The notes under the pieces are model-generated. The model was not told where the DNA came from, searched no databases, and saw nothing but the letters and a program-made list of their open reading frames with translations. A stretch of 64,000 nucleotides of DNA, taken from contig JAUWIX010000002.1 in the NCBI GenBank assembly GCA_030608005.1, positions 817 to 64,816 on the forward strand. Direction: 5' to 3'. Source of the stretch: Dehalococcoidia bacterium. Its GTDB lineage: Bacteria > Chloroflexota > Dehalococcoidia > Dehalococcoidales > BS750m-G39. Positions 1-64,000 of this stretch are shown here, piece after piece. Positions within the stretch are counted from its first letter, which is position 1, and each line of letters starts with the position of its first letter. A program made the translations under genes and the position numbers.

Positions 1-81
1 AACAAGCTTCTGTAATTTCATTGTGGTCATAAGCCCTTGTTTCTCTAGTATATATTTTGCAACATCAAATACATTAGCCAT
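1..81 (-). CDS. Partial CDS (first 27 codons, continues past window edge): DUF4065/Panacea-domain (SocA/GepA-like antitoxin) protein
   Basis: The reverse strand from the ATG at 81 reads MANVFDVAKYILEKQGLMTTMKLQKLV, a typical N-terminus of Panacea/DUF4065 proteins. It is truncated by the window edge, so it is absent from the ORF track. Confidence 0.45.
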   Translation of the reverse strand, partial: MANVFDVAKYILEKQGLMTTMKLQKLV

Positions 82-204
82 ATCTATCCCCTCTGTCACA
101 CTCCTACTATAATTTTAACACTATATCCGCCTTTGTCAATACCCGTACTATGCATTTTAGCACATATGTTCCATTATTGCAAGTTACTTATGTCCCCGGT
201 ATAC

Positions 205-540
205 TTACCTTCTTTCTATATCCTGCTTGGTTAACTCTTGAAAGAAGCAGGTCTTGTTGCCGGTGTGACACACCGGACCGGTTGGCTTTCCTTTAATGAG
301 GATGGTATCGCTATCGCAGTCCTTCCATATTGAACGAACCTTGATAATGCTGCCCGAGGTTTCTCCTTTGTGCCATAACTCCTGTCGGCGGCGACTATAA
401 AACCAGACCTCACCGCTGGACAGGGTTCGGCGCAGTGCCTCTTCGTTCATGTAGGCCATCATCAGCACCTCGCCGGTGTCGGCATCTTGAGCTATAGCCG
501 GGATAAGCCCCTTTTCGTTGAACTTTAGATTTTCTATCAA
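205..540 (-). CDS. hisI: Phosphoribosyl-AMP cyclohydrolase
   Basis: The conserved HisI core is present (GLIPAIAQD...EVLMMAYMN...WFYSRRR...WHKGETSG...CHTGNKTCF). The likely start is the TTG at 540, directly after GGGGGTGAGG. The track ORF extends to a TTG at 615 through a repeat element. Confidence 0.85.
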   Translation of the reverse strand: MIENLKFNEKGLIPAIAQDADTGEVLMMAYMNEEALRRTLSSGEVWFYSRRRQELWHKGETSGSIIKVRSIWKDCDSDTILIKGKPTGPVCHTGNKTCFFQELTKQDIERR

Positions 541-627
541 CCTCACCCCCTGTGTCCCCCTCTCCTTTCCAGGAGGGGGGGAGGGATAATTCTTGAAGGG
601 GCGAAGCCCCTTCAAACTTCCCCCAGG
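541..627. repeat. GC-rich mosaic hairpin repeat (two hairpin modules)
   Basis: It has a cctcaccccc terminus and a ccccctctcc...ggaggggggg hairpin. It also has a ttgaaggggc-gaa-gccccttcaa hairpin at 593-615. The same modules recur at 9 other loci. Confidence 0.8.
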
Positions 628-648
628 TAAAACTGTTTTGGCTCCTAC

Positions 649-1365
649 CTAGCTAATAGCGTCTAGCGCCTGTTTTAAGTTTATATCCCCGGTATAGAGT
701 GCCTTGCCGACTATGGCGCCCTCGGCACCGAGTGATTTGAGCATTCTGAGGTGGTTTAGCGATGAGATGCCACCGGCGGCGATGACAGGCGCTCTGATGG
801 CGTTTATTAGCTCAGCGATAGCAGCAAAGTTGGGCTCGGTGAGGGTGCCATCGCGGTTGATATCGGTATAGATAAAGCGCCTTACCCCCAGTTTTACCAT
901 AGATTGGGCAAATTCTACCGCCCTTAGCTCTGTTTCCTGGCGCCAGCCATGGATAGAAATATATCCTTCTCTGGCATCAATGCTAACAATAATAGATTCT
1001 CTGAACTTCTGACACGCCTGTTCAATCAGCCTCGGGTCTTCCACGGCGGCTGTGCTCAGAATGACCCGCTCTATGCCAGCTTTGAGCATTTGCTTAACGG
1101 TTTCCAGTTGGCGGATGCCGCCACCCAGTTGAGTAGGAACTAATATCGCGCTGGCTATCTCGGTAACAATGTCCAGATTGTAGACCTCTCCCCTAACTGC
1201 ACCATCAAGGTCAACAATATGCAGTCTTGGTGCCCCTAATGATTGCCACTGTAAAGCTGCCTCTAGCGGGTCATCAGAGAATATCGTCTCCTGCTCATAA
1301 TCACCCTGATAGAGGCGAACGCACTTACCATCTCTAATGTCTACGGCAGGGATAATTTCTATAAT
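649..1365 (-). CDS. hisA: ProFAR isomerase (1-(5-phosphoribosyl)-5-[(5-phosphoribosylamino)methylideneamino]imidazole-4-carboxamide isomerase)
   Basis: The frame is open from the TAG at 1371-1369. Its translation IIEIIPAVDIRDGKCVRLYQGDY is the canonical HisA N-terminus. There is no ATG/GTG/TTG before 1089, so the start must be ATT (1365) or ATA (1362), after the SD AGGTAGG at 1374-1368. Confidence 0.85.
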   Translation of the reverse strand: MIEIIPAVDIRDGKCVRLYQGDYEQETIFSDDPLEAALQWQSLGAPRLHIVDLDGAVRGEVYNLDIVTEIASAILVPTQLGGGIRQLETVKQMLKAGIERVILSTAAVEDPRLIEQACQKFRESIIVSIDAREGYISIHGWRQETELRAVEFAQSMVKLGVRRFIYTDINRDGTLTEPNFAAIAELINAIRAPVIAAGGISSLNHLRMLKSLGAEGAIVGKALYTGDINLKQALDAIS

Positions 1366-1373
1366 AACCTACC

Positions 1374-2945
1374 TTATAGATTGATATTGGAATACTTTCG
1401 CCAGGGTCTGGCGAGGAATGCCTTGTTATCCTTATTCTTATCTTCCAGGATACCCAGCGCTCTATTGATGACTTTCCTGGTATCGCTGGGCATTATTATA
1501 TCGTCAATATAGCCTCGCTCGGCACCTCTATATGGGTTTTCATAAATTTCGTCGTATTCCTTGATTCTTTTGGCTCGCGTTTCTTCCGGGTTTGCTGATT
1601 CTCTTATCTCCCTGGCGAAGATAACGCTGGCGGCAGTTTCGGCACCAACGATGGTAACCCGAGCTGTGGGCCAGGCAAAGACAAGGTCAGCGCCAATACC
1701 CTTATCCAGCATGCCGTAGTGGGCGCCGGCGTAGGACTTGCGTAGGATGATTGAAATCAAAGGCACAGTGGCGTCAGCCCAGGCAAATAGCATTTTGGCG
1801 CCATGGCGCAGGATACCCTTCCAGTCCTGCTCAGAGCCTATCATATAGCCGGGGCAGTCGCCGAGAGTAACCACCGGGATGTTGAATAGGTCGCAGAATC
1901 TGACGAACCTTGCCCCCTTGTCTGCAGCATCAATATCAATAATTCCTGCTGCCCACATTGGTTGATTTGCCCAGATACCCACCGGGCGACCATTAAACCG
2001 AGCAAAACCGGTGATTACACTCTTGGCGTGGTCTTTCAGTGTCTCAAGGAAATAGCCATCATCTGCTATGGCATGAATTACCTTGTACATATCGTAGGGT
2101 TGGGTTGGGCGGTCGGGAATTATGGTATCCAGTTCGGGGCAGGTGCGCCACGGGTCATCCTTAGTCTCGATGCGAGGTGGCTTTTCTCTATTGTTAGATG
2201 GGAAGAAGGATAGAAGCTCCTTGGCTTTGTCTATGGCATCTTTATCGTCCTCGGCTATTATATGGGTTTGCCCAGATTTAATGGCATGGGCTTTCCAGCC
2301 AGAGAGTTCTTGAAGTGAGATTTCCTCCCCGAGCTGGGTCTTGACAAAAGCGGGACCGGCAATTCCCATAAAGCCAGTGTGTCTGGTTTGGATGAGGAAA
2401 TCCTGCATTATCGGGTGATAGGCTTGCCCTCCCAGGCAGGGACCCATCAGCAAGGCTATCTGAGGGACTATCCCTGACGCCAGGCATTGAGCCCGGAATA
2501 TCCGACCATAAGCCTCCAGGGTATCCATTCCTTCCTGGAGTCGGGCACCACCGGAATCGTTCATCCCTATAAATGGCCACCCCTTCTCCTTGGCGAAATC
2601 CATAGCTTGAGTTTCTTTCATGCCATGATATTCGCCGAAGGTTCCAGCCATAGCCATAAAGTCCTCGGCAAAGGCAACAACATATCTGCCATTTACCTTG
2701 CCGTAGCCGGTTACCACTCCCTCGGCGGGCACCTCCCTTTTATCCATGCCAAAATGGATGGTTCTATGCTTGACGAATAAGCCTATCTCGGTGAAAGTGC
2801 CGGGGTCAAAAAGGTATTCTATCCTTTCCCTGGCTGTCCACTGTCCCCCTTTATGGCGCTTTTCAACAACCTCGGGGGGTGCCATCTGCTCTATTTTGGC
2901 TCTCTTCTGCTTGTATTGCTCAATTAGCTCTTCGGTTGTTGCCAT
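1374..2945 (-). CDS. Acyl-CoA carboxyltransferase (methylmalonyl-CoA decarboxylase alpha / propionyl-CoA carboxylase beta family)
   Basis: The 523-aa protein has the typical carboxyl_trans organisation (FGMDKREVPAEGVVTGYGKVNGR, MNDSGGARLQEG, GPCLGGQAY, GYMIGSEQDWKGILRHGAKM). Confidence 0.85.
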   Translation of the reverse strand: MATTEELIEQYKQKRAKIEQMAPPEVVEKRHKGGQWTARERIEYLFDPGTFTEIGLFVKHRTIHFGMDKREVPAEGVVTGYGKVNGRYVVAFAEDFMAMAGTFGEYHGMKETQAMDFAKEKGWPFIGMNDSGGARLQEGMDTLEAYGRIFRAQCLASGIVPQIALLMGPCLGGQAYHPIMQDFLIQTRHTGFMGIAGPAFVKTQLGEEISLQELSGWKAHAIKSGQTHIIAEDDKDAIDKAKELLSFFPSNNREKPPRIETKDDPWRTCPELDTIIPDRPTQPYDMYKVIHAIADDGYFLETLKDHAKSVITGFARFNGRPVGIWANQPMWAAGIIDIDAADKGARFVRFCDLFNIPVVTLGDCPGYMIGSEQDWKGILRHGAKMLFAWADATVPLISIILRKSYAGAHYGMLDKGIGADLVFAWPTARVTIVGAETAASVIFAREIRESANPEETRAKRIKEYDEIYENPYRGAERGYIDDIIMPSDTRKVINRALGILEDKNKDNKAFLARPWRKYSNINL

Positions 2946-3052
2946 TTTGATAACCCTTCTCCTTTCAAATTTATTATCATTTTGGGGCTTAACAGGCTTG
3001 GTGTATTATATCATTATTGTTGCCGGGTTAACAACGCCGCCAGCTTGTTCCT

Positions 3053-3318
3053 GAGCTAGTTCAGATAGATAGGTGACACAGATTATCATGTTTCGTTTCT
3101 CTATAGCGTTGACCCTATCCCCCTGACCCCCTTCCCCTGGAGGGGAAGGGGGAAGTTGTTTTAAGAGGGGGCTTTGCCCCCTCTTTTTTATTCCTCCCCC
3201 TCCCTTTGTAAGGGAGGGGGAGGAAGCGGGTTCCCAGGAAAATCGAAGATTTTTCTGGTGCTTAAAGGGGGTGGGTTGCTAAGTAAATGTCCAAGGGGGT
3301 GAGATTAATAAACAATCT
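3053..3318 (+). mobile_element. MITE-like mosaic hairpin element (largest copy), flanked by a 12-bp direct repeat
   Basis: The T1 terminus gagctagttcagatagataggtgacacagattatcatgtttcgtttctc is followed by three GC hairpin modules and the T3 end taataaacaatct. The sequence cagcttgttcct occurs at both 3041-3052 and 3319-3330. Confidence 0.7.
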
Positions 3319-3348
3319 CAGCTTGTTCCTTGACACGGCTGGGTCAGG

Positions 3349-3963
3349 TTGTTAAACTATGCTCACTGTTGGTCAGCTTTTCGTTTAGGTGCTTCATTGG
3401 TTGGGAAGGCATCATCATATAACGCTCTGTCACCACAACCATGGCGCAGGGGTCTGGTTCAGATTTTCACTGGCGATGGGAAGGGGAAGACTTCAGCAGC
3501 CATAGGGGCAGTAATCCGAGCCTTGGGTCATGGTCTTAGGGTTTATATTGTCTATTTTATGAAAGGCGATTATCCCTATGGTGAACGCAATATCCTATCT
3601 CAGCTACCCAATGTTACTATGGGTAGTTTTGGGTGTGGGGGCTTTGTTGACCCAGCAAATATCAAGCCTGAGGAAAAGGAGCAGGCAAAACGGGCTTTAG
3701 CTGCTGCCCGTGAGGCTATGCTCAGCGGCGGCTATGAGCTGGTGGTTTTGGATGAGGTGAATCTTGCCGCAGCCTGGAACTTAGTTGAACTGGATGAGGT
3801 GGTCAGGCTTATTGATGATAAACCCGAGGATGTGGAGCTTATCCTTACCGGTCGCCGGGCTGATAGTAAGCTGGTTAAATCGGCTGACCTGGTTACTGAG
3901 ATGCTGAAGATTAAGCACCCTTATGATGAGGGGGTGATGGCGCGAGAGGGGATTGAGTATTAA
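3349..3963 (+). CDS. cobO: Cob(I)yrinic acid a,c-diamide adenosyltransferase (CobO/CobA family)
   Basis: It has the GLVQIFTGDGKGKTSAAIG P-loop and YELVVLDE, typical of CobA/CobO. The real start may be the TTG at 3397, after the SD TAGGTG. Confidence 0.8.
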   Translation: MLNYAHCWSAFRLGASLVGKASSYNALSPQPWRRGLVQIFTGDGKGKTSAAIGAVIRALGHGLRVYIVYFMKGDYPYGERNILSQLPNVTMGSFGCGGFVDPANIKPEEKEQAKRALAAAREAMLSGGYELVVLDEVNLAAAWNLVELDEVVRLIDDKPEDVELILTGRRADSKLVKSADLVTEMLKIKHPYDEGVMAREGIEY

Positions 3964-3991
3964 TCAAGCTCTGTAGAGGAAAGGAGGAATT

Positions 3992-5092
3992 ATGAGCATT
4001 ACATTGAGTGTAATCAAGGCTGATGTTGGTGGTTATGTGGGGCATTCTGAATCTCATCCCGATATTTTAGCCAAGGCTAGGGAGCATATGGCCAAGGCTA
4101 AGCAACAGGGGTTGCTGGTCGATTATCATGTAACCAAGTGTGGAGATGACCTGCAACTGATTATGACCCACCAGCATGGTGAGGAGAATGAAAAAATCCA
4201 TAAGCTTGCCTGGGATACCTTTGTTGACTGCACCCAGGTAGCCAAAAGTCTGAAGCTTCACGGTGCTGGGCAGGATTTGCTGGTTGAAGCTTTTACCGGC
4301 ACGGTTAAGGGGATGGGTCCCGGGGTAGCTGAAATGGAATTTGAGGAACGCGCTGCTGAGACCGTTATTATCCTTATGGCTGATAAGACCTCAGCTGGGG
4401 CATGGAATATGCCGCTATATAAGATGTTTGCTGACCCATTTAATACTATTGGATTAGTTATCGCACCTAATATGCACACCGGTTTTGCCTTTGAAGTGCA
4501 CGATGTAAAGGAGCATCGGAGAATAACCTTTAACGCCCCTGAGGAGATTTATGATTTACTTGTTTTCATAGGGGCGCCCTCACGCTACATGGTAAAGGCA
4601 GTCTATCACCGAGAAACCAAGGAGATAGCCGCTGCATCTTCTACCCAGCGTCTATCCCTGATTGCTGGTCGGTATGTGGGCAAGGATGACCCGGTGTGTA
4701 TTGTGCGTTCTCAAGGGCAATTCCCGGCGGTAGGTGAGGTGCTGGAACCATTCACTTTACCCCTGCTGGTGGAGGGCTGGATGCGAGGTTCGCACCACGG
4801 TCCCCTTATGCCGGTAGCTATTGAGGATAGTACCCCCACCCGCTTTGATGGACCACCACGAGTGGTAGCTCTTGGCTTCCAGCTCTCTGGAGGCAAGCTG
4901 ATAGGGCCCCGTGATATGTTTGCTGATAAGTCCTTTGATAACGCCCGTCAGCAGGCGAATGACATAGCCGATTTTATGCGTCGCCACGGTCCCTTTGAGC
5001 CGCATCGTCTGCCCTTGGAAGGGATGGAGTACACCACCATGCCTCAGGTAATGGAGAAGCTGGAGGGAAGATTTATCCCCCTGGCGGATTAA
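3992..5092 (+). CDS. fbp: Fructose-1,6-bisphosphate aldolase/phosphatase (class V FBPase)
   Basis: The N-terminus is MSITLSVIKADVGGYVGHS, the length is about 366 aa, and overall conservation matches the archaeal-type bifunctional FBP aldolase/phosphatase. Confidence 0.9.
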   Translation: MSITLSVIKADVGGYVGHSESHPDILAKAREHMAKAKQQGLLVDYHVTKCGDDLQLIMTHQHGEENEKIHKLAWDTFVDCTQVAKSLKLHGAGQDLLVEAFTGTVKGMGPGVAEMEFEERAAETVIILMADKTSAGAWNMPLYKMFADPFNTIGLVIAPNMHTGFAFEVHDVKEHRRITFNAPEEIYDLLVFIGAPSRYMVKAVYHRETKEIAAASSTQRLSLIAGRYVGKDDPVCIVRSQGQFPAVGEVLEPFTLPLLVEGWMRGSHHGPLMPVAIEDSTPTRFDGPPRVVALGFQLSGGKLIGPRDMFADKSFDNARQQANDIADFMRRHGPFEPHRLPLEGMEYTTMPQVMEKLEGRFIPLAD

Positions 5093-5096
5093 GAGC

Positions 5097-5696
5097 ATGC
5101 CTAAGCTCCTCCTGGCAACAAACAATAAAGCCAAGGTGCAGGAATATAAGAGTCTGCTCCAGAACCTACCCTTTGAGCTGGTTACCTTGGCTGAGCAGGG
5201 TATTACTACTACGGTCAGTGAGGTGGGGGAAAGCCTGGAGGAGAATGCTAGATTAAAGGCAACGGTGCTGGCTGCCGAGAGCCACTTATTAGCCCTGGCT
5301 GATGATTCTGGGCTAGAGGTGGATGCCTTGGGCGGTGAGCCCGGTCGACTTTCAGCTCGCTATGCTGGCGAGGGTGCCTCAGATAGGGATAGGGTTGACT
5401 ACTTATTAGCTAAGCTCAGGGGGGTGCCCTGGGAGAGGCGCTCTGCTCGTTTCAGGTGTGTTATTGCTATAGCTACACCTGATGGTGAGGTAGAGCTTTG
5501 TTCCGGCGAGTGCCGTGGCTTTATAACCTTTGAGCCAATGGGAGAGCAGGGCTTTGGCTATGACCCGGTGTTCTACCTTGCTGAGCTAGATAAGACCATG
5601 GCTGAGCTATCTTTGGAAATAAAAAACCAGGTTAGCCATCGGGGGCAAGCAGCAAGGAAGGCATGCCAGTTGCTCAGGAGGAGGTATAATCTATGA
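5097..5696 (+). CDS. rdgB: Non-canonical purine NTP pyrophosphatase (RdgB/HAM1)
   Basis: Motifs LLATNNKAKVQE, ALADDSGLEVDAL, GFGYDPVF and SHRGQA are present. Confidence 0.85.
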   Translation: MPKLLLATNNKAKVQEYKSLLQNLPFELVTLAEQGITTTVSEVGESLEENARLKATVLAAESHLLALADDSGLEVDALGGEPGRLSARYAGEGASDRDRVDYLLAKLRGVPWERRSARFRCVIAIATPDGEVELCSGECRGFITFEPMGEQGFGYDPVFYLAELDKTMAELSLEIKNQVSHRGQAARKACQLLRRRYNL

Positions 5697-6679
5697 CCGG
5701 ACTTTCTGACTCCTTCCAGCGTCCCATAAATTATCTGCGTATCTCGGTAACCGACCGCTGTAATCTGCGCTGTATCTATTGCCTGCCACCTGGTGGTGTT
5801 CGCCTGCTCTCTCATGGGGAAATCCTCACCTATGAGGAAATCCACACCATAGCCCGGGCAGCCGCTGAGCTAGGGATAAATAAGATAAGGCTCACTGGTG
5901 GCGAGCCCCTGGTGAGGTCGGGGTTGCCCGAGCTGATACAGATGCTGGCTCAGATAGAGGCTATAGATGATATTTCTCTGACCACAAACGGGACTTTGCT
6001 CAGTCACTATGCTGCTGAGCTAAAGCAGGCAGGGCTACGGCGAGTTAATGTCAGTCTAGATACCCTTAAGCAGGATAAATTTGAATTCATTACCCGCCTT
6101 GGCAATAATCTTGGCCAGGTGCTGGAAGGCATTGAGGTTGCCAAGGCGGTGGGGCTTAATCCAGTTAAGCTTAATATGGTGGTTATGTCTGGTGTTAATG
6201 ATGATGAGCTTCTTGATTTTGCTGGCAAAACCATCGCCGAGGATTGGCATGTTCGCTTTATTGAGCTTATGCCTGTTACTGGTGAGGGCAGCACAGCCCC
6301 GAAGTTTGTCTCAGCCGGCGAGATGAGGCAGCGGCTTGAGCTACTGGGGGAGCTGGAGCCCTGCCTGCCCAGTATAGGCAATGGACCAGCCAAGTATTTT
6401 CGTCTTCCTCATGCCAAGGGCACCGTTGGCTTTATTACTCCGGTGAGCGAGCATTTCTGCTTTCGCTGCAATCGGCTGCGGCTTACTGCTGATGGTAAGC
6501 TCCGCCCCTGTCTGTTGAGTGACTACGAAATAGACCTTAAGCAGCCTCTGCGTAGTGGCATATCTTCGGCAGGGTTGAAGCAACTGTTCGAGGAAGCAGT
6601 GGCTAATAAGCCACTGCGCCATCATCTGGCAGAGGGCTACGTGCCTAAAGAGCGACCGTTCTCTCAGGTGGGAGGTTAA
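5693..6679 (+). CDS. moaA: GTP 3',8-cyclase (radical SAM)
   Basis: It has LRISVTDRCNLRCIYC (CxxxCxxC), a C-terminal CFRCNRLRLTADGKLRPCL and an ATGA overlap with rdgB. Confidence 0.9.
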   Translation: MTGLSDSFQRPINYLRISVTDRCNLRCIYCLPPGGVRLLSHGEILTYEEIHTIARAAAELGINKIRLTGGEPLVRSGLPELIQMLAQIEAIDDISLTTNGTLLSHYAAELKQAGLRRVNVSLDTLKQDKFEFITRLGNNLGQVLEGIEVAKAVGLNPVKLNMVVMSGVNDDELLDFAGKTIAEDWHVRFIELMPVTGEGSTAPKFVSAGEMRQRLELLGELEPCLPSIGNGPAKYFRLPHAKGTVGFITPVSEHFCFRCNRLRLTADGKLRPCLLSDYEIDLKQPLRSGISSAGLKQLFEEAVANKPLRHHLAEGYVPKERPFSQVGG

Positions 6680-6681
6680 TC

Positions 6682-7158
6682 GTGGAGGAGCTAACTCATA
6701 TAGATGCGCAGGGTCGCCCCCGCATGGTGGATGTTTCTGGTAAGCCTGATACCCAGCGTGAGGCGGTGGCTAAAGGCGTGGTCAGGATGCAGGCTTCTAC
6801 CCTTGACCTATTAAAGAAAGGTCCCATGCCCAAGGGGGATGTTCTGGCTGTAGCCCAGCTAGCTGGCATCATGGCAGCCAAGCAGACGCCTCATTTAATA
6901 CCTTTGTGCCATCCAATCCTTATTGCCGACATTAAGGTTGAGTTCAGCCTGGACGAGGAAAATAGTGCCGTGGAGATTACCACCACGGCGAAGAGCACAG
7001 GTAAGACCGGGGTGGAGATGGAGGCACTTACCGCTACGGCGGTCGCCGCTCTAACCATCTATGATATGTGTAAGGCGGTAGACCGGAGCATGAAAATTGA
7101 GAATATACATCTGGTTAAAAAAAGCGGTGGCAAAAGCGGGACAATTACCCTTGAGTAA
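6682..7158 (+). CDS. moaC: Cyclic pyranopterin monophosphate synthase
   Basis: It has LTHIDAQGRPRMVDVSGK, TPHLIPLCHP and GVEMEALTA motifs, with a GTG start. Confidence 0.9.
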   Translation: MEELTHIDAQGRPRMVDVSGKPDTQREAVAKGVVRMQASTLDLLKKGPMPKGDVLAVAQLAGIMAAKQTPHLIPLCHPILIADIKVEFSLDEENSAVEITTTAKSTGKTGVEMEALTATAVAALTIYDMCKAVDRSMKIENIHLVKKSGGKSGTITLE

Positions 7159-7215
7159 AAATAATTATTGGTATATACTACTCTATTATCAGCAATGTGT
7201 TTTTGGGGGTGTATT

Positions 7216-8358
7216 ATGAAGTTATCATGTCTTCAGGAGAACCTAAATCGGGGACTCGGTGTGGTGGGGAGGGCAGTAGCTACCAGGACCACCCTGCCTA
7301 TAACCAACAACGTCCTCTTATCTACAGACCAGTCGCGGCTCAAGCTGGCTGCCACCAATCTGGAAATGGCTATTAGCTGCTGGATTGGTGCTAAGGTGGA
7401 GGAGGAAGGGGCAATCACTGTTCCCGCCCGGCTTCTCACCGAGTTTATCAGCTCCCTTCCCAGCGAGAAGGTGGATATTAGCCTTTCCCCTCAGACCAAG
7501 ACCTTAGGGTTAAAGTGTGCCCGATTTGAGGCGCGAATCAGCGGGGTTGATGCCAAGGACTTTCCTCCTATACCCAAGGTTGATGAGGGTATTACCACCA
7601 AGGTTGATGTAGAAGCTCTCCGTCAGGGGATTACCCAGGTTGTGTTTGCCGCTGCCACTGAGGAGTCTCGCCCGGTACTTACCGGTATTGATGCTGAGTT
7701 TGACGGTGATTTGCTGACACTAGCGGCGGCTGATGGCTTTAGATTAGCCGTATATAAGCTACCTCTTGCCGAACCAGTTAGCCAGAAGACTGAGGTCATT
7801 ATTCCAGCGCGGACACTGGCTGAGCTAAATCGGCTTATGGCTGAGCAGGAGGAGGCGGTTGAGATAACGGTAAACCCCAATAAGAGTCAGGCTCTATTTC
7901 GGCTGAAGAATATTGAGCTAGTTTCCCAGTTGATTCAGGGCACCTTCCCCAATTATGCCCAGCTCATTCCCCAGAGCTACAATACCAGAGCGGTAGTTAG
8001 TGTTAACGATTTCGTGAGAGCAACCAAGACAGCCTCTATCTTTGCCCGTGATGGCAGTGGCATTGTCCGCTTGGTGATAGCCCCTGGTGGTGAGCTAACC
8101 CCGGGCAAGGTAATAGTTTCAGCCAGGTCTGAAGAGATTGGCGATGATGTTGGTGAGATTGATGCCATCGTCGAGGGTGAGGAGGCGAAGATTGCCTTCA
8201 ATGGCAAATATCTAACCGATGTCCTGAGTGTACTTCGTGAGGCGCAGGTAGCCCTGGAGACCACCAACTCATCAAGCCCCGGTGTTGTCCGCCCTGTCCG
8301 CCCAGTAGGGGTAGATAACTACATCCATGTGGTCATGCCGATGTTTGTTCAGTGGTGA
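7216..8358 (+). CDS. dnaN: DNA polymerase III beta sliding clamp
   Basis: MKLSCLQENLNRGL... is a typical DnaN N-terminus, and the C-terminal PMFVQW is like the clamp terminus. The ATG at 7216 is preferred over the track start at 7168. Confidence 0.9.
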   Translation: MKLSCLQENLNRGLGVVGRAVATRTTLPITNNVLLSTDQSRLKLAATNLEMAISCWIGAKVEEEGAITVPARLLTEFISSLPSEKVDISLSPQTKTLGLKCARFEARISGVDAKDFPPIPKVDEGITTKVDVEALRQGITQVVFAAATEESRPVLTGIDAEFDGDLLTLAAADGFRLAVYKLPLAEPVSQKTEVIIPARTLAELNRLMAEQEEAVEITVNPNKSQALFRLKNIELVSQLIQGTFPNYAQLIPQSYNTRAVVSVNDFVRATKTASIFARDGSGIVRLVIAPGGELTPGKVIVSARSEEIGDDVGEIDAIVEGEEAKIAFNGKYLTDVLSVLREAQVALETTNSSSPGVVRPVRPVGVDNYIHVVMPMFVQW

Positions 8359-8582
8359 TAAAATCTACCGGAACAGTAGGCTAAGGCTAGAGTAGGTTAC
8401 TATTCTGCATAGAAACTGCTTATCCAGGGAGACCTCTCAGGTGCATCCCCTTTAGTCGTGCACCAGGTGTATGCCGGGCATGTTATACGGAAAGCCCGCA
8501 CAAGAGGGCGAAGTGTTACACAGAGGCGTAGCTGGTGTGGAAAAGTTCTCTTTGGTGGGCAGCATGGAGTTCGGCGCTTTAT

Positions 8583-8792
8583 CTATTTCAGAACCACCCC
8601 CGTCCCGTAGGTTAGCACCTCAGCCGCATTCTGCATTATCATTGAGGTAGAAAACCTCATGCTGACCACAGCGTTAGCCCCTTTTTTCTCGGCATCCTCC
8701 GCCATCCTCTGGATGGCTTCTTCTCTAGCCTCAGCCATCATCTTGGTGTACTCGGTTATCTCACCACCAACTATACCTCGCAGTCCAGCCAT
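8583..8792 (-). CDS. YbjQ/UPF0145 family protein, apparently N-terminally truncated
   Basis: GRDIMAGLRGIVGGEITEYTKMMAEAREEA...GANAVV matches the YbjQ core. The frame is open only to 8855, has no canonical start upstream of 8792, and overlaps the 3' end of the neighbouring gene. Confidence 0.55.
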   Translation of the reverse strand: MAGLRGIVGGEITEYTKMMAEAREEAIQRMAEDAEKKGANAVVSMRFSTSMIMQNAAEVLTYGTGVVLK

Positions 8793-8821
8793 AATATCCC
8801 TGCCTACATACCCCTTCTGGC

Positions 8822-10807
8822 TTACTCGGTTTCTAGGGTGGCGAACCAGGCTAGGTCAGCGTTGTCGCCTGCCGTTGCCGAGGCTGTGGTGACATTACAG
8901 ATAACGGTGAAGTCGTTAGCTGTCACGCTCTTTATCCAAACAACATAGGCGATAGCACTGGGGTCATCGGGATTAGTTAGATTTGCTATTACCCTGGGCG
9001 TCTTCACGAACGGCACAGAGAATGTGACGGTGTGCTCCTTCAAGCCTGTGCTGTCGATAGGAACCAGGTTCTGGGCTAGACCGCTTTGTGAAATTTCAAG
9101 GATGGTGCCCGTTCCAGCATCCGCAATGCTCCCGGCCACGTTTCCGTAGCAGTAGTTTGCCGTTAATTTGTTAAGGTCGCAGTTGGCGGTGGCAATGTTT
9201 ATGCCATAGTTCTGCTTACCATCGGTGGCAAAGCAGTGATTGGAAGCGATGAGGTTAGAGTCACAATCATCATTTACACAAATGCCGTCATATGTGCCGA
9301 CTCCGGCTCCAGAGTTATTGAAGCAGGTGTTGCCACTGATGGTGTTGTTGTCGCAATCCTCAACTAAGTAGATGCCGTGCCAAGCATGCCCTCCAACGGT
9401 ATTGCTGCTGATGGTATTGTTATCGCACCGTTCATCCAGGTGAATGCCATTCCGACTACTGCCCAGACAGGTGTTGCTGTCAATGGTGTTGTTGCTGCTG
9501 CGATCCAAGAAGATAAGCTGGCAGGTGTTGCTATCAATGGTGTTCCCATTGCACGTGGCGAGCAAGTAGATACCCACAGAGGTGTTACCGCTGATGGTGT
9601 TGTTATCGGCACCGGACATTAGGTGGATGTGGCCGAGCTCGCCCTGAATGTTATTGCCGTTAATAGTATTGTAGTCAGAGTTACTGCCATGCAGGCATAT
9701 ACCACCGTTATAATTATCCTTGACGATGTTGCTAGTGATTGCGTTGTTGCTTCCTACCACATCGATGCCTTTGTCTCCGTTCATCCGACAGATGTTGCCA
9801 TTGACGGTGTTGTCATTGCTTGAGGACAAGTAGATGCCGTGAAAATCTTCGTTCTCCTGGCAGATGTTGCCGATGATAGAGTTGTTGTTTGAGGACCTCA
9901 CGTAGATGCCGGTGTAGTAATTCCTCTCACAGGTATTGCCTCTTATAGTATTGTGGCTAGAGGATTCCAACTGGATGCCGTAGAACCAGTCATTGTCCCG
10001 GCAGGTATTGTTGATGATAGCGTTATAATCGGAGGAGGAGAGGAGACAAATGCCGTTACTTTTTAGGTTCTCTACCTGGCAATTGACGATTTTGGAGTCT
10101 TCGACGCTGGTGAAGTAAATGCCATTCATGGTGACCCAAGACTGATTGGCTTTATTGCCGTCTATACAGAGGTCTCTTATCAATAGCTTGCTCTGGCCAG
10201 ATGCATAAATCATGTTGATGTTGACATTGTGGCTGTCCCTGATTTTGATTACCGTCGAAGCGCCAGCACCCACCAGGGCTACGTTCGACTTCGAGATGAT
10301 GATGTCGCCGGAAAGGACGTAGGTACCTTCCCTGAGGTAGATTGAGCCTCCAATGGATGGTAAGTCGTTTATCGCCGTATTGATCTCAACCTGGTCATCC
10401 GTTCCATCACAGACATAATCTGCATTCGTGTTGTCTATTGAATTGTATGCCGCCACGACGAAACTCGTAAACCCGTACCCGCGTGGTCCCTCTGGCCCTT
10501 GAGGCCCCTGTTCACCTTGAATTCCTTGTGGCCCCTCTGGTCCTTGAGGTCCCTGTGGCCCCCGAGCCCCTCGTGGCCCCCGCTCACCTTGTGGCCCCTC
10601 TGGCCCTGGTGGTCCTGGCTCGCCGGCTGGGCCCTGTGGACCCTGTGGCCCTGGTGGTCCTGGCTCGCCGGCTGGCCCTTGCAGTCCTTGTGCTCCCGGC
10701 GGTCCTTCTGGTGCCGGCGTTCCTTGTGGTCCAGCACAACTCACCGCTGGAACCAGAGCAAGAGCTACAAGTGCCAGGACGATGAAGACTCTACTTGGCG
10801 TTTTCAT
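8822..10807 (-). CDS. Secreted collagen-like (G-X-Y) repeat / right-handed parallel beta-helix / H-type-lectin-like protein
   Basis: It has a signal peptide ([26 protein letters not shown]) and about 28 G-X-Y triplets. About 15 PbH1-like repeats follow ([17 protein letters not shown]). The C-terminus [15 protein letters not shown]...[12 protein letters not shown]...AWFA resembles the H-type lectin fold. Confidence 0.8.
10601..10690. repeat. 45-bp tandem duplication inside the collagen-like region
   Basis: The sequence tggccctggtggtcctggctcgccggctgg occurs at 10601-10630 and again at 10646-10675. It encodes [15 protein letters not shown] twice. Confidence 0.85.
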
Positions 10808-10923
10808 AACTAAATCACCTCCTCTTTTTATTTGTGGTTATAGCACTTTGTATCAATATAGCGACATAAATTAAATTTAATTATTATCGCTTACGCTTCC
10901 ACACCGTCCCCTTGGGGGTATCC

Positions 10924-12414
10924 TCAAAGGGCTATGCCTAGCTCATCCATAAGACTGTTAAGAGATTCTTCAGATGGAACACTTTTATATGTGACGTCTG
11001 TTACTGTTTTGGTATCTTCCAGGGCGACCCCAAGCTCAGCCAGCTTACTTCGTATTTCATCAGCCCGTTGCCATTTCTCCTCTTCCCGGCATTTCACGCG
11101 CTCCTCAACAAGACGATGGACACGGGCACTGACCGCATCAGGTATTATTCGTCTTATGCCAAGCCTTCCTGAAATCTTGACTGCACCCCCTCCTACAGAG
11201 ACTGTTTGCACTGTTCGCGTTTCCGGAAGCTTTAGCCCCAGAACTTCCCGTGCCAGCGATATGAGAGTACTTTGAGCCTTGTCAATACTAACACCCGCAT
11301 CGCCAGCCTGATTTATAGCCCTAGCTAAATCAAATAGTACCGCCAGCGCTTGAGCGGTATTGAAATCATCATCCATCGCCTCGATAAACTGCTTACGGTA
11401 AGGCTCAGCATCAAGAGCTTTGCTCTTGCCACCAGTGGGGTCTTGTCTGGAAATCGCTTGTGTTAGTCTCTCCACCCCCCTCTCCGCTGCCTCCAGTCCC
11501 TCCTCAGAGTAGGTGAGCGGGCTGCGGTAGTGGGAGCTTAAGATGAAGATGCGCATGGCATCAGGGCTATACTTTTCCAGCGCCTGCTTGATGGTTATCA
11601 GGTTGCCCAGGGATTTGCTCATCTTGTCTTCACCGAGCTGCACCAGCCCATTATGCAGCCAGTATTTAACGAAGGGTTTAATGCCAGTGAAGCTCTCCGA
11701 CTGGGCAATCTCATTCTCATGGTGGGGGAAGATTAGGTCCTGCCCGCCACCGTGGATGTCAAGGGTATCACCCAGATATTTTAGGGACATGGCGCTGCAT
11801 TCAATATGCCAGCCCGGTCTGCCCCGACCCCAGGGGCTTTCCCAGGAAGGCTCGCCCGGCTTTGATGCCTTCCACAGGGCAAAATCTATCGGGTCTTCCT
11901 TCTCTTCGCTACCCACAGCACACTCACTAGGCATCATAGAATCCAGACTGCGGTGAGCCAGCTTGCCATAGTCAGCCACCTTCCTTACCCTGAAGTAAAC
12001 GCTACCCCCCGCTGGATAAGCATACCCCTTATCTATTAAGCCCTGGAGCACTTCAATGATTTTTGGTATCTCTTCGGTAGCCCTAGGGTAAATATCAGCC
12101 CGCTCGATATTCAGGGCATCCATATCCTCAAAGTAGCTATTGGTGTATTTCTCTGCCAGCTCGCGGGGTGGAATACCGAGCTGGTTGGCTCGGTCTATAA
12201 TCTTATCGTCAATATCAGTGATGTTCTGCACATACTTAACCTTATAGCCCCGAAACTGGAGATAGCGCCTGACGACATCAAAGACGATGTAGCTCATGCC
12301 ATGACCAATATGGCAATGGTCATAGGGGGTAACCCCACAGACATACATCTTAACCACATCGCTCTGTGGTGAGAATTCCTCCTTTTGTCCTGAGAGGGTG
12401 TTATATACTTTCAC
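10924..12414 (-). CDS. cysS: Cysteine--tRNA ligase
   Basis: It has the HIGH-type CHIGHGMSY motif, the KMSKS motif and WHIECSAM. Confidence 0.9.
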
Positions 12415-13051
12415 CTTTCCTTCCTTCTGCTAAAGCTAAGCGCTTCTCTAGCTCAGCTATTCTTCTTTCCAGAGCCTCTAGCTTCTCTCCTACCGGGTCG
12501 GGTAACCTCTCCACGGTATCGGTATCGGGATTCCTGACCGCCACCACCCGCCCCGGCACTCCAATCACGGTAGCATTGGCTGGCGCCGAACTTACCACCA
12601 CTGAGCCGGCACCAACCTTGGTATTGTCACCGATAGTGATATTCCCAATAAGCTGTGCCCCAACCCCGACCACCACATTTTTGCCCAGGGTAGGGTGACG
12701 CTTTGTCCGCTGGTGACTGGTGCCGCCCAGGGTTACCCCCTGATATATGGTAACATTGTCACCAATCTCCGAGGTCTCACCAATAACTACACCCATACCA
12801 TGGTCAATAAAAAATCCTTCCCCAATCTTAGCCCCGGGGTGGATTTCGATGCCAGTAAGAAAACGGCTAATATGAGATATGAGCCGGGGCAAAACCGGAA
12901 TATGCCACCGGAACAGGGTATGAGCTAGCCGATGAGACTGACGGGCATGAAATCCGGGGTAAGCCAGCAACACCTCTAGGGTGCTGATAGCTGCCGGGTC
13001 ATGGTCAAAAACCGCTTTGATATCCTTTCTTATGCCAGTGAAAAATCCCAT
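12401..13051 (-). CDS. cysE: Serine O-acetyltransferase
   Basis: It has hexapeptide repeats ([44 protein letters not shown]) and overlaps cysS by 14 nt. Confidence 0.85.
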
Positions 13052-13196
13052 TAAATCAATCTCCTTCCCAGACTGAACTCTCTTGCCTAGTTACCCCAGA
13101 GGACTGGGGCACAAAACAGACGCAGTTCAGCATCCGGGGAAAGCAGACTACATCACTTATTTGGCTTACCATACCGCTAAGCATTATTAAGTCCAC

Positions 13197-13688
13197 CTAA
13201 CTTGAAACGCCTTCTATCAAGGCTACAACACAGGCAGCCATCCCCTCCTCCCGACCGACAAAACCCAACTGCGCTGAGGTGCTAGCCTTCAGGCTCACCT
13301 GGCTAGGAGCAATGCCCAGCGTCTGGCTTACCTGCTGCCGCATCGGGTCAATAAAATCTCCAAGTTTGGGCTTTTCAGCCACGATGGTAGCATCAACATT
13401 GACTATTTGCCAGCCATGAGCTAACAGCTTATCCCGCGTTCTTTCCAGCAGAGCCAAGCTGGAGATGTCCTTATATTGTGGTTCGCCGGGCGGGAAGTGG
13501 CTACCTATATCGCCCAGGGCAGCTGCTCCCAGCAGGGCATCAATAATGGCGTGGGTCAGCACATCGGCGTCACTCCAGCCATCGAGACCCTTATTAAAGG
13601 GGATATCTATCCCCCCCAGCACTAACCTGCGCCCTGGAGTCAGGGGATGGACGTCATAGCCTATGCCAACCCGCATCTTATTTCCCAT
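13197..13688 (-). CDS. ispF: 2-C-methyl-D-erythritol 2,4-cyclodiphosphate synthase
   Basis: It has MRVGIGYDVHPL, GWSDADVLTHA and LGDIGSHFP motifs. An alternative ATG lies at 13676. Confidence 0.9.
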   Translation of the reverse strand: MGNKMRVGIGYDVHPLTPGRRLVLGGIDIPFNKGLDGWSDADVLTHAIIDALLGAAALGDIGSHFPPGEPQYKDISSLALLERTRDKLLAHGWQIVNVDATIVAEKPKLGDFIDPMRQQVSQTLGIAPSQVSLKASTSAQLGFVGREEGMAACVVALIEGVSS

Positions 13689-14337
13689 GCTTTTGTCGCA
13701 AAGCCTCAGCTATTAGTAGGTCATGATTAGTGGTTATCTTTATATTATCATAGGAGCCCATGTATAGCTTAACCTTATAGCCCAATTGCTCTACCAGCGA
13801 GGCATCGTCGGTTACCTCACCCTTTGCCTGCTTATAGGCTTCAGCTATTATATCAAAGCGAAACACCTGAGGAGTCTGCACTGCCCATAGGTTTTGGCGT
13901 GGTGGCGTCTGGTGCACTATTCTATTGGTGTCTGCCACCTTAATAGTATCGGTGACGGGAATGGCAGCTGCAGCGGCACCGGTTTCTTGGGCTGCCTCGA
14001 GTCCGCGCTCAATTAAGTCTCTGGTTACTAGCGGTCGGGCGCCATCATGGATTACCACCCAATGGCAATGGCTAAGTCGACTAAGCCCAGCCGCCACTGA
14101 ATCCTGCCGCCGCCTGCCCCCGACACATACCTCAATCGGCTTAGACCATCCCTCCTCGGCTATCAACTGCTGGCATCGCTCCAGCTTTTCTTTACTTACT
14201 ACCACCACTATTTGACTCACTGAATCACAGCTTTCAAAGGCATCAAGCACCCGGGCTAAAGCCGGTTTTCCCCCTAACGGAGCGAAGACCTTATTCACCC
14301 CACCCATCCGCCGGCTCTCACCAGCAGCGGCAATTAT
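13678..14337 (-). CDS. ispD: 2-C-methyl-D-erythritol 4-phosphate cytidylyltransferase
   Basis: The conserved glycine loop IIAAAGESRRMGG lies upstream of the first ATG (14307). The frame opens after the TAG at 14364-14362 with no canonical start. The likely start is ATA at 14337 or ATT at 14334, after the SD AGGTAGG at 14348-14342. Confidence 0.8.
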   Translation of the reverse strand: MIAAAGESRRMGGVNKVFAPLGGKPALARVLDAFESCDSVSQIVVVVSKEKLERCQQLIAEEGWSKPIEVCVGGRRRQDSVAAGLSRLSHCHWVVIHDGARPLVTRDLIERGLEAAQETGAAAAAIPVTDTIKVADTNRIVHQTPPRQNLWAVQTPQVFRFDIIAEAYKQAKGEVTDDASLVEQLGYKVKLYMGSYDNIKITTNHDLLIAEALRQKHGK

Positions 14338-14363
14338 GGCGCCTACCTGAAGATTAGTTATCT

Positions 14364-14462
14364 ACCTCACCCCCTTTATCCCCCTCTCCTTTGAAGGAGA
14401 GGGGGGAGGGATTTATAAGAGAGGCGTAGCCTCTCTTGGACTCTCCTTTACTAACCTCACCT
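14364..14462. repeat. GC-rich mosaic hairpin repeat
   Basis: It has a cctcaccccc terminus, a ccccctctcctttgaaggagagggggg hairpin and an aagagaggcgtagcctctctt hairpin. Confidence 0.8.
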
Positions 14463-15392
14463 CTAGTGTCGCTTCAGCTCGGAGGCATATTTGACCCCTA
14501 TAGCATCGGCGTTTTCACCTAGCCATTGGCTCAGGCGTGTCTGTCCTGTGGCAGGGTCCTGGGAAATGAGCAGGTTGGACATCAACCCCTCCATTTCGTC
14601 CCTGGTTATCACCACATCCCCGACTATGTAGCCAGTCAATCTGGCAAGGAAAAGCGCCAGCCTAGGTCTGACGTGAACTATCCTAGCTCTGCTATGTATC
14701 TTGTCAGCAATGAGTCGAACTAGCTCCTCAAACTGGAAAATCTCTGGGCCCCCAGCATCCATAATCATATTATCATTTTTGTTTCCAGCGTTGACAGCTA
14801 TCTCTGCCACATCTTCCACAAAAACGGGCTGAATTCGGTAATCCCCTGAGCCAAAGATGGCAAATATCGGGGACCTCCTGAGGAGCCAGGCGATGTTGTT
14901 GATGAGGATGCCCTCCATCCCGAAGATTAGAGCAGGTCTAACGATGGCGTAGGATAACTTTGAATTGATAATAGCTTTTTCCACTAGCGCCTTTCCCTTG
15001 AAATAAGGAAAGGGTGATTCTTCAGAAGGGTTGGTGATGCTGATGTGTACCATTCTGCGGACACCGGCATCTTCCGCCGCTTTAATGAGTGTCTTGGTAT
15101 TTTCGACAGCCTTATCAAATGTGCCCCATCTTTGTGGGAAGCGAATCCAGTAAGTATTATACAGGGTTGTTGCTCCTTGTAAGCTTTCCACCAGTTGGCT
15201 CGGATTATCAAAGTTGAAAGGGTAGGCACTCACTTGGTCACCAAATGGGTTTTCACGGTTTGGGTGTCCGGTGAGGGTTTTGACTCTTTCCCCCATATAG
15301 AGGAGCCGCCGTGTTATGTATTTGCCGGTATGACTGAAAGCCCCCGTCACCACATTCAATTCAGACGTTTCCATGGCCTCTGACCAGCCCAA
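14463..15392 (-). CDS. NAD(P)-binding atypical SDR / NmrA-epimerase-like protein
   Basis: It has an N-terminal Rossmann motif VVTGAFSHTGKY and is about 300 aa. The start may be the M at 15374. Confidence 0.6.
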   Translation of the reverse strand: MGWSEAMETSELNVVTGAFSHTGKYITRRLLYMGERVKTLTGHPNRENPFGDQVSAYPFNFDNPSQLVESLQGATTLYNTYWIRFPQRWGTFDKAVENTKTLIKAAEDAGVRRMVHISITNPSEESPFPYFKGKALVEKAIINSKLSYAIVRPALIFGMEGILINNIAWLLRRSPIFAIFGSGDYRIQPVFVEDVAEIAVNAGNKNDNMIMDAGGPEIFQFEELVRLIADKIHSRARIVHVRPRLALFLARLTGYIVGDVVITRDEMEGLMSNLLISQDPATGQTRLSQWLGENADAIGVKYASELKRH

Positions 15393-16746
15393 CTCTTATC
15401 GCTTCCCTCAAGGTGCTGACTGGGATAGGCTTGATGTTTTTAGGGGCTGAAATTCTGGCGCTGGTTTTGGGCACCAGGCAGCGGTTAAATCCCAGTCTGG
15501 CTGCCTCAGCCACTCGCCGGTCTAGCTGGGAAACGGCTCTTAATTCGCCACTCAACCCCACCTCCCCCACTGCCACCAAGCTGGGGTCAACCGCCACATC
15601 ACGGAAGCTGGAGGCGATAGATAGGGCAATGCCCAAATCTGCCGCTGGCTCTCCAATCCTGAGCCCGCCGGTGACATTGGCTATAATATCCTGATTGCCT
15701 AGCTTCAAGCCTACCCGCTTGGTCAGAACTGCGGTAATCAACAGCAATCGACCGAAGTCAACACCGTTGGCAGTGCGCCGGGGTAAGCCAAAGGCGGTGG
15801 GAGTGGTTAGAGCTTGAATCTCCACCAGCAGGGGTCGGGTGCCCTCAAGGGTGGGCACCACCGTTGAGCCTATGGCTTCACCCCACCGCTGCGAGAGGAA
15901 GGCTTTGGATGGATTGTCTACCTCTATCAGACCCTGCTCCTTCATCTCAAAGACGCCCACCTCGTTAGTGGAGCCAAAGCGATTTTTCACCCCTCTAAGA
16001 AGTCGGTAGGCGCTGAAGGGCTCACCCTCAAGATAGAGCACCACATCAACGATATGCTCCAGGACGCGGGGACCAGCAATAGCGCCATCCTTGGTAACGT
16101 GCCCGGCAATAAAAGTGGGCACAGCTCTGAGCTTTGCCCAGTGCATAAGCCTCAAGGTGCACTCTCGCACCTGAGTTATGCTGCCCGCCGCCGTATCCAA
16201 CTCGGGCAGGTAAACAGCCTGGATGGAATCAATGACTACCAGAGATGGTGCTAATCGCTCCAGATGGCTTAGGATAACATGTAGGTCAGTCTCAGCCAGG
16301 AGGTAAAGCCTCTCCCCGGTTATCCCCAGACGCTCTGCCCTGAGCCTAATCTGAGGCAGTGTTTCCTCACCGGAGACATAAATTACCTTACCCCCAGCCT
16401 GCGCTACCAGGGCTGAGACCTGAAGCAGAAGGGTAGATTTGCCAATGCCGGGGTCGCCACTGATGAGCACCAGGGAGCCAGATACCAGTCCTCCCCCCAG
16501 CACGCGGTTGAACTCAGCCAGAGGGAGGGGGAGGCGGTCAGAGACAGCAGTTACCACTTGAGATAGCTCTTGGGGTGGGTTTTCTAGGGTAGAAATATCA
16601 GACGGGGTAGTTGCTGGGACTTTGGTTTCTACAAAGCTATTCCACTCATGGCAGTTAGGGCAGCGTCCCAGCCATTTCAGGCTCTCCTTGCCGCAATGCT
16701 GACAGATAAAGATGGTTCTGGTGCCGGATTTACCTGATTTGCCCAC
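15361..16746 (-). CDS. radA: DNA repair protein RadA/Sms
   Basis: It has a C4 zinc finger (CQHCGKESLKWLGRCPNCHEWNS), the Walker A motif GDPGIGKST, KNRFG and a Lon-like C-terminal domain. Confidence 0.9.
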   Translation of the reverse strand: MGKSGKSGTRTIFICQHCGKESLKWLGRCPNCHEWNSFVETKVPATTPSDISTLENPPQELSQVVTAVSDRLPLPLAEFNRVLGGGLVSGSLVLISGDPGIGKSTLLLQVSALVAQAGGKVIYVSGEETLPQIRLRAERLGITGERLYLLAETDLHVILSHLERLAPSLVVIDSIQAVYLPELDTAAGSITQVRECTLRLMHWAKLRAVPTFIAGHVTKDGAIAGPRVLEHIVDVVLYLEGEPFSAYRLLRGVKNRFGSTNEVGVFEMKEQGLIEVDNPSKAFLSQRWGEAIGSTVVPTLEGTRPLLVEIQALTTPTAFGLPRRTANGVDFGRLLLITAVLTKRVGLKLGNQDIIANVTGGLRIGEPAADLGIALSIASSFRDVAVDPSLVAVGEVGLSGELRAVSQLDRRVAEAARLGFNRCLVPKTSARISAPKNIKPIPVSTLREAIRVGLVRGHGNV

Positions 16747-16887
16747 AGATTGACTTTATCCGATTTTGGGCAGCAATGCAAGGGTTCTTCCCACCCGCTC
16801 ACCCTCTAGGGCTGATGAGCCAAGCTTCTACGAAAGGGTGGGTGGGGAGGTAAATGAGAGAAAGGTTGGGCTAAAGCAGAGTTATAA

Positions 16888-18063
16888 TTACATGAGCATG
16901 CCGAGGAATATGCCAGCAACAACAGAGGTGGCGACAGCCCCCGCCATATTGGGACCCATGGCATGCATTAACAGGAAGTTTCTCGGGTTTGCCTCTTGAC
17001 CCATCTTTTGCACTACTCTAGCCGACATAGGGATAGCTGACACCCCGGAGGCACCTATCAATGGGTTTATCTTTTCCTTTAAGAACAGGTTGGCAAACTT
17101 GGCTGCCCATAGACCCCCGGCGGTGCCGAAGGCAAAGGCTACTATTGCCAGCCCAATAATGGCTAGGGTTTGAGGTCTAAGGAAGACCTCGGCTGGCATT
17201 AGTGCCCCTACAATTATTCCCAGCAGAAAGGTGAGAACATCTATAAACACCCCCCCGGCTGATTGAGCCAGCCTATCAGTAACCCCGCTAGCCCTAAGCA
17301 AGTTACCAAACATAAACATGCCAATAAGTGGCACCGACTTGGGGACAAGCAGCGCCGAGACAATAAATATCATTATTGGGAAAATGATTTCCTCTAGCTT
17401 GGAGACCTGGCGCAGCTGCGGCTTCATATATATCGCCCGCTCTTTCTTAGTGGTCAGTAGCTTTATTACCGGGGGTTGAAGGATAGGCACCAGGGACATA
17501 TAGGAGTAAGCCACCAGTGTAATTGGCCCTAGAAGTCGCGGAGCAAGGGCAGCGGTAAGGTAAACCGTGGGCGGACCATCGGAACCGCCAATTATGCCTA
17601 CGCAAGCTGCCTCATTTACAGTGAACATGCCGGAGAGGTAAGCAATCATAAAGACAATGAAAACACCTAACTGGGCGGAGGCACCGAAAAGGAAAGATAT
17701 GGGGCGGGCGATAGTAGGTCTGAAATCGGTCATGGCTCCTACCCCGAGGAAGATGAGCAGGGGAATTACCTCGGATTCAATCCCATAGGTATAAAGCACA
17801 TTCAGCAGTCCAATTTTTCCCTCCCCTATAGCCTCTATTAGCCCGCCTAAAGTTGGTACCTCGGCGGGGAAGCCTGCGGGCGTGTAAATCATCAAGCCAC
17901 CGAGGGGAAGATTGACCGCAAAGATGCCGAAGCCTATGGGGATTAATAAAATGGGCTCCATCTTCTTGGCAATGCCTAGGTAGATAAGGAGTCCTCCAAT
18001 TAGGAGCATTAAGATATTGCCCCAGGTTAACGACCCAAAGGCAGTTTCATATAGACCAAACAC
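16888..18063 (-). CDS. Na+-translocating decarboxylase beta subunit (OadB/MmdB/GcdB family)
   Basis: It is a polytopic 391-aa membrane protein with the typical OadB-type sequence (IIGGSDGPPTVY, GVSAIPMSARVVQ). It has a GTG start overlapping the upstream stop by 1 nt. Confidence 0.85.
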   Translation of the reverse strand: MFGLYETAFGSLTWGNILMLLIGGLLIYLGIAKKMEPILLIPIGFGIFAVNLPLGGLMIYTPAGFPAEVPTLGGLIEAIGEGKIGLLNVLYTYGIESEVIPLLIFLGVGAMTDFRPTIARPISFLFGASAQLGVFIVFMIAYLSGMFTVNEAACVGIIGGSDGPPTVYLTAALAPRLLGPITLVAYSYMSLVPILQPPVIKLLTTKKERAIYMKPQLRQVSKLEEIIFPIMIFIVSALLVPKSVPLIGMFMFGNLLRASGVTDRLAQSAGGVFIDVLTFLLGIIVGALMPAEVFLRPQTLAIIGLAIVAFAFGTAGGLWAAKFANLFLKEKINPLIGASGVSAIPMSARVVQKMGQEANPRNFLLMHAMGPNMAGAVATSVVAGIFLGMLM

Positions 18064-18227
18064 TACTTATCCTTTGCTGGAGTCTCTCTGCCCGCTGTTG
18101 TGGGTTTCGCAGCTTTTTGCACCACTAGCCCCACTATCCAAGCTACCAAGGATAGGATTATCAAAACGAGGAGGGTTACCCCAAAGCCACCCCCGGCAAT
18201 CTTGGCTACTAAACCCCAGTCTATCAT
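18063..18227 (-). CDS. Small single-TM subunit (OadG/MmdD-like), 54 aa, not in ORF track
   Basis: The ATG at 18227 follows the SD AGGAAGG. The product is MIDWGLVAKIAGGGFGVTLLVLIILSLVAWIVGLVVQKAAKPTTAGRETPAKDK. Its position between the biotin carrier and the beta subunit matches the decarboxylase operon layout. Confidence 0.55.
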   Translation of the reverse strand: MIDWGLVAKIAGGGFGVTLLVLIILSLVAWIVGLVVQKAAKPTTAGRETPAKDK

Positions 18228-18257
18228 TTTAAACCTTCCTCAGATTATAGAACCCTA

Positions 18258-18479
18258 TCAGTATTCTATAATAGCTACTAAATCACCAGTCTCAACCACT
18301 TGTCCCACGGAAAGCTCTAACTTGGCAATTGTGCCACTAACCGGAGCCAATATAGGATTTTCCATCTTCATCGATTCTAGTAGACAGAGTATATCCCCCT
18401 CCTCAACCTTGCTCCCCTGACTAACATTCACGCTGGTTATCTTGCCTGTTATAGGGAACTCGACATTCTCTTGTGCCAA
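18258..18479 (-). CDS. Biotin carboxyl carrier (biotinyl/lipoyl domain) subunit
   Basis: The 73-aa protein has the biotinylation motif LESMKMEN. Confidence 0.8.
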   Translation of the reverse strand: MAQENVEFPITGKITSVNVSQGSKVEEGDILCLLESMKMENPILAPVSGTIAKLELSVGQVVETGDLVAIIEY

Positions 18480-18597
18480 TTTCTAGTCTCCTTTCTCTTT
18501 CTTCTTCCTATTTTGGGCGAATTAAAAGGGCGGTTCCGATATTCATCCTATTTCCCGCCCTTCATATACAAAAAGCTAGCCTGTTAGCCATGGTAAC

Positions 18598-21069
18598 TTA
18601 CGGTTTATCATCTCCTAGCAATGCCCCCACGGCTGCTGAATGCACTACAATCTCTTCCCCTTCCAGGTCAACTATAGCGGTATCCCCTGCCTTGAATTTG
18701 CCGCGGAGTAAATCTTCAGAAAGTTTATTTTCAACCATATCCTGGATTACCCGGCGTAGCGGTCGAGCCCCGAAGACCTCATCGTAGCCCTTTTCACCCA
18801 GGAAATCTTTAGCGGCATCAGTTACCTCTAGCTTTATCTCCTTCTCAGTCAACTGCTGGGAAACTTGAGCCAGCATCAAGTCAACTATCTTTCGGATGTG
18901 CTCCTTGGTCAATGCGTGGAATACCACCACACCATCAACGCGGTTGAGAAACTCAGGGCGGAAGGTCTTCTTTAGCTCGCCAAGCAGCTTCTCCTTCATC
19001 CTCTCATAGTCCATCTGCTGAGTCTTGGCCTCATCACTGCGGGCAGTAAAACCGATTGAGCTGCCCTTCCTGATTAGCTCGGCACCTATATTGCTGGTCA
19101 TAACAATAATGCTGTTGCGGAAGTCGACCCGCCGACCCTTAGCATCAGTCAGATGACCATCATCAAATATCTGGAGCAGGATATTAAACACATCAGGGTG
19201 AGCCTTTTCAATCTCATCCAGGAGTATGCAGCAATATGACTTACGCCTTACTGCCTCAGTCAATTGCCCGCCTTCGTCATAGCCAACATATCCCGGGGGT
19301 GCCCCGACCAGTCGGGCTACAGCATGCCTCTCCATAAACTCAGACATATCAAGCCTGATTAGGGTGTCCTCACTACCAAACATGAACTCAGCCAGGGCTC
19401 TGACCAACTCTGTCTTACCCACGCCGGTAGGACCGAGAAAGACGAAGTTGCCTATAGGATGCCTCGGGTCCTTGAGCCCGGCTCGGGCTCGTCTTACTGC
19501 CTTAGCAATGGTATTAATCGCCTCATCCTGACCGATAATGCGCTTATGCAGTGCCTCCTCCATATTAAGTAGTCGGCTGGTCTCATCGCTAGCCAACTGC
19601 ACTACCGGAATCCCTGTCCACATACTAACTATTTCAGCGATATTCTCCTCACTTACTACCGGCTTATCCTGTTCCTGCTTGGCTTGCCACTCCTGTTCCA
19701 TCTTCTTTATTTTCTCTTCAATCTGAAGCTCGCGCTGGCGCAGCTCAGCAGCATAGTCATACTGCTGGGTAGCCAGGGCAGCTTCTTTATCCTTACGCAC
19801 ACTATCCTCTGCTCGCCTGGCTTCCTTCAAGGTGATAGGTATAGTCTGATGTTGAATCCTTACCCTTGATGCCGCCTCATCAATCAGGTCAATAGCCTTA
19901 TCGGGCAGGAAACGGTCGGGGATATACCTAGCGGATAATGTTGCCGCTGAACTCAACGCCTTATCACTTATTATTAGCTGATGATGCTCCTCATAGCGCT
20001 CCTTAACCCCGCGTAGGATATCCAGTGTTTCGTCTACGGAAGGCTCCTCCACCAAAACCGGCTGGAAGCGGCGCTCCAGAGCTGCATCCCGCTCTACGTA
20101 CTTACGGTAATCATCAAGGGTGGTAGCGCCGATGCACTGTAGTTCCCCTCGTGCTAGTGATGGTTTGAGGATATTAGCGGCATCAATTGCCCCCTCAGCC
20201 GCCCCAGCACCCACCATAGTGTGAAACTCATCAATAAAGAGCACACAATTACCTGAAGTTTTTATTTCATCAATGACCTTCTTTAGCCGTTCTTCAAACT
20301 CGCCCCGGTACTTTGTCCCAGCTACTACCGCTCCCATATCCAGGGTGATTACCCTTTTCCTCTCCAATGTCTCAGGGACATCGCCGGCTATAATGCGGTG
20401 AGCCAAGCCCTCAACAATTGCTGTTTTTCCCACCCCAGGCTCGCCAATGAGAGCTGGGTTATTCTTGGTGCGGCGGCTGAGAATCTGAATTACCCGCTCA
20501 ATCTCCTTACCCCGCCCGATAACCGGGTCAAGTTTCCCGGCACGGGCAGCGGCGGTTAGGTCAATACCTAACTGGTCCAGAGCCGGGGTGCGACTTGTGG
20601 TGCGGGCGGGTCTGGCTCTAGCTGTACCTTCACCTAGCACACGAGCAGTCTCGGCGCGCGCCCGCTCAAGGGTGATGCCAAAGCTATCTAATACATCAGC
20701 GGCTACCCCTCCCCCCTCACGCAGCAATCCTAATAGGAGGTGTTCGGTGCCAATATAGTTATGACCGAGGTGGCGTGCCTCGTCTATAGCCAGTTCAATG
20801 ACCCTCTTAGCTCTGGTGGTGAGCCCGATTTCACTGGTGCTTGGTTTCTCACCACGTCCAATAATGAATTCCACAGCAGAGCGCGCCTTGCTCAGGCCTA
20901 CACCCAGGTTGGCTAGAACCTTAGCTCCTACCCCCTCCTCCTCCCGCACCAAACCAAGCAGGATATGCTCTGTGCCAATATAGCTGTGGTTGAATTGTTT
21001 TGCCTCTTCTTGAGCTAGAGTGAGAACCCTGCGAGCTCGCTCCGAGAATTTCTCAAATCGGCTGGCCAT
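18598..21069 (-). CDS. clpC: ATP-dependent Clp protease ATP-binding subunit ClpC
   Basis: It has two Clp_N repeats, two AAA+ modules ([16 protein letters not shown]) and a UVR-like middle domain, and is 823 aa. Confidence 0.9.
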
Positions 21070-21104
21070 CCCTTCTCCTTAGGTCTGCTCCTATTTCATA
21101 ACCT

Positions 21105-21134
21105 ATTATAAAGCAACCGAGGTCAAAGGTCAAA
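21105..21134 (-). promoter_or_regulatory. clpC promoter (TTGACC-17-TATAAT) overlapped by a tandem GGTCAAA direct repeat
   Basis: On the minus strand the -35 TTGACC is at 21133-21128 and the -10 TATAAT at 21110-21105, with a 17-nt spacer. On the plus strand GGTCAAAGGTCAAA is at 21121-21134. Confidence 0.55.
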
Positions 21135-21135
21135 A

Positions 21136-21260
21136 GCCTCCTGGCAGTGGCATATTTTCCACAAAGGGTTGCCCCCTCAGTATCGTCTGCGCTGGGGCGT
21201 TTCACTTCCGTGTTCGGAATGGGAACGGGTGGTTCCACCCCGCTCTAACCACCAGAAGGC
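21136..21260 (-). rRNA. rrf: 5S ribosomal RNA (solitary)
   Basis: The reverse complement reads GCCUUCUGGUGGUUAGAGCGGGGUGGAACCACCCGUUCCCAUUCCGAACACGGAAGUGAAACGCCCCAGCGC...CCACUGCCAGGAGGC. This aligns along its length with bacterial 5S, and the ends pair as helix I. The ends are accurate to about 3 nt. Confidence 0.88.
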
Positions 21261-21267
21261 AGCCTCT

Positions 21268-21276
21268 ATTTTAGCA
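21268..21276 (-). promoter_or_regulatory. Extended -10 promoter (TGCTAAAAT) for the 5S rRNA
   Basis: The minus strand reads TGCTAAAAT, ending 7 nt upstream of the predicted 5S 5' end. Confidence 0.4.
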
Positions 21277-21301
21277 CATTTTGTGCAACAAAAAAAGGGG
21301 G

Positions 21302-21460
21302 TGTACTCGTTCATATGATTAGTGACACCTCAACTTTCTGCACCTCACCCCCTTAGTCCCCCTCTCCTTCTAGGAGAGGGGGAGGGGGACAGGGGGATGG
21401 GGTCAATGCTGCAGAGAAACGAAACATAATAATCTGTGTCACCTATCTATCTGAACTAGA
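21302..21460 (+). mobile_element. MITE-like mosaic element (T2 - hairpins - T1rc)
   Basis: It has the ends tgtactcgttcatatgattagtgacac... and ...gtgtcacctatctatctgaactag, which form imperfect terminal inverted repeats. It is an inverted copy of 27545-27676. The direct repeat aggggg flanks it (21296-21301 and 21464-21469). Confidence 0.7.
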
Positions 21461-21513
21461 GCAGGGGGGTAGAGAAGAATAGAGCACAATGCCACAGCTT
21501 GACGGCAAGGGGC

Positions 21514-21563
21514 TTGACAGGGCTAGAAGGTAGGGCTATAATATTTGTTAGAGGCGTCTAACA
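21514..21563 (+). promoter_or_regulatory. Consensus sigma70-type promoter plus palindromic operator upstream of the DtxR-family gene
   Basis: TTGACA is at 21514-21519 and TATAAT at 21537-21542, with a 17-nt spacer. The palindrome TGTTAGA-GGCG-TCTAACA is at 21546-21563. Confidence 0.6.
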
Positions 21564-21580
21564 TCTACCGTGAGAAGCAA

Positions 21581-22060
21581 ATGGAAAGAACACATAGCGC
21601 CAGCATGGAAGATTATTTAGAGTCAATAATTGTGCTCCGTGAAGGGAAGGAGGCGGTCAGGGTAAGCCAAATGAGCAAGGCTCTGGGGGTTAGGATGCCC
21701 AGTGTCACCTCTGCCCTGGGGAAGCTTTCCCAGCAGGGGTTGGTAGAACATAAAAGGTATGGGCGTGTGCAGCTTACCCCTGATGGTGAAAAGATAGCTG
21801 AGGATGTATTTCGCCGTCATGAGGCATTGCGTTGCTTGTTGGCTGAGATACTCAATGTTGACCCTGAGATAGCTGCGGTTGATGCCTGTAAGATGGAACA
21901 CTCTGTCAGTCCGGTTACTCAGGAGAAGCTGGCAAAGTTTGTAGAATTTGTGCTCAGCCGCCCTAATGGGCAGCCAGAGTGGTTGAAAATTTTTCAGCAC
22001 TACTTCAAGTATGGAGAGATTCCTGATGAATCCGTGGCCAGATGCTCAAAGGGGAAATAA
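21581..22060 (+). CDS. DtxR/MntR/IdeR-family metal-dependent transcriptional repressor
   Basis: It has MEDYLESIIVL... (wHTH) and the dimerisation/metal-binding region HEALRCLLAEILNV...ACKMEH. The ATG at 21581 is preferred over the TTG at 21545. Confidence 0.85.
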   Translation: MERTHSASMEDYLESIIVLREGKEAVRVSQMSKALGVRMPSVTSALGKLSQQGLVEHKRYGRVQLTPDGEKIAEDVFRRHEALRCLLAEILNVDPEIAAVDACKMEHSVSPVTQEKLAKFVEFVLSRPNGQPEWLKIFQHYFKYGEIPDESVARCSKGK

Positions 22061-22078
22061 ATATTTTTTTAAGGCTAA

Positions 22079-22100
22079 AAAGTTAGACAAGGCTAACTAA
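22079..22100 (+). promoter_or_regulatory. Candidate DtxR/IdeR-type operator upstream of feoA
   Basis: The sequence AGTTAG-ACAAGG-CTAACT is an inverted repeat. It contains TTAGnnnAGGCTAAC, resembling the iron-box consensus TTAGGTTAGGCTAACCTAA. aGGCTAA half-sites also occur at 22071 and 22110. Confidence 0.4.
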
Positions 22101-22146
22101 TTTCAGGCGTAGGCTAATCGAGTTCAAGATAGACAGGAGGTAATAG

Positions 22147-22380
22147 ATGGCAGTGAAACTATTAACTGAGTTGAAGCCCGGCGAGAAAGGCAGAATCGTC
22201 AAGATTGGCGGCACAGGCAGTATCCATCAGCGGCTTCTGGATATGGGGCTGGTGTCCGGGAGCGAGGTTGAGATGCAGAGGGTAGCCCCGCTGGGAGACC
22301 CCATTGAGATTAGGGTCAAGGGATACAATCTGTCGCTCCGCAAGGAAGAGGCTGCCAGTATACAAGTAGAGGTAACTTAG
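22147..22380 (+). CDS. feoA: Ferrous iron transport protein A
   Basis: The 77-aa protein has an SH3-like FeoA signature (L..L..G..g.I..i......rL.dmGl.pG). Confidence 0.85.
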   Translation: MAVKLLTELKPGEKGRIVKIGGTGSIHQRLLDMGLVSGSEVEMQRVAPLGDPIEIRVKGYNLSLRKEEAASIQVEVT

Positions 22381-22620
22381 ATGATAAACCAAGGAATGCC
22401 GCTAGCCATGGCCCGACCCGGTGAAGTGGTAACGGTAATCGGGGTTAGAGCTGGCTGGGGCTTACAAAGAAGGCTTGCCGACATGGGGCTTACCCCCGGA
22501 GTCCAGATAAGAGTCATAAACAGTCAGATGCCCGGCCCGGTGCTTATTGACCTTAGGGGGACGAGGCTAGCTCTGGGTCGCGGCATAGCCCAGAAGATTA
22601 TAGTTAGAAAAGAGGAGTAA
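22381..22620 (+). CDS. feoA: Ferrous iron transport protein A (second copy)
   Basis: The 79-aa protein has the RRLADMGLTPGVQIRV FeoA motif. It starts immediately after the first feoA stop. Confidence 0.85.
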   Translation: MINQGMPLAMARPGEVVTVIGVRAGWGLQRRLADMGLTPGVQIRVINSQMPGPVLIDLRGTRLALGRGIAQKIIVRKEE

Positions 22621-22622
22621 AC

Positions 22623-23306
22623 ATGGCTAAAAAAGAGATAACTATTGCCCTTGCCGGCAATCCCAATTCGGGCAAGACCACAGTGTTCAACAATTTGACC
22701 GGAGCCCGCCAGCATGTAGGAAACTGGCCAGGGGTAACCGTGGAGAAGAAGGAGGGAAGCTGTAGCTATCAAGGCTATCACATCAAGGTGGTTGACCTGC
22801 CTGGAGTCTATAGCCTTACTGCTTATTCCCCGGACGAGGTTATTGCCCGAAATTTCATCGTTGACGAGAAACCGGATGCGGTGGTGGACATTGTTGATGC
22901 CTCAAATCTGGAGCGAAATCTTTATCTTGCCGTCCAGATTCTGGAGATGGGGGCGCCACTTATCATAGCCCTCAACATGATGGATATGGCTGAATCCAGA
23001 AAGTACAGAATTGATGTTGAAGCTCTGGCTCAGGAAATTGGTGCCCCGGTAGTCCCCATGGTGGCTAACCGTAACCGAGGGACTGATGAGCTACTCAGGG
23101 AAATAGTGAATGTGTTTGAGGGAAAAGCTAATAAGAAAAAGATTAAGTTATATTATGGAAGTGAACTGGAGGAACACATAAACCAGCTGGAAGACCTCAT
23201 TTCTCATGACGAAGAGCTTTCCCGCCAGTTCTCACCGAGGTGGCTGGCAATAAAGCTCATTGAGCAGGATAAGGAAGTGCTCCAGAGGATAGGGGGTAAA
23301 TTATGA
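22623..23306 (+). CDS. feoB: FeoB N-terminal GTPase (G-domain plus part of the helical domain), separate polypeptide
   Basis: It has G1 [10 protein letters not shown]3 DLPG and G4 NMMD. It ends with a TGA inside an ATGA overlap with the next ORF. Confidence 0.85.
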
Positions 23307-24643
23307 GCCGGGAAGAAATTCTACAAACTAAGGACAAGATTATTACCCACCTCCGAGGCATTTTGGGCGATGATGCCGAAACTATAATTGCTGAGAGAAG
23401 GTACGGTTTCATCAGCGGACTGCTTAAGGATGTTTTAAAGAAACCTCCCATTGAGCGGCTTACCCTCTCAGACAACATTGATAAGGTAGTCGTCAATCGC
23501 TGGCTGGGTATTCCTCTGTTTCTGGCGCTACTGTATGGGGTGTTCCAGTTTGTCTTCACCCTGTCGGGACCATTTATGGACTGGATTGACCAGTTCTTTG
23601 GCTGGCTGGGAGGATATGCTTCTGGCGTTTCTCCAGACTGGCTAGGTTCGCTACTGGCTGACGGTATTATTGGCGGCCTCGGCTCGGTGCTCATCTTCAT
23701 TCCGCCAATATTCTTGTTGTTTATCGCCATTGCAGTTCTGGAGGACTGCGGCTACATGGCTCGGGGGGCGTTCGTTATGGACCGAATAATGCACAAAGTC
23801 GGACTTCATGGTCGTTCCTTCATTCCGATGATTCTGGGCTTTGGCTGCAATATCCCGGGGATTATGGCCTGCCGCACCATAGAGAACCCCAAGGACAGGC
23901 TGACTACTATCTTAATCAATCCCTTCATGTCCTGCGGCGCCAGGCTCCCCATATTCGTGCTCCTGGCGGCTGCCTTTTTCACCGCCAACCAGGGGCTGGT
24001 GGTCTTCTCTATGTACATCATCGGGATTATCGTTGCCATCTTCATGGCACTGGTACTCCGTAAGAGCATTCTAAAAGGTCCCAGTGGCCACTTCGTTATG
24101 GAACTACCGCCTTACCGCCTGCCTACTGTAACCGGGGTGCTGGTGCACATGTGGGAGCGAGGGAGCTTGTTCTTAAGGAAGGCAGGAACCATCATCTTTG
24201 GCGTGGTGGTGCTGGTCTGGCTGCTTAGCAGCCTGCCCTGGGGGGTAGAATACGCCAGTGCTGAGAGCTGGATAGGTCAGATTGGTAGCTTCATTGCCCC
24301 GGTGTTTGCTCCCTGCGGCTTCGGCCAGTGGCAGGCAGCGGTCAGCCTACTCTTTGGCTTCTTAGCCAAGGAGGTAGTGGTCGGCACTATGGGCGCCATA
24401 TTTGCTGTTGAGGAAGGAATTTTAGGTGGGGCTATTGCTGCTCAGCTTGGCTGGACGCCACTTATTGCCTTTGCCTTCATGGTCTTCTGCCTGCTCTATG
24501 CCCCCTGCGTGGCTGCTATCGGTGTCATCCGGGGTGAGACCAACTCCTGGAAGTGGGCTGGGTTTGCCGCCCTCTACACCACCGTAGTTGCCTGGATAGC
24601 TGCCACTCTTATCTTCCAGGTCGGAAGGCTTTTCGTGGGTTAA
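23303..24643 (+). CDS. feoB: FeoB membrane permease domain, separate polypeptide
   Basis: It is 446 aa and polytopic, with gate motifs typical of the FeoB C-terminal domain ([22 protein letters not shown]). Confidence 0.85.
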
Positions 24644-24647
24644 AAAG

Positions 24648-24672
24648 AGGGGAAGGAGCGAAGCTCCTTCCC
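24648..24672 (+). terminator. Stable stem-loop after feoB (ggggaaggagc-gaa-gctccttcccc)
   Basis: It has an 11-bp perfect stem with a GAA loop and no clear U-tract. It resembles the GCGAAGC-core hairpin modules of the repeat family. Confidence 0.35.
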
Positions 24673-24736
24673 CGAGCTTGAATTCTGCTCAACCTCCAGC
24701 TATGCTAGAAACCATGTGCCAAGTTTGGAGGTTGAA

Positions 24737-25024
24737 ATGAATTTCTACGGTCTAGCGATGGGTAGCACCATGATACTGGCAGTGGGATTAGGCCATATAC
24801 TCGTTATCAAGTGGGAATATTTTTGGGGAAGTAAATCATGGCCTGGGCTGCTCGCCGTTGGTTCTCTTCTGGTTATAGTGTCTATCCTAGTGGATAACAT
24901 ACTTCTCTCAGGTAGCCTTGGGATTTTGGGAGCTACTCTATTGTGGGGCGTTGTTGAACTCTTCAAGCAGAGGAAGCGGGTTGAGAAAGGGTGGTTCCCC
25001 AGAAATCCCAAGAAAAAGACATAG
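24737..25024 (+). CDS. Small membrane protein (DUF4491-like), 95 aa
   Basis: The SD GGAGG precedes the ATG at 24737. The protein has three predicted TM helices and a basic C-terminus. The family assignment is from memory only. Confidence 0.4.
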   Translation: MNFYGLAMGSTMILAVGLGHILVIKWEYFWGSKSWPGLLAVGSLLVIVSILVDNILLSGSLGILGATLLWGVVELFKQRKRVEKGWFPRNPKKKT

Positions 25025-25064
25025 TGTTTGGTAATTGTCCGAGAGCTTTATCTCATAAGCTAGA

Positions 25065-25871
25065 TTGGGCGATATTGTGGAAATTAACCTACCATTTGCC
25101 ATGCTGCTTACTACCCTGGCTGGGTTATCCACTGGAATAGGCAGCACCATTGCTTTCTTTATCCGGAGACCAAAATACTCCTATTTAGCCGTCCTGCTTG
25201 GCTTCTCTGCCGGCGTAATGCTCTACATCTCTTTCGCCGAACTCCTCAGAACAGCTATCGCAGATGTTGGCTTTCTCACCGCCAATATAGCATTTTTCAT
25301 CGGCATATTGGTTATTGCAGTGATAGATATACTTGTTCCCCATGAGTATGAGGAAGAGCATGTAGAGCGGCGGGAGAAATCAGGCTTGCCCCCAAAGCTT
25401 GCAGCTCCTTCACAGTCAACTCTTATGAGGTCTGGTATCTTTGTCGCACTTGGTCTCGCTATCCACAACTTTCCAGAGGGGTTGGTCACTTTTAGTTGTG
25501 CCGCTACTGGTGATATTGCCTTCGGGATAATGATAGCTGTGGCTATTGCTATCCACAATATTCCCGAGGGCATTTCGGTATCGGTGCCCATCTTTTATGC
25601 CACAGGCAGTCGTCGCCGGGCTTTCACCATATCATTCCTATCGGGGGTAGCTGAGCCTGTGGGCGCTCTCATTGGCTACGCGATACTACTTCCCTTCCTG
25701 ACCCCTGCGCTGCTGTCAAGCCTCCTGGCTTTCGTGGCGGGTATAATGATTTTTATAAGCTTGGATGAAATACTCCCACTAGCTCACCGATACGGTCAGG
25801 AGCACCTCGTCATCATAGGGGTAACGGCTGGCATGCTGGTCATGGCAGTTAGCTTGCTATTGCTACATTAG
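25065..25871 (+). CDS. zupT: ZIP-family zinc transporter ZupT
   Basis: It has AIHNFPEGL and IAIHNIPEGISV motifs and about 8 TM helices. Confidence 0.85.
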   Translation: MGDIVEINLPFAMLLTTLAGLSTGIGSTIAFFIRRPKYSYLAVLLGFSAGVMLYISFAELLRTAIADVGFLTANIAFFIGILVIAVIDILVPHEYEEEHVERREKSGLPPKLAAPSQSTLMRSGIFVALGLAIHNFPEGLVTFSCAATGDIAFGIMIAVAIAIHNIPEGISVSVPIFYATGSRRRAFTISFLSGVAEPVGALIGYAILLPFLTPALLSSLLAFVAGIMIFISLDEILPLAHRYGQEHLVIIGVTAGMLVMAVSLLLLH

Positions 25872-25917
25872 CCTTGGAGAAAAACCGAGCTGCCAGATGT
25901 GAGAGGACTATTACCCG

Positions 25918-26229
25918 TTATTCCTCTTCTTTGCCCCAATTTTGCATTATTTGCTTCAGCCGTTGGGCAAGCTTGGGGTTAGCTCGCAAGCGTTCAATGA
26001 AGACGGGGCATCCTTCCAGCAGAGAGTTTTGGGCGGCAGTTGCCATACTGGAAAGGAGGTTCTGCATACCTAGGTCGGCCTGTTGCGAGATATTCATCCC
26101 TGGTGCTGAGGATTCTAGCTGACGGCGGATGTCCTCGGCGGTGAACTTCATCGGTGCCACACAGGACTTATACCAGGGGCAATCCTTGCACTGGACTATA
26201 GCATAGGCTTCATCTAAAACGTCACCCAT
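25918..26229 (-). CDS. Hypothetical Cys-containing protein (103 aa)
   Basis: The ORF has a CKDCPWYKSC motif plus a distal EGCPVF. It lies immediately downstream of tlpA/ccdA on the same strand. Confidence 0.4.
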   Translation of the reverse strand: MGDVLDEAYAIVQCKDCPWYKSCVAPMKFTAEDIRRQLESSAPGMNISQQADLGMQNLLSSMATAAQNSLLEGCPVFIERLRANPKLAQRLKQIMQNWGKEEE

Positions 26230-26240
26230 ATCAACCTCCT

Positions 26241-26747
26241 TTACTTTGTAATTGCGAGCTTACTCAGGCTACTTTCTATTTCCCCCTTGCTCTGGAAAGC
26301 ACCAACCTTCATATCTTGAATTATGCCATCTCTATCAATGAAAAAGCTAGTAGGAATGGCTCGGATGCTGTATCGTTCGGCTATCTTTCCTTCCATATCC
26401 AGTAGTACCGGAAAGGAAAGCCTCTGACTTTGCATAAACTCCGCCACTTGGGAAGGGCTCTCGCCAATATTGATAGCCAGCAATACCAGCCCCTTATCTG
26501 ACCATTCATCATAAATCTGCTGTAAATAGGGCATTTCCATGCGGCAGGGGGGACACCGGATTTGCCAGAAGTTGATTAGCACTGGCTTACCCTTAAGGTT
26601 GCTGAGGGAAGTGGGTTGTCCGTCAAGAGTATTAAGCTGAAAGTCGGGCGCTGGCTTGCCTACCTCTGGAGCCTCAGATTGACAGGAAGTCGTTATTGAG
26701 CCCAGAACAATCAGTATCACCAGTATTACTTTTAGCATTTTATTCAT
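26241..26747 (-). CDS. TlpA/ResA-like thiol:disulfide oxidoreductase (secreted thioredoxin fold)
   Basis: It has a signal/lipobox-like N-terminus and the active site FWQIRCPPCRMEMP. Confidence 0.8.
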   Translation of the reverse strand: MNKMLKVILVILIVLGSITTSCQSEAPEVGKPAPDFQLNTLDGQPTSLSNLKGKPVLINFWQIRCPPCRMEMPYLQQIYDEWSDKGLVLLAINIGESPSQVAEFMQSQRLSFPVLLDMEGKIAERYSIRAIPTSFFIDRDGIIQDMKVGAFQSKGEIESSLSKLAITK

Positions 26748-26783
26748 GATTAACCCCTTCTAATTTTACCTCTAAATTGTATC

Positions 26784-27464
26784 CTAAAACCAGGTCAGGG
26801 TGTTGGTCAGGATAAGTATACCTACGGCTATAAGCAGTAAGCCGCTAACAATATAGCTCCAGGTGGAGTAACGGTGGACACGCTTTAACAGTGGTCTAAT
26901 GGAATCAAAGGTCACTCCTATAACGAGGAAGGGGAGCCCTAATCCTAGGGAATAGGTAGCCAAGAGGTAAGCTCCACGCCAGGCTGTTTCTGAACTCCAG
27001 GCAAGGGTCAGGATGCCTCCCAGTATGGGACCAACGCAGGGAGTCCAGGCTAGGGAAAATATGGCTCCGATGAGGAGGGAGCGTAGGTAACCGGCAGTGG
27101 TACCCAGGGTTGGAGCCAGCCGCCTCTCATAATTTAGCCACGGGATTTTTAGGGCAGCAAGCAGGAACAATCCAAAGGCTATCAGTAGGCTGCCGGCTAT
27201 TTTGTGGATTAGAGCTAGATTAGTGCTGAGGGCAAACCCAGCCAACCCAGCACCGGCACCCAGGATAATAAAAACCAGGGAAAAGCCAGCAACAAAGCTA
27301 AAGGAGTGGAAGAATATGGGGACACGACCTCTGCCAGCCCCTGACTCAAGTATTTCAGGTCCGCATACGCTAGCTAGGTATACTGGAACTAGCGGCAGCA
27401 CGCAGGGGGATAGGAAAGACAGTAGCCCGGCACCGAAGGCAACTAAAAGTGATACCTGTTCCAT
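26784..27464 (-). CDS. ccdA: Cytochrome c biogenesis/thiol-reductant transfer membrane protein CcdA (DsbD-beta family)
   Basis: It has six TM helices and conserved Cys in LSPCVLPLVP and WTPCVGPILG. Confidence 0.85.
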   Translation of the reverse strand: MEQVSLLVAFGAGLLSFLSPCVLPLVPVYLASVCGPEILESGAGRGRVPIFFHSFSFVAGFSLVFIILGAGAGLAGFALSTNLALIHKIAGSLLIAFGLFLLAALKIPWLNYERRLAPTLGTTAGYLRSLLIGAIFSLAWTPCVGPILGGILTLAWSSETAWRGAYLLATYSLGLGLPFLVIGVTFDSIRPLLKRVHRYSTWSYIVSGLLLIAVGILILTNTLTWF

Positions 27465-27544
27465 CTTCTACCTGCAATCAATAAGCTTAATGCTAATCAA
27501 TTTGACCCGAAATATCAAGCTAGTCAGCGTTATTCAGAGCAGGT

Positions 27545-27676
27545 GAGCTAGTTCAGATAGATAGGTGACGCAGATTATCATGTTTCGTTTCTCCGCAGCA
27601 TTGACCCCCTTCCCCTAGAGGGGAAGGGGGTGAGGTGTAGAAAGTTGAGGTGTCACTAATCATATGAACGAGTACA
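27545..27676 (-). mobile_element. MITE-like mosaic element (inverted copy of 21302-21460)
   Basis: The T1 end gagctagttcagatagataggtgacgcagattatcatgtttcgtttctc is followed by one ccttcccctagaggggaaggg hairpin and the T2 end. The direct repeat gcaggt flanks it (27539-27544 and 27677-27682). Confidence 0.7.
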
Positions 27677-27718
27677 GCAGGTTACATCCAGAGCAAAAAA
27701 GTCTATAATAGCCATGTA

Positions 27719-28744
27719 ATGCCAGCAGGTAATATGACCATGCCCTTTGCCGACACGCCTGATATGAAGCAAGTAGAGGCGATTATCAATAGCTGGCAGA
27801 GACCTGCGCTGCCCATCCGCTGGAGATACCTCGGTGAGAGCAGTGTGGTGGAATTGGCTCACCTGGTGAGCCAAGGCTTAGCCGAGATACAGAGCGGTGG
27901 CTATAAGAGTCGGCTTGAAGTCAGTCTCACCGGCTGGCTCTACGATTTTATCCGAGCAAATGTAAAACGAGGCAGGGTTTTTGATTTGGGTCAGGTGCTA
28001 TTGCAGGGCAGTGCCGACTGCGTAGGTTATGCCAAGTTACTCACCCTGCTGGGTCGGCTATTTGGTCTTGATGTGGGCGTTATAGAGGTGGTGGTGGATA
28101 ACGCCGGCAGGTATGTGCCTCATACTGCTGTCCTGGTCAGGCTGGAGAACCGTCGCTGGCGCTTTATTGATTTGTGGTATGGGTCAAAGAATATCCGGCA
28201 TCTAAGGGTGGGATTGTGGGTGAGGTGGGGTGGAGCGTGGTGGATTGAAGACTTAGACCTGAAGGAGCTGGGCGGTGGGGAAGGGGTATGCTACCTGCCT
28301 GACCCTTGCGTGGATGCCATAACCCTCTATATTCGGGGGAATCGACATCTGGACAGGCAGGAGTATGCTGCTGCTATCGACTGCTATTCCGAGGCGATAC
28401 GCCTTTATCCCGGCAATGCCAGGTTGTTCTATAATAGAGCCATCGCCTATGAAAATTTGGGCGAATATGAGAAGGCAAAGGCTGACTATGCCCGCGCCTT
28501 TTCTGATGATGCTGCCCTAATACGCATTTTAGCCACTGAGCACGATGAGGTTATTTCTTTGCTTGACCTGGATGCCAGGGGGATTAGTAGCTCGGCTCAG
28601 GGAATATACTTGCTTTACCATGGGTTTGCCACCGGTAGGAAGGTTCCGCTACCGAGGGTAGCTAGGAGACTTGGCTTGTCTGAGGCAGAGACCGAGGCTA
28701 TCCTGTCCTCGGTGGAGGCTAAGTTAGCCATTGGTTCAGATTAA
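27719..28744 (+). CDS. Transglutaminase-like cysteine-protease-fold protein with C-terminal TPR repeats
   Basis: GSADCVGYAKLL...PHTAVLV...FIDLWYG suggests a Cys-His-Asp core. TPR repeats follow (AAAIDCYSEAIRLYPGNARLFYNRAIAYENLGEYEKAKADY). Confidence 0.55.
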   Translation: MPAGNMTMPFADTPDMKQVEAIINSWQRPALPIRWRYLGESSVVELAHLVSQGLAEIQSGGYKSRLEVSLTGWLYDFIRANVKRGRVFDLGQVLLQGSADCVGYAKLLTLLGRLFGLDVGVIEVVVDNAGRYVPHTAVLVRLENRRWRFIDLWYGSKNIRHLRVGLWVRWGGAWWIEDLDLKELGGGEGVCYLPDPCVDAITLYIRGNRHLDRQEYAAAIDCYSEAIRLYPGNARLFYNRAIAYENLGEYEKAKADYARAFSDDAALIRILATEHDEVISLLDLDARGISSSAQGIYLLYHGFATGRKVPLPRVARRLGLSEAETEAILSSVEAKLAIGSD

Positions 28745-28771
28745 GCCCAAGATATTTAACGGAGGAAGAAA

Positions 28772-29908
28772 ATGAAGCCCCTAAGCTACACCCAGATTTC
28801 TCTATACCAGTCCTGCCCCTTGTGCTACAAGCTACAATACATTGATGGATTAGAGTCAAAGGAGAGGGGGTATTTTAGCTTTGGCACTACCATGCATGCC
28901 TGTGCCGAGTACTTCTTTAAGGTGAAGGTACCTCCGCCACCCTCGTTGGATGAACTGCTTCAGTTTTATGAGCAGAATTGGCTTTCTGAGGGATATGAGT
29001 CAGCCGAGGAGAAAGCCAATTACAAGGCTTATGGTCGGGAGATGCTGGCTAAGTTCTGGGAGATTCACAGCTCCGATTTCAGGATGCCGATAGCTGTGGA
29101 GCACAGGTTTTATATTGATATTGAGGGGGTGAAGCTAAGGGGTTTTATTGACCGGATAGATAAGCTGGATAGCGGAGGGCTATCCATTGTTGACTATAAG
29201 ACAGATAGGGAACTATTTACCAAGGAGGATTTAGAGAAAAATCTCCAGTTGACTCTATATCAATTGGCGGTTGAGCAGTCCTGGTATCTTCCGGTGGAGA
29301 GGCTCACCCTGTATCACTTCAGGTCAAACACCCCTTGTAGTTGCCAGCCCAGGGGTGAGGCGCAGCTTGAGGAAGCTAGAAGCCTGGTGTTGGCGGTGGC
29401 AAAGGGCATTGCCGAGGAGAGATTTCCAGCTATTGAGAATGTGCATTGCCCCTGTGATTTCGCTGAGCACTGCCCCTACTACTGGCAGAAGACTATGCCT
29501 GAGCCCAAGGATACTGAGATTCTGGGGGGAATGCCGGTGGCTGAGGCGGTAGAGCGCTATGTTTCCTTACAGAGTCAGATAAAAGAGCTGCAGTTGAAGT
29601 TTGATGAGATAAAACAGATGGTTATTGATTTCTGCCAAGGTGAGGGGTTAAATCGGGTTTATGGCAGGGAGTATGCCATTACCTATAAGCTGGTGGAGAA
29701 AGCGGGTTTTAGTGAGGATGAGGTTAGAGCCTTACTTGAGCCTGAGGGGCTGTGGAATCGGGTGCTCGGCATTGACCCATCCAGGCTCAGGCAATTGGCT
29801 GCCGACGAGGCGGTAGCCAGGGATATCAGGCATAAGCTAGAAGCTCTAAGGAAGGTTATTTCCACCCACCCACAGCTATGGGTCAGGAGGCTTATTGAGG
29901 AAGAATAG
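28772..29908 (+). CDS. PD-(D/E)XK nuclease family protein (Cas4/AddB-nuclease-like, Cys-cluster)
   Basis: It has YQSCPLCY at the N-terminus, GFIDRIDKL...IVDYKT, QLTLYQ and HCPCDFAEHCPYY. An extension of about 130 aa follows at the C-terminus. Confidence 0.7.
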   Translation: MKPLSYTQISLYQSCPLCYKLQYIDGLESKERGYFSFGTTMHACAEYFFKVKVPPPPSLDELLQFYEQNWLSEGYESAEEKANYKAYGREMLAKFWEIHSSDFRMPIAVEHRFYIDIEGVKLRGFIDRIDKLDSGGLSIVDYKTDRELFTKEDLEKNLQLTLYQLAVEQSWYLPVERLTLYHFRSNTPCSCQPRGEAQLEEARSLVLAVAKGIAEERFPAIENVHCPCDFAEHCPYYWQKTMPEPKDTEILGGMPVAEAVERYVSLQSQIKELQLKFDEIKQMVIDFCQGEGLNRVYGREYAITYKLVEKAGFSEDEVRALLEPEGLWNRVLGIDPSRLRQLAADEAVARDIRHKLEALRKVISTHPQLWVRRLIEEE

Positions 29909-29931
29909 CTATTTCTTTATAGGAGCAAGAT

Positions 29932-30261
29932 ATGATTACATATGACGATTTTCTGAAGGTAGATATGAGGGTAGGGAGGGTGATTATGGTGGAGGATTTT
30001 CCCAAGGCTCGCCATCCATCATACAAGTTTGACATTGATTTTGGTCCTGAGATAGGGACTAAGCATTCTTGTGCTCAGTTAACCAACTATGGCAAGGATG
30101 AGCTTATGGGACGGCAGATAGTGGCGGTGGTCAATTTCCCGCCCAAGAATATCGCTGGCTTTCTGTCGGAGATGCTTATCCTTGGGGTGCCGATGGAGGG
30201 TGGGGTGGTTTCTCTACTGGAGCCGAGGGATGAGGCTGTAATCGGGGGCAGGGTTTACTAG
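29932..30261 (+). CDS. csaA: tRNA-binding domain protein CsaA
   Basis: F.KVDMRVGRV..VEDFP.AR.P.YK..IDFG is the typical CsaA/Trbp111 OB fold. Confidence 0.8.
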   Translation: MITYDDFLKVDMRVGRVIMVEDFPKARHPSYKFDIDFGPEIGTKHSCAQLTNYGKDELMGRQIVAVVNFPPKNIAGFLSEMLILGVPMEGGVVSLLEPRDEAVIGGRVY

Positions 30262-30309
30262 ACAATATGCTTGCATTTTTATCTAAATCCTTGTATCCTT
30301 ATCGAAAAG

Positions 30310-30535
30310 AATAGATGACCTGGAGGTGTCCGAGCTAGCTTGGGCATAACGGAGAGCAAGTCGGTGGAAGTCCGACGCAGTCCCGCCTACTGTGACTGAT
30401 AGATAATCTCTATCAGAAGCCAGAACGCCAACCTCCGGGCATCCTCAAACCTCCGCGGAGAAAGGGGGCGGGATGATGCTCAGAATGGATTGAGGAATCC
30501 CCCCTTGCACTAGAAGCAGAGGGGGATTAGTTTTG
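30310..30535 (+). promoter_or_regulatory. Cobalamin (B12) riboswitch with terminator-type expression platform
   Basis: The core is GGUGGAAGUCCGACGCAGUCCCGCCUACUGU (30363-30392) followed by GAAGCCAGAAC. P1 is cctggaggt/acctccggg. The hairpin aatccccc...gggggatt at 30496-30528 is followed by UUUU. Confidence 0.8.
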
Positions 30536-30564
30536 TCCGATACTAGCAGGAGGTAAATGTTTTA

Positions 30565-31482
30565 ATGAGAGTTATGAGATTAGTCATTGGTGTATTTATC
30601 ATTTTGAGCTTATTGGTAACTATGAGCGTGGGCTGCGCCCAGCCCTCTTTGCCAGCAACCTTTGTTGATGATATGGGCAGGGAGGTAACCATAAACGAGA
30701 TTCCACTGAAGATTGTGTCTCATGTGCCAAGCATCACCGAGACCCTTTTTGCCCTTGGCTTGGGGGAAAGGGTGGTTGGAGTCAGCGACTATTGTGACTA
30801 CCCTGAGGAGGCGAAGTCAAAACCAAGCGTCGGGAATTACTTTAACCCTTCCATTGAAAGTATCGTGGCTCTAGAACCGGATTTGGTGCTGACCGATGGG
30901 CATAGTGAAAGCATTAAACAGCTTGATGAACTGAGACCGCCAATTACCTATATGGTTATAGACCCTAAGGACATTGATGGCATTTTTAGAGACCTTGAAT
31001 TGCTGGGGAGGGTTACCGGCACCGAGAGGGAAGCTGAGAAGCTCATTGAGGATATGCAGAAGGATATATCTCATGTTCTCGCTTTGGTGGAAGGTGCTCC
31101 CCCAATTAGGGTTCTCTATATAATTGATGCTACTGACCCAACCCTGCCCTGGACGGCTGGTCCTGGCTCCTTTGTTGACTGGCTTATCACTATGGCTGGT
31201 GGGGAAAATATTGCTGCTGGAGCCCAGGGTGCCTGGGTGCAATTCAGCATCGAGCAGATAGTTAGCTCTGACCCTGAGGTTATCATACTCCCAGCTAAGC
31301 ATGGGACGGTGTTTACATCACCAGAAGTGCTACAGGGACACCCTATCTGGCAGAAGGTAACAGCGGTCAAGCAAGACAGAATCTGCATTATTGATGGAGA
31401 CCTTGTTGACCGCTCTGGACCCAGAATTGTTCAGGGTCTGGAGGAGATGGCAAGAATCATTCACCCTGAGCTATTTGAATAG
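30565..31482 (+). CDS. btuF: Corrinoid/siderophore-type ABC transporter substrate-binding lipoprotein (BtuF-like)
   Basis: It has a lipobox (MSVGCAQ) and a class III SBP pattern (IVSHVPSITETLFALG, VVGVSDYCDYP, PDLVL). It lies immediately downstream of the B12 riboswitch. Confidence 0.8.
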   Translation: MRVMRLVIGVFIILSLLVTMSVGCAQPSLPATFVDDMGREVTINEIPLKIVSHVPSITETLFALGLGERVVGVSDYCDYPEEAKSKPSVGNYFNPSIESIVALEPDLVLTDGHSESIKQLDELRPPITYMVIDPKDIDGIFRDLELLGRVTGTEREAEKLIEDMQKDISHVLALVEGAPPIRVLYIIDATDPTLPWTAGPGSFVDWLITMAGGENIAAGAQGAWVQFSIEQIVSSDPEVIILPAKHGTVFTSPEVLQGHPIWQKVTAVKQDRICIIDGDLVDRSGPRIVQGLEEMARIIHPELFE

Positions 31483-31507
31483 CAGAAACTTGATATGGGA
31501 GACAGAA

Positions 31508-32578
31508 ATGCCGGGACTTTTATCCGATACAATTGAAATGATAAAGCCTCTGGATAAAGAAGCAATGGCTGAAGCACGCTCCAGGCAGGACCAGTTGACC
31601 AAGCCCCAGGGTAGTTTGGGCAGGCTGGAGGAGCTATCTATTAAGTTGGCTGGCATTCAGGGTAAGCCTATACCTCAAATCAGGCACAAAGCCATTATCA
31701 TTATGGCTGGCGACCATGGGGTGGTGGTTGAGGGGGTGAGTGCTTACCCCGGGGAGGTAACCGCTCAGATGGTTTATAACTTCCTCAACGGCGGGGCTGG
31801 AATAAATGTGCTTGCTCGTCAAGCTGGAGCAAGGGTTGTTGTGGTTGATATGGGGATGGCAGCTGAGCTAGAAGCTAACCCTCGGCTTATATCCAGGAAG
31901 GTTGCCTTTGGCACCCAAAATATGTGTCTCTGCCCGGCTATGACCCTGGAGCAGGCAATGACATCAGTAGAGTCAGGGATTGAGGTGGTGGGGGCTGAGG
32001 TGGCTAGGGGTCTTGATATAGTTGGCACCGGTGATATGGGTATTGGTAACACTACTACCAGCAGCGCTATCTGTGCCGCTATGACTGGGAAACCGGTGGC
32101 TGAGGTAGTGGGTAGGGGCACTGGCATAACCGATGAGCAGTTGACACATAAAATAGAAGTGATAAAAAGAGCGCTAGCGGTTAACCACCCTGACCCCCGA
32201 AAGCCTTTAGATGTGCTGGCAAAGGTGGGAGGCTTTGAGATTGGTGGGCTGGTGGGGGTGATGCTGGCAGCGGCTGCTTACCGTATTCCTGTAGTTATTG
32301 ATGGTTTTATCTCTGGGGCAGCTGCCCTTATTGCTCTGGCGCTGGCACCGGGACTGCGGGACTTCCTTATCGCCGCTCATGTTTCGGCAGAGGCCGGTCA
32401 TAAACTGCTGCTCAGGCACCTGGGGCTTAAGCCCTTACTGGATTTGGACCTGCGTTTGGGTGAGGGGACTGGTGCTGCATTGGGAATATTTCTGGCTGAG
32501 GCGTCAGCCAGGACCCTAGCTGAGATGTCCACCTTCGCTGAAGCTGGAGTATCAGAAAGGGAGAAACCGGGCAATTGA
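31508..32578 (+). CDS. cobT: Nicotinate-nucleotide--dimethylbenzimidazole phosphoribosyltransferase
   Basis: It has LTKPQGSLGRLEEL, MAGDHGV, GDMGIGNTT and EGTGA motifs. The ATG at 31508 after GGGAGA is preferred over the track start, which overlaps btuF. Confidence 0.9.
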   Translation: MPGLLSDTIEMIKPLDKEAMAEARSRQDQLTKPQGSLGRLEELSIKLAGIQGKPIPQIRHKAIIIMAGDHGVVVEGVSAYPGEVTAQMVYNFLNGGAGINVLARQAGARVVVVDMGMAAELEANPRLISRKVAFGTQNMCLCPAMTLEQAMTSVESGIEVVGAEVARGLDIVGTGDMGIGNTTTSSAICAAMTGKPVAEVVGRGTGITDEQLTHKIEVIKRALAVNHPDPRKPLDVLAKVGGFEIGGLVGVMLAAAAYRIPVVIDGFISGAAALIALALAPGLRDFLIAAHVSAEAGHKLLLRHLGLKPLLDLDLRLGEGTGAALGIFLAEASARTLAEMSTFAEAGVSEREKPGN

Positions 32579-33324
32579 AGCTCTTAGCTGCTTTAAGATT
32601 TCTAACCATTATACCCTTGCCCGGGCGGCGCGAGATTAGCCCCGAGGAAGTAGGACGCTCTATAGTTTATTTCCCTCTGGTCGGTGTTATTATTGGGCTT
32701 ATTCTGGTTGGCTTGAATTGGCTACTGGGTCTGCTGTTGCCTTCAGCATTAGTTAATGTGCTGTTGGTCGTTTCTCTGGTGGCGATTAGCGGCGCTTTGC
32801 ACCTTGATGGCTTTATTGATACTTGCGACGGCTTAGCCAGTCACAAGACGGTGGAGGAGAGGTGGCGAGTGATGGCTGATAGCCGGGCTGGCAGTTTTGG
32901 TATTATCGGTGTCTGTTGCTTGCTGCTGGTCAAATATGTCTCACTGAATGCTGTGCCTGAGAGCTGGCTGATGCCGACCCTGGTGCTTATGCCGGTGGTA
33001 AGTCGTTGGGCAATGGTCTATGCTGTTTTTGCCTATCCTTATGCTAAGCCATCGGGTTTGGGAAAGGCATTTAAGCAGGGGGCTAGCTGGCAGAGGTTCA
33101 CTGTGGCAACGCTCATAACTTTGGCTGTGGCAGTGGTTCTGGCTCAACTGACAGGCTTTATTATAATGTTAGCTGTTTGGGTTATAGTAGTAGCTATGGC
33201 TGCCTATTTGAAGGGTAAGTTTGGTGGGCTTACTGGTGACACCTATGGGGCGATAAATGAAGTGGCTGAGGTTTGCCTTCTCATTCTGGTTTGTCTGCTG
33301 GCTCACCTCCGGTGGTTGGGCTAG
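32575..33324 (+). CDS. cobS: Adenosylcobinamide-GDP ribazoletransferase (cobalamin synthase)
   Basis: It has LRFLTIIPLP, HLDGFIDTCDG and GLTGDTYGA motifs. Its TTG start overlaps the cobT stop. Confidence 0.9.
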   Translation: MKLLAALRFLTIIPLPGRREISPEEVGRSIVYFPLVGVIIGLILVGLNWLLGLLLPSALVNVLLVVSLVAISGALHLDGFIDTCDGLASHKTVEERWRVMADSRAGSFGIIGVCCLLLVKYVSLNAVPESWLMPTLVLMPVVSRWAMVYAVFAYPYAKPSGLGKAFKQGASWQRFTVATLITLAVAVVLAQLTGFIIMLAVWVIVVAMAAYLKGKFGGLTGDTYGAINEVAEVCLLILVCLLAHLRWLG

Positions 33325-33371
33325 GTGAAAAATATTTTATTTAGGGGGGCAAGCTGAGCGAAAGGTGTGTT

Positions 33372-33923
33372 CTGATAATTGGCGGCGCTGGTAGTGGCAA
33401 GAGCCACTTTGCCCAGGAGCTTGCCAAAAAGCTGGGCGAGCCGGTGCTTTTTGTGGCTACGGCGGTGGCTGGCGATGAGGAGATGCGCCAGCGCATTGAG
33501 CAGCATCAGAGAACAAGGTCAGCAGCCTGGCGCACCCTTGAGGTTACCTCGCATCTCGGCAGCCAGATTGAGCAGAAAATCGGTGGTGCTCAGGTGGTGA
33601 TTGTGGACTGTATCACCCTTCTGGTTAACAATATTTTCAGTCAACACAGCGACCAAACTGGTGAGCAATTAGATGCCCCCCTTATTGAGAGGAAGCTTAT
33701 TGCTGAAGTTAGTGAGCTGGTAGAGTGCATCGGCCGGGTTAATGCCAACTTCATTATTGTTACCAATGAGGTTGGTCTGGGCTTGGTGCCAGCTAATAGA
33801 ATGGGCAGGTTATATCGTGATTTGCTGGCTAAAGCCAACCAGATGCTGGCGCAGGCTGCCGATGAGGTCTATATAATGGTCGCTGGCTTACCGTTGCCGA
33901 TAAAGCCAGCCAAGGGGTTATAG
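33372..33923 (+). CDS. cobU: Adenosylcobinamide kinase / adenosylcobinamide-phosphate guanylyltransferase
   Basis: The P-loop IIGGAGSGKS lies upstream of the first ATG (33444). There is no ATG/GTG/TTG after the in-frame TAG at 33342. The likely start is CTG at 33372 (SD AAAGG, 6-nt spacer) or CTG at 33354. Confidence 0.8.
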   Translation: MIIGGAGSGKSHFAQELAKKLGEPVLFVATAVAGDEEMRQRIEQHQRTRSAAWRTLEVTSHLGSQIEQKIGGAQVVIVDCITLLVNNIFSQHSDQTGEQLDAPLIERKLIAEVSELVECIGRVNANFIIVTNEVGLGLVPANRMGRLYRDLLAKANQMLAQAADEVYIMVAGLPLPIKPAKGL

Positions 33924-34682
33924 CCTTGGTCTTCGCCGTAGTGTTTCCTCTAGATTCAGGGGCACGACTTCTGGTTTTGGAGCCTGATACACATTTACCG
34001 CCTTTAGTCCGACAAATTCCTTTTCTATAATAGCCATTTCCTCTGGTGTTAATGGCTTGATAGGACAGGGGCGTAGCGGGGTGTCAAGCTGCACTTCATC
34101 AGGTGAAATTTGCCTAGCTATCTCTGCCATCTGTCTGGCATAGTCCTTATTTTTGGCGATGAACATCATTTGCAGGGCTAGCTTTCCCTTGAATTCCTTT
34201 CTGAATTGCTCTATGGAACGGAGTATTAGGTCAAGGGAATAGCCCACTATAGGTCTATTAATCTGGCGGAAAATCTGCTCAGCGGGGGCATCTATTTTGG
34301 CTACCACTACATCTGCCCCCATTAACTCATGACGCACTTCTTTTCTTGGCATGAGGGAGGAGTTGGTCAGAATTGCCACTGGCAGCGGCAGGATTGATTT
34401 GACTAGCTTTATAGCCTCTCCCAGGTTGCTGGCTAGGGTAGGTTCTCCTGTCCCGGAGAAGGTAACATAGTCAGCCGATATGCCTCTTACTGCCTCCAGC
34501 TCTTTGACTAACTGAGCAGTTAGCACGAACTGTTTTCGCTCCAGTTGGGGGTTGATTGTTCTGCCTAGCTGACAGTAGATGCAGTCGAAGGAGCAGGTCT
34601 TTTTCCCGGTAGAGATTAAATCTATCCCTAAGGACCTGCCTAGCCGCCACGAAGGGACGGGACCATAGATTATAGAGTTCAT
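33918..34682 (-). CDS. Radical SAM protein (function unknown)
   Basis: It has GPVPSWRLGRSLGIDL...CSFDCIYCQ (CxxxCxxC) and is 254 aa. Its stop overlaps the cobU stop (TTATAG). Confidence 0.7.
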   Translation of the reverse strand: MNSIIYGPVPSWRLGRSLGIDLISTGKKTCSFDCIYCQLGRTINPQLERKQFVLTAQLVKELEAVRGISADYVTFSGTGEPTLASNLGEAIKLVKSILPLPVAILTNSSLMPRKEVRHELMGADVVVAKIDAPAEQIFRQINRPIVGYSLDLILRSIEQFRKEFKGKLALQMMFIAKNKDYARQMAEIARQISPDEVQLDTPLRPCPIKPLTPEEMAIIEKEFVGLKAVNVYQAPKPEVVPLNLEETLRRRPRL

Positions 34683-34700
34683 CCTCCACCTCGTTTGTTT

Positions 34701-35531
34701 TTATATTGGCCACCCCAGCCAGTCAAAGACGCCGAGCATCTTTAGTCCCATGTAGAACATTATAGCAATGAAGATATAGCTTAGTTGTTTGGCTGGCAGC
34801 TTGTGGGCAGTTATAGCACCAATCTGTGCCATACCAACGCTGGTAACCGCCAGCAGAAACCATGATGTCAGGTTAACATAGCCGATGGTATAAGCCAAAT
34901 CTTGCAATTGGGGAACACCAAGACCATTTATAATATAACCGATAACACCACCGGTGCTGGTAAAGAGCATCACGGCTAAAGATGTGGCTATGGCATTATG
35001 CATCTTGAACCCGAGTGCCAGCACCATTACCGGAATCATCAATACCCCGCCACCAACTCCAAGAATGCCAGTTACCATACCTATTGGGATAGCCCAGGCT
35101 GCCCACAGCCATGGATTGTCCTTAGGCTCCTGTTCAATTTCTGGTGCTTTGGCGGTGAGCATTCTGATACCAGCCAGCAAAATTATAGCGCCAAAGGCTA
35201 TTTTTAGCCCTTCCCCGGGGAGGTGGGTAGCCAAGGTAGCCCCGCCAAAAGCACAAACTAGACCGCAGCTGCCCATGACAATGGCTGCTTTCCACCACAC
35301 CGCTTCCTTTTTGCTGTGCCTCCAGGCTCCGCTGGCGGCTGTGGGCAAAACAACCAGCAAACTGGTGCCAAACGCTAGCTTAATAGCTGTATCGGTAGGA
35401 ATGCCCATATCGGTGAATACCATGTACTGAACCGGGGTCATGATGAAGCAGCCGCCAACACCTAGAAGACCGCTGGCAAAGCCAACGCCAATACCGGTTG
35501 CTAGCAAAATAATGATATGAACTATGGTCAC
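34701..35531 (-). CDS. TauE/SafE family anion (sulfite-type) exporter
   Basis: It has 7-8 TM helices with duplicated G(V/L)GGG motifs (LLGVGGCFIMTP, ILGVGGGVLMIP). Confidence 0.8.
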   Translation of the reverse strand: MTIVHIIILLATGIGVGFASGLLGVGGCFIMTPVQYMVFTDMGIPTDTAIKLAFGTSLLVVLPTAASGAWRHSKKEAVWWKAAIVMGSCGLVCAFGGATLATHLPGEGLKIAFGAIILLAGIRMLTAKAPEIEQEPKDNPWLWAAWAIPIGMVTGILGVGGGVLMIPVMVLALGFKMHNAIATSLAVMLFTSTGGVIGYIINGLGVPQLQDLAYTIGYVNLTSWFLLAVTSVGMAQIGAITAHKLPAKQLSYIFIAIMFYMGLKMLGVFDWLGWPI

Positions 35532-36232
35532 CCGGCTATTTTCTCCACATCTAGCTTCACGCCGAGAAAGGCGCCAAAGGGGTTATTGACGAAAAGCAAC
35601 AACCTCTCCAGCTGGCGAAGATACTTATGCCAGCTTAATGGAAAAAACAGGGTGCTTCGCCACTCCAGAGGCACTTTCCCTACTGCTCTTTTGACTGTTG
35701 CTTCTATCTCCCAGATACTATAAAACTTCGCCCGGTTATAAACTGATTCCCGAAATCTACCCTTAATTCGGCGATTTATTGCCAGCAATGAGGTTTTGCT
35801 TAAAATTCCTAAGTAAATTTGTGCCCGCGCCACCCGAGACGCTTCCTTGAGCACTTTGGTTGGGTCGGAAACAAATTCTAACATGGTGATTAAAGTAACG
35901 ATGTCAAAAGAGTGTTTATCAAATGGCAATTTCTCAGCTTGCCCCAAATAAAGCTCAACATCGGTGCCGAGCCTCTTGGCTGCAATATCCAGCATCGGCT
36001 TGGAGGCATCAATGCCAACAGCCTTCAGCCCCAATTCCTTGAAAAACGCCAGGTTATATCCTGTGCCACAGCCGATATCGAGCAGGCTCTGACCACATTT
36101 AGGTTGAATCAGCTTGAGAAACAGCTCCTTTTCTAGGGCATCGGCGTATTGTCCCTGTGGTGTCTGATACCAAAGGTCATATTGCGTAGCCTGGGCATCA
36201 AACAGAGTCCTCTCCCAATTATATGCCATCAA
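35528..36232 (-). CDS. Class I SAM-dependent methyltransferase
   Basis: It has motif I LLDIGCGTGYN and a 4-nt overlap with the downstream gene. Confidence 0.7.
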   Translation of the reverse strand: MMAYNWERTLFDAQATQYDLWYQTPQGQYADALEKELFLKLIQPKCGQSLLDIGCGTGYNLAFFKELGLKAVGIDASKPMLDIAAKRLGTDVELYLGQAEKLPFDKHSFDIVTLITMLEFVSDPTKVLKEASRVARAQIYLGILSKTSLLAINRRIKGRFRESVYNRAKFYSIWEIEATVKRAVGKVPLEWRSTLFFPLSWHKYLRQLERLLLFVNNPFGAFLGVKLDVEKIAG

Positions 36233-36521
36233 ACCAACCGTGGTAGTATCTTCTTAGGTACTCATCGTGGGGATAGGTTCTTCTTACATCCTCTTCATTG
36301 AAGGAGTAACTATATTGAGCGCAATATTGCATTATTAGCTCGTATGCCTCGTTTATCTTTTTCATCATCTCGGCGCATTTTACCGTATCTGGGTCTTTAC
36401 ACTTATCAGGATGGTAGCGATTAGCCGCCCTTTTGTAGGCTGCTTTTATCTGCTTAAGTGTCGCTGTTTCTCCTAAGCCCAGTAACTCTCGTGCTTGACT
36501 TATTTGCTCAAAATCGGCCAC
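36219..36521 (-). CDS. J-domain (DnaJ-like) protein, 100 aa
   Basis: It reads LKQIKAAYKRAANRYHPDK, with the HPD motif. There is no G/F region or zinc-finger region. Confidence 0.7.
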   Translation of the reverse strand: MADFEQISQARELLGLGETATLKQIKAAYKRAANRYHPDKCKDPDTVKCAEMMKKINEAYELIMQYCAQYSYSFNEEDVRRTYPHDEYLRRYYHGWFDGI

Positions 36522-36523
36522 AC

Positions 36524-36829
36524 CTAATGCCCTAATTGTTTCTTCACTGATTCTATCTTGCCGCTCGTGCTGGAGGTTTTATCTCGCCGGTCATCAATCT
36601 CAATTATTGTTACCGCTCTCATAACTCCGGCATTGAAGACGGCTTCATGCATCTTCCGGGCTAAGGTGAGGAGGCGGTCTAAATCACCCTCAATAATTGT
36701 TCCCATTGCCGTTAGCTCATATTTTATATCCTTCTCACCCCGCAATACCTCCACCGCCCGGGCTACATATTGGCTAACTGAAGTGGTTCCAGTGCCCAAA
36801 GGAATAATGCTGACCTTAATTATTGCCAT
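36524..36829 (-). CDS. UPF0045 / MTH1187-YkoF-like (thiamine-binding-protein fold) protein
   Basis: It reads MAIIKVSIIPLGTGTTSVSQYVARAVEVL...YELTAMGTIIEGDLD, typical of this family. Confidence 0.75.
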   Translation of the reverse strand: MAIIKVSIIPLGTGTTSVSQYVARAVEVLRGEKDIKYELTAMGTIIEGDLDRLLTLARKMHEAVFNAGVMRAVTIIEIDDRRDKTSSTSGKIESVKKQLGH

Positions 36830-36870
36830 TTCTAGGACCTCAGCTTACTTTATCGAATTGAGTGGATGAT

Positions 36871-37263
36871 TTAATGCAGGCGCTCCATCAGGTTGGTCAG
36901 TTCGCCAGCTATATATAGTTGCACTGCTTGGTCAATGCTTTCTACATCGGTGACAATAGGCTCAATATTGTAGCTTTTCATGCTTTCATAGGCTCCCCAG
37001 CCCATCCCCCCGGCAAGGAGAACCTGGCAGTCAGAGATAGTCTCGGCCATGCTTTGATGCCTCGTCGGTGAGTCGGCGTGGTAGCCATGGCGCTCACCGG
37101 GGGCTAAATCAGGGTGGGAGGCAAAGCTGTGGTGCCCGCTCTTGGCTCGGGTCTCCTTATTCACAATTTCGCCCTCTTCCACTGTAACCACTACATAGAG
37201 AGACGCCCGACCGAAGTGCTGGCTGATAGTCTTTCCATCATCAGATATAGCTGCAATTTTCAT
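36871..37263 (-). CDS. NifX/NifB-C-terminal-like (dinitrogenase FeMo-cofactor-binding fold, MTH1175-like) protein
   Basis: It reads MKIAAISDDGKTISQHFGRA...CQVLLAGGMGWGAYESMKSYNIEPIV, the characteristic pattern of this family. Confidence 0.75.
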   Translation of the reverse strand: MKIAAISDDGKTISQHFGRASLYVVVTVEEGEIVNKETRAKSGHHSFASHPDLAPGERHGYHADSPTRHQSMAETISDCQVLLAGGMGWGAYESMKSYNIEPIVTDVESIDQAVQLYIAGELTNLMERLH

Positions 37264-37324
37264 CTGGTCTCCTTTGAGGTGTAAGTAAAGGTAAGCACTG
37301 CTGACATGAGATAACTGAGGGGAA

Positions 37325-37555
37325 TTATGCCCTTACCATCTTTGTGCCGCACTGGGGGCAGCTCAGACTATAGCAGGGAGCTCCTACTTGGTGAGGGAGC
37401 GTGGCGCCACAGTTGGGGCAAACACAATTTCCGCTTGGGCCGGCTCCGGGGCGGGTTCCTCCCATCCTGCCACCCCCCCTTCCCCCTCGGCCAATGCCTC
37501 CCCCTCTTCCTGCACCGCCACCCGGGGGCGGACCAGTTCTGTCTCCTCTAGGCAT
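37325..37555 (-). CDS. Gly/Arg-rich protein with C-terminal C4 zinc ribbon (DUF5320-type N-terminus)
   Basis: It reads MPRGDRTGPPPGGGAGRGGGIGRGGRGGGRMGG...CVCPNCGATLPHQVGAPCYSLSCPQCGTKM. Confidence 0.6.
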   Translation of the reverse strand: MPRGDRTGPPPGGGAGRGGGIGRGGRGGGRMGGTRPGAGPSGNCVCPNCGATLPHQVGAPCYSLSCPQCGTKMVRA

Positions 37556-37571
37556 GAAACACCTCCAACTC

Positions 37572-37796
37572 TTACTCCATTGGCGGCAGCCCGCAAACGC
37601 CCGAGGTGCAGGTGGGACAACTAATCTCTGAAGACTCAGTTGTTCTTGAACTCGGGCTAAAGAAAGGGGAGAGAAGTCTTCTCGGATTTTTTGTCTTGCA
37701 CTTAGGACACTCTAACTTAGAGCCATCCTCCCCAATAGATTGACGGACTTCAAACTTCTCTCCGCACTGGGGGCACTGGTATTCATAGAGTGGCAT
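37572..37796 (-). CDS. FmdB-family zinc-ribbon protein
   Basis: MPLYEYQCPQCGEKFEV...CPKCKT is the canonical FmdB/CxxC-CxxC ribbon. It has a Cys-rich tail, CPTCTSGVCG. Confidence 0.7.
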   Translation of the reverse strand: MPLYEYQCPQCGEKFEVRQSIGEDGSKLECPKCKTKNPRRLLSPFFSPSSRTTESSEISCPTCTSGVCGLPPME

Positions 37797-37800
37797 GGTA

Positions 37801-38427
37801 TTACTCCCCTCGCTTTTCTAGCTCTTCAATGTGGCGCTGCATCTCAGCTAATTGTTGCATTAGCATCTGTGATTGTGCCTTGAGTGTCTCTAGCTCCTGC
37901 TCCGGGCTTGACGGCTGGGGTGCCGGTTCAGTCATAGGCATCATCTCTGCTCCCATGCCCATTCCTCTACCCATACCCATGCCGCGCCCCATACCTCGCC
38001 CCATGCCCATTCCTCTACCCATGCCCATACCAGAGCCCATGCCCATACCAGAGCCCATGCCCGGTCCTACACCGAAGTGAGCTCCTACACTAGGCTGTGC
38101 AGTAGCCTGTGATTGTCCCGATTTATAGGTTTGGATAGCATCACTGATTTTCCCAGAAAGGCCGGTGATTATCTGAACCCCGGCTGCTGACAATACCTGG
38201 TAGGCATTGGGACCACAGTTGCCTGTAATCACCACTTGCACCCCTTTGCTGACAATCATCTGGGCGGTGGAAATACCAGCCCCACCCCCTGCCATAACAT
38301 TGGGGTTCTCCATAGATTCGTATTGCATTGTCTCCGGGTCGGCAATGATAAAATACTGACATCTACCAAAACGAGGGTCTATATCAGCATCCAGAGTTGG
38401 ACCTGTAGCCGAAATAGCAATTCTCAT
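37801..38427 (-). CDS. NifX/MTH1175-like domain fused to a (G-M-G/R)n repeat and a DUF5320-type C-terminal helix
   Basis: The N-terminus is MRIAISATGPTLDADIDPRFGRCQYF...VVITGNCGPNAYQVL. It is followed by GMGSGMGMGSGMGMGRGMGMGRGMGRGMGMGRGMGMG and then PEQELETLKAQSQMLMQQLAEMQRHIEELE. Confidence 0.75.
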   Translation of the reverse strand: MRIAISATGPTLDADIDPRFGRCQYFIIADPETMQYESMENPNVMAGGGAGISTAQMIVSKGVQVVITGNCGPNAYQVLSAAGVQIITGLSGKISDAIQTYKSGQSQATAQPSVGAHFGVGPGMGSGMGMGSGMGMGRGMGMGRGMGRGMGMGRGMGMGAEMMPMTEPAPQPSSPEQELETLKAQSQMLMQQLAEMQRHIEELEKRGE

Positions 38428-38430
38428 AAC

Positions 38431-38754
38431 TTACCCCTTTGTCCCTAACTCACGCATTCGGGACTCAATTTGCTCCAGTTGGCTCTTTATAGTTTGGGCT
38501 TGATTCTTCAGGAAGTCAAATTCCTGCTCGGGGGTCATCTGTGGGGTGGGAGATATAGTCCCAGGAGCGGTTGTTGGCGCTCCATAAAATGGGTATGGTA
38601 TTCCTGCACCGTAATATGGATAGCCGTATCCCATCCTCGGAGGAATCCCATACGCACGAGGAGCTGCACCTATTCCCCAAGGGCTGCAGAATCCCCTACC
38701 TCCTCCTGTCATTGGTCCCATTCCTCTAGGACCCATTCCATCAAATCCTGGCAT
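38431..38754 (-). CDS. DUF5320-type low-complexity protein (paralog B)
   Basis: It has the N-terminus MPGFDGMGPRGMGPMTGGGRGFC, a Tyr/Pro/Gly-rich middle region and the C-terminal helix TPEQEFDFLKNQAQTIKSQLEQIESRMRELG. Confidence 0.7.
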   Translation of the reverse strand: MPGFDGMGPRGMGPMTGGGRGFCSPWGIGAAPRAYGIPPRMGYGYPYYGAGIPYPFYGAPTTAPGTISPTPQMTPEQEFDFLKNQAQTIKSQLEQIESRMRELGTKG

Positions 38755-38784
38755 AATCCACCTCCTTCATCAATTGTACGATAA

Positions 38785-39111
38785 TTATTCTCCTGTCCCT
38801 AACTCATGCATTCGGGACTCAATCTGTTCCAGCTGGCTCTTTATAGTTTGGGCTTGATTCTTCAGGAAGTCAAGTTCCTGCTCAGGGGTCATCTGGGGGG
38901 TGAAAGGTGCAGTCTCAGGAGCGGTTACTGGTGCTCCATAAAATGGGGAAGGTGCTTGCATTGCTGGCCAGTAAGGCGCTGTATATAGTCCGGGATACCA
39001 GCACCTAGGCAATCCTCCTCTACCCAGACCAACATAAGGCCAGGACGGAGAAGCACCTCTGAAACCGAATCCCCTTCCTCCCCGAAATCCATAGCCAAAT
39101 CCATTGGGCAT
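38785..39111 (-). CDS. DUF5320-type low-complexity protein (paralog A)
   Basis: It has the N-terminus MPNGFGYGFRGGRGFGFRG, an aromatic/Pro-rich middle region and a C-terminal helix nearly identical to that of paralog B. Confidence 0.65.
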   Translation of the reverse strand: MPNGFGYGFRGGRGFGFRGASPSWPYVGLGRGGLPRCWYPGLYTAPYWPAMQAPSPFYGAPVTAPETAPFTPQMTPEQELDFLKNQAQTIKSQLEQIESRMHELGTGE

Positions 39112-39160
39112 AACATCACCTCCTATTATAAATGTTAAACTTGGCTCGGTTCAATGGCTA

Positions 39161-39394
39161 CTACCATCGGTAAGGGGTATAAGGTGGATAGTAGGCGCCA
39201 GAGTATGGGTAACCATATCCCATATAAGGAGTGGTTGCCGCATGCTGACCGGCATAAGGTGTTGCCCACCACCATCTTGGTAGCCAAGGGTAAAAGCGGC
39301 AGAAGGGATAAGGGTTACCCCTTCCCCATCCTAGACCACGTCCCCAGCCACGTCCCCAGCCACGTCCCCATCCAAACCAGCCTCTCCCTCTCAT
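39161..39394 (-). CDS. Gly/Trp/Arg-repeat, Tyr/Pro-rich small protein (77 aa)
   Basis: The ATG at 39394 follows the SD GAAGGTGA. The product is MRGRGWFGWGRGWGRGWGRGLGWGRGNPYPFCRFYPWLPRWWW...YYPPYTPYRW. The track start at 39496 lies upstream of the predicted promoter. Confidence 0.55.
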   Translation of the reverse strand: MRGRGWFGWGRGWGRGWGRGLGWGRGNPYPFCRFYPWLPRWWWATPYAGQHAATTPYMGYGYPYSGAYYPPYTPYRW

Positions 39395-39437
39395 TTTATC
39401 ACCTTCCCTTTGATATTCGCTTTTTCCTAGCAAAATT

Positions 39438-39480
39438 ATGAACTTATGTTCATAATAATACAGTAGGTTAAGTTTGTCAA
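39438..39480 (-). promoter_or_regulatory. Near-consensus promoter (TTGACA-17-TATTAT) with overlapping palindrome ATGAAC-N4-GTTCAT for the low-complexity/NifX-like operon
   Basis: On the minus strand the -35 is at 39480-39475 and the -10 at 39457-39452. A perfect 6-4-6 palindrome is at 39438-39453. Confidence 0.55.
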
Positions 39481-39502
39481 GTCTTTGGGACAACATCGCA
39501 AA

Positions 39503-39531
39503 TTGCGAATAAGACTCCTTGTTGCTATAAT
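39503..39531 (+). promoter_or_regulatory. Promoter for tRNA-Ala (TTGCGA-17-TATAAT)
   Basis: The -35 is at 39503-39508 and the -10 at 39526-39531. The tRNA begins 14 nt downstream. Confidence 0.5.
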
Positions 39532-39544
39532 ATCCTTAACAGGT

Positions 39545-39617
39545 GGGGCTGTAGCTCAGTTGGGAGAGTGCCTCCTTTGCACGGAGGAAGTCAGGGGTTC
39601 GAGTCCCCTCAGCTCCA
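39545..39617 (+). tRNA. tRNA-Ala (anticodon UGC)
   Basis: It folds as a cloverleaf. The acceptor stem is GGGGCUG/CAGCUCC with the G3:U70 alanine identity pair, and the anticodon loop is CUUUGCAC. The T-arm is GGGGUUCGAGUCCCC. CCA is not encoded. Confidence 0.95.
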
Positions 39618-39640
39618 CTTAGAGACTCAGTGGCAGGTAG

Positions 39641-40420
39641 ATGAGCAAGCTTATAGATGAATTGAGTCAGGTTTCACAGGTTGGGCTCCAGCCTATGGGG
39701 TTTAGGGCGGCGCAGGCGGTGCCACACAAGCCCAAGATGTTGCTCATTGCCAGTCTAGCTCAGGTCGATGTTGACCGTTTGGCTGATTGTGTGGCTGGGG
39801 CTGATGCCGGGCTGTTACAAATCCCCAAATCGAGTTCAGGGGTTAAAGCCCTTCAGGAAATATGTCAGGCGATGTCTGACATTCCTTGGGGTGGCTGGCT
39901 GAGGGATATCGGCAGGGAAAAAGGAATAAGGCAGATGGTGAAGGCTGGCTGTGATTTTGTGGTTTTCCCGGCAGCAAAGACATCGCTGGCAATACTTCAG
40001 GATGATGAGTTGGGCAAGATATTAGAGGTCGAGCCATTGCTCAACGAAGGCTTATTGAAAGCAGTCGATGACCTACCTATAGATGCTGTGCTTATTGCCA
40101 GTGAGCAAAGGAAGGATTATTTTCTTACTTGGCATCACCTCATGCTCTTTCGGCGTTGTGCCGACCTGTTTACTAAACCCTTGTTGGTCTCTGTGCCGTC
40201 AGGTGTGGTAGCCAACGAGCTTCAGGCTCTATGGGAAGTGGGGGTGGGTGGCGTGGTGGTGGAAGCCGGAATTGAACAGCCTGTGGGAAGATTAGCCGAG
40301 CTGCGCCAGACGATTGATAAACTGACCTTCCCGCCACCAGGCAAGCGGCGAAAAGCAGAGCCTTTGCTTCCTTATATTCGTGGAGAGACAGAAATAGTAT
40401 CTGAAGAGGAAGAAGAATAG
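39641..40420 (+). CDS. Hypothetical protein (259 aa, acidic EEEEE C-terminus)
   Basis: It is a long ORF with coding-like composition. No motif was recognised. The alternating beta/alpha-like pattern could indicate a TIM-barrel. Confidence 0.4.
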   Translation: MSKLIDELSQVSQVGLQPMGFRAAQAVPHKPKMLLIASLAQVDVDRLADCVAGADAGLLQIPKSSSGVKALQEICQAMSDIPWGGWLRDIGREKGIRQMVKAGCDFVVFPAAKTSLAILQDDELGKILEVEPLLNEGLLKAVDDLPIDAVLIASEQRKDYFLTWHHLMLFRRCADLFTKPLLVSVPSGVVANELQALWEVGVGGVVVEAGIEQPVGRLAELRQTIDKLTFPPPGKRRKAEPLLPYIRGETEIVSEEEEE

Positions 40421-40426
40421 GTAGCA

Positions 40427-41572
40427 TCAAGGGCTAGATTGTAATATTTGCCAGGATTTCCCTTCAGTGGTAATGGCAGGGGCAATTACCATCTCAACCT
40501 TGTGCATTTCCTGGATGTTAAATATGCCGCAGACGCCCATTGCAGTGCGAAGAGCCCCAATGAGGTTTTGGCTACCATCGGTAACCGAGGTAGGACCGAA
40601 TAGAATTTGCTCCAGTGTGCCAGTAGTCCCAACTTTTATCCGTGTTCCCCTGGGTAGTGCTAGGTGGGGATGGGACATACCCCAGTGATAACCTAGTCCT
40701 GGCGCCTCTTTGGCTTGGGCAAGAATGGAGCCTAGCATTACGGCGTCAGCACCGGCGGCGAAGGCTTTACATAAGTCACCACCCCTGCGGAAACCACCGT
40801 CGGTAATTATCGGCACATATCTTCCGGATTCTTTAAGGTATTGGTCTCTAGCTGCAGCACAATCTATCGTTGCCGTTACCTGGGGGACACCAACACCTAG
40901 CACTTCCCTAGTGGTGCAGGCTGCCCCTGGTCCTACCCCCACCAGAACCCCAGAGATTCCGGTTCTCATAAGCTCTAAACAGGCGCTGTAGCTTACACAA
41001 TTACCAGCAATTATGGGCATAGGTATGGATTGGCGAAGCTCGGGAAAGATTAGCCCCCGATAACTTTTGGATATATGCTTGGCAGAGGTAACCGTGGACT
41101 GGACGACAAAAATATCGGCCTTGGCTTCAGCAGCTATGGGAGCAAGGCGTTTGGTATTAGCCGGCGCCACTGAAACAGCGCATACCGCCCCTGACTTTTT
41201 AATTGCCTCAATTCGTTCGCCAATAAGGTTTTCCTTAATCGGCTCAGAATATACCTTTTGCAGTAAGGGGGTGACTTCAGCATCGGAAGCCTGAGCAATT
41301 TCAGCCAGAACCTCCTGGGGGTGAGCATACCGAGTTTGCACCCCTTCTAAATTGAGAACGGCAAGCCCTCCCAGCTTGCTCATCAGGATAGCCATGTTGA
41401 CATCGGTCACGGCATCCATTGCCGCTGCTAGGATAGGGGTGGAGAAGGTGAAGTTGTCTATCTTGAAATCAATATCTGTCTGGTCGGGATTGGTAGTTAT
41501 ATCTCCAGGGACAATAGCTACCTCATCAAATCCGTATGAACGCCGCAGTTGCTTAAATTCGGGTGTAGCCAT
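40427..41572 (-). CDS. IMP dehydrogenase-family protein without CBS domains (GuaB3-like)
   Basis: It has RRSYGFDEVAIVPGD at the N-terminus, GVLVGVGPGAACTTR and ITDGGFRRGGDLCKAFAAGADAVMLGS. The ATG at 41572 is preferred, because the track N-terminal extension runs into a repeat. Confidence 0.8.
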   Translation of the reverse strand: MATPEFKQLRRSYGFDEVAIVPGDITTNPDQTDIDFKIDNFTFSTPILAAAMDAVTDVNMAILMSKLGGLAVLNLEGVQTRYAHPQEVLAEIAQASDAEVTPLLQKVYSEPIKENLIGERIEAIKKSGAVCAVSVAPANTKRLAPIAAEAKADIFVVQSTVTSAKHISKSYRGLIFPELRQSIPMPIIAGNCVSYSACLELMRTGISGVLVGVGPGAACTTREVLGVGVPQVTATIDCAAARDQYLKESGRYVPIITDGGFRRGGDLCKAFAAGADAVMLGSILAQAKEAPGLGYHWGMSHPHLALPRGTRIKVGTTGTLEQILFGPTSVTDGSQNLIGALRTAMGVCGIFNIQEMHKVEMVIAPAITTEGKSWQILQSSP

Positions 41573-41726
41573 TTTGCTATCCTTCTTAAATTCGAACTCT
41601 AGCAGAAGCAGCGGTCTGAAGTCAAGAAACTTTAGTGAGATGTTTGGAAACCTATCCCCAGCCCCTCCCCCGTTTTTAGTTGTCTTTCCTCCCACTCTCC
41701 CACCCTCAGAGGCTTTTGCCCTCAAT

Positions 41727-41772
41727 TCCCTCTTTAATTGGGGTGTCTAAGGGAGGCGAAGCCCCCTTTATA
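41727..41772. repeat. GC-rich hairpin repeat module (ggggtgtctaag-ggaggcgaagccccc)
   Basis: It is homologous to 53463-53495 (ggggtgtctaagagggggcaaagccccctc). Confidence 0.7.
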
Positions 41773-41885
41773 TCTGCGCGATTTTTAATGAAGTCTTAAC
41801 AGCCATTTTAGGAGAAATAAATGTCAGCATCCTATGATGGAAGTATGCAGATGGAAAACTTGAGTCAAGAAGGCAGGAGTCAGGA

Positions 41886-42068
41886 ATGAGGGGCTTATTG
41901 ATATTGCTGGTCTGCCTTTTAACCTTATACGCACCGATAGAGTTGACCAGGGTAATAATCGTCTGGGGCTTATCTGGTCGTTTCATACTTGAGGTATGCT
42001 TTATGTGGTTCTTGTATGCCCTAGCTATATTTGTATTCTCAGCAGTAGTGCTTCGAAAGCACGTATAA
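41886..42068 (+). CDS. Possible small two-TM membrane peptide (60 aa)
   Basis: The product is hydrophobic (MRGLLILLVCLLTLYAPIEL...FMWFLYALAIFVFSAVVL). It lies in an AT-rich intergenic tract and has no clear SD. Confidence 0.25.
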   Translation: MRGLLILLVCLLTLYAPIELTRVIIVWGLSGRFILEVCFMWFLYALAIFVFSAVVLRKHV

Positions 42069-42097
42069 AGAATAGGTACAAATGTGTAGCTCAGGCT

Positions 42098-43240
42098 CTA
42101 ATACTGCCTGCGCCTCCGCAATACCACCACTAGCAAGATAGCCATACCGATGATGAGCACGCCGGCAGCAATACTAACTATGAGCAGCAGGTTGAAGGGT
42201 GCAGTAACAGCGGTTGGAGCCGCGACTTCTAGCTCCTCTTCCAAGCTTGTGGTGTATAGCTTTCCACCCACATAGAGTTCAGCTTGGAAGGTATAGGTAC
42301 CAGCTTCCCATCCCTGGGGTGGAGTGTACTCCCAGCTGCCTCCGATGTCGCCCAGACTCAGCTCGCTTAGTGAAAGGAGAGGAATCTCTTCCAAAGCTTC
42401 CCCGTCTAGGCTGACCTTGAGGACAAGCCCAACATCAGCCATTGGCTGGTATAAGTTACTTATCTGATAGACCACCTTGACGAAGGCAAGCTCGCCGGTT
42501 TCGGTATAGTAGTTGAGCACGATGCCGAAGTGGGCAAAGTAGACCGTCTTCACGGTGAGGGTGATGGTTTTTGTCTCACCGGCGGCTACATCAAAGAATT
42601 CCTCAGCTAACTTCTTGCCGCCAACGTAGGCTCTTGCTACATAGTGCCCTGGCGAGACCTTGACCTCTAGAATACCCGTATTGCTGAAAGCGAACTCGTT
42701 TTCCCTGCCATCAATGAGCTTGAACAGCCTTACCTCAGCTACCACCGGCTGACCATCAGGGCTAACCACCCTTGCTTCTACCAAGGCTGACTGCCCGGTC
42801 ACCGTCAGCTTTGCCCTCTGGGCAACGGCAGTACCTATAGCAATCCCCTCAACCTTCTCTGGTGCTGCCTCGGCACGGACTAGAAGCTGGTATTCACCAG
42901 GCACAGCATTCTCCCCAACCCTCACTGTTACATAAACCTTCATCTGCTCGCCTGGCTTCAGAGGGAACTCATCCTCTGAGAAAAGAGCCTCTACCCCAAA
43001 AGGGGCTTCAGAAGCCATTCTCACCTGCAAATCCCTGTCCCCTTCATTAAATACCACTACATAGATTGTTGAACCGCTTACCTCTGCCCCTTGTGGTATC
43101 TGAAACTGCTGCTGACCAAAGGTGCCTGACATGGCAAACCCACCCTGGGCATGAGCCACATTGCCAAGCAAAGACAAAACTAAAAGCAGCGCAAGGGGGG
43201 CTAAGAAAGCCCCCCTCTTGCCTAAAGTCACTAAACTCAA
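42098..43240 (-). CDS. Cell-surface protein: signal peptide, beta-rich ectodomain, C-terminal TM anchor with RRRRQY tail
   Basis: The N-terminus is LAPLALLLVLSLLGNVAHAQG. The C-terminus is LLLIVSIAAGVLIIGMAILLVVVLRRRRQY. The ectodomain has an Ig-like/CARDB-like strand periodicity. Confidence 0.6.
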   Translation of the reverse strand: MSLVTLGKRGAFLAPLALLLVLSLLGNVAHAQGGFAMSGTFGQQQFQIPQGAEVSGSTIYVVVFNEGDRDLQVRMASEAPFGVEALFSEDEFPLKPGEQMKVYVTVRVGENAVPGEYQLLVRAEAAPEKVEGIAIGTAVAQRAKLTVTGQSALVEARVVSPDGQPVVAEVRLFKLIDGRENEFAFSNTGILEVKVSPGHYVARAYVGGKKLAEEFFDVAAGETKTITLTVKTVYFAHFGIVLNYYTETGELAFVKVVYQISNLYQPMADVGLVLKVSLDGEALEEIPLLSLSELSLGDIGGSWEYTPPQGWEAGTYTFQAELYVGGKLYTTSLEEELEVAAPTAVTAPFNLLLIVSIAAGVLIIGMAILLVVVLRRRRQY

Positions 43241-43256
43241 AGCCTCAACTCCTTAA

Positions 43257-44732
43257 CTAATTGGTCACTTGCAAGTAGATAGTGCCGGTGAAGGTGCCTA
43301 CATAGATTCCTGTTGAACCCAGTATGATGTCCATATAAAGGTTCGTGGTAGTGGCGACTTCAGGAGCGTCAGCAATAGTCGCGGTACGAGCCGGTGCAAC
43401 ACTATCTATGTCAACATAGTCAGCAGTGGTCAAATACTGCGGCGTGCTTGGGTGCCCAGAACCACTGGTAGCGTCATCAATGGTCAGACAAAACTCATTG
43501 CTACCTGGACCGGCTGTGATTTTCAGCGCCATGGTATGTCCGGGGACGCCGTCTGACCAGGTAGTAGCGGACTTAACCTGGAGAGTATGAGTGTCATTGG
43601 CTATAGTCTCGCTTAACAGTATATTGTCACCAGGGGTTTGGATAGCTGCTGTTGCCCCCAGAGCCACATTGCCAAAGTCGATGTCAGCTGTGGTGCTGAT
43701 TGAGCAGTAGGCGCCCATTGAATTTAGCACTTTACTGACATCCTCCACACTGGCGGCCGCCAAGTCAACCACCTTAACATAGAAGTCCCACGAAGCTGCC
43801 GAGACGTCTACCTCTTGGGCAATCTTTCCTGGCGTGAATTCAAGCGTCCATGTGTCTGAAAGGTTTGTAAAAACAATTGGCGTCACGCAGTTATCGGTAT
43901 CAATAGTCCAGGTGTTGGTGGTGACTCCAGCACTCACCTCCATGCTCCAGCCATCGGTATCGTCCCACTTATAGATGGCACAAGCATCGGCGTCCCAGGC
44001 ACCCGGCGATGCCGATGGTATCCATGCCTGCGTGCCCTTAGGCTGAGTGGCTAAACTGGTGTACGCCGTCACCTCTGCCTTCACCCAGTAGAGACTTGCT
44101 ATAGCCGCTACTGTTGTTGTTGCCCAGTCCGCTGGGGTGTCAAAGGTAACATCGTGACTTCCGGCAGCAGCGGTAAAGCCATCGGTACCGTCCGTTACAT
44201 TGGAGAGAGCTGTCCAAGCTGAGCCATCCCAGTACTTCCAGGTTATTGTCCAGGTGCCTGCACCAGCCGTTCCAACATTCAGGCGCGCATAACCAAACTT
44301 ATGGTCAGCCCCAATGTAGTAAGCATCCTCCACTGCTGGTGTTTCCGGCAGCAGGGTCATGTCATCAGCAGTTGCTTCATTGGCTTCCGTAGTTTCAACG
44401 GTCGTACTTCCACCATCATCGGCTACAGCCCCACCAACAGCCGCCGGTGCGCTATAGTAAACCTCGATATCTATATAGTCGATGTGGTCTATGGTGTTGG
44501 AGTCACCAGCCACAATTTCCAACAGGAATGTGTCCAGTGGCACCAAGGTAGAAGTAGGGTCACCGTCAGAGTCCTTGAGCGTCACTGAGGTGATGGTAGG
44601 GGTATTGTTGGTTGATGTGGTTGAGCCGGTGGTAGTATCTGGGCCAGTAGCGGCTAAGGCTGCTACTCCTGGCACCAGCAGAACTGCTACCAGAGCCAAT
44701 GTTCCAACTAAAGCTAGAATTCTCTTTTTCAA
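43257..44732 (-). CDS. Secreted Thr/Asp/Trp-rich beta-sandwich surface protein (491 aa)
   Basis: A TTG start follows the SD AAAGGAG. It has a signal peptide (LALVAVLLVPGVAALAA) and a Thr-rich linker. The C-terminal strand motif is GIYVGTFTGTIYLQVTN. Confidence 0.6.
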   Translation of the reverse strand: MKKRILALVGTLALVAVLLVPGVAALAATGPDTTTGSTTSTNNTPTITSVTLKDSDGDPTSTLVPLDTFLLEIVAGDSNTIDHIDYIDIEVYYSAPAAVGGAVADDGGSTTVETTEANEATADDMTLLPETPAVEDAYYIGADHKFGYARLNVGTAGAGTWTITWKYWDGSAWTALSNVTDGTDGFTAAAGSHDVTFDTPADWATTTVAAIASLYWVKAEVTAYTSLATQPKGTQAWIPSASPGAWDADACAIYKWDDTDGWSMEVSAGVTTNTWTIDTDNCVTPIVFTNLSDTWTLEFTPGKIAQEVDVSAASWDFYVKVVDLAAASVEDVSKVLNSMGAYCSISTTADIDFGNVALGATAAIQTPGDNILLSETIANDTHTLQVKSATTWSDGVPGHTMALKITAGPGSNEFCLTIDDATSGSGHPSTPQYLTTADYVDIDSVAPARTATIADAPEVATTTNLYMDIILGSTGIYVGTFTGTIYLQVTN

Positions 44733-44875
44733 CCTTTTCTCCTTTCATTTTTTATTTTAGTCCTAGTTTGTTAAAACCCAGTGTTTTCATAGGCATCACC
44801 CCCTTTTCAAAGTTTGTTATCAGAAGTGCCAACTGTCTATATTGTCGCTATTTAAGTGCCTATAGTCACCCTAAT

Positions 44876-45007
44876 ACTAAATAGTATTTTTGTTGCCAAT
44901 AAAGACATCTGGGTTCGCTAGAGGTCAAGAGGCTTATAGACAAAAGTACTAAGGACTAATTGGTAACTTACCTATGCCACTACCACTTGACAAAAATACT
45001 ATTTAGT
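44876..45007. repeat. 18-bp perfect inverted repeat pair flanking a 96-bp segment
   Basis: actaaatagtatttttgt at 44876-44893 is the exact reverse complement of acaaaaatactatttagt at 44990-45007. The pair lies between the surface-protein operon and the recombinase gene. Confidence 0.9.
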
Positions 45008-45042
45008 TAGCTGGTATGCTAGTGCCTTAAAGGAGGAACATT

Positions 45043-45981
45043 GTGAAGAGCAAGTTAAACAAATTTTTGCGTTATCTTCAGATTGAGAAGGGGTTTTCTC
45101 AGGGCACTATCAAAGCATACCAACTTGATATAGAGAAAGGGCTGATTCCCTTCCTGCATCAGCGAGGTAAATTTGAAGTAGGAGAAGTCACCAAGAATGA
45201 CATTCGAGACTATCTGGACTATGTAGCTACTAGCAGAGGTAACTCCAATGTTACCAGGGCACGAAAACTGGCAGCGATAAAGTCGTTCTTCAACTACCTG
45301 ATAGAGACTGAAGAGTTAGAACTTAACCCAGCAGCCTCAATAAGGAGCCCTAAGATACCAGAGAAGGAGCCAGTGTACCTTACCGATGACGAGTCTATTC
45401 GCCTTTTGAGGACAATAACTCGAAAGGGCAGGCCACGGGTTCGTGAACGGGACTTAGCGATGGTTGTCCTCTTCCTTCACACTGGGCTGAGGGTATCGGA
45501 GTTGACAAAACTGAAGCTAGTCAATGTTGACCTTGACCGGGGTCAGATAAAGATAACCAGGAAAGGAAATAAAGAGCAGCATCTCCATCTGAATGGCGAA
45601 ACAGCAAGGGCATTGGCAAATTACCTAGCCAACCGTCCGGGGGCTCGAAACGGTAGATTCTTCGTTGGCACCAATGGGGGCAATCTGGATCGTGGCTATG
45701 TTTATGGTGTGGTACGAAGATACTTAAATTTGGCAGGCATCAATAAGGGTAAGCAGGGTCCTCACCTCCTAAGGCACACCTTCTGCACCAGATTACATCA
45801 GAAGGGAGTGGCACCCTTCACCATAAAAGACCTCGCTGGTCACAAAAGTCTTAACACCACCATGAGGTATATTAAGATTGAGAATAAGGAGCAGGCTGAA
45901 GCGATTGACCGGCTGGAATTTGGTATCCTTATAGGGGGGGGGTGCTCAATCTCGCCAAAGGTTGATAAGCAATCTAGGTAG
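45043..45981 (+). CDS. Tyrosine recombinase (XerC/XerD-integrase family)
   Basis: It has an N-terminal SAM-like core-binding domain (FLRYLQIEKGFSQGTIKAYQLDI). The catalytic residues are R (HTGLRVSEL), HLLRHTF and Y (TTMRYI). It has a GTG start after AAAGGAGG. Confidence 0.85.
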   Translation: MKSKLNKFLRYLQIEKGFSQGTIKAYQLDIEKGLIPFLHQRGKFEVGEVTKNDIRDYLDYVATSRGNSNVTRARKLAAIKSFFNYLIETEELELNPAASIRSPKIPEKEPVYLTDDESIRLLRTITRKGRPRVRERDLAMVVLFLHTGLRVSELTKLKLVNVDLDRGQIKITRKGNKEQHLHLNGETARALANYLANRPGARNGRFFVGTNGGNLDRGYVYGVVRRYLNLAGINKGKQGPHLLRHTFCTRLHQKGVAPFTIKDLAGHKSLNTTMRYIKIENKEQAEAIDRLEFGILIGGGCSISPKVDKQSR

Positions 45982-46014
45982 ACGGGCGACGAAGTGTAAG
46001 CTATAATAGCTCAG

Positions 46015-46848
46015 TTGAAGAAGATAGGAGACATGCCTGCCCTCTATATTGTGGCTACCCCTATTGGTAATTTAGAGGATATTTCCCTGCGTGCCCTGCG
46101 GACTCTGCGTGAGGTGAAGCTTATCGCTGCTGAGGATACCCGCCGGACGAGGCAGCTTCTTAACGCTTATGATATCAAAACCCCGATGACCAGTTATCAT
46201 GAGCGCAATAAGTGGAGCAAACTGGATTATATTTTGAGCTGCCTTGAAGACAGGGATGTGGCTCTGGTTTCTAACGCAGGAACGCCGGGCATATCCGACC
46301 CCGGCTATGAGCTTATTGTGGCGGCTAACCAGCGAGGTATTGCGGTAGTTCCCATTCCTGGGGCTTCTGTGGTTATCACTGCCCTGGTTGTCTCTGGGCT
46401 GGATACGAGGCAATTTACCTATCTCGGCTTTTTGCCCCATAAGGCCAGTGCCCGGCGGCATCTTTTACAATCTGTTACCGGTGAATATGCCACCATTGTA
46501 GTTTTGGAGTCCCCCCATCGCCTATTGGCGGCGCTGAACGATATACTGCTTGTTCTTGGAGATAGAAGATTGGCTGTTTGCCGCGAGCTCACCAAGGTTT
46601 ATGAAGAGGTTTTTAGGGGGAGGGTAAGCCAAGCTATAGACCACTTCGCCGAGCCGAGGGGGGAGTTTACTCTGGTTATTGAAGGCAAGAGAGAGCAGGA
46701 AAAACCGCAGTTGACAGAGGCTATAGAGAAGCAATTACAGCATATGCGCCGCTCAGGGATGACGGCTAAAGAAGCGGTAGCCAGAGTAGCTGGGGAAACA
46801 GGTTTGTCAAAGAAAGAGCTATATCGGGCTTGGCTCAGGCTAGCTTAA
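46015..46848 (+). CDS. rsmI: 16S rRNA (cytidine1402-2'-O)-methyltransferase
   Basis: It reads LYIVATPIGNLEDISLRALRTL..V.LIAAEDTR and has the tetrapyrrole-methylase fold. The start may be the ATG at 46033. Confidence 0.85.
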   Translation: MKKIGDMPALYIVATPIGNLEDISLRALRTLREVKLIAAEDTRRTRQLLNAYDIKTPMTSYHERNKWSKLDYILSCLEDRDVALVSNAGTPGISDPGYELIVAANQRGIAVVPIPGASVVITALVVSGLDTRQFTYLGFLPHKASARRHLLQSVTGEYATIVVLESPHRLLAALNDILLVLGDRRLAVCRELTKVYEEVFRGRVSQAIDHFAEPRGEFTLVIEGKREQEKPQLTEAIEKQLQHMRRSGMTAKEAVARVAGETGLSKKELYRAWLRLA

Positions 46849-46876
46849 GGTTTTGGGCATAGAGAGGAGTTGATAA

Positions 46877-47083
46877 ATGCGCCGTGGTTGTATATCTTTA
46901 GGGGATGTCCAGTGCGATGAGTGCCACCGCATTATACCATATCCTGAGCGTTATCTAATTATTGACCAGGCGGGAGACACTATATTGTGTTTATGTGTTG
47001 ATTGCTGCCTAAACAAAGGTTATGCTCGTTATACCGAGGAGAAGGGTCAGCGAGTGCTTACTTTCTTCCCGGAAAAGCCTTAA
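46877..47083 (+). CDS. Small Cys-rich hypothetical protein (68 aa)
   Basis: CDECH...CLCVDCC suggests a zinc ribbon. It follows the SD GAGAGGAG. Confidence 0.4.
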   Translation: MRRGCISLGDVQCDECHRIIPYPERYLIIDQAGDTILCLCVDCCLNKGYARYTEEKGQRVLTFFPEKP

Positions 47084-47128
47084 TTGTTATGTCCAAGTTG
47101 TGATAAAGTATTAGCTGAGGAATAGATT

Positions 47129-48802
47129 GTGAGCGAGAGGATTTTTATTGCTGTAGCCTGGCCCTATGCTGACGGTCCGCTACATTTAGGTCATATTGCC
47201 GGGGCATATTTACCTGCGGACATATTTGCCCGTTACCATCGCCTCAGGGGTGATGAGGTATTGATGGTATCTGGTTCGGACCAGCATGGCACACCAATAA
47301 CCATTAAGGCTGAGCAGGAGGGGAAGAAGCCCGGCGAAATAGCCGCCCAGTATCATCAACAGTTTCTTGACTCCTGGCAGAGGTTAGGTATTTCCTTTGA
47401 TTTATTTACTACTACCAGCACGGCTAACCACGCTGAGGTATCACAGGATATGTTCCTCACTCTGCTAAACAAGGGCTATATCTATAAGGCTACTGTGTCG
47501 CAGCCCTACTGCCCTCATTGTCTGCGTTTTCTGCCTGACCGCTATATTGAGGGCACTTGCCCTTATTGTGGCTCTCCTGGGGCTCGTGGTGACCAGTGTG
47601 ATGACTGCGGTAAGCCGATGAATCCGGCGGAGTTACTCGACCCTCATTGTCGCTTGTGTGCTGCCACTCCTCAGTTCAAGGATTCAGAGCACTTCTTTTT
47701 AAAATTGACTGCCTTTAGGGACAGGCTCCTAGCCTGGGTGAAGCAGCAGAGCCATTGGCGACAAAATGCGCTTAACTTTACCATGCGCTATTTAGAGGAG
47801 GGGCTAAGGGATAGAGCTATCACCCGAGATATAGACTGGGGAATACCGGTACCGGTTGATGGCTTTGATAGTAAACGTATTTATGTGTGGTTTGAGGCGG
47901 TTATTGGTTATCTATCGGCAGCTAAGGAATGGGCTAAGTCTAGCGGGGATGAGGAAAGGTGGCGCTCCTTCTGGCAAGATAAAGATGTAAAGGGCTATTA
48001 TTTCATCGGTAAGGATAATATTGCCTTTCATACCATCATCTGGCCAGCGATGCTGATGGGCTATGGTGGGCTCGCTCTCCCTTATGATGTACCAGCTAAC
48101 GAGTTCTTAACTATTGAAGGCAAGAAGCTTTCTACCAGCCGCAACTGGGCAGTTTGGCTACCTGATTATCTATCACGCTATGAGCCTGACCCGCTGCGTT
48201 ACCTATTATCCATAAACATGCCTGAGACGGGGGACACCGATTTTTCTTGGCGTGAGTTCTTTCGCCGTAATAATGATGAGCTGGTGGCTACCTATGGAAA
48301 CCTGGCTCACCGGGTGCTTACCTTTGTCTATCGCCGCTTCAATGGCTGTGTTCCCCAACCCGGGGAATTTGATAGCCATAGTCAGGCTCTCATTGCTCAG
48401 GCGGAGGATACCCTCGAGAGCATGGATAGGCTTCTTTACCGCTGCCATTTTAGGGAGGCAATAAGGTCGGCTATGTTCTTAGCTCAGGAGACCAACCGCT
48501 ATCTGGACAAGAAATCTCCTTGGAAAGCAATAGAGCAGGACAGGCAGGCTTCAGCCACTGCGTTATATGTTGCTATCTCAGTGCTCTCTTGCCTTAAAAC
48601 GGCGCTATATCCCTTCTTACCTTTTAGCTCTCAGAAGTTGCACCAGCTTCTTGGTTTTGATGGCAATGTGGAAGATGATGGCTGGCAGCTACATTTCCCA
48701 CCGCCGGGGCAGAATTTACCCTCCCCCACGCCCTTATTTTCTAAATTGGATGAAGAGCTGGTCGAGGAGGAGACCGGTCGGCTGGGGCAAGTAAGATATT
48801 GA
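47129..48802 (+). CDS. metG: Methionine--tRNA ligase
   Basis: It has the HIGH variant PLHLGHIAG, the zinc knuckles CPHC...CPYCG...CDDCG...CRLC and the KMSKS-like KLSTS. Confidence 0.9.
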   Translation: MSERIFIAVAWPYADGPLHLGHIAGAYLPADIFARYHRLRGDEVLMVSGSDQHGTPITIKAEQEGKKPGEIAAQYHQQFLDSWQRLGISFDLFTTTSTANHAEVSQDMFLTLLNKGYIYKATVSQPYCPHCLRFLPDRYIEGTCPYCGSPGARGDQCDDCGKPMNPAELLDPHCRLCAATPQFKDSEHFFLKLTAFRDRLLAWVKQQSHWRQNALNFTMRYLEEGLRDRAITRDIDWGIPVPVDGFDSKRIYVWFEAVIGYLSAAKEWAKSSGDEERWRSFWQDKDVKGYYFIGKDNIAFHTIIWPAMLMGYGGLALPYDVPANEFLTIEGKKLSTSRNWAVWLPDYLSRYEPDPLRYLLSINMPETGDTDFSWREFFRRNNDELVATYGNLAHRVLTFVYRRFNGCVPQPGEFDSHSQALIAQAEDTLESMDRLLYRCHFREAIRSAMFLAQETNRYLDKKSPWKAIEQDRQASATALYVAISVLSCLKTALYPFLPFSSQKLHQLLGFDGNVEDDGWQLHFPPPGQNLPSPTPLFSKLDEELVEEETGRLGQVRY

Positions 48803-49794
48803 GGGGGAGATTGTTGCAGTTAAGCGAGATTTATCAGCTGGTTGAGGAAGATTTAGCCAAACTGGAGAGCCGGATAAAGTCTGTCAGTGAGGTTGATTTC
48901 TCCGGTGTGGCTGAGCTATTGGACTATAGCCTGAAAGGTGGTGGCAAGAGGATTCGTCCCGTGCTTACTTTGCTATCAGGCAGGTTTTACCACTACAACC
49001 TTGAGCTGCTGCTGCCTATGGCTACTGCCGTTGAGCTTATGCACACCGCTACCCTGGTGCATGATGATTCTATTGACAACTCCCCAATTCGCCGGGGTAG
49101 GCCAACGATTAACAGCATCTGGGGTGAAGATAAAGCAGTGCTTTTGGGCGACTATTTATTTGCTAAGGCGGGGGAATTTGCTACTTCTACCGGGAATCTG
49201 CGAGTGACAAGGCTGTTTACTCAGACCCTGGGGACTATTTCTGCTGGGGAGTTAAGCCAGAGCTTTGATGCTTTTAATCTTGAGCAAACCCGTGACCACT
49301 ACCTAGGGAGGATTTCCAGTAAAACCGCCTCCTTGTTCTCCCTGGCTACTGAATCAGGGGCTATCTTAAGCCAAGCTCCAGAAGAGTCAATCAAGATTCT
49401 AAAAGAGTATGGCTATAATCTTGGTATTGCCTTCCAGATTGTGGATGATATATTGGATTTTATTGGAACTGAGGAGGAAATGGGCAAGCCAACAGGCTCA
49501 GATTTAGCTCAGGGAACGCTTACCCTGCCAGCGATGCTTCTTGTGGAGCACGGACCTGAGGATAACCCGGTAAAAGAGTTGTTTAATAACCGTGATATGC
49601 CACAGAGGGATAAGCAGAAAAAAATAAAACAGGCGATAGAGTTAGTTCGCAACTCATCAATCGTTAAGCAATGTTATGAGGTTGCCTCAGATTATGCGGC
49701 TAAGGCTTGCCATAATCTTAAGCTATTACCCGATAACCCCAGTCGTCAGGCGTTAAAAGATTTAGCCGATTTGGTGATAAGTCGGAAAAGATAA
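48799..49794 (+). CDS. Polyprenyl diphosphate synthase (hepta/octaprenyl type)
   Basis: It has the two Asp-rich motifs LVHDDSID and FQIVDDILD. Confidence 0.85.
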   Translation: MRGRLLQLSEIYQLVEEDLAKLESRIKSVSEVDFSGVAELLDYSLKGGGKRIRPVLTLLSGRFYHYNLELLLPMATAVELMHTATLVHDDSIDNSPIRRGRPTINSIWGEDKAVLLGDYLFAKAGEFATSTGNLRVTRLFTQTLGTISAGELSQSFDAFNLEQTRDHYLGRISSKTASLFSLATESGAILSQAPEESIKILKEYGYNLGIAFQIVDDILDFIGTEEEMGKPTGSDLAQGTLTLPAMLLVEHGPEDNPVKELFNNRDMPQRDKQKKIKQAIELVRNSSIVKQCYEVASDYAAKACHNLKLLPDNPSRQALKDLADLVISRKR

Positions 49795-49817
49795 CCGGGG
49801 CAGGAACTCGTTGATTA

Positions 49818-50225
49818 TCACTCCCTCTCAACCCAGATGCTACCGTCGGTATAGGTTTCCTTTTTCTGGGTGGGCATTATCTCTTTAAATCGGTCAATGG
49901 CATACTGGCAGGCAGCAAAGCCTTCCTGGCGGTGGGCAGCGGCTATGGCAACGACCAGGTTGATTTCACCTACTTTCAGCTTGCCTATTCTATGGCATAT
50001 AGCTACATTTTCCACTTGCCACTTTTGTCTGATTTCACTGGCTATCTCCCCAAGCCTGTCTTTTGCTGTTCCCTGGGCATCTTCATATTCTACTGAAGTG
50101 ACCTGTTTGCCCCGGGAGTAATTGCGAATCAAGCCGACATAGGTTACCACGCAGCCGCTGCTATTGGTCTTAACTTTATCCACTACGAGCTGGGGGGAGA
50201 TTGGTTTTTCTGTAATCTCTATCAT
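49818..50225 (-). CDS. moaE: Molybdopterin synthase catalytic subunit
   Basis: It reads GCVVTYVGLIRN...VAICHRIGKLKVGEINLVVAIAAAHR..F.AC.YAID.FK. Confidence 0.85.
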   Translation of the reverse strand: MIEITEKPISPQLVVDKVKTNSSGCVVTYVGLIRNYSRGKQVTSVEYEDAQGTAKDRLGEIASEIRQKWQVENVAICHRIGKLKVGEINLVVAIAAAHRQEGFAACQYAIDRFKEIMPTQKKETYTDGSIWVERE

Positions 50226-50303
50226 GCTGATATCGCTCTCTACCTATTATTTAGGTAATGGTCTCTCTCTTTACCAGAAGGCTTTGGGGAGCTTGCCTCA
50301 CTT

Positions 50304-52238
50304 CTAATCAGGTGTAGCTGAGGCTGGTTTCGGGAGAAGTCGGGGTATACCCGGAGCCTTCTTGAGTGCAGGCTTGGCTCTGGTTTTGGTCTTAGCCTTT
50401 GCTGGCGTGGGAATAGGTGTGGCTGTGGCTTCTACTTGGGGGGATAGAGGTTCGTCAAAGGCTGCTTCTAGCTCTTCGCCCTCTAGTGTCTCTTGAGCAG
50501 TGAGTTTTTCAGCAATATGGATTAATCTTGGCTTATTTCTGGTTAGAATCCGCTTGGCTTCGGCATAGGCATTTTGGATGATATTATGAACCTCCTCATC
50601 AATCTGCTGAGCTACCTTCTCACTGTAGTCCCTTTGCTCTGAGATTTCACGACCGAGAAAGACCAGCTCCTCCTTGCGCCCGAAGGTTCGTGGACCCAGT
50701 TTTTCGCTCATTCCGTAAGAGGTTACCATCTTGTGGGCAATCTTGGTGGCTTCCTCAATGTCATTTTGGGCCCCGGTGGTCATTTCATTGAAGATTAGCT
50801 CCTCAGCAGTATGTCCAGCCAACAAGGTGGCTAGCATGTCCTTGAATTGAGAGCGGGTCATCAGGTATCGGTCTTCAGTGGGTAAAAGTCGGGTATAACC
50901 ACCCATCATACCCCGAGCCACAATGGAGATTTTATGCACTGGGTCAGCATTGGGCAGCATTTTGGCGACAAGGGCATGACCTGCCTCGTGATAGGCGGTT
51001 ATTTCCTTTTCTTTGGGGTTTATCTTCCGGCTCTTCCTCTCTGGACCGGCAATCACCCGGTCTATTGACTCCTCAAGTTCCTGCATCTCAATGGCTTTCT
51101 TGCCTCGCCTGGCAGCCAAGATAGCTGCCTCATTGATCAGGTTGGCTAGGTCAGCACCGCTAAAACCGGCAGTCTGTTTGGCTAGTACCTCTAGGTCGAC
51201 TGACTTATCTAGTGGTTTGCCATTGGAGTGAACCTTGAGAATGGCTGTTCGACCGTTAATATCTGGTCGGTCAAGGATTACTCGGCGGTCAAAGCGACCA
51301 GGGCGAAGTAAAGCCGGGTCGAGTATATCAGGTCGGTTGGTAGCCGCCAGAACAATTACGCTGGTATTGGTGTCAAAGCCATCCATCTCCACCAGAATCT
51401 GATTGAGGGTCTGTTCTCTCTCGTCATGACCTCCGCCCAGTCCAGCCCCCCGATGACGACCTACGGCGTCAATCTCATCAATGAAGATAATGCAGGGGGT
51501 ATTGCGTTTGGCTTGCTCAAATAGGTCGCGCACCCTGGAGGCACCGACACCGACAAACATCTCCACAAATTCGCTACCGCTGATAGAAAAGAAGGGCACC
51601 CCGGCTTCACCAGCTATTGCCCGAGCCAGTAATGTCTTTCCTGTGCCAGGTGGACCTATTAGTAGTAGCCCCTTGGGAATGCGAGCCCCCAGACTTTGGA
51701 ACTTCTCACGTGACTTGAGGAAATCCACTACTTCATGCAACTCTTGTTTGGCTTCTTCTACCCCGGCCACATCATCGAAGGTTACTGTTGGTGTATTAGC
51801 CGGAAACAATCGGGCTCGGCTACGACCAAAACTCATCGCCTGAGTATTAGCCCCCTGTGCCCTGCGGAATAGCCAGAACAATAAAACACCAAAGAGTAGC
51901 AGAGGAATGAAACCTATCATTAGCCCACCCCAGTCAAATCCTGATGGTTTTACCTCATAGTCTACTCCATCAAGATTAAGCCCGAGTTCTTGAAGCTCAA
52001 CCAATGTTAGGATACCTATAGCGGTTTTTAGCTTTGTGCCCTCGGTAGTGGTAATGAGCAGCTCAGCATCATCCACTATAATCTCGGCTATCTCACCATT
52101 TTGCGACATGGCTATAGCTTTATCCAAGCCGATTTCAGCCGGTTTTTCTGCTATAGGAAAAAGTTGATAGAGGAGAGCTACAGCAGCAACCAGAATAATA
52201 ATATATATTAAGCCATTACGCATCCAGCTTGACTTCAT
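50304..52238 (-). CDS. ftsH: ATP-dependent zinc metalloprotease FtsH
   Basis: It has two N-terminal TM helices, the AAA motifs [11 protein letters not shown] and IIFIDEIDA, the SRH motif and the HEAGH zinc site. Confidence 0.95.
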
Positions 52239-52348
52239 CCTTCACCTCAGCCCTCAAACTTGCTCTCTATTTGTCCCAACATTTATATTATACCAAAAAT
52301 AGCTGCCAATGGGAAAAATTCTGCACTCTAACTTATAGGAAATTAGTC

Positions 52349-53188
52349 CTAGCCTGTTTTCGGCAGGTTATTATAGGTTTCCTGAAGGAGAATGGCATCC
52401 TCTTCCAGGCTGGGACTCTCGCAGATTACAATGCCCTTGACCTCGTAATCCTTTAGCGCTTTGAGAAGTTCAACATACTGTAAATCTGACTCTTTTAGGT
52501 TTAGGTGTTTTATTTCCCCCTTTTTACCATAGGCAATACCAGAGACATGTATATGCATATTATCCAGGGCTCCATCGCCCAGCCGTTGCTTAATCTGTTG
52601 GAGGACGGAGGCAAACTCTGAGTAGGAATTGAACTCTCCGGTTCGGGCATGCCAATGAGCAAAGTCCATGCAGATACCTACCCCTTCCAGCTCAGTGCAT
52701 AGGTTGAGCACTTCTTCTATGGTTCCAAACTGGCTGGGCTTACCCATGACCTCCGGTCTAATCCATACCCGATTATTTTCCCGTTTAAGCTGGTTCATTA
52801 CCTCCACCAGGGATTTCCTCACTGCATTGTAGGTTTTTTCTGGGGGGTCGCCGAGGTAGTAGGCAGCGTGGAAAACAATGCTTTCCGCACCACATACCCA
52901 GCCGATGCGGGCGGTCTGAAGTATCCTCTCCTGACTAGCGAGTATCTTTTCTGGCTCACGGGCATTAAGGTTGATGAAGTAGGGAGCGTGGGCCGATAGC
53001 TTTACTCCCTCTCTGGTTGCCGTTTCCGCGACCAGCCGAGCCCCTGCCTTCCCCATTTTTACTCCTTGGACGAACTCCAGCTCCATGCAACCAAGCCTAA
53101 GCTCGGCAATGCGCTTAATCCCATCTATGGTGGACGCTGTCCTGGAGCTATGGGGAGTGCCGGCGGTGCCAAATAGAAGCTTCTCCAT
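52349..53188 (-). CDS. Endonuclease IV-like / xylose-isomerase-like TIM-barrel protein
   Basis: It reads LSAHAPYFINL, IVFHAAYY, IRPEVMG, DFAHWHA, HIHVSG, consistent with the AP endonuclease family 2 metal-ligand pattern. Confidence 0.65.
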   Translation of the reverse strand: MEKLLFGTAGTPHSSRTASTIDGIKRIAELRLGCMELEFVQGVKMGKAGARLVAETATREGVKLSAHAPYFINLNAREPEKILASQERILQTARIGWVCGAESIVFHAAYYLGDPPEKTYNAVRKSLVEVMNQLKRENNRVWIRPEVMGKPSQFGTIEEVLNLCTELEGVGICMDFAHWHARTGEFNSYSEFASVLQQIKQRLGDGALDNMHIHVSGIAYGKKGEIKHLNLKESDLQYVELLKALKDYEVKGIVICESPSLEEDAILLQETYNNLPKTG

Positions 53189-53222
53189 TTATCTCGCCCT
53201 TTAACTCTACCAATGTCTGCTG

Positions 53223-53545
53223 TTCCCACCCTCCCACCCACCCATGGGAGCTTGGCTCACCAGCCTCAGGGAGTGGGTGGGTGGGAAAAAATAAATTGAT
53301 AAACAACCTCTCCCAATTAATATAAGTATAGCACAAATCTGAATGGGTATCTGGTTATGGGGAGTTTAGGAGAGGCTATGTCCCCAGCCCCTCCCTATTT
53401 TTATAGCTCTTTCTTCCCACCCACCCGCCCTCGGGGGCTTCGCCCCCAATCTCCCGCTTTATCGGGGTGTCTAAGAGGGGGCAAAGCCCCCTCTTTTCAA
53501 AAAACCTTCCCCCTCTCCAAGAGTGGAGAGGGGGATTAAGAGGGT
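53223..53545. repeat. Dense array of GC-rich hairpin repeat modules
   Basis: The long palindrome ttcccaccctcccacccaccc...gggtgggtgggtgggaa is at 53223-53287. A T3-like segment is ataaattgataaacaacct. Three further modules (cttcccacccaccc, ggggtgtctaagagggggcaaagccccctctt, ccttccccctctccaagagtggagagggggatt) lie at 53411-53540. Confidence 0.8.
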
Positions 53546-53566
53546 AAGGTTGATATAAATAATCTG

Positions 53567-53575
53567 TGGTATAAT
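53567..53575 (+). promoter_or_regulatory. Extended -10 promoter (TGGTATAAT) upstream of rsfS
   Basis: It has a TGn motif plus a perfect TATAAT, about 34 nt upstream of the proposed start. Confidence 0.4.
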
Positions 53576-53608
53576 ATTAAGTGAGCTTTAGTGCACGGAG
53601 GCTAGTTT

Positions 53609-53953
53609 CTGGAAGCGATAGAAGCAGCGCGCAAGGTGGTAGAGGCAGCCAGCGATAAGCAGGCAGGCAATATCGTGTTGCTGGATGCCCGGGGGGTGTG
53701 TAGCTTTGCCGACTATTTCGTAATATGTAGTGGCGAGTCCGAGAGGCAGATTTCGGCTATCTATGATGAGGTTGGACATAGATTGAAGCGCGAGGGCATC
53801 TTACCTCATCATTATGAAGGGACTATAGACTCCGGGTGGCTTCTGCTTGATTTTGGCGATATTATTGTTCATATCTTTGCTCCCTTTGAGCGGGAATACT
53901 ACCAGCTGGATGAGCTGTGGAGCCAGGCTATCCCGGTGCTCAGGATTCAATAG
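53609..53953 (+). CDS. rsfS: Ribosomal silencing factor RsfS
   Basis: It reads EAASDKQAGNIVLLD...FADYFVICSG.S.RQ..AI...V, typical of RsfS. The CTG at 53609 has the SD GGAGG with a 7-nt spacer, whereas the GTG at 53636 has no SD. Confidence 0.75.
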   Translation: MEAIEAARKVVEAASDKQAGNIVLLDARGVCSFADYFVICSGESERQISAIYDEVGHRLKREGILPHHYEGTIDSGWLLLDFGDIIVHIFAPFEREYYQLDELWSQAIPVLRIQ

Positions 53954-54366
53954 CTGAACATTTCATCCTGGGAGAAGAACAGTTTTATTTCCTCCTCGGC
54001 GGTGGCGGTTGAATCCGAGCCGTGAACGCTGTTTTTCTCAATATCCAAGCCGAAATCACCCCTTATGGTTCCTTTCTCAGCCTGGGCTGGGTCAGTTGCC
54101 CCTATTGCTTTCCTTATCGCCTCCACGGCTTGTTCGCCCTCAAAGACACAGGCAATTATCGGAGCTGAGCTAATATAATTCACCAAGCTATTATAGAAGG
54201 GTTTATCCTTGTGGATGGCGTAGTGTCTTTGGGCTAAGGCTTTATCCGGGTGAAGCATCTTCATTGCCACCAACTTCAGCCCCAGATTCTCCAGACGGGA
54301 GGTAATAGTGCCAGCTAAGCCTCTCTGCATAGCGTCAGGTTTGATTAGAACTAAAGACCTTTCCAT
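53947..54366 (-). CDS. ndk: Nucleoside-diphosphate kinase
   Basis: It reads MERSLVLIKPDAMQRGL and has the active-site motif NSVHGSDS. Confidence 0.9.
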   Translation of the reverse strand: MERSLVLIKPDAMQRGLAGTITSRLENLGLKLVAMKMLHPDKALAQRHYAIHKDKPFYNSLVNYISSAPIIACVFEGEQAVEAIRKAIGATDPAQAEKGTIRGDFGLDIEKNSVHGSDSTATAEEEIKLFFSQDEMFSY

Positions 54367-54414
54367 CTAGGCTCCTTTAGAGAATAATAGGTTATGAGTT
54401 TTTTAGCAACCTAA

Positions 54415-54475
54415 TTCTTCCCACCCTCTGAGGTTAGAGAGCACAGCTCCTAAGGGAGGGTGGGTAGGAACAACC
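54415..54475. repeat. GC-rich hairpin repeat (cccaccctc...gagggtggg subfamily)
   Basis: The arms are at 54419-54427 and 54456-64. The same subfamily occurs at 53223-53287 and 63818-63908. Confidence 0.75.
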
Positions 54476-54549
54476 AAGTAAGTTATGGGGGATGAAGTAG
54501 TCCCTCTATGTTGTTTATACTTACTCCTTCCAGTGTGTCCACGATAAAG

Positions 54550-54654
54550 TCAGCCTCCCTCAAGCTCCTGCCAGGCGCTGAGGTGAAAGGGAGCGGTATC
54601 GGCAATCACTCCATCCATATCCCAGATAACAGCCTTAGTCTCGATTTCAGGCAT
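54550..54654 (-). pseudogene. 34-codon remnant of a HAD-superfamily hydrolase (beta-phosphoglucomutase-like N-terminus)
   Basis: It reads MPEIETKAVIWDMDGVIADTAPFHLSAWQELEGG followed by a stop. This carries HAD motif I (DMDG) but terminates after the first helix. A repeat element lies just downstream. Confidence 0.5.
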
Positions 54655-55108
54655 TGCTTTTTGCCCCTTCCTCCCCTTGATTGAAGATAAACATAGTAGC
54701 TATGCTGTCGGCTACCGGCGTGCCATCCTTGAGTGATATTTCTGCTTTAGCCTGAGCCAGCTTTCTGGTCTTCTTGGTTAAAGATGCGGTGATAATGAGG
54801 GGCTCATCTATCTGGGCTGGGTGTCTAAACCTGGTTTGCATTTTGGCGGTTATGGTATTTACCCCTTCGAATAGGGCGGCGTAGCTCATAGCCTCATCAA
54901 GGAGGCAGCTTATAATTCCGCCGTGAACCAGTCCTGACCAACCTTGATGAAACTCATTGGGGGTAAACTCTGCCCTGGCTGCTTTGCCATCCCAGTCAAA
55001 ATTTAATTTCAAGCCAATGGGGTTTTTCTGCCCGCAGGCAAAACACATGTTGAATTCCTTTTCTATATCAATAGATACTTGGGGCCAGTTTGCCATTTTT
55101 GCCTCCAT
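54647..55108 (-). CDS. PaaI/hotdog-fold acyl-CoA thioesterase
   Basis: It reads CFACGQKNPIGLKL...GLVHGGIISCLLDEAM, typical of PaaI-family thioesterases. Confidence 0.7.
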   Translation of the reverse strand: MEAKMANWPQVSIDIEKEFNMCFACGQKNPIGLKLNFDWDGKAARAEFTPNEFHQGWSGLVHGGIISCLLDEAMSYAALFEGVNTITAKMQTRFRHPAQIDEPLIITASLTKKTRKLAQAKAEISLKDGTPVADSIATMFIFNQGEEGAKSNA

Positions 55109-55116
55109 CCTGATTA

Positions 55117-55791
55117 TTATCGGTGTTTGGGTTGGGTAATTGCTGGTCGTCTGAGGTATAGTGGTTGTAGGGTGGCAGGGTTATCATAATCGCCTGCCTC
55201 AAGCCGCTGCTTTCCCAGCTCAGCCAGTAAGCTGGCTCGCCGCAATTCGGTGGTGGGTATTATTGCTTTTTGCTTGAGATGCTTCCTTAGCTGGCTGGCG
55301 ATAAGCGGCACGAATTCCCCACAGAATATGGTTTTGCTGGTTATCTCTGAGCCTAGAGCTTCAACGGTGGTTATGTGCTCAGCGGCAAGTTGGCACCACT
55401 TATTGTCCTTCTTTTGATATATAGCAGTGGCAATCTCTCCTCTGCCGGCATTGAATATGGGGCAGATAGGTAAACCGGTTTCGGCATACCGGTAGGCTTC
55501 CAACTCCAGGCTGCTGATGCCGATGATGGGGATTCCCAGACTGAAAGCCAACCCCTTGGCAGTGCCGATTCCTACTCGTAATCCATTGAAGCTCCCCGGT
55601 CCTTTAGCCACCATAATACAACTGATAGATTGAAGACCAACCTTGGTCTCATTTAGCAGGCGAGCTAGGTGTGGCAATAGTTCAACGGTATGGTTTTGTC
55701 CACAGCGCCAGGTTGATTCGGCTAGCACTTCGCCATCTTGAACCAGAGCGATGCTGGCGGTATCTGTCGAAGTATCTATTGCTAATAGCAT
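55117..55791 (-). CDS. tsaB: tRNA t6A37 biosynthesis protein TsaB
   Basis: It reads MLLAIDTSTDTASIAL...GPGSFNGLRVGIGTAKGLA. Confidence 0.85.
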   Translation of the reverse strand: MLLAIDTSTDTASIALVQDGEVLAESTWRCGQNHTVELLPHLARLLNETKVGLQSISCIMVAKGPGSFNGLRVGIGTAKGLAFSLGIPIIGISSLELEAYRYAETGLPICPIFNAGRGEIATAIYQKKDNKWCQLAAEHITTVEALGSEITSKTIFCGEFVPLIASQLRKHLKQKAIIPTTELRRASLLAELGKQRLEAGDYDNPATLQPLYLRRPAITQPKHR

Positions 55792-55802
55792 TGTAGCCCT
55801 TT

Positions 55803-56276
55803 CTATGAGTTGAGGAGGTGTTTCAGTTGTGTCACTATTTTGCAGTAGCGTTTGCCTCTGGGCTTGAGTTTAAGGCTGCGCTCGGTATCGGAAAGATAGC
55901 TTATTTCAATTAGCAGGTGCTCTAGTGGCAGCAAAGTCACCCCCTTTTCCGCCCATTCCACTACGCAAACACCATTGCCATATAGATAATCATCCAGACC
56001 GAGCTCAGCAATTTCCTCTAAATGGTCGAGCCGGTAGAAATCTATGTGATATAGCGGCAACCTGCCGTGAAGCTCCCTGATTACCACAAATGAGGGGCTG
56101 ACAGCATATTCCTCAATATTCAGTCCCCAGGCAATGCCTTGAGTGAGGCAGGTCTTTCCCGCTCCCAAGCCTCCCACCAGGAGAAAGTTATCACCCGGCA
56201 GGGCGAGCTCGCCAATACGGACTCCAAATTTCTGGGTCTGTTCCGGGTTATGGCTGATTATCTCAAGGTGGTTCAT
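55803..56276 (-). CDS. tsaE: tRNA t6A37 biosynthesis ATPase TsaE
   Basis: It has the Walker A motif GGLGAGKTCLTQG and SPSF..I..Y....LYH.D.YRL. The ATG at 56276 forms an ATGA overlap with the thiL stop. Confidence 0.8.
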   Translation of the reverse strand: MNHLEIISHNPEQTQKFGVRIGELALPGDNFLLVGGLGAGKTCLTQGIAWGLNIEEYAVSPSFVVIRELHGRLPLYHIDFYRLDHLEEIAELGLDDYLYGNGVCVVEWAEKGVTLLPLEHLLIEISYLSDTERSLKLKPRGKRYCKIVTQLKHLLNS

Positions 56277-57265
56277 CTTGTAATAAAGTGCTCCCACCCC
56301 ACCTTGCCTAGGTTAAATGGATTTCCCTTGCTGTCAACTAGGGTTACTCCTTCCCTACCAGCCACAATTTCACCGATTACCGTTATCGGGCAGGCGGCTG
56401 CCCTTTTCACCCTATCTATAACCTCAGCCCTTCCAGTAAACAAAAGCTCGTAGTCCTCTCCCCCCGATAGTGCCAGTTCAAGAGATTTCTCACTGAACTC
56501 GGCTTTGACCATAGGCTCAATGGGCACCCGGTCAATTTCCACCCGGGCGCTAACCTGACTGCTCTTACATATCTGATTTAGGTCTGAAATCAGACCATCG
56601 CTCAAATCTATAGCTGTTTTTACCCCTTGGTCAGCTAACAGTTGCCCCTCAGCTATTCGGGGATAAGGGTGAAGGGAAGCCCCCTTAAAACAGGCAGTGG
56701 CTTGAGGGTCAAATTGAAGCTTTTTGGTGAGCATTTCCAGTCCAGCGGCGGCAGCCCCCAGCCCCCCAGTAACCGCTACTAGCTCTCCTGGCTTGGCGGC
56801 GGAGCGGGTGAGTATATGCTCGCCCCGATTTTTGGTGTTGCCTAGAATGGTAATAGTAATAGCGACCAAAGGGGCGCGGCTAATATCTCCACCAATTATG
56901 GCTACTCCATATTGCCTCGCCAGCTCAAGCATCCCGGTGTAGAGGGCGGTAACATCGTCCACTTCTGTATCCTTGGGCAAAGCTAATGACACCAAGGCAT
57001 ATCTGGGCAATCCACCCATAGCGGCAATATCGCTCAGGTTGACTGCCAGTGCTTTCCAGCCCAGTTCCTGCCAAGAAGCGGTGCCTGAGGGGAAATGGAC
57101 ATCCTGAATGAAGGAATCGACGGTAGCTAGTTGTATTGAGGTATCACCTTGCCAAGCAGCAGCATCATCACCGATACCAATCAGGAGATGCTCGTCCCGT
57201 GAAGCACCAACCATCCTGGCCAGGAGGTCAATCAGTCCAAATTCCCCCAGCTCCGAGACCTTCAT
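56273..57265 (-). CDS. thiL: Thiamine-monophosphate kinase
   Basis: It reads GEFGLIDLL...IGIGDDAA...DVHF...GWKALAVNLSDIAAMGG and has the AIR-synthase-like fold. Confidence 0.85.
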   Translation of the reverse strand: MKVSELGEFGLIDLLARMVGASRDEHLLIGIGDDAAAWQGDTSIQLATVDSFIQDVHFPSGTASWQELGWKALAVNLSDIAAMGGLPRYALVSLALPKDTEVDDVTALYTGMLELARQYGVAIIGGDISRAPLVAITITILGNTKNRGEHILTRSAAKPGELVAVTGGLGAAAAGLEMLTKKLQFDPQATACFKGASLHPYPRIAEGQLLADQGVKTAIDLSDGLISDLNQICKSSQVSARVEIDRVPIEPMVKAEFSEKSLELALSGGEDYELLFTGRAEVIDRVKRAAACPITVIGEIVAGREGVTLVDSKGNPFNLGKVGWEHFITR

Positions 57266-57325
57266 GGCAAAATTATAGCATGCCTATATCTGGGTCACAA
57301 CTTAGCGCACTCTTTCAGTACCTCA

Positions 57326-57590
57326 GTGGCACCTCAACTTTCTGCATCTCACCTCCTTCATTTACTTAGCAACCCTCCCCCTTTGTCCCCCTCCCTTAGG
57401 TAAAGGAGGGGGAATTAGTTGTGTAAGAGAGGCGAAGCCTCTCTTTGACTCTCTATTCTCTGTGGTGTTTAAGAGGGGCGCTAGCCCCTCTTAACAAAAT
57501 CTTCCCCCTTCCCCTCCAGGGGAAGGGGGTCAGGGGATGGGGTCAATGCCTGCAGAGAAACGAAACATAATAATCTGCGCCACTAATCTA
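57326..57590 (+). mobile_element. Degenerate MITE-like mosaic element (T2-like end, five hairpin modules, T1-like end)
   Basis: One end, gtggcacctcaactttctgcatctcacctcc, is T2-like. The hairpins include ccctcccttaggtaaaggaggg, aagagaggcgaagcctctctt, aagaggggcgctagcccctctt and ccttcccctccaggggaaggg. The other end, ggtcaatgcctgcagagaaacgaaacataataatctg, is T1-like in reverse complement. Confidence 0.7.
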
Positions 57591-57650
57591 TAACAGTCAC
57601 AACTTACCTCTAGCCATATGGCAAAAAAACTGGTATAGTGTTTGGTAAAC

Positions 57651-58385
57651 ATGCGTTATGCCATTATTGCTGATATTCATGCCAATCTAGCAGCTTTCCT
57701 GGCGGTGCTGGTTGATATTCAGCATAGGGGAGAGGTGGAGGAGGTGTGGTGTTTGGGAGATATTGTTGGCTACGGACCAGACCCACACCAGTGCATTGAA
57801 CTCTTACGCCAGACTAACCATATTTGTGTGGCTGGGAATCACGACCTGGCAGCAATAGGCAAAATAGATACTTCTGAATTTAACCCCGATGCTGCCGCCG
57901 CCTGTCAATGGACAGCAAAGCAATTAACCCCGCGGGATATAGACTATCTTAATGGTCTGCTACTGGTTATTGAGAGGGGTGATTTTACTCTGGTGCACGG
58001 TAGCCCCAGGGAGCCCATCTGGGAATATGTCCTGTCAATCAGTGGTGCTAAGGAAAATTTTGCCTACTTTAAGTCAAAGTTTTGCTTAATTGGTCATTCC
58101 CATATGCCTCTAGTGTTTAGGTATGGTGAAACTGGCTCTTGTTCCTTTAACCAATTCTCGACCAATACGGAGCTTGTTCTGGGCAAAGACCGATTGATTA
58201 TCAATCCCGGTGCCGTGGGACAACCTCGAGATGGTGACCCCCGGGCAAGCTATGCTATCTATGATAGCGAAACCGAACAGGTTAAGCTCTACCGTGTCTC
58301 TTATGATATGGGTGTCACTCAAGCCAAGATGGTAGAGCAAAGGTTGCCTATGCGCTTGGTGGCTCGTCTGAGTCATGGTGTATAA
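57651..58385 (+). CDS. Calcineurin-like metallophosphoesterase (YfcE/MJ0936-like)
   Basis: It has IADIHAN, LGDIVGYGP, GNHD and GHSH motifs. Confidence 0.75.
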   Translation: MRYAIIADIHANLAAFLAVLVDIQHRGEVEEVWCLGDIVGYGPDPHQCIELLRQTNHICVAGNHDLAAIGKIDTSEFNPDAAAACQWTAKQLTPRDIDYLNGLLLVIERGDFTLVHGSPREPIWEYVLSISGAKENFAYFKSKFCLIGHSHMPLVFRYGETGSCSFNQFSTNTELVLGKDRLIINPGAVGQPRDGDPRASYAIYDSETEQVKLYRVSYDMGVTQAKMVEQRLPMRLVARLSHGV

Positions 58386-58567
58386 CTGAGTTAAGCCATA
58401 CCCCCTATTGTTGACATGAGGCGGGCTCAGAAGATAAACTTATTATTTGGATTGCCCGAATCGTAGCTTGTGAAAATTCCTAGTGAGGAGGTGGTGAACC
58501 AAGAATAAAGGGTTGGATTTTGCCCCTCGGATTAATTAACAGATTGTAGAGTGAGGAGGTAAAGGAT

Positions 58568-59641
58568 ATGGCAAAAATACCTGACAAAATTGAAACCTGG
58601 CAGATGGTAGAGCCTGGCAAGTTGGCTAGAGCAAGTGTTGATGTCCCTGAGCTAAAGGCTGGTGAGGTGTTGGTTGAGATTGCTGGCTGTGGGGTATGCC
58701 ATACTGACCTGGGCTTTTTTTATGATGGCGTGCCCACGGTAAGTAAACCACCGCTCACCCTGGGGCATGAAATCAGTGGCATGGTAATAGCTGGTGATGA
58801 TAAGTGGCTGGGCAAGGAGGTGATTATCCCGGCGGTGATGCCGTGCAATAATTGCCCCATTTGCGCTGCCGGTAGAGGCAATCGCTGCCTGGCACAGAAG
58901 ATGCCGGGGAATAGCATGGGGATTTACGGCGGCAATTCCAGCCATATTGTCGTCCCTGCTCAAGATTTGTGTGAGATTCCGGATAAGAAAGGGATACCTC
59001 TTTCTCATTTCGCCGTGATTGCCGATGCGGCAACCTCACCCTATCAGGCAGCGATGAGGGCTGAGGTTAAACCCGGGGATTTAGCCATCATTGTTGGGGC
59101 TACCGGTGGACTGGGTGTATATGCCACTCAGATTTGCTCGGCATTAGGTGCCAAAGAGGTGATTGGTATTGCCCGAAACCCGGAGAAGCTGAAGAGAGCC
59201 CTAGACTTTGGAGCTACCCATGTTATTAGCTCGATAGATAAGAGTCCCAGGGATATTAGGGACGAATTTCGCAGTTATTGTAAGGAGAAGGGTCTGCCTA
59301 CAAACTACGGTTGGAAGATTTTTGAGTGGACTGGTATGCCGGCTGGTCAGGCAATTGCTCTGGAGCTACTATCATTTATCGGCAAACTGGTGATATGTGG
59401 CTTTGGTATGCAGAAGAACGAATATGCCCTTTCCCGATTGATGGCATTTGACGCTGATATTATGGGCTCATGGGGCTGTCTGCCAAAATACTATCCCGAG
59501 GTTCTTAACATGGTCTTGGATGGTAAGATACAGATAGAGCCTTTTGTCGAGACAAGACCTATGAGCCAGATAAAGGAAGCATATGAGGAAGCTCATGCTA
59601 CCAGCTTGATGAAGAGGATAGTATTGACCCCTGATTTCTGA
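58568..59641 (+). CDS. Zn-dependent medium-chain dehydrogenase, candidate 6-hydroxycyclohex-1-ene-1-carbonyl-CoA dehydrogenase (Had-like)
   Basis: It has GCGVCHTDL, GHEISG and the structural-zinc cluster CNNCPICAAGRGNRC. It is adjacent to a bamA/oah-like gene. Confidence 0.6.
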   Translation: MAKIPDKIETWQMVEPGKLARASVDVPELKAGEVLVEIAGCGVCHTDLGFFYDGVPTVSKPPLTLGHEISGMVIAGDDKWLGKEVIIPAVMPCNNCPICAAGRGNRCLAQKMPGNSMGIYGGNSSHIVVPAQDLCEIPDKKGIPLSHFAVIADAATSPYQAAMRAEVKPGDLAIIVGATGGLGVYATQICSALGAKEVIGIARNPEKLKRALDFGATHVISSIDKSPRDIRDEFRSYCKEKGLPTNYGWKIFEWTGMPAGQAIALELLSFIGKLVICGFGMQKNEYALSRLMAFDADIMGSWGCLPKYYPEVLNMVLDGKIQIEPFVETRPMSQIKEAYEEAHATSLMKRIVLTPDF

Positions 59642-59665
59642 AAATAAAAAAGGAGGTTATTATAA

Positions 59666-60814
59666 ATGGCTTTAGATTGGGTACCAAGAGCACCAAAGGA
59701 TGAGATTTTTAATCATCGGATTACCAGTGACGAGCGTCTTCAACGGACGGAGCCACCACGCACCACCTATGAACTGAAACCGCTGCTTGGCCCAGATGGC
59801 AATCCAGTAAAGGACCTTTATGTTGCCTGGGTTACCCTGGACAATCCAGCGCAGTATAATTCTTATACCCTAGATATGCTCGCTGCTACGGCGGTTGCCT
59901 TTGACAAAGCCTCACACGACCCCAGTGTGGTTTGTGTTGTTTTTACCGGCGCTGGCGATAGAGCCTTCTGCACTGGCGGTAATGTTCCCGAGTATTCTGA
60001 GCATTATGTGATGAGACCGATGGACTGCCAGGAATATATGTCAGTCTATTGGCGTGTCTTTGATACGGTATGGACTTCGCCCAAGCCTTTTATTCGCCGC
60101 TGTAATGGCATGAGCATTGGCGGCGGCGAGGAGATAGGCGGTGTTTGCGATTTAACTATTGCTTCTGACCTAGCTACCTTTGGTCAGGTGGGACCGCTTC
60201 ACGGTTCAACAGCTATGGGTGGCGCCTGTCAGTTCAAGTCTGCTGAAATGACCATACAGGATGCTATGTGGAATGCCGTTTCCTGCGAGCAGTGGAGCGC
60301 CTACAAGATGTTTCGCAAGAACTATATCCATAAGGTAGTGCCGGTTCTCAAACAGGATGGTAAGTTCATTCGGAATCCAGAGGTCATCACCGATGAGTGG
60401 ATTGGGGATGGCGAGATTGTCTATGGTGAGTTCAAGGCTCGCGAGGAGAGAAAACAAGCCAGGGAATTGGTCAAGTCATTGCCCAAGGATTTGTCCTTGC
60501 TGGATAAGGCGTGCATGGATATGGCCTGGACATTTGCCAATCTGTATCCCCAGCAGGTTGCCGTGTCATACGCCTTGCTGAGAGCACAGAAGAAGATAGC
60601 CTATGAGAGAACCAAGGCGGAGATAATCTGGTGGTGGGCAGCCAATGCCGGGGCATATGGGGAGTTTGATATGGGTATGAGCGCCTTCAATACCAAGAAG
60701 GTAACCGGTACCACCAACATTGATATCATAAAGCTAAGGCAGATGCTGGCTAAAGGTCATCCCTACGACGAGGAGATGTTTGAAGCGGTTATGCCCAAAC
60801 CCAAGCAGCAATAG
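59666..60814 (+). CDS. bamA: Long (382 aa) crotonase-family protein, candidate 6-oxocyclohex-1-ene-1-carbonyl-CoA hydrolase (BamA/Oah-like)
   Basis: It has a crotonase fold (VVFTGAGDRAFCTGGN). Its unusual length of about 380 aa is characteristic of Oah/BamA. It contains a QYNSYT motif and sits next to a Had-like dehydrogenase. Confidence 0.6.
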   Translation: MALDWVPRAPKDEIFNHRITSDERLQRTEPPRTTYELKPLLGPDGNPVKDLYVAWVTLDNPAQYNSYTLDMLAATAVAFDKASHDPSVVCVVFTGAGDRAFCTGGNVPEYSEHYVMRPMDCQEYMSVYWRVFDTVWTSPKPFIRRCNGMSIGGGEEIGGVCDLTIASDLATFGQVGPLHGSTAMGGACQFKSAEMTIQDAMWNAVSCEQWSAYKMFRKNYIHKVVPVLKQDGKFIRNPEVITDEWIGDGEIVYGEFKAREERKQARELVKSLPKDLSLLDKACMDMAWTFANLYPQQVAVSYALLRAQKKIAYERTKAEIIWWWAANAGAYGEFDMGMSAFNTKKVTGTTNIDIIKLRQMLAKGHPYDEEMFEAVMPKPKQQ

Positions 60815-60837
60815 GTCAAGCCCATCAACTTAGTTAT

Positions 60838-60866
60838 AGAAAGCCCGGGGTATACCTGGGCTTTCT
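60838..60866 (+). terminator. Intrinsic terminator-like hairpin after the bamA-like gene
   Basis: The stem agaaagccc/gggctttct is followed by atcttt. Confidence 0.5.
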
Positions 60867-60875
60867 ATCTTTAGC

Positions 60876-60904
60876 TTGACAAAGCGGTGTGCACAGATTA
60901 GCAT
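60876..60904 (+). promoter_or_regulatory. Promoter of SRP RNA (TTGACA-17-TAGCAT)
   Basis: The -35 is at 60876-60881 and the -10 at 60899-60904. The predicted TSS coincides with the 5' strand of the closing helix. Confidence 0.5.
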
Positions 60905-60910
60905 TTCACT

Positions 60911-61180
60911 GAGGTCGTGCTAGATGGGGAGCTAGCGGTGCCCTGAACTCGCAATCCGCTATAGCGGGGTTGAATTCCTGCTTGAGGCCTTTGTCTGGTG
61001 GGACTACTTGGGTTAAGTGGTGTTGAAGGCTGGGTCCTACGCGGCAGAGCCCTATGAACCCCGTCAGGTCTGAGAGGAAGCAGCGGTAAATAGGAGCCCT
61101 GGGTGCCGTAGGGCTACCTGGTTGGAGCTGGCTGGCTCAGGCAAGCTATGAGGCGAGGTCGAGGGCGGGTGCACGACCTC
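60911..61180 (+). ncRNA. ffs: Signal recognition particle RNA, long (Bacillus/archaeal-type, Alu-domain-containing) form
   Basis: Domain IV is GUCAGGUCU-GAGA-GGAAGCAGC (GNRA tetraloop plus a symmetric loop). The 5' gaggtcgtgc (60911-60920) pairs with the 3' gcacgacctc (61171-61180). The length is about 270 nt, and there are 5' hairpins with GGUGCC/GCAAUCC loops. Confidence 0.8.
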
Positions 61181-61214
61181 AAAGCTTATTATTTCCAGGA
61201 GGTGGCTGCTCTCA

Positions 61215-62009
61215 ATGGAACTTGGATTGGCAGGAAAAACGGTTATTGTTACCGGTGGTGCCTCAAATGTTGGTCGTGGTATAGTCCTGGCTTTTGCCAG
61301 GGAGGGTTTGGATATAGTGATTGCCGATATAGATGAAGTGCAAGGGCAGAGGACGGCTGAGTTAGCCAGGAAGCAGGGCGGCAAAGTAGTGGTGGTCAAG
61401 ACTGATGTAACCAATCCTGAGCAGTGCCAGGCGATGGTGAGGAGGACACTGGATGAGTTTGGGCGGCTGGATGTGCTGGTGAATTGCGTGGGGTGGATAT
61501 ATGACCGACTGTTCATTGAGAAATCTAGGGAGGAGTGGGAGAAAGAGGTAGATACTAATTACTGGAGTGTGATTAACTGCGTTAGGGCCGTGATTAACCA
61601 TATGATTGCTCAGAGAAGTGGTAAGATTATTACCCTTGCCTCCGATGCCGGCAAGATTGGGGAGTATAGAGAGGCGGTTTATGCTGGAGCCAAAGGGGCG
61701 GTCATTGCCTTTTCCAAGTCGTTGGCTAGGGAGGTTGGGCGTTATGGACTTAATATCAATGTGCTTTGTCTGGGAACGGTTCCTCCTGCCAGCGAGGAGG
61801 AGATAGGGGCGGAGAGCATGTGGCGGACCGGGGGTCTGTTTTATAAAATGACGCCTGAGGCAAAAGAGAAGATGGCTAAAGCCTATCCTCTGCGCCGATT
61901 GGGCAAGGCGGAGGATGTAGCCAATGCTGTGATGTTTCTGGCTTCAGATGCCGCTAGCTGGATAACGGGGCAAGCCATTAGCGTAGACGGTGGTTATACT
62001 ATGGCTTAG
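61215..62009 (+). CDS. Short-chain dehydrogenase/reductase (3-oxoacyl-ACP reductase/BadH-like)
   Basis: It has TGGASNVGRG, NCVG and YAGAKGAV (YxxxK) motifs. Confidence 0.8.
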   Translation: MELGLAGKTVIVTGGASNVGRGIVLAFAREGLDIVIADIDEVQGQRTAELARKQGGKVVVVKTDVTNPEQCQAMVRRTLDEFGRLDVLVNCVGWIYDRLFIEKSREEWEKEVDTNYWSVINCVRAVINHMIAQRSGKIITLASDAGKIGEYREAVYAGAKGAVIAFSKSLAREVGRYGLNINVLCLGTVPPASEEEIGAESMWRTGGLFYKMTPEAKEKMAKAYPLRRLGKAEDVANAVMFLASDAASWITGQAISVDGGYTMA

Positions 62010-62930
62010 ATGAGGGTAAAGGTGGCTGATAGAAGGTATAACCTGAAGGCAGGCTCACTCTTGGCTCAAACCAGGAGGTTACTGCGGCACTTTGACCTTC
62101 AGGCGAGAAAAGGACTGGGGCAGCACTTCCTTATTGATGGGGAGGTGCTCCAGCTTATCACTTCGGCAGCGGAGCTCACCCCTGCCGATGTTATTGTGGA
62201 AGTGGGTCCTGGCTTAGGCGTCCTGACCAGGGAGCTAGCCAAGCAAGCCGGCCGGGTAATTGCTATTGAGTTAGATAACAAACTGGCTGCCTTGTTAAAC
62301 CAAACTCTGGCTTCTTTTGATAATGTTACTATCATCAATGAGGATATACTTCAGATTGAGCCAGGAGCTTTATTAAACGAGGCAAAGGCGAGATTCCCTC
62401 AAGCTGTGAATAGCTATAAGGTAGTGGCTAACCTCCCTTACTATATTACCTCTCCTGCCCTGCGCCATTTTCTGGAGGCTTCAGATAAACCTCAAACTAT
62501 AATAGTGATGGTGCAAAAGGAGGTGGCTGAGGCTATTGTGGCTAAACCCGGTCAGATGAGCCTGCTGAGTGTCAGCGTTCAGCTCTACGGGGAACCCAGA
62601 ATAATCAGCTATGTCCCGGCTCAGTGCTTTTATCCTGCTCCGGAGGTTGATTCGGCTTTACTGCGAATTGACCTGTATCCCAAGCCAGCGGTGGCGGTGA
62701 CTGATGAAGACAGCTTTTTTAGTCTAGTGCGGGCTGGTTTCGCCGCCCCCCGTAAGCAGATTGGCAATTCTCTGGCTCAAGGTCTGGGACGAGCCAAGGG
62801 TGAGGTTTTATCCCTATTGGAAAGGGCAGATATAGCCTCACAGAGGCGAGCTGAGACCTTGACCCTTGAGGAGTGGGCAGGGCTGTGGCGAGTTTTTACC
62901 CGATTAAAGGGAAAAGAAATAGCATGCTGA
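62010..62930 (+). CDS. rsmA: 16S rRNA (adenine1518/1519-N6)-dimethyltransferase
   Basis: It has KGLGQHFL, VVEVGPGLGVLT and NLPYYITSP motifs. Confidence 0.85.
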   Translation: MRVKVADRRYNLKAGSLLAQTRRLLRHFDLQARKGLGQHFLIDGEVLQLITSAAELTPADVIVEVGPGLGVLTRELAKQAGRVIAIELDNKLAALLNQTLASFDNVTIINEDILQIEPGALLNEAKARFPQAVNSYKVVANLPYYITSPALRHFLEASDKPQTIIVMVQKEVAEAIVAKPGQMSLLSVSVQLYGEPRIISYVPAQCFYPAPEVDSALLRIDLYPKPAVAVTDEDSFFSLVRAGFAAPRKQIGNSLAQGLGRAKGEVLSLLERADIASQRRAETLTLEEWAGLWRVFTRLKGKEIAC

Positions 62931-63772
62931 CCCTTCTGGCGCCGGCAAAGATTAATCTGACCCTTGAGGTTTTGTGCCAGCGCCCCGATGGCTTTCATGA
63001 AATCCGCAGTGTTATCTTGACCATAAATCTGTGTGATAGTCTTCTTTTCCGTTCGAGTGGTAATATCGAGTTCGGCTGTGATAATCCTGACTTCGTTCTG
63101 GAGGAGAGCCTGGTATCTAAGGCAGCCGGTTTGCTCCAGCAGGCTACTGGATGTTCTAAGGGAGCAAGGATAGAAATCGGCAAGCGTATCCCTTTAGCCT
63201 CGGGGTTGGGTGGGGATAGCAGTGACGCCGCAGCTGTGTTGCATGGGCTTAACAGGCTTTGGCAATTAGGTTTATCGCTATCGGAATTGGTTGAGCTGGC
63301 GCCAAGGTTGGGTTCAGATGTGGCTTTCTTTCTCTATGGTGGCACGGCATTGGTCGAGGGTAAAGGTGAGATGGTAACCCCATTACCTTCATTACCTCAT
63401 AGGTGGGTTGTCCTGCTCATGCCTCCTGTGCCCAGGATGCCGGGAAAGACGCAGCGACTTTATGCCAGCCTAAAACCCAAACACTATACCCAGGGGCAAA
63501 TCACTGATAGGTTGGTGGCGGGGGTTAGTGCGGGTGAGGTAACATCATCTATGCTGTTTAATGTATTTGATGGGGTTGCCCTTGATAGCTTTGCCAGGCT
63601 GGGGGAATATCGTGAGCAATTTCTGAAGGCTGGAGCCAACGACGTTCATTTAGCTGGCTCTGGACCAGCGCTATTCACTTTGGTAGAAGATAAGGCTCAG
63701 GCTGAGGAGCTATATAGGCATCTACAGCAGCAAGGCTTGGAATGTTATCTCACTGAGACCCTGGCGGCATAA
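62924..63772 (+). CDS. ispE: 4-diphosphocytidyl-2-C-methyl-D-erythritol kinase
   Basis: It reads MLTLLAPAKINLTLEV..R.DGFHEI and has the GHMP motif PLASGLGGDSSDAAA. The ATG at 62924 overlaps the rsmA stop. Confidence 0.85.
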   Translation: MLTLLAPAKINLTLEVLCQRPDGFHEIRSVILTINLCDSLLFRSSGNIEFGCDNPDFVLEESLVSKAAGLLQQATGCSKGARIEIGKRIPLASGLGGDSSDAAAVLHGLNRLWQLGLSLSELVELAPRLGSDVAFFLYGGTALVEGKGEMVTPLPSLPHRWVVLLMPPVPRMPGKTQRLYASLKPKHYTQGQITDRLVAGVSAGEVTSSMLFNVFDGVALDSFARLGEYREQFLKAGANDVHLAGSGPALFTLVEDKAQAEELYRHLQQQGLECYLTETLAA

Positions 63773-63817
63773 AACAGGTGGAATGAATATATGATTGAGG
63801 TTGTTTATTAATTCTAT

Positions 63818-63927
63818 TTTTCCCACCCTAAGGTGAGTTTCGGGGGCTTTGCCCCTGTAGCCCCTAAGGCTGATAAGTGAAGCTTCTATGGGAGGGTGGG
63901 AGTAGGAGACGTTAGTAAACAATCTCA
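63818..63927. repeat. GC-rich hairpin repeat (tcccaccct...agggtggga) with T3-like end
   Basis: The arms are at 63820-63828 and 63893-63901. The inner hairpin is cgggggctttgcccctg. The terminal gttagtaaacaatctca resembles 3301-3320. Confidence 0.75.
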
Positions 63928-63943
63928 TGATGAGGGGGATAAA

Positions 63944-64000
63944 GTGGTAGGAAGCATAGTCCTGGCAATTGTTATTGGTTATCTCCTGGGTTCTATTCCT
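63944..64000 (+). CDS. plsY: Partial CDS (first 19 codons): glycerol-3-phosphate acyltransferase PlsY
   Basis: A GTG follows the SD GAGGGGG. VVGSIVLAIVIGYLLGSIP matches the PlsY N-terminal LLGSIP motif. It is truncated by the window edge. Confidence 0.5.
   Translation, partial: MVGSIVLAIVIGYLLGSIP

Follow-up and report, generated by a model that had tools for sequence, protein, structure and literature searches.

The window analysed here, a 64,000-nt stretch of contig JAUWIX010000002.1 from a Dehalococcoidia bacterium, contains a 266-bp element located between two divergent promoter-like sites, namely that of a carboxyltransferase (mmdA-like) gene on the minus strand and that of a cobA-like gene on the plus strand. 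The features of the locus are as follows.

3005..3034, minus strand: promoter-like site of the divergent carboxyltransferase (mmdA-like) gene; TTGTTA, 18 nt, TATAAT
3041..3052: left copy of the target-site duplication, cagcttgttcct; its final T may be base 1 of the element (TG...)
3053..3318, plus strand: hybrid non-autonomous element with an IS481-type left end, hairpin modules and the right end of a second MITE type
3053..3079, plus strand: T1 tip GAGCTAGTTCAGATAGATAGGTGACAC, the left inverted repeat (IRL) of an IS481-family insertion sequence (IS)
3080..3126, plus strand: MITE-specific inner left arm agattatcatgtttcgtttctc..ttgaccctatccccctga, absent from the full IS
3127..3152, plus strand: hairpin 1, CCCCCTTCCCCTGGAGGGGAAGGGGG, perfect
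3163..3191, plus strand: hairpin 2 plus T run, AAGAGGGGGCTTTGCCCCCTCTTTTTTAT; perfect hairpin at 3163-3185, resembling a plus-strand intrinsic terminator
3193..3223, plus strand: hairpin 3, cctccccctccctttgtaagggagggggagg, perfect
3233..3258, plus strand: hairpin 4 (ccaggaaaat/atttttctgg), 42-nt module gggttcccaggaaaatcgaagatttttctggtgctt; in relative G004, not in G001
3264..3289, plus strand: inner module resembling the C-type repeat, aaagggggtgggttgctaagtaaatg; in the predicted fold it pairs with 3111-3125
3295..3318, plus strand: T3 end GGGGGTGAGATTAATAAACAATCT, the right terminal inverted repeat of the C-type hairpin MITE (left repeat GAGATTGTTTAGCAACCTATCCCCC)
3319..3330: right copy of the target-site duplication; its initial C may be the terminal base of the element (..AATCTC)
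3330..3358, plus strand: target promoter of the cobA-like gene; TTGACA, 17 nt (TG upstream of the second hexamer), TAAACT; unchanged at empty sites
3397..3963, plus strand: cob(I)yrinic acid a,c-diamide adenosyltransferase gene, downstream of the element; TIGR00708, 175 bits, above cut-off

The reading frame of the cobA-type gene is open from 3349, and its inferred start is the TTG at 3397, preceded by AGGTG. The original prediction described a modular hairpin element of 266 bp bounded by a 12-bp direct repeat, and both were recovered: cagcttgttcct directly abuts the element at 3041-3052 and at 3319-3330, in the order ...gttaacaacgccgc CAGCTTGTTCCT [gagctagttcag ... taataaacaatct] CAGCTTGTTCCT tgacacggctgggtcaggttgttaaactatg... 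(the outer brackets enclose the element). With one mismatch allowed, the 12-mer has only these two sites in the window, where 0.38 would be expected anywhere, and the chance of an exact 12-mer at both element boundaries is ~4^-12. The target-site duplication comprises 12 identical bases, that is 10-12 bp given the two ambiguous boundary bases.

The element starts with gagctagttcagatagataggtgacac... and ends with ...taataaacaatct. Its three hairpins (3127-3152, 3163-3185 and 3193-3223) are perfect, as had been claimed, and the RNA fold of the whole element amounts to -120.7 kcal/mol (z = -5.8 vs shuffled sequence). Rfam returns no match at gathering score on 2900-3450 or anywhere on the element. 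The claim that no transposase is encoded also holds, the 266 bp being touched by a single ORF of at least 50 aa (2746-3054, plus strand), which overlaps by two bases and stops there.

At its left tip (3053-3079) the element matches 26 of 27 bases of the IRL of a 1071-bp IS found at locus L019 (GAGCTAGTTCAGATAGATGGGTGACAC). The inner left arm ends in sequence similar to the interior of the C-type left repeat (ACCTATCCCCCTGACCCCC), and the segment 3193-3318 has orthologous counterparts in the elements that G004, G001, L122 and L123 carry at this locus. Since the element is without the family's own right inverted repeat and carries that of a second MITE type instead, it is a hybrid. No true terminal inverted repeat in the strict sense is present, because the two ends stem from two element types; T1 and T3 agree at 8 of 11 tip bases (GAGCTAGTTCA vs GAGATTGTTTA).

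The conserved T1 end (GAGCTAGTTCAGATAGATWGGTGACAC) with which the element was said to start recurs in the window at 21414-21462 (minus strand) and 27545-27593 (plus strand) and has 37 copies in the source genome assembly (1.12 Mb, 38 contigs, 87% complete); the copy count proposed with the original prediction thus runs to dozens. The T2 right end (GTGTCACTAATCATATGAACGAGTACA) has 21 copies in the same assembly, and 12 T1..T2 pairs of 132-385 bp were found. In canonical copies T1 and T2 are mutual imperfect inverted repeats of 27-28 nt. Commoner still is the C-type hairpin element, with a T3 end on the right (GGGGGTGAGRTTRATAAACAATCT, 67 copies) and GAGATTGTTTAGCAACCTATCCCCC on the left (27 copies). 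Among the matches listed, the exact T1 21-mer occurs on more than 100 contigs of many Dehalococcoidia MAGs. Family elements break MAG assemblies, as is seen from the many contigs that terminate within T1/T2 repeats. Beside solo ends in the source genome no transposase was found, the neighbours being ordinary genes such as groES/groEL. Further T1..T2 copies in the window are listed here.

21302..21465, minus strand: canonical T1..T2 MITE, duplication ccccct, upstream of the promoter of a 5S rRNA gene
27544..27676, plus strand: canonical 133-bp T1..T2 MITE of the same family, 6-bp duplication gcaggt, empty site in G004
57309..57597, minus strand: degenerate T1..T2 copy with five hairpin modules, flanks taagtt(gtgac)

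The 5S rRNA gene (21139-21256, minus strand; Rfam 91 bits) is solitary and has its own promoter-like site, TTGCAC..TAAAAT, directly upstream of which the 21302-21465 MITE stands. Solo hairpin units with a T3-type tail occupy short intergenic spacers at 527-581 and 14351-14405 (both minus strand), where the neighbouring genes run in the same direction. A hisI-like gene has its TTG start immediately after the tail GGGGGTGAGG at ~540-560, and the tail is therefore taken to act as its ribosome-binding site. A reading of T3 as coding sequence was rejected: the ribosome-binding site and TTG start at 540-560 face a TAG at the homologous triplet in 14350-14380, so that the similarity is that of the repeat and not of a protein. 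A different repeat module, gtcattgcgagc..ggcaatctc..cctcgcaatgac, with long inverted repeats, forms the body of T1..T2 elements in other genomes (L108 (G009), L007, L014, L123) and also occupies the cobA-upstream site in G009, a different cargo between the same ends. One T1..T2 MITE (L102, IMGVR_UViG_3300032118_002471) lies on a viral-classed contig whose flank matches the bacterial MAG contigs L029 and L098.

Among the T1-pattern matches listed, five loci show a T1-to-T2 distance of 1065-1091 bp. The one at L019:4736-5806 is a 1071-bp IS with the ends TGAGCTAGTTCAGATAGATGGGTGACAC and GTGTCACTAATCATATGGACGAGTACA and a single ORF of 336 aa. The best NCBIfam model for this ORF is IS481 (NF033577; E 3e-62, 210.7 bits, curated cut-off 224), the IS3 model reaching E 4e-28 and 98.6 bits, and Pfam recognises rve_3, HTH_32 and HTH_28. 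By best profile match, at a score slightly below the curated cut-off, IS481 is clearly the best family for the partner IS. Its right end, ...GAGTACA, fits TGT...ACA termini; the left reads T/GAGCTAG (here and below a slash within a junction marks the boundary), that is TGA, with a T that may belong either to the element or to the duplication. MITE and IS have only the outer 27-28 bases of each end in common. The search for a cognate transposase that had been proposed came out in favour of the prediction: the ends of an IS481-family IS match T1 and T2. The 266-bp copy itself matches at its left end only.

In the source genome, only pieces of the IS are assembled, at contig ends; one copy looks internally deleted and another is 5'-truncated.

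C10:19865-20275: catalytic-core fragment at a contig end, 88% identity, residues 167-303
C3:1-126 and C20:1-126: C-terminal ends plus T2 at contig starts
C38:1-260: apparently internally deleted copy, IRL and ~30 codons fused to the catalytic core, no HTH region

The source genome assembly, 87% complete, holds no intact transposase gene, and a search at E ≤ 1e-30 found none in 24 same-family relatives, several of them MITE carriers. Because MAGs assemble multicopy IS poorly, this is weak evidence and not proof of absence. A full-length IS was also seen on a 4-kb contig binned as Heimdallarchaeota (L025, JAAFKI010000006.1), which is probably a mis-binned Dehalococcoidia contig.

For 48 distinct T1..T2 copies from the source genome and other MAGs, the six bases left of T1 were compared with the six right of T2. 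All six are identical in 20 of the 48 copies and five of six in 10, so that 30/48 carry the flanking duplications that the original prediction expected of other full copies. The full IS copies L003 and L084 have the 6-bp duplications agccgt and aaggat, each followed by TGACA. Across 58 right flanks, the counts at positions +6 to +11 are T53 T47 G48 A35 C37 A30, spelling TTGACA; TTGAC at exactly the +6 position occurs in 28/58 flanks vs 0.11% of random genome positions, and TAnnnT lies 16-18 nt beyond in 42/58 flanks vs 4.7%. Of the genes downstream of the T2 end, 32 are co-oriented, pointing away from the element, and 3 are opposed; gene orientation upstream of T1 shows no comparable bias. The sharp right-flank consensus and the 32 vs 3 gene orientation therefore indicate that the family inserts in a single orientation, immediately ahead of a TTGACA -35 hexamer.

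The 6-bp duplication closes with the T that opens the -35 hexamer; if this T is counted in the TG... tip of the element, the duplication is 5 bp long and abuts the hexamer. The idea that the element carries the -35 box was rejected: the box belongs to the target, because empty sites retain TTGACA. At the locus of the 27544-27676 copy, G004 reads uninterrupted ...gggcatgTTACTT...TATAAT. In the part of the literature covered, no IS is described as targeting the upstream edge of -35 hexamers, and no IS481-derived MITEs are described in Dehalococcoidia. At three loci of ~40 (L007, L014 and G000:C31:28314; ~0.2 expected), the duplication is preceded on its left by six bases identical to those that close the right end (AGTAAA/AGTACA plus the duplication), which could reflect tandem re-insertion at one promoter or a preference for targets that resemble the element's own end.

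Wherever a long flanking repeat was found, the right end of the copy is non-canonical; end pairs and repeats are set out here.

266-bp window copy: IRL/T3; flanking repeat 12/12
C4:17106: IRL/T3; AGCCAATACAAACT on one side and AACCAAGACAAACT on the other (14-15 bp)
C36:32108: IRL/degenerate end; TTACTAGCTGGACT and TTACTAGCTAAACT
C3:14131: IRL/T3; 14/14
L093: IRL/inverted IRL; 12/12, or 17/20 if extended

Apart from C4:17106, the repeats of these non-canonical copies measure 12-20 bp. In every long case the right repeat copy ends T/TG, mostly T/TGAC or T/TGAA, and only the left cut is shifted. At the C4:17106 locus the relatives G010 and G014 have a single GCCAATACAAACT/TGACAA, which proves this long repeat to be a true duplication. 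Two orthologues of G000:C4:17106, L145 (G009) and L147 (G007), hold the left repeat copy, 12-16 extra bases and then TGACA, e.g. AACCAATACAAACT cttgattgcaaaaact TGACAAT; the extra bases could be footprints of element loss in which a degenerate second repeat copy was retained. In the C3:14131 and C33:14118 hybrids the repeats overlap T3-like sequence, which hints at more complicated histories.

Most IS481 members generate 6-bp duplications and 'not a few' generate ~15 bp (PMC10045372). The two length classes of this family accord with that pattern; the 12 bp of the window copy falls short of the long class of the literature. Discrete duplication classes of unexplained mechanism are also known from the IS1202 group and the eukaryotic IS481EU, in the latter even within one family (PMC10045372; PMC10132070). 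Read inward, the T3 tip (GAGATTGTTTA) agrees with the IRL tip (GAGCTAGTTCA) at 8/11 positions, as does the true right end (GTACTCGTTCA); T3 is thus about as IRL-like as the true right end, and its use by the same enzyme is therefore plausible. The hybrid was presumably moved by the transposase that serves the rest of the family, and the pairing of ends appears to determine duplication length, the combination of IRL with a non-cognate end probably changing the geometry of the strand-transfer complex to give the long class. The 266-bp copy as such is ordinary; what is unusual is the promoter-edge targeting of its family together with the two duplication classes.

The history of the site upstream of cobA was traced in orthologous intergenic regions from the genomes of relatives (MAGs labelled Dehalococcoidia or Dehalococcoidales) and from metagenomes; identities are those of the flanks to the window.

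G018, 81-82%: empty, ..aacgccgccccaccttccTTGACAC..; single short spacer before the TTGACA..TAAACT promoter
G002, 81-83%: empty, ..aacgccgttgtttcTTGACAC..; single short spacer before the TTGACA..TAAACT promoter
L123 (metagenome contig), 92.6%: left junction gccgcCAGCTTGTTCCT/GAGCTAGTTCAG (GAGCTAGTTCAGACAGATTGG) as in the window, then other hairpin modules; right junction ...GGTGAGATTAATAAACAATCT (..AATCT)/CCTCTTATTCCT/TGACAC
L122, 91.6%: contig begins within the element; right repeat cctcttgttcct
G004, 87.8%: as L123 minus a 29-nt deletion; left repeat and T1 stub lost
G001, 83-87%: more diverged element with a T3-like end
G009, 87.5-88.7%: unrelated inverted insertion at the same spot

The claim that the direct repeat is a target-site duplication was borne out by the 12/12 match, by the empty sites in G018 and G002, which had been named as the place to look, and by the left junction kept in L123. 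A search of the metagenomes for the exact empty or filled site of a near-identical strain, with the pattern CAGCTTGTTCCTTGACACGGCT, gave no match. Both duplication copies are intact in the window, and in the other lineage the right copy has changed at 2-3 positions, to cctcttgttcct in L122 and cctcttattcct in L123 and G004. The junctions show that T1 already stood against the left repeat and T3 against the right repeat in the common ancestor of the window and L123. That G004 represents the ancestral state, with T1 a late arrival, was rejected on the grounds that L123 retains a T1 remnant and the left repeat and that G004 has a 29-nt deletion. The left modules differ in G004, G001 and L123, and with the interior thus reshuffled among relatives the present element is not the unit that originally transposed; it is by this later reshuffling that the left 179 bases of the window copy are still 87-90% like 224-bp T1..T2 copies. 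The insertion is old, not recent, and the cobA promoter has been struck at least twice independently. The original description of a MITE-like insertion therefore stands in a refined form, with hybrid ends, a duplication of the long class (12 bp vs the 6-bp norm) and considerable age.

We consider it likely that the 266-bp element is a chimeric non-autonomous MITE, inserted at the edge of the cobA -35 hexamer by a trans-acting IS481-family DDE transposase with a duplication of the long class. In the proposed mechanism, an IS481-family DDE transposase supplied in trans would insert an element whose left end is the left inverted repeat of the IS, whose body is a string of GC-rich hairpin modules, and which finishes on the right in the terminal repeat of a second MITE type, with an inward tip (GAGATTGTTTA) resembling that of the IS (GAGCTAGTTCA). 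Integration, always in the same orientation, would take place just ahead of a sigma-70-type -35 hexamer, in this case that of the cobA promoter, without damage to the promoter. A cognate left end combined with a non-cognate right one would be accompanied by a long-class duplication (12 identical bases) vs the usual 6 bp. A further step is speculative, and we would not count on it: the transposase may find its target through the promoter itself, either by reading the -35 hexamer or by docking on bound sigma or RNA polymerase (cf. ISAjo2-type elements on XerC), with the spacing of the cuts set at ~6 vs 12-15 bp by the right end that is paired with IRL. If true, this would amount to a 'promoter-homing' IS/MITE system, which settles where a streamlined genome can safely take an insertion.

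The 12-bp repeat might instead have arisen in several steps, with a canonical 6-bp event (gttcct/TGACAC) followed by recombination, tandem re-insertion or slippage, in the course of which a resident T3 replaced T2 and the repeat was extended. Six base pairs are indeed the family norm, the element is chimeric with a right half older at the locus than the variable left modules, and G009 holds an independent inverted insertion at the very same place; moreover, the left flanks of L007, L014 and C31 carry a further copy of the final 6 bases of the right end together with the duplication, and those of C3:14131 and C33:14118 repeat T3-like bases, which suggests several hits on one promoter followed by deletions. 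Against this, no path of one or two steps was found that would leave cagctt to the left of T1 and also to the right of T3: entry of a C-type element and then of a T1..T2 element, an insertion into TGATA within T3 with subsequent deletion, and unequal crossing-over as the source of the repeat each need extra events to reach the observed order. The contacts of T1 with the left repeat and of T3 with the right repeat are already ancestral by the evidence of L123, the 14-15-bp repeat of the second hybrid is single-copy at the G010 and G014 empty sites, and discrete long duplications are documented in IS481 relatives (PMC10045372). A multi-step origin is thus improbable. Far less probable still, and the least credible of the readings considered, is a REP/BIME- or BoxC-like repeat kept by the host for structural or regulatory purposes, spread by a RAYT-type enzyme or by recombination, with the flanking repeat incidental. 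Such a repeat would suit the occurrence of hairpin modules singly in short intra-operon spacers and of a G-rich tail usable as a ribosome-binding site, e.g. at 540-560 ahead of a TTG start. It is opposed by element ends that match an IS481-type IS, by exact duplications and clean filled/empty polymorphisms, and by a placement relative to the -35 box that is precise and orientation-specific; a search for PF01797 (Y1/RAYT) gave no match in the source genome (87% complete), with control genomes responding, and with no Y1 transposase there a RAYT/REPtron origin was rejected.

It is also very doubtful that a transposon insertion has been retained here for host use, whether to terminate or insulate transcription between the mmdA-like and cobA promoters, which diverge, or to serve as an upstream promoter element. 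Several features would fit this proposal. The cobA-upstream site is occupied by elements across lineages with 8-17% flank differences, the family stands at position -41 and upstream, where UP elements act, and hairpins 1 and 2 (3127-3191) look like plus-strand intrinsic terminators. T1 of the 266-bp element contains a weak inward promoter-like site, TTCAGA-18-TATCAT, and transcription from it would, as judged by the terminator-like form of these hairpins, be halted short of cobA. On the other side, G018 and G002 have the same promoter without an element, and relatives have exchanged or deleted the internal modules freely, which argues against sequence constraint. Since the same promoter serves G018 and G002, where the element is absent, and its modules are swapped in relatives, the element today most likely does nothing essential; it would seem to have no function except possibly that of terminating transcription that enters it.

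The preferred reading, insertion by an IS481-family transposase acting in trans, can be set beside several known systems. With the IS481 family, e.g. IS481 of Bordetella pertussis, the partner IS shares a length of ~1.07 kb, a single-ORF DDE transposase with HTH and rve domains, a right end in ..ACA (TGT.. inward), 6-bp duplications, which are the majority class of the family (PMC10045372), and the best-scoring NCBIfam model. It differs in its score of 210.7 bits, just below the cut-off of 224, in a left tip that reads TGA and not TGT, in a target of N5T/TGACA at promoters, and in MITE derivatives that far outnumber the IS. IS481 itself has the target NCTAGN.

The closest analogue in targeting is the ISAjo2 type of the IS1202 family, 'pdif/dif site hunters' for which the XerC site lies 5 bp from the insertion (Harmer, Pong & Hall 2023, PMC10132070). 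Both systems insert in a constant orientation within a few bp of a short DNA site that a protein binds and have TGT..ACA-type ends, here with a left tip that reads TGA, and IS1202 likewise falls into subgroups, some with short duplications (3-5 bp) and others with long ones (over 15 bp) (PMC10132070). However, the transposase there has 441-457 aa and is TnsB-like, whereas here it has 336 aa and is IS481-like; the target there is dif, here the promoter -35 box; and here both duplication classes occur within one element family, where they track the type of right end. IS481EU/Banshee of parabasalids also shows discrete duplications (~4, 15, 25 bp) within a single family, including non-autonomous copies (PMC10045372), but these elements are eukaryotic, with no promoter targeting described and no link to end type reported. 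Finally, the pneumococcal BOX/RUP/SPRITE clusters and enterobacterial REP/BIME are similarly modular, hairpin-rich, intergenic and high-copy, with nested insertions (PMC10969869), whereas the modules described here are bounded by the ends of an IS481-type IS and have exact duplications and a defined target at the -35 edge.

The contrast between cognate and non-cognate right ends within one family bears on the unexplained discrete duplication lengths of IS481, IS1202 and IS481EU transposases. The targeting is unusually sharp and orientation-specific, and offers a testable case of bacterial promoter-directed integration with one 336-aa protein. The family also supplies the mobile-element explanation, so far missing, of the dense hairpin repeats in uncultured Dehalococcoidales, and its elements flag promoters in genomes without transcript data. 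Elsewhere in the window, two ordinary features were recognised: a cobalamin riboswitch at 30306-30450 (plus strand; 33.3 bits, slightly over gathering) and, at 60915-61176 (plus strand), a large SRP RNA.

Follow-up and report, generated by a model that had tools for sequence, protein, structure and literature searches.

Anoxic sediments and aquifers harbour abundant Dehalococcoidia, bacteria with tiny genomes that lack a cell wall, and to our knowledge little has been established about how they contact their surroundings or partners. The window analysed here, a stretch of 64,000 nucleotides, contains a reading frame for a protein of 661 aa, confirmed in the window, whose product had originally been predicted to be a secreted chimera of collagen triple helix, parallel beta-helix and H-type-lectin-like domain, and either a surface fibre or adhesin or a domesticated phage tail fibre. 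The locus therefore raises the question of which of these the fibre protein is, how it would be held at the cell, and what its head would do there. The features on which the answer depends are collected in Table 1.

Table 1. Features of the fibre gene and its flanks, with positions in the window
Feature	Residues	Position	Strand	Basis
Fibre gene (ORF, 661 aa)	1-661	8822..10807	-	
Lipoprotein signal peptide	1-24	10736..10807	-	Lipobox pattern match; homology to ...VPLAAC-GPQG leaders of short collagen proteins in the same Dehalococcoidales family
Collagen-like tract, 29 G-X-Y triplets	26-112	10472..10732	-	Pfam Collagen and triplet parse
Tandem duplication, 45 bp, within the collagen tract		10590..10679	-	Tandem Repeats Finder: period 45, 2.0 copies, 93% matches
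N-terminal cap and right-handed parallel beta-helix	113-568	9104..10471	-	NosD, Beta_helix, TIGR03804; AF2; Foldseek
H-type-lectin-like six-strand beta-sandwich	569-661	8825..9103	-	Pfam H_lectin; AF2; Foldseek
AT-rich leader		10808..10890	-	Extended -10-like TGCTATAAC and AGGAGG ribosome-binding site, by eye
Second copy of the cysS 3' end (ELGIAL / ...)		10884..10944	-	Alignment with both cysS-end copies of L095
Whole cargo cassette: cysS-3'-end copy, leader, gene, 12 nt past stop		8810..10949	-	blastn
ybjQ-like remnant, 5'-truncated		8585..8790	-	69/104 codons left open, starts at internal Met

The N-terminus of the fibre protein has the sequence features of a bacterial lipoprotein: an n-region and an h-region are followed by AVSC, in agreement with the lipobox pattern [LVI..][ASTVI][GAS]-C that ends such a signal peptide, so that Cys24 is its last residue. 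The same pattern is matched by an orthologue at 86% identity and by 18 of the 24 collagen ORFs of the family, and the fibre leader is homologous both to the family's MKK..VPLAAC-GPQG leaders and to the canonical LAAC and LTAC leaders of relatives. This module of leader plus collagen recurs across the Dehalococcoidales family of the source genome; in other members an N-terminal transmembrane anchor replaces the lipobox directly before the collagen, so that membrane attachment emerges as the constant feature. Both lipoprotein-processing enzymes are encoded in the genome, Lgt (PF01790, 181 bits; C34) and LspA (PF01252, 116 bits; C31). The fibre protein is predicted to be lipid-anchored at Cys24; the signal peptide originally proposed is present and is more specifically of the lipoprotein type, while the description of the protein as secreted gives way to anchoring in place of free release. 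At position -3 the lipobox has Ala, a rarer residue there than the usual Leu, and signal peptidase I might therefore cleave the protein instead. Neither a PBP transpeptidase nor FtsW/RodA was found in the source genome, a provisional absence, as this MAG is 87% complete; the source cell apparently has no peptidoglycan wall.

The tract that follows scores 47.4 bits against Pfam Collagen (PF01391; cut-off 27.2) and is 29% Pro. The expected length of about 85 residues of G-X-Y is borne out, but the run is not uninterrupted, because triplet 3 is APE and the unbroken stretch amounts to 26 triplets; the 45-bp tandem duplication in the DNA is real. NCBIfam equivalogs of Scl/Lcl/BclA type were matched at 51, 45 and 45 bits against cut-offs of 325, 500 and 400, and through the G-X-Y tract only. 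The fibre protein probably forms a homotrimeric collagen helix, for which a length of about 25 nm is estimated.

An AF2 monomer model of residues 111-661 (pLDDT 90.6, pTM 0.84) places after the stalk a right-handed parallel beta-helix, with pLDDT mostly above 90. PbH1-type coils were found in the sequence as well as in the fold, through Pfam matches to NosD (PF05048, 192 bits) and Beta_helix (PF13229, 99.7 bits) and seven matches to TIGR03804 (para_beta_helix, NCBIfam; 132.7 bits). The beta-helix of the original prediction is confirmed, although its coils number about 17 in the model and not about 15. In Foldseek the beta-helix matched AlgE4/AlgE6 and the tailspikes 4ru5, 7eea, 4y9v and 4ru4, with 2pyg as the best fold match in the PDB; the sole PDB sequence match was 7o0y (E 2.4e-7). 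Among beta-helix proteins of the NosD / AlgE4 type (PF05048; 7o0y, 2pyg), NosD is the best Pfam family for the fibre repeats, with similarity at the level of the repeat only. Unlike these proteins, the fibre protein lacks the catalytic DPH(D/E) motif of AlgE/AlgG type, no DPH occurring anywhere in it, and it scores 11 bits against NCBIfam AlgG (cut-off 700), which does not mark it as an epimerase or lyase of the AlgE/AlgG kind. Nor does the gene lie in a nos cluster (nosZ, nosF, nosY), its neighbours in the window being cysS, the ybjQ remnant and dnaN, so that the role of NosD in N2O-reductase maturation is not indicated. Enzymes also use the beta-helix, and the fold does not by itself separate an adhesin from a depolymerase.

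The C-terminal domain matches Pfam H_lectin (PF09458) at residues 592-657, over profile positions 2-67 of 67, with 27.9 bits against a cut-off of 24, a narrow margin of about 4 bits. Modelled alone (AF2, pLDDT 82), it has the six-strand sandwich fold of HPA and the discoidins, and Foldseek independently returned the solved H-type lectins HPA (2ccv, 2cgy, 2ce6), SLL-2 (3wmp), HAA (4q56) and discoidin II (2vm9), and also 2w94, at TMq 0.53-0.68 and probabilities of 0.5-1.0. No solved lectin was found by direct or profile sequence search of this domain against the PDB; the fold search alone reached them. The C-terminal knobs of 4ru5, 4ru4, 4y9v and 7eea were matched as well, together with the R-pyocin fibre feet 6cxb and 6cl5. 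The proposed resemblance to H-type lectins thus stands, and with it the whole three-part architecture, since collagen, beta-helix and H-lectin are each supported by Pfam profiles, and Foldseek matched beta-helix and C-terminal domain alike to tailspikes and the latter also to H-type lectins. The lectins, knobs and feet so matched are trimeric carbohydrate-recognition modules (PMC5701251; PMC6363177), and in the sandwich fold it is a network of distal loops that binds sugars (PMC6363177). Homologues vary most in the beta3-beta4 and beta5-beta6 loops; these correspond to the sugar-binding distal loops of the fold, and they are a candidate binding site.

Comparison with known systems helps to place this arrangement. 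BclA of the Bacillus exosporium, Scl1/Scl2 of Streptococcus and Lcl of Legionella similarly carry a globular head on a collagen stalk at the surface of a cell or spore, but the fibre protein is not a member of these families, its scores lying far under the equivalog cut-offs (51 against 325 bits). Those proteins are attached through a C-terminal LPXTG or to a basal layer, and their heads are C1q/TNF-like, V-domain or C-type-lectin-like, whereas the fibre protein has an N-terminal lipobox as its anchor and a beta-helix with H-lectin as its head. The H-type lectins (Helix pomatia agglutinin, Helix aspersa agglutinin, coral SLL-2, discoidin I and II; PF09458) share the Pfam family and the six-strand sandwich with the fibre tip, and their trimeric state fits the collagen stoichiometry of the fibre; identity is only 15-20%, and the domain here is the tip of a much larger fibre. 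In the trimeric tailspikes LKA1 gp49 and phi297 gp61 (4ru4, 4ru5; PMC5701251), as in the fibre protein, a right-handed beta-helix is followed by a C-terminal discoidin/HPA-like beta-sandwich; carbohydrate binding and stabilisation of the trimer are the presumed tasks of the tailspike knob (PMC5701251). The fibre protein differs in having a lipoprotein leader and collagen in place of a virion-binding N-domain, in lacking the insertion domain and in its sequence (10-20% identity), its gene is cellular and chromosomal, and lyase activity is a feature of the tailspike. The mosaic adhesive trimer (MAT) fibres of Bdellovibrio bacteriovorus are chromosomal trimeric surface fibres with phage-like parts, whose exchangeable lectin-type tips bind the glycans of other cells (PMC10769870). 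A similar exchange of heads, on a leader and stalk that stay the same, is seen in the Dehalococcoidales family. MATs themselves, of about 1000 aa and often with an S74 chaperone, have a stalk built as an intertwined beta-prism and not from collagen, and the paper describing them makes no mention of collagen or of a lipobox (PMC10769870).

The likeness to phage fibres in general, a trimeric fibre with a head that binds or cleaves carbohydrate, is borne out at the structural level, in that phi297 gp61, LKA1 gp49, AP22 gp54 and Pam1 match both beta-helix and knob. The further proposal of a domesticated tail fibre gains no specific support. The closest sequence relatives of the head are chromosomal archaeal genes (52-55% identity), while identity to viral relatives does not exceed 39%, and these are without the lectin domain; IMG/VR contigs encode relatives of the beta-helix, in one case with collagen. 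PHROG tail-fibre families match the collagen tract only, and these matches were discarded as evidence of phage origin because they arise solely through a low-complexity sequence. Collagen-less beta-helix/H-lectin proteins of 387 aa without a signal peptide were considered as virion proteins and rejected, since they lie among archaeal housekeeping genes (fibrillarin, Nop5, PolB). The head family is common to archaeal and bacterial chromosomes, and the fibre gene is part of a cross-domain family that combines membrane anchor, collagen and beta-helix; the tree does not give the direction of transfer between archaea and bacteria.

The gene had been described as sitting among core genes, but it proves to be an inserted cassette and not a resident. 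A single continuous blastn match of 2.14 kb, at 87-88% identity to the metagenome contigs L095, L113 and L114, ends at both borders and holds the fibre gene as its sole gene. In all three contigs the gene is flanked by 66-nt direct repeats of the cysS end, and in the window an extra T puts the cysS stop codon within the second cysS-end copy. The fibre gene was not found at the cysS site in 13 genomes of the same family, and no head at more than 35% identity was found in 300 other genomes sampled from the class. As judged from these alignments, the fibre gene is a cargo cassette that moves horizontally, with the 3' end of cysS as its hotspot. The statement that there is no phage context is correct for the window; neither the gene's neighbourhood there nor L113 has phage genes, a recombinase fragment excepted. 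On the other flank ybjQ is full-length in L113 (3635-3949), L114, L101 and L103, while the window lacks the equivalent of L113:2955-3719, a deletion of 765 nt, and has a truncated ybjQ; a truncated gene of 71 aa also occurs in the neighbouring DNA. A C-terminal extension of CysS was considered as a by-product of the cassette and rejected, because it is conserved in a subclade without the cassette and is thus older.

In the 83-nt leader upstream of the ATG, the window, L095 and L113 show a single difference, whereas their coding sequences are about 87% identical. As to the AT-rich private promoter that had been proposed, a consensus scan of the AT-rich 116-nt leader returned no sigma-70 promoter; an extended -10-like TGCTATAAC and a strong AGGAGG can be made out by eye. 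The fibre gene is under purifying selection: dN/dS, calculated against two orthologues, is 0.19-0.20, and for the lectin domain it is 0.10. When the whole protein was used as query against genome contigs, collagen-only matches swamped the list and no orthologues were returned. The 43-45 kb region of the window shows neither collagen nor beta-helix similarity and is unrelated to the fibre gene.

On this evidence we consider it probable that the fibre protein is a lipid-anchored, homotrimeric fibre of about 35 nm that binds, and possibly cleaves, glycans. A cell-surface adhesin is its most likely identity, and a surface fibre or adhesin is also the option of the original prediction that sequence and models favour. 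The protein would be exported by Sec and its lipobox processed by Lgt and LspA, so that diacylglyceryl-Cys24, seated in the outer leaflet of the cytoplasmic membrane, would be the first residue of the mature chain. With G-X-Y beginning two residues past Cys24, three chains would wind into the collagen stalk, which would bear three parallel beta-helices (about 8 nm) and then the trimeric H-type-lectin knob, in a head laid out like those of the LKA1 gp49 and phi297 gp61 tailspikes. The variable distal loops of the knob would most likely bind glycan on another cell or polymer, the beta-helix face may contribute binding or cleavage, and the most likely role of the fibre is adhesion or recognition. 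The gene would travel as a 2.1-kb single-gene cassette at the cysS 3' end.

It is conceivable, though rather unlikely, that the fibre protein works mainly as a surface-tethered polysaccharide depolymerase (lyase, hydrolase or epimerase), in which the beta-helix is catalytic, the knob is a carbohydrate-binding module, and extracellular or foreign cell-surface polysaccharide is cut for feeding, matrix remodelling or access to a partner. The top PDB fold matches are indeed alginate epimerases AlgE4 and AlgE6 and the epimerase/lyase 8jaz, and after them come depolymerising tailspikes, among others LKA1 gp49 (an O-antigen lyase), HK620, Sf6, the K1 lyase and RbmB; homologues carry the pectate-lyase/RHGA cap PF12708 (Pfam), and LKA1 gp49, a proven lyase, itself combines a beta-helix with a discoidin-like knob (PMC5701251). 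However, TM-scores to the enzymes are low (0.2-0.5, at 10-17% identity), and in an alignment of 33 sequences the near-invariant residues are structural (Gly, Asn, Ile, Leu and the N-terminal cap), with no conserved acidic or basic cluster on the central coils. The missing DPH(D/E) motif points the same way, as does the lack of linkage between the fibre gene and uptake or catabolic genes. A purely structural function, in which a wall-less cell would use stalk and beta-helix as a spacer or strut between its membrane and an S-layer or sheath, with no specific external ligand, seems very unlikely. PBP and FtsW were not found in the genome, and relatives have tandem arrays of short lipobox-collagen proteins, possible envelope building blocks, which would suit a strut; but a gene not found at this locus in 13 family genomes, with a head not found above 35% identity in 300 other genomes sampled from the class, is not an essential envelope part, and both its mobility as a cassette and a lectin-fold tip with variable loops argue for something other than a spacer.

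The layout of the head, the PHROG and IMG/VR matches already described, and a cassette at an integration-type hotspot with direct repeats might also be taken to indicate the remnant of a prophage or tailocin tail fibre after decay of the element. Such an origin is highly improbable, given that the N-terminus is a lipoprotein leader and no virion-attachment domain, that no phage genes lie nearby or in L113 apart from a recombinase fragment, and that the cassette consists of the fibre gene alone, which keeps its own conserved leader and is under purifying selection; its closest relatives, moreover, are archaeal chromosomal genes and not viral ones. We give least credence to a non-functional passenger, or an artefact of assembly or prediction from low-complexity repeats. 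The truncated ybjQ and 71-aa gene are scars in the vicinity and collagen tracts do draw spurious matches, but the frame of 1986 nt is open, intact orthologues lie on three independent metagenome contigs, dN/dS is about 0.2 and confidence in the predicted fold is high.

For contact between Dehalococcoidia and cell glycans, a collagen stalk anchored by lipid and topped by a tailspike-like lectin head is a concrete, testable candidate. The pattern across the family, a lipobox directly before collagen and heads that vary, points to an entire class of fibres of this kind. The design as such, collagen stalk plus lectin head with a phage-like tip, has precedents in other bacteria and is the less surprising for that; a literature search found no paper mentioning both 'collagen-like' and Dehalococcoid*. 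A more ambitious reading, which we put forward as doubtful, is that wall-less Dehalococcoidales possess a modular surface-recognition system. Lipoprotein leader and collagen would be a universal mount, on which heads are swapped by recombination in or beside the G-X-Y repeats and exchanged between bacteria and archaea; fibre cassettes would insert site-specifically at the cysS 3' end, leaving tandem cysS-end repeats; and in anoxic sediments the beta-helix/H-lectin fibre would recognise the glycans of partner cells, archaeal or bacterial. The present case shows a head family in archaeal and bacterial chromosomes, and cysS becomes the second gene-end insertion hotspot documented in this lineage. 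The genes that neighbour P0004 share no more than 52-56% identity with those of the source genome.

The best-supported reading is that the window protein is a lipid-anchored, trimeric collagen fibre with a glycan-binding knob, both lipidation and trimerisation being putative. The fibre gene encodes 661 aa, in which Pfam recognises Collagen (47.4 bits, cut-off 27.2), NosD (192 bits), Beta_helix (99.7 bits) and, across nearly the full profile, H_lectin at residues 592-657 (27.9 bits, cut-off 24). NCBIfam profiles find seven para_beta_helix repeats, and those for Scl/Lcl collagen adhesins gave only sub-threshold matches to the protein, confined to the G-X-Y tract. This tract (residues 26-112, 29 triplets) has Ala in place of Gly at triplet 3, so the original prediction, accurate overall, was wrong to call it uninterrupted; its coil count also departs from the ~17 of the structural model, while the 45-bp tandem duplication it reported was recovered by Tandem Repeats Finder. 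Of the 22 cysteines, most fall at an equivalent place from coil to coil of the beta-helix (NTC, NIC) and so line up as a Cys ladder; the protein is exported and its host is a presumed strict anaerobe.

A search of relatives' genomes with the protein returned no orthologue. The matches were dozens of short ORFs aligning to residues 1 to ~110, many in tandem arrays, one of which (genome G006) has seven members. The N-termini of these short collagen proteins read MKKxGKIIAFLIVIALIVVPL(A/T)AC, followed directly by GPQGPxG. Of the 24 listed collagen ORFs, 18 match the lipobox pattern, and the remaining six are antisense frames or have misplaced or truncated starts; the pattern recurs in the window protein (LVPAVS-C24-AGPQG), in its 86% orthologue, and in two further tandem genes of the window's own genome. 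More distant collagen and beta-helix homologues have an uncleaved N-terminal transmembrane (TM) segment where the lipobox leader sits; with a lipobox in some members and a TM segment at the same place in others, the constant feature is membrane attachment directly before the collagen. We infer that the window protein opens with a lipoprotein leader running straight into the collagen, with lipidation predicted from sequence. The short proteins carry diverse heads, most of which belong to no Pfam family. Arrays of 2 to 7 such genes (~190-300 aa), with divergent C-terminal heads, occur in G006 (contig C28), G012 (C24 and C4) and the own genome (C4), and look like an undescribed paralogous surface-protein family.

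From a 33-sequence alignment, AlphaFold2 modelled residues 111-661 (pLDDT 90.6, pTM 0.84) as a capped right-handed beta-helix followed by a six-strand sandwich. The modelled head is predicted to be tailspike-like: Foldseek matched it in the PDB to the AlgE4 and AlgE6 epimerase modules and to many depolymerising tailspikes (Dettilon, phi297 gp61, Sf6, HK620, Pam1, AP22 gp54, LKA1 gp49). In BFVD its matches were beta-helix proteins of phages and giant viruses. Modelled alone (pLDDT 82), the C-terminal 93 residues had Foldseek matches in all classes of H-type lectin with a solved structure: the agglutinins of Helix pomatia and H. aspersa, SLL-2 from coral, and discoidins I and II. Further matches were to the knobs at the C-termini of phi297 gp61, LKA1 gp49, AP22 gp54 and Pam1, to the feet of R-pyocin fibres and to the tip of the AP22 gp53 fibre. 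In the literature H-type lectins, tailspike knobs and fibre feet are treated as a single trimeric lectin fold with sugar-binding distal loops (PMC5701251; PMC6363177), and variability among homologues of the window protein concentrates in the beta3-beta4 and beta5-beta6 loops of the sandwich.

In the proposed mechanism, Sec would export the protein, and Lgt and LspA, both encoded in its own MAG (1.12 Mb, 87% complete), would process it as a lipoprotein. Three chains would then assemble into a collagen stalk ~25 nm long (0.286 nm for each of 87 residues), bearing three beta-helices (~8 nm) and a trimeric lectin knob that would bind glycan on another surface. In design such a fibre would be close to collagen adhesins of the BclA/Scl/Lcl type and to the MAT fibres of Bdellovibrio, and its head would be like that of LKA1 gp49; the general collagen-adhesin design is already known, but the anchor and domain set differ.

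Among 5.8 billion clustered proteins, all three domains occur together only in the cluster to which the protein belongs, in one cluster at 86% and in P0004, a protein at 53%. Of 1.84 billion cluster representatives, only 16 were matched by the lectin tip alone, almost always at a C-terminus. The best head relatives (52-55% identity, 387-390 aa) lack a signal peptide and begin at the very point at which the collagen stops; their neighbours, fibrillarin, Nop5 and PolB, place them in archaeal chromosomes, and a TM-collagen-beta-helix relative likewise has an archaeal context. On two contigs these archaeal head genes hold a conserved position by fibrillarin and Nop5, where two small divergent genes precede them. 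No head above 35% identity was found in the window's class (300 other genomes sampled), and the only same-family relative of the head is a partial one (55%) in G005. In a quick maximum-likelihood tree a single clade (SH-aLRT 96) takes in all the lectin-bearing proteins, and within it the window group and the archaeal group (100 each) are sisters, a topology that gives no direction of transfer.

Insertions have a hotspot at the 3' end of cysS. Three metagenome contigs with an orthologous cassette (L095, L113, L114) match the window unbroken from 10949 to 8810, at 87-88% identity, and there the match stops. In all three the fibre gene is bracketed by imperfect 66-nt direct repeats, one being the true 3' end of cysS and the other an orphan copy of it. 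L113, from a close relative (5' part of cysS 84% and ybjQ 94% identical to the window), has the order cysS, fibre gene, orphan repeat, hairpin element, small TM gene, full ybjQ. Its segment 2955-3719 is missing from the window, where this deletion removed the orphan repeat, hairpin, TM gene and first 28 codons of ybjQ. Thirteen same-family genomes have zero to three small variable genes behind cysS, then conserved rSAM, UbiA-like, secG and gatB; the fibre gene was found there in none of the 13, and in the own genome this block is on a different contig. A CysS C-terminal extension of ~30 residues, in the window and a subclade of relatives, is itself an old duplicate of the cysS end, now frameshifted. 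The arrangement recalls integrative islands with tandem repeats of their target end, for example the ssrA islands of Dehalococcoides, but the cassette has no integrase.

Features of the fibre locus and related loci (window coordinates unless a contig is named)
Feature	Location	Remark
Fibre gene	8822..10807	minus strand
45-bp duplication	10590-10679
66-nt cysS-end repeats	L095:177-242 and 2426-2491; L113:797-862 and 3046-3111	window counterpart region 10884-11040
Archaeal beta-helix + H-lectin proteins, 387-390 aa	L111:702-1871; L112:5936-7108	no signal peptide, no collagen
Short collagen ORF array	G006:C28:9034-13140	seven ORFs
Tandem lipobox-collagen genes, own genome	C4:21418-23102	L002/L003
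ybjQ-like remnant	8585-8790	69-codon ORF left; first 28 codons gone with deletion
Truncated 71-aa gene	~8500-8560	first 14 codons remain; intact in L114:2815-3030
Serine-recombinase-like ORF	L113:3879-4355	minus strand
Hairpin repeat element	L095:2690-2785; L113:3292-3391; window 3195-3287 and 57377-57429

Four other readings are less well supported. A tethered depolymerase would suit the tailspike and epimerase folds; the AlgE-type DPH motif is absent from the window protein and the 33-sequence alignment reveals no obvious conserved catalytic cluster, so that glycan binding by the head is better supported than catalysis, both being predictions. A phage remnant would agree with beta-helix relatives on viral contigs (30-39%), one of which joins collagen with beta-helix; none of these viral relatives reaches the lectin domain.

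In GC3 (0.64 against 0.50-0.58) and codon usage the gene is mildly atypical; taken with an 83-nt leader nearly invariant in three lineages and a dN/dS of ~0.2, this points to a cassette that is mobile yet maintained. The dN/dS speaks against a third reading, in which the gene is a dead passenger. The fourth is an envelope strut, which would link the membrane to an S-layer or sheath. At NCBI the relatives of the host's CysS (76-79% identity) carry the names Dehalococcoidales, Dehalococcoidia or Chloroflexota, and Dehalococcoides has a wall-less envelope; the failure to find a PBP transpeptidase or FtsW/RodA in the own MAG fits this, provisionally, given its incompleteness.

Downstream of its fibre gene the window carries two gene scars; an intact paralogue of the ybjQ-like remnant, 50% identical, is on contig C29 of the own genome. 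In L113 a serine-recombinase-like ORF (158 aa, MKAAIYCRVSTEDQ…) overlaps the ybjQ 3' end; neither L114 nor the window has it at that position. The hairpin repeat element of window 3041-3330 is also found directly downstream of the orphan cysS repeat in cassette-bearing relatives. Contigs break inside cysS in about ten same-family MAGs (G003, G004, G007, G015, G017, G018, G022, G041, G042, G045), and cysS open frames run to 533-628 aa, versus 496, in several same-family MAGs, which together suggests strain-level heterogeneity or repeats at the cysS locus.

Follow-up and report, generated by a model that had tools for sequence, protein, structure and literature searches.

The short non-coding repeat that lies in two inverted copies at 21302-21463 and 27544-27676 of the window is, with high probability, a MITE with IS481-like ends, promoter-targeted insertion, and copies that were diversified by deletions of hairpin modules. 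The window is the whole 64,000 nt stretch of DNA that was analysed, positions 817-64816 of contig C13 of the studied Dehalococcoidales MAG (G000; 1.12 Mb, 38 contigs, 86.8% complete). Transposons that choose a harmless landmark are rare in bacteria; the one this element family seems to have settled on, the upstream edge of a sigma-70-type promoter, is the most generic of all. A preliminary description of the window did not recognize the repeat family; a parent can now be assigned, because an IS481-like insertion sequence (IS) carries the same TIRs. Also missed in that first reading, besides the parent IS, were the 5-bp length of the target-site duplication and the promoter -35 box that always abuts one end.

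The window copies and their family

A repeat search returned two inverted pairs in the window, 21391-21459 versus 27548-27616 at 93% and 21302-21354 versus 27624-27676 at 98%, which bears out the preliminary description of two inverted copies of one element. Element 1 takes up 21302-21463 (162 bp) and copy 2 takes up 27544-27676 (133 bp). Element 1 had been ended at 21460; the family consensus end, ...CTGAACTAG(CT/AG)CA, places the end at 21463. The 6-bp repeats thought to flank the copies are really 5-bp duplications, GGGGG and GCAGG, and the sixth matching flank base of copy 2 is the T that starts both the element and the -35 box.

Read on the plus strand, element 1 is preceded by the left duplication GGGGG (21297-21301), the same GGGGG that stands upstream of the 5S promoter in element-free relatives, and begins with a 27-nt IRR-type TIR, TGTACTCGTTCATATGATTAGTGACAC (21302-21328), identical to the IRR of resident IS fragments (G000 C3 and C20:100-126). 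Next come the inner part of a conserved end module, CTCAACTTTCTGCACCTCACCCCCTTAGT (21329-21357), kept in about 20 copies, then GC hairpin module A, CCCCCTCTCC-TTCTA-GGAGAGGGGG (21358-21382), and a G-rich tail with the inner part of the other end module, ..GGGGTCAATGCTGCAGAGAAACGAAACATAATAATCT (21383-21435), kept in about 35 copies. The 28-nt IRL-type TIR lies on the minus strand (21436-21463; reverse complement TGCTCTAGTTCAGATAGATAGGTGACAC), has the same sequence as the IRL of an IS remnant (G000 C38:131-158), and is followed by the right GGGGG (21464-21468). Copy 2 runs the other way: GCAGG (27539-27543), IRL-type TIR (27544-27571, plus strand), GC hairpin module C, CCCCCTTCCCC-TAGA-GGGGAAGGGGG, as its sole hairpin (27605-27630, plus), IRR-type TIR (27650-27676, minus) and GCAGG again (27677-27681). 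Both window copies fold into a single long hairpin (z = -6.5 and -4.5). There is no ORF of at least 60 aa inside 21302-21463, and a 72-aa mechanical ORF at 27656-27874 (minus) has its last 21 nt within the IRR of copy 2.

A promoter-like TTCAGA-18-TAT(T/C)AT (9/12) lies partly within the IRL-type end of both copies (21426-21455, minus; 27552-27581, plus) and points inward, to the IRR-type end and the host promoter. Elsewhere in the window, 10485-10727 carries GGnCCn repeats of 9-nt period on the plus strand, whose opposite strand would read as collagen-like Gly-X-Y.

BLAST and mismatch scans of the whole MAG found 25 IRR-type ends of the form TGTACTCGTTCA-N5-TTAGTGACAC and 39 IRL-type ends of the form TGAGCTAGTTCAGATAGATNGGTGACAC, which make up 14 complete copies (133-386 bp) and one degenerate copy, with many partial copies that lack one TIR. 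Paired ends keep a constant relative orientation at a separation of 133-386 bp. The two TIRs have TG...CA tips and are consistent over about 64 ends; the 27-nt sequence given above and its 28-nt partner, TGAGCTAGTTCAGATAGATAGGTGACAC, are identical at 20/27 positions with one gap, so that the imperfect TIRs of the preliminary description stand and their length of about 25 bp does not. From the tip to GTGACAC the IRL has one base more than the IRR, in Dehalococcoidia and Acidobacteriota alike.

Complete copies share one layout. Behind the 27-nt end lies a conserved inner module that closes with ACCTCACCCCC; then come one to six GC hairpins, and a further conserved module, GGGGTCAATGC..GAGAAACGAAACAT.ATAATCT, leads to the 28-nt end. 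The copies vary in the number of GC-hairpin modules. The ACCTCACCCCC of the IRR-side inner module is common to the head of solitary hairpin repeats, and the GC-hairpin module occurs on its own in 33/41 related genomes, so that the interior of the MITE is made of a repeat belonging to the lineage itself. A 225-bp three-hairpin form is present as four copies at four loci, 92-97% identical end to end and with duplications of their own; near-identity over the full length indicates that the composite moves as a unit. The window copies had been described as differing by an indel of one hairpin. We read each instead as a separate deletion derivative of the 225-bp form, and copies probably came to differ when short C/G-run repeats in the hairpin modules gave rise to deletions between them: the deletions of the 162-bp and 133-bp copies fall between CCCCCTT, GGGGGA and GGGGTCA repeats, which would explain the apparent 'gain and loss' of modules. 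When the 225-bp form (G000 C8:14833-15057 and three others) is read from its IRL towards its IRR, the middle hairpin is a canonical intrinsic terminator, GAGGGGGC-TTCG-GCCCCCTC followed by TTTTTTATT, predicted to halt read-through just ahead of the abutted host promoter; the two window copies are without this module.

Target-site duplication was evaluated over the 14 complete copies of G000, where 49/70 positions of the 5-bp flanks match versus about 17 expected (five perfect duplications, four of 4/5, one of 3/5, and four of only 1-2/5). None of 20,000 permutations reached the observed value (p < 5e-5), and the signal was gone when the register was shifted by one base or more. Among 42 elements of other genomes 142/210 duplication positions match, 15 of the duplications being perfect. 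The preliminary description had put forward a MITE-like mobile element bounded by TIRs and target duplications, to be taken for a structural REP-like repeat if copies genome-wide lacked consistent ends and flanking duplications; both are present, and the proposal is supported.

Two further members lie in the window. The degenerate third copy had been given as 57326-57590; it is real, and its span is 57306-57595 (plus), with an IRR-type end, CGCACTCTTTCAGTACCTCAGTGGCAC, 5 nt from TTGTGA-17-TATAAT, and with the IRL-type tip lost. An 11-bp direct repeat, GTCACAACTTA (57294-57304 and 57596-57606), flanks it and includes the -35 box. A fourth, partial member at 3052-3318 (plus) has an intact IRL-type end, three hairpins and no IRR-type end; on either side of it stands an 11-12-bp direct repeat, CAGCTTGTTCC[T], which adjoins TTGACA-17-TAAACT (window 3041-3330). 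A second IRL-only element, on contig C3 (minus strand, IRL tip at plus-strand 14132), has the repeat AAATAATCTCTA and then TTGAAC. The flanking repeats of these three one-tipped elements, at 11-12 bp, are longer than the 5-bp duplication of the family.

The parent insertion sequence

Scanning one genome per species with the 27-nt end gave more than 115 matches, in Dehalococcoidia, Acidobacteriota (Terriglobia, Acidiferrales), Desulfobacterota, Gemmatimonadota, Latescibacterota, Anaerolineae and one Eubacteriales MAG; among the public-genome DNA matches listed, most were from Dehalococcoidia MAGs, with Acidobacteriota as the other large group. At 45/80 usable sites the sequence inside the 27-nt end encodes, when read on the reverse strand, a protein C-terminus (..GYLTPxEF..), and the stop codon falls within the repeat. 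Intact IS copies, found in other Dehalococcoidia, Acidobacteriota and further phyla, measure 1.05-1.15 kb and hold a single ORF of 334-346 aa. Their other end is the 28-nt end of the MITE, after which comes the transposase promoter (locus L076 of a Dehalococcoidia genome is an example), and this order of ends makes the left end of element 1 the IRR and its right end the IRL.

The transposase scores 195.8 and 193.0 bits against NF033577 (IS481), below the NCBIfam cut-off of 224; we therefore call it 'IS481-like'. NF033577 is still the best family, against 88-94 bits for IS3, and the matches to HTH_28, HTH_32 and rve_3 pass their cut-offs. IS remnants in G000 have an IRR and an IRL that agree with the MITE ends in every base. 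The ends of the MITE thus probably derive from an IS481-like parent, and homology between MITE and IS is confined to about 30 bp per end, so that descent by internal deletion of the IS is no more than a candidate origin. An IS3-family element of a related genome (G007, locus L012) was tried as parent and rejected; its TIRs, TGGACTGCACCCC..., are of similar style and differ from the MITE ends.

G000 itself holds only broken pieces of the parent IS. In one remnant (C38:1-158) the IRL and the promoter are followed by 27 codons that join directly to about residue 175, an internal deletion having removed the HTH region; another (C10:19871-20275) covers residues 173-309. The same 126 nt stands at C3:1-126 and C20:1-126, encoding residues 311-342 with an in-frame TGA, which sits in the conserved RPHQ motif, and then the IRR. 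In C24:5772-6241 the IRL, the promoter TTGAAA-16-TACAAT and about 40 N-terminal codons are fused to an unrelated ORF of roughly 100 aa; the fusion may be a chimeric or domesticated gene. Contig breaks fall inside the IS, and the body of the IS is absent from the bin.

No intact parent transposase was found in G000 (86.8% complete) or in the other 29 genomes of the family; MAGs commonly drop such repeats in assembly or binning. Nor was a transposase found beside solitary TIR copies in G000, which proved to be IS remnants, and the match to the 126-nt IS end of C3 and C20 in 30 family genomes was limited to its TIR part. A search of G000 and 40 relatives for rve (PF00665) found nothing in G000; the rve score of the lineage (26 bits) is under the cut-off, and the IS body is unassembled in the bin.

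MITE-sized derivatives of about 170-600 bp, with the same ends and other interiors, occur in Acidobacteriota/Terriglobia and other Dehalococcoidia (L113, L141, L180 and other loci), which suggests that non-autonomous forms arose repeatedly in this IS lineage. The smallest candidate, in a Chloroflexota MAG (JADFVG010000129.1; L097:226-280), is a 55-bp element with little beyond an IRR-type end abutting an IRL-type end. It stands 5 nt from TTGGCA-17-TAGAAT, is without a matching 5-bp duplication, and may be a minimal MITE.

Insertion at promoters

Outward from the IRR-type tip, the 25 flanks of G000 give the logo N4-c-TTGAC-N17-TAtAAT; this logo recurs, sharper, at 20 IRR-type ends of four related genera, and the 39 IRL-type flanks give no logo signal. 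A two-hexamer test, allowing at most two mismatches per hexamer and a spacer of 16-18, finds a promoter in register at 15/25 G000 sites versus 0-2 in ten shifted registers, and at 47/80 independent sites of other genomes, from many phyla, versus 0-3 in shifted registers. An outward ORF of at least 70 aa starts within 400 nt of the IRR-type end at 22/25 sites of G000. Among 28 sites that have no TTG in the -35 slot, 24 keep a -10-like hexamer in register (1-7 in shifted registers), and TAnnnT is in register at 22 (0-4 when shifted). Genomic comparison thus shows insertion targeted to promoters in a fixed register and orientation, as far as very strong selection, which genomics does not fully separate from targeting, can be set aside.

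Both window copies adjoin promoters in this way. The 5S rRNA gene (21139-21256, minus) is served by a promoter at 21268-21296 (minus) with a -10 TAAAAT (21273-21268), a TGc extension and a non-consensus -35 slot (21296-21291), 5 nt from the element tip at 21302. This 5S gene stands alone, with its own extended -10 promoter and no 23S upstream, an arrangement kept in about 17 relatives. For copy 2, the promoter of the gene at 27719, TTACAT-16-TATAAT (27682-27709, plus), follows directly on the 5-bp duplication and scored 10/12 one base leftward.

Reciprocal empty sites were found in G009, which belongs to a related genus; this comparison, like the others available, is between genera only, and the sites have diverged. 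There, the orthologue of the 27465-27718 intergenic region holds an independent 210-bp relative, 5 nt from the other, divergent promoter, and the promoter used in G000 stands free. Empty sites rebuilt for the two genomes by removing the element and one copy of the duplication align at 116/147 positions. G009 also has an insertion of its own 5 nt from its 5S promoter.

We considered three other accounts of these data. In one of them the outward promoter is part of the element, which would be a mobile promoter cassette; a -35/-10 pair does lie beside nearly every IRR-type end. Three observations mark the promoters as host DNA and leave this reading scarcely credible: the duplication separates the tip from the -35 box, the spacers and flanks are unrelated among copies, and the same promoters stand at element-free orthologous loci, the 5S promoter and its GGGGG being kept in 17 relatives without the element and the promoter of gene 27719 in G009, where no element adjoins it. 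A second account is random or weakly biased insertion, with promoter adjacency produced by selection in a compact genome, or by the use of the AT-rich end as an UP element. In a small gene-dense genome few intergenic sites are far from a promoter, and promoters often face the IRL-type flank too, at variable distances. Such a process would hardly be expected to yield a base-exact register and a fixed orientation in each of three sets (15/25 in G000, the roughly 20 sites of relatives, 47/80 across phyla) with 0-3 sites in shifted registers and the other end without signal; moreover, neutral spots, the gaps between convergent genes, are unused by IRR-bearing copies. We regard it as quite improbable.

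The remaining account, a REP/BIME- or BOX-like structural repeat spread by a RAYT-type enzyme or by recombination and acting as a hairpin (terminator or mRNA stabiliser), is very unlikely in view of TIRs identical to those of an IS, 5-bp duplications flush with TG...CA tips, and whole composites copied as units to new loci. No Y1/RAYT gene (PF01797, Y1 transposase) was matched in the MAG, which is 86.8% complete. What speaks for a structural repeat is the interior, a mosaic of GC-rich palindromes that are also solitary in most relatives, together with the canonical terminator-like hairpin of some copies and the many partial copies without one TIR. The mosaic of hairpin modules that the preliminary description likened to BIME or BOX is real but secondary, and the duplication, the IS-type ends and the lack of a RAYT match argue against REP/BIME membership. 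An Rfam search gave no match at the gathering score, the sub-threshold matches being generic hairpin matches to eukaryotic miRNA precursor models only.

For the preferred reading, a promoter-targeted MITE, we propose the following mechanism from the sequence comparisons. The non-autonomous element has the 27-nt IRR and the 28-nt IRL of an IS481-like IS on either side of non-coding filler, made of two conserved end modules and one to six of the lineage's GC-hairpin units. The roughly 340-aa DDE transposase of the parent IS (HTH_28/HTH_32 and an rve core) would move it in trans, cutting at the TG...CA tips and inserting with a 5-bp staggered cut. As the flanks show, insertion leaves the IRR-type end exactly 5 bp ahead of the -35 hexamer of an outward-directed sigma-70-type promoter; the core promoter is kept intact, and the element takes the place of the sequence upstream of about -40.

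The MITE gives a constraint on targeting that autonomous copies cannot. It shares about 30 bp per end with the IS and yet keeps register and orientation, which would place the targeting information in the transposase and the two unlike TIRs; two unlike ends would then be all that targeting needs in cis. The -10 element kept in register at sites without TTG suggests in turn that the promoter is read as a unit and not as TTGACA alone, through its sequence and spacing or as bound RNA polymerase, although selection for working promoters could contribute. Compared by eye, the IR does not mimic its target, since the positions of the tip TGTACT and the sub-terminal GTGACA do not correspond to those of TTGACA. 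We offer only tentatively the fuller proposal that the transposase recognizes a functional promoter (sigma or the RNA polymerase holoenzyme bound at -35/-10, for example, or else the -10 together with its spacing) and that its sole need in cis is the two 27/28-nt ends. If this were true, the MITE would be a natural minimal substrate proving the ends sufficient, and possibly a tool for insertion just upstream of promoters.

Promoter-edge targeting would account for the survival of about 60 ends, some even beside the 5S promoter, in a genome of 1.1 Mb whose intergenic regions are very short. Each insertion puts the same sequence upstream of about -40, and could thereby erase or standardise regulatory sites at roughly twenty genes of G000.

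Comparison with known systems

In the literature searched, which included work on Dehalococcoidia MITEs and on promoter-targeting IS elements, we found no account of oriented insertion 5 bp upstream of -35 boxes by an IS or a MITE. The element resembles the IS481 family (IS481 and IS1002 of Bordetella, ISKpn28 of Klebsiella) in its TGT...ACA-type tips, TIRs of about 27-28 bp and short fixed duplication, and the parent IS resembles that family in having one ORF, for a DDE transposase that joins N-terminal HTH domains to an rve core. The window element differs in being non-coding, 133-386 bp long, and common to the IS at its ends alone. ISKpn28 has a 5-bp repeat and mostly intergenic sites, and the passages searched of the 2026 paper that describes it hold no promoter rule (PMC13733257).

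The window element also has the features of small non-coding MITEs. Correia/NEMIS of Neisseria, RUP of S. pneumoniae and MITEAba12 of Acinetobacter are multi-copy, have TIRs and a fixed duplication, fold into one long hairpin, and are presumed to be moved in trans by the transposase of a related IS. The window element differs from these in that it inserts in a fixed orientation at a functional landmark (a promoter's upstream edge) and not at a short sequence such as TA, and in that its interior is a variable array of the host lineage's hairpin repeats. BOX of S. pneumoniae and the BIMEs of enterobacteria are alike in architecture only, with two unlike end modules, variable internal hairpins and intergenic positions; they are not known to have IS-derived TIRs or a target duplication.

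Oriented insertion at a fixed distance that spares genes is known from Tn7 at attTn7, from IS1202 elements of the ISAba32/ISAjo2 type at XerCD sites, and from Ty3 at Pol III starts, and the analogy with these is functional only. The window element differs from them in that the landmark is a generic sigma-70-type promoter, which would offer hundreds of sites per genome, and in that the 1.1-kb IS, with its single gene, shows no evident accessory targeting protein. Should the transposase indeed recognize functional promoters, the family would be a bacterial counterpart of the Pol III-directed integration of Ty3.
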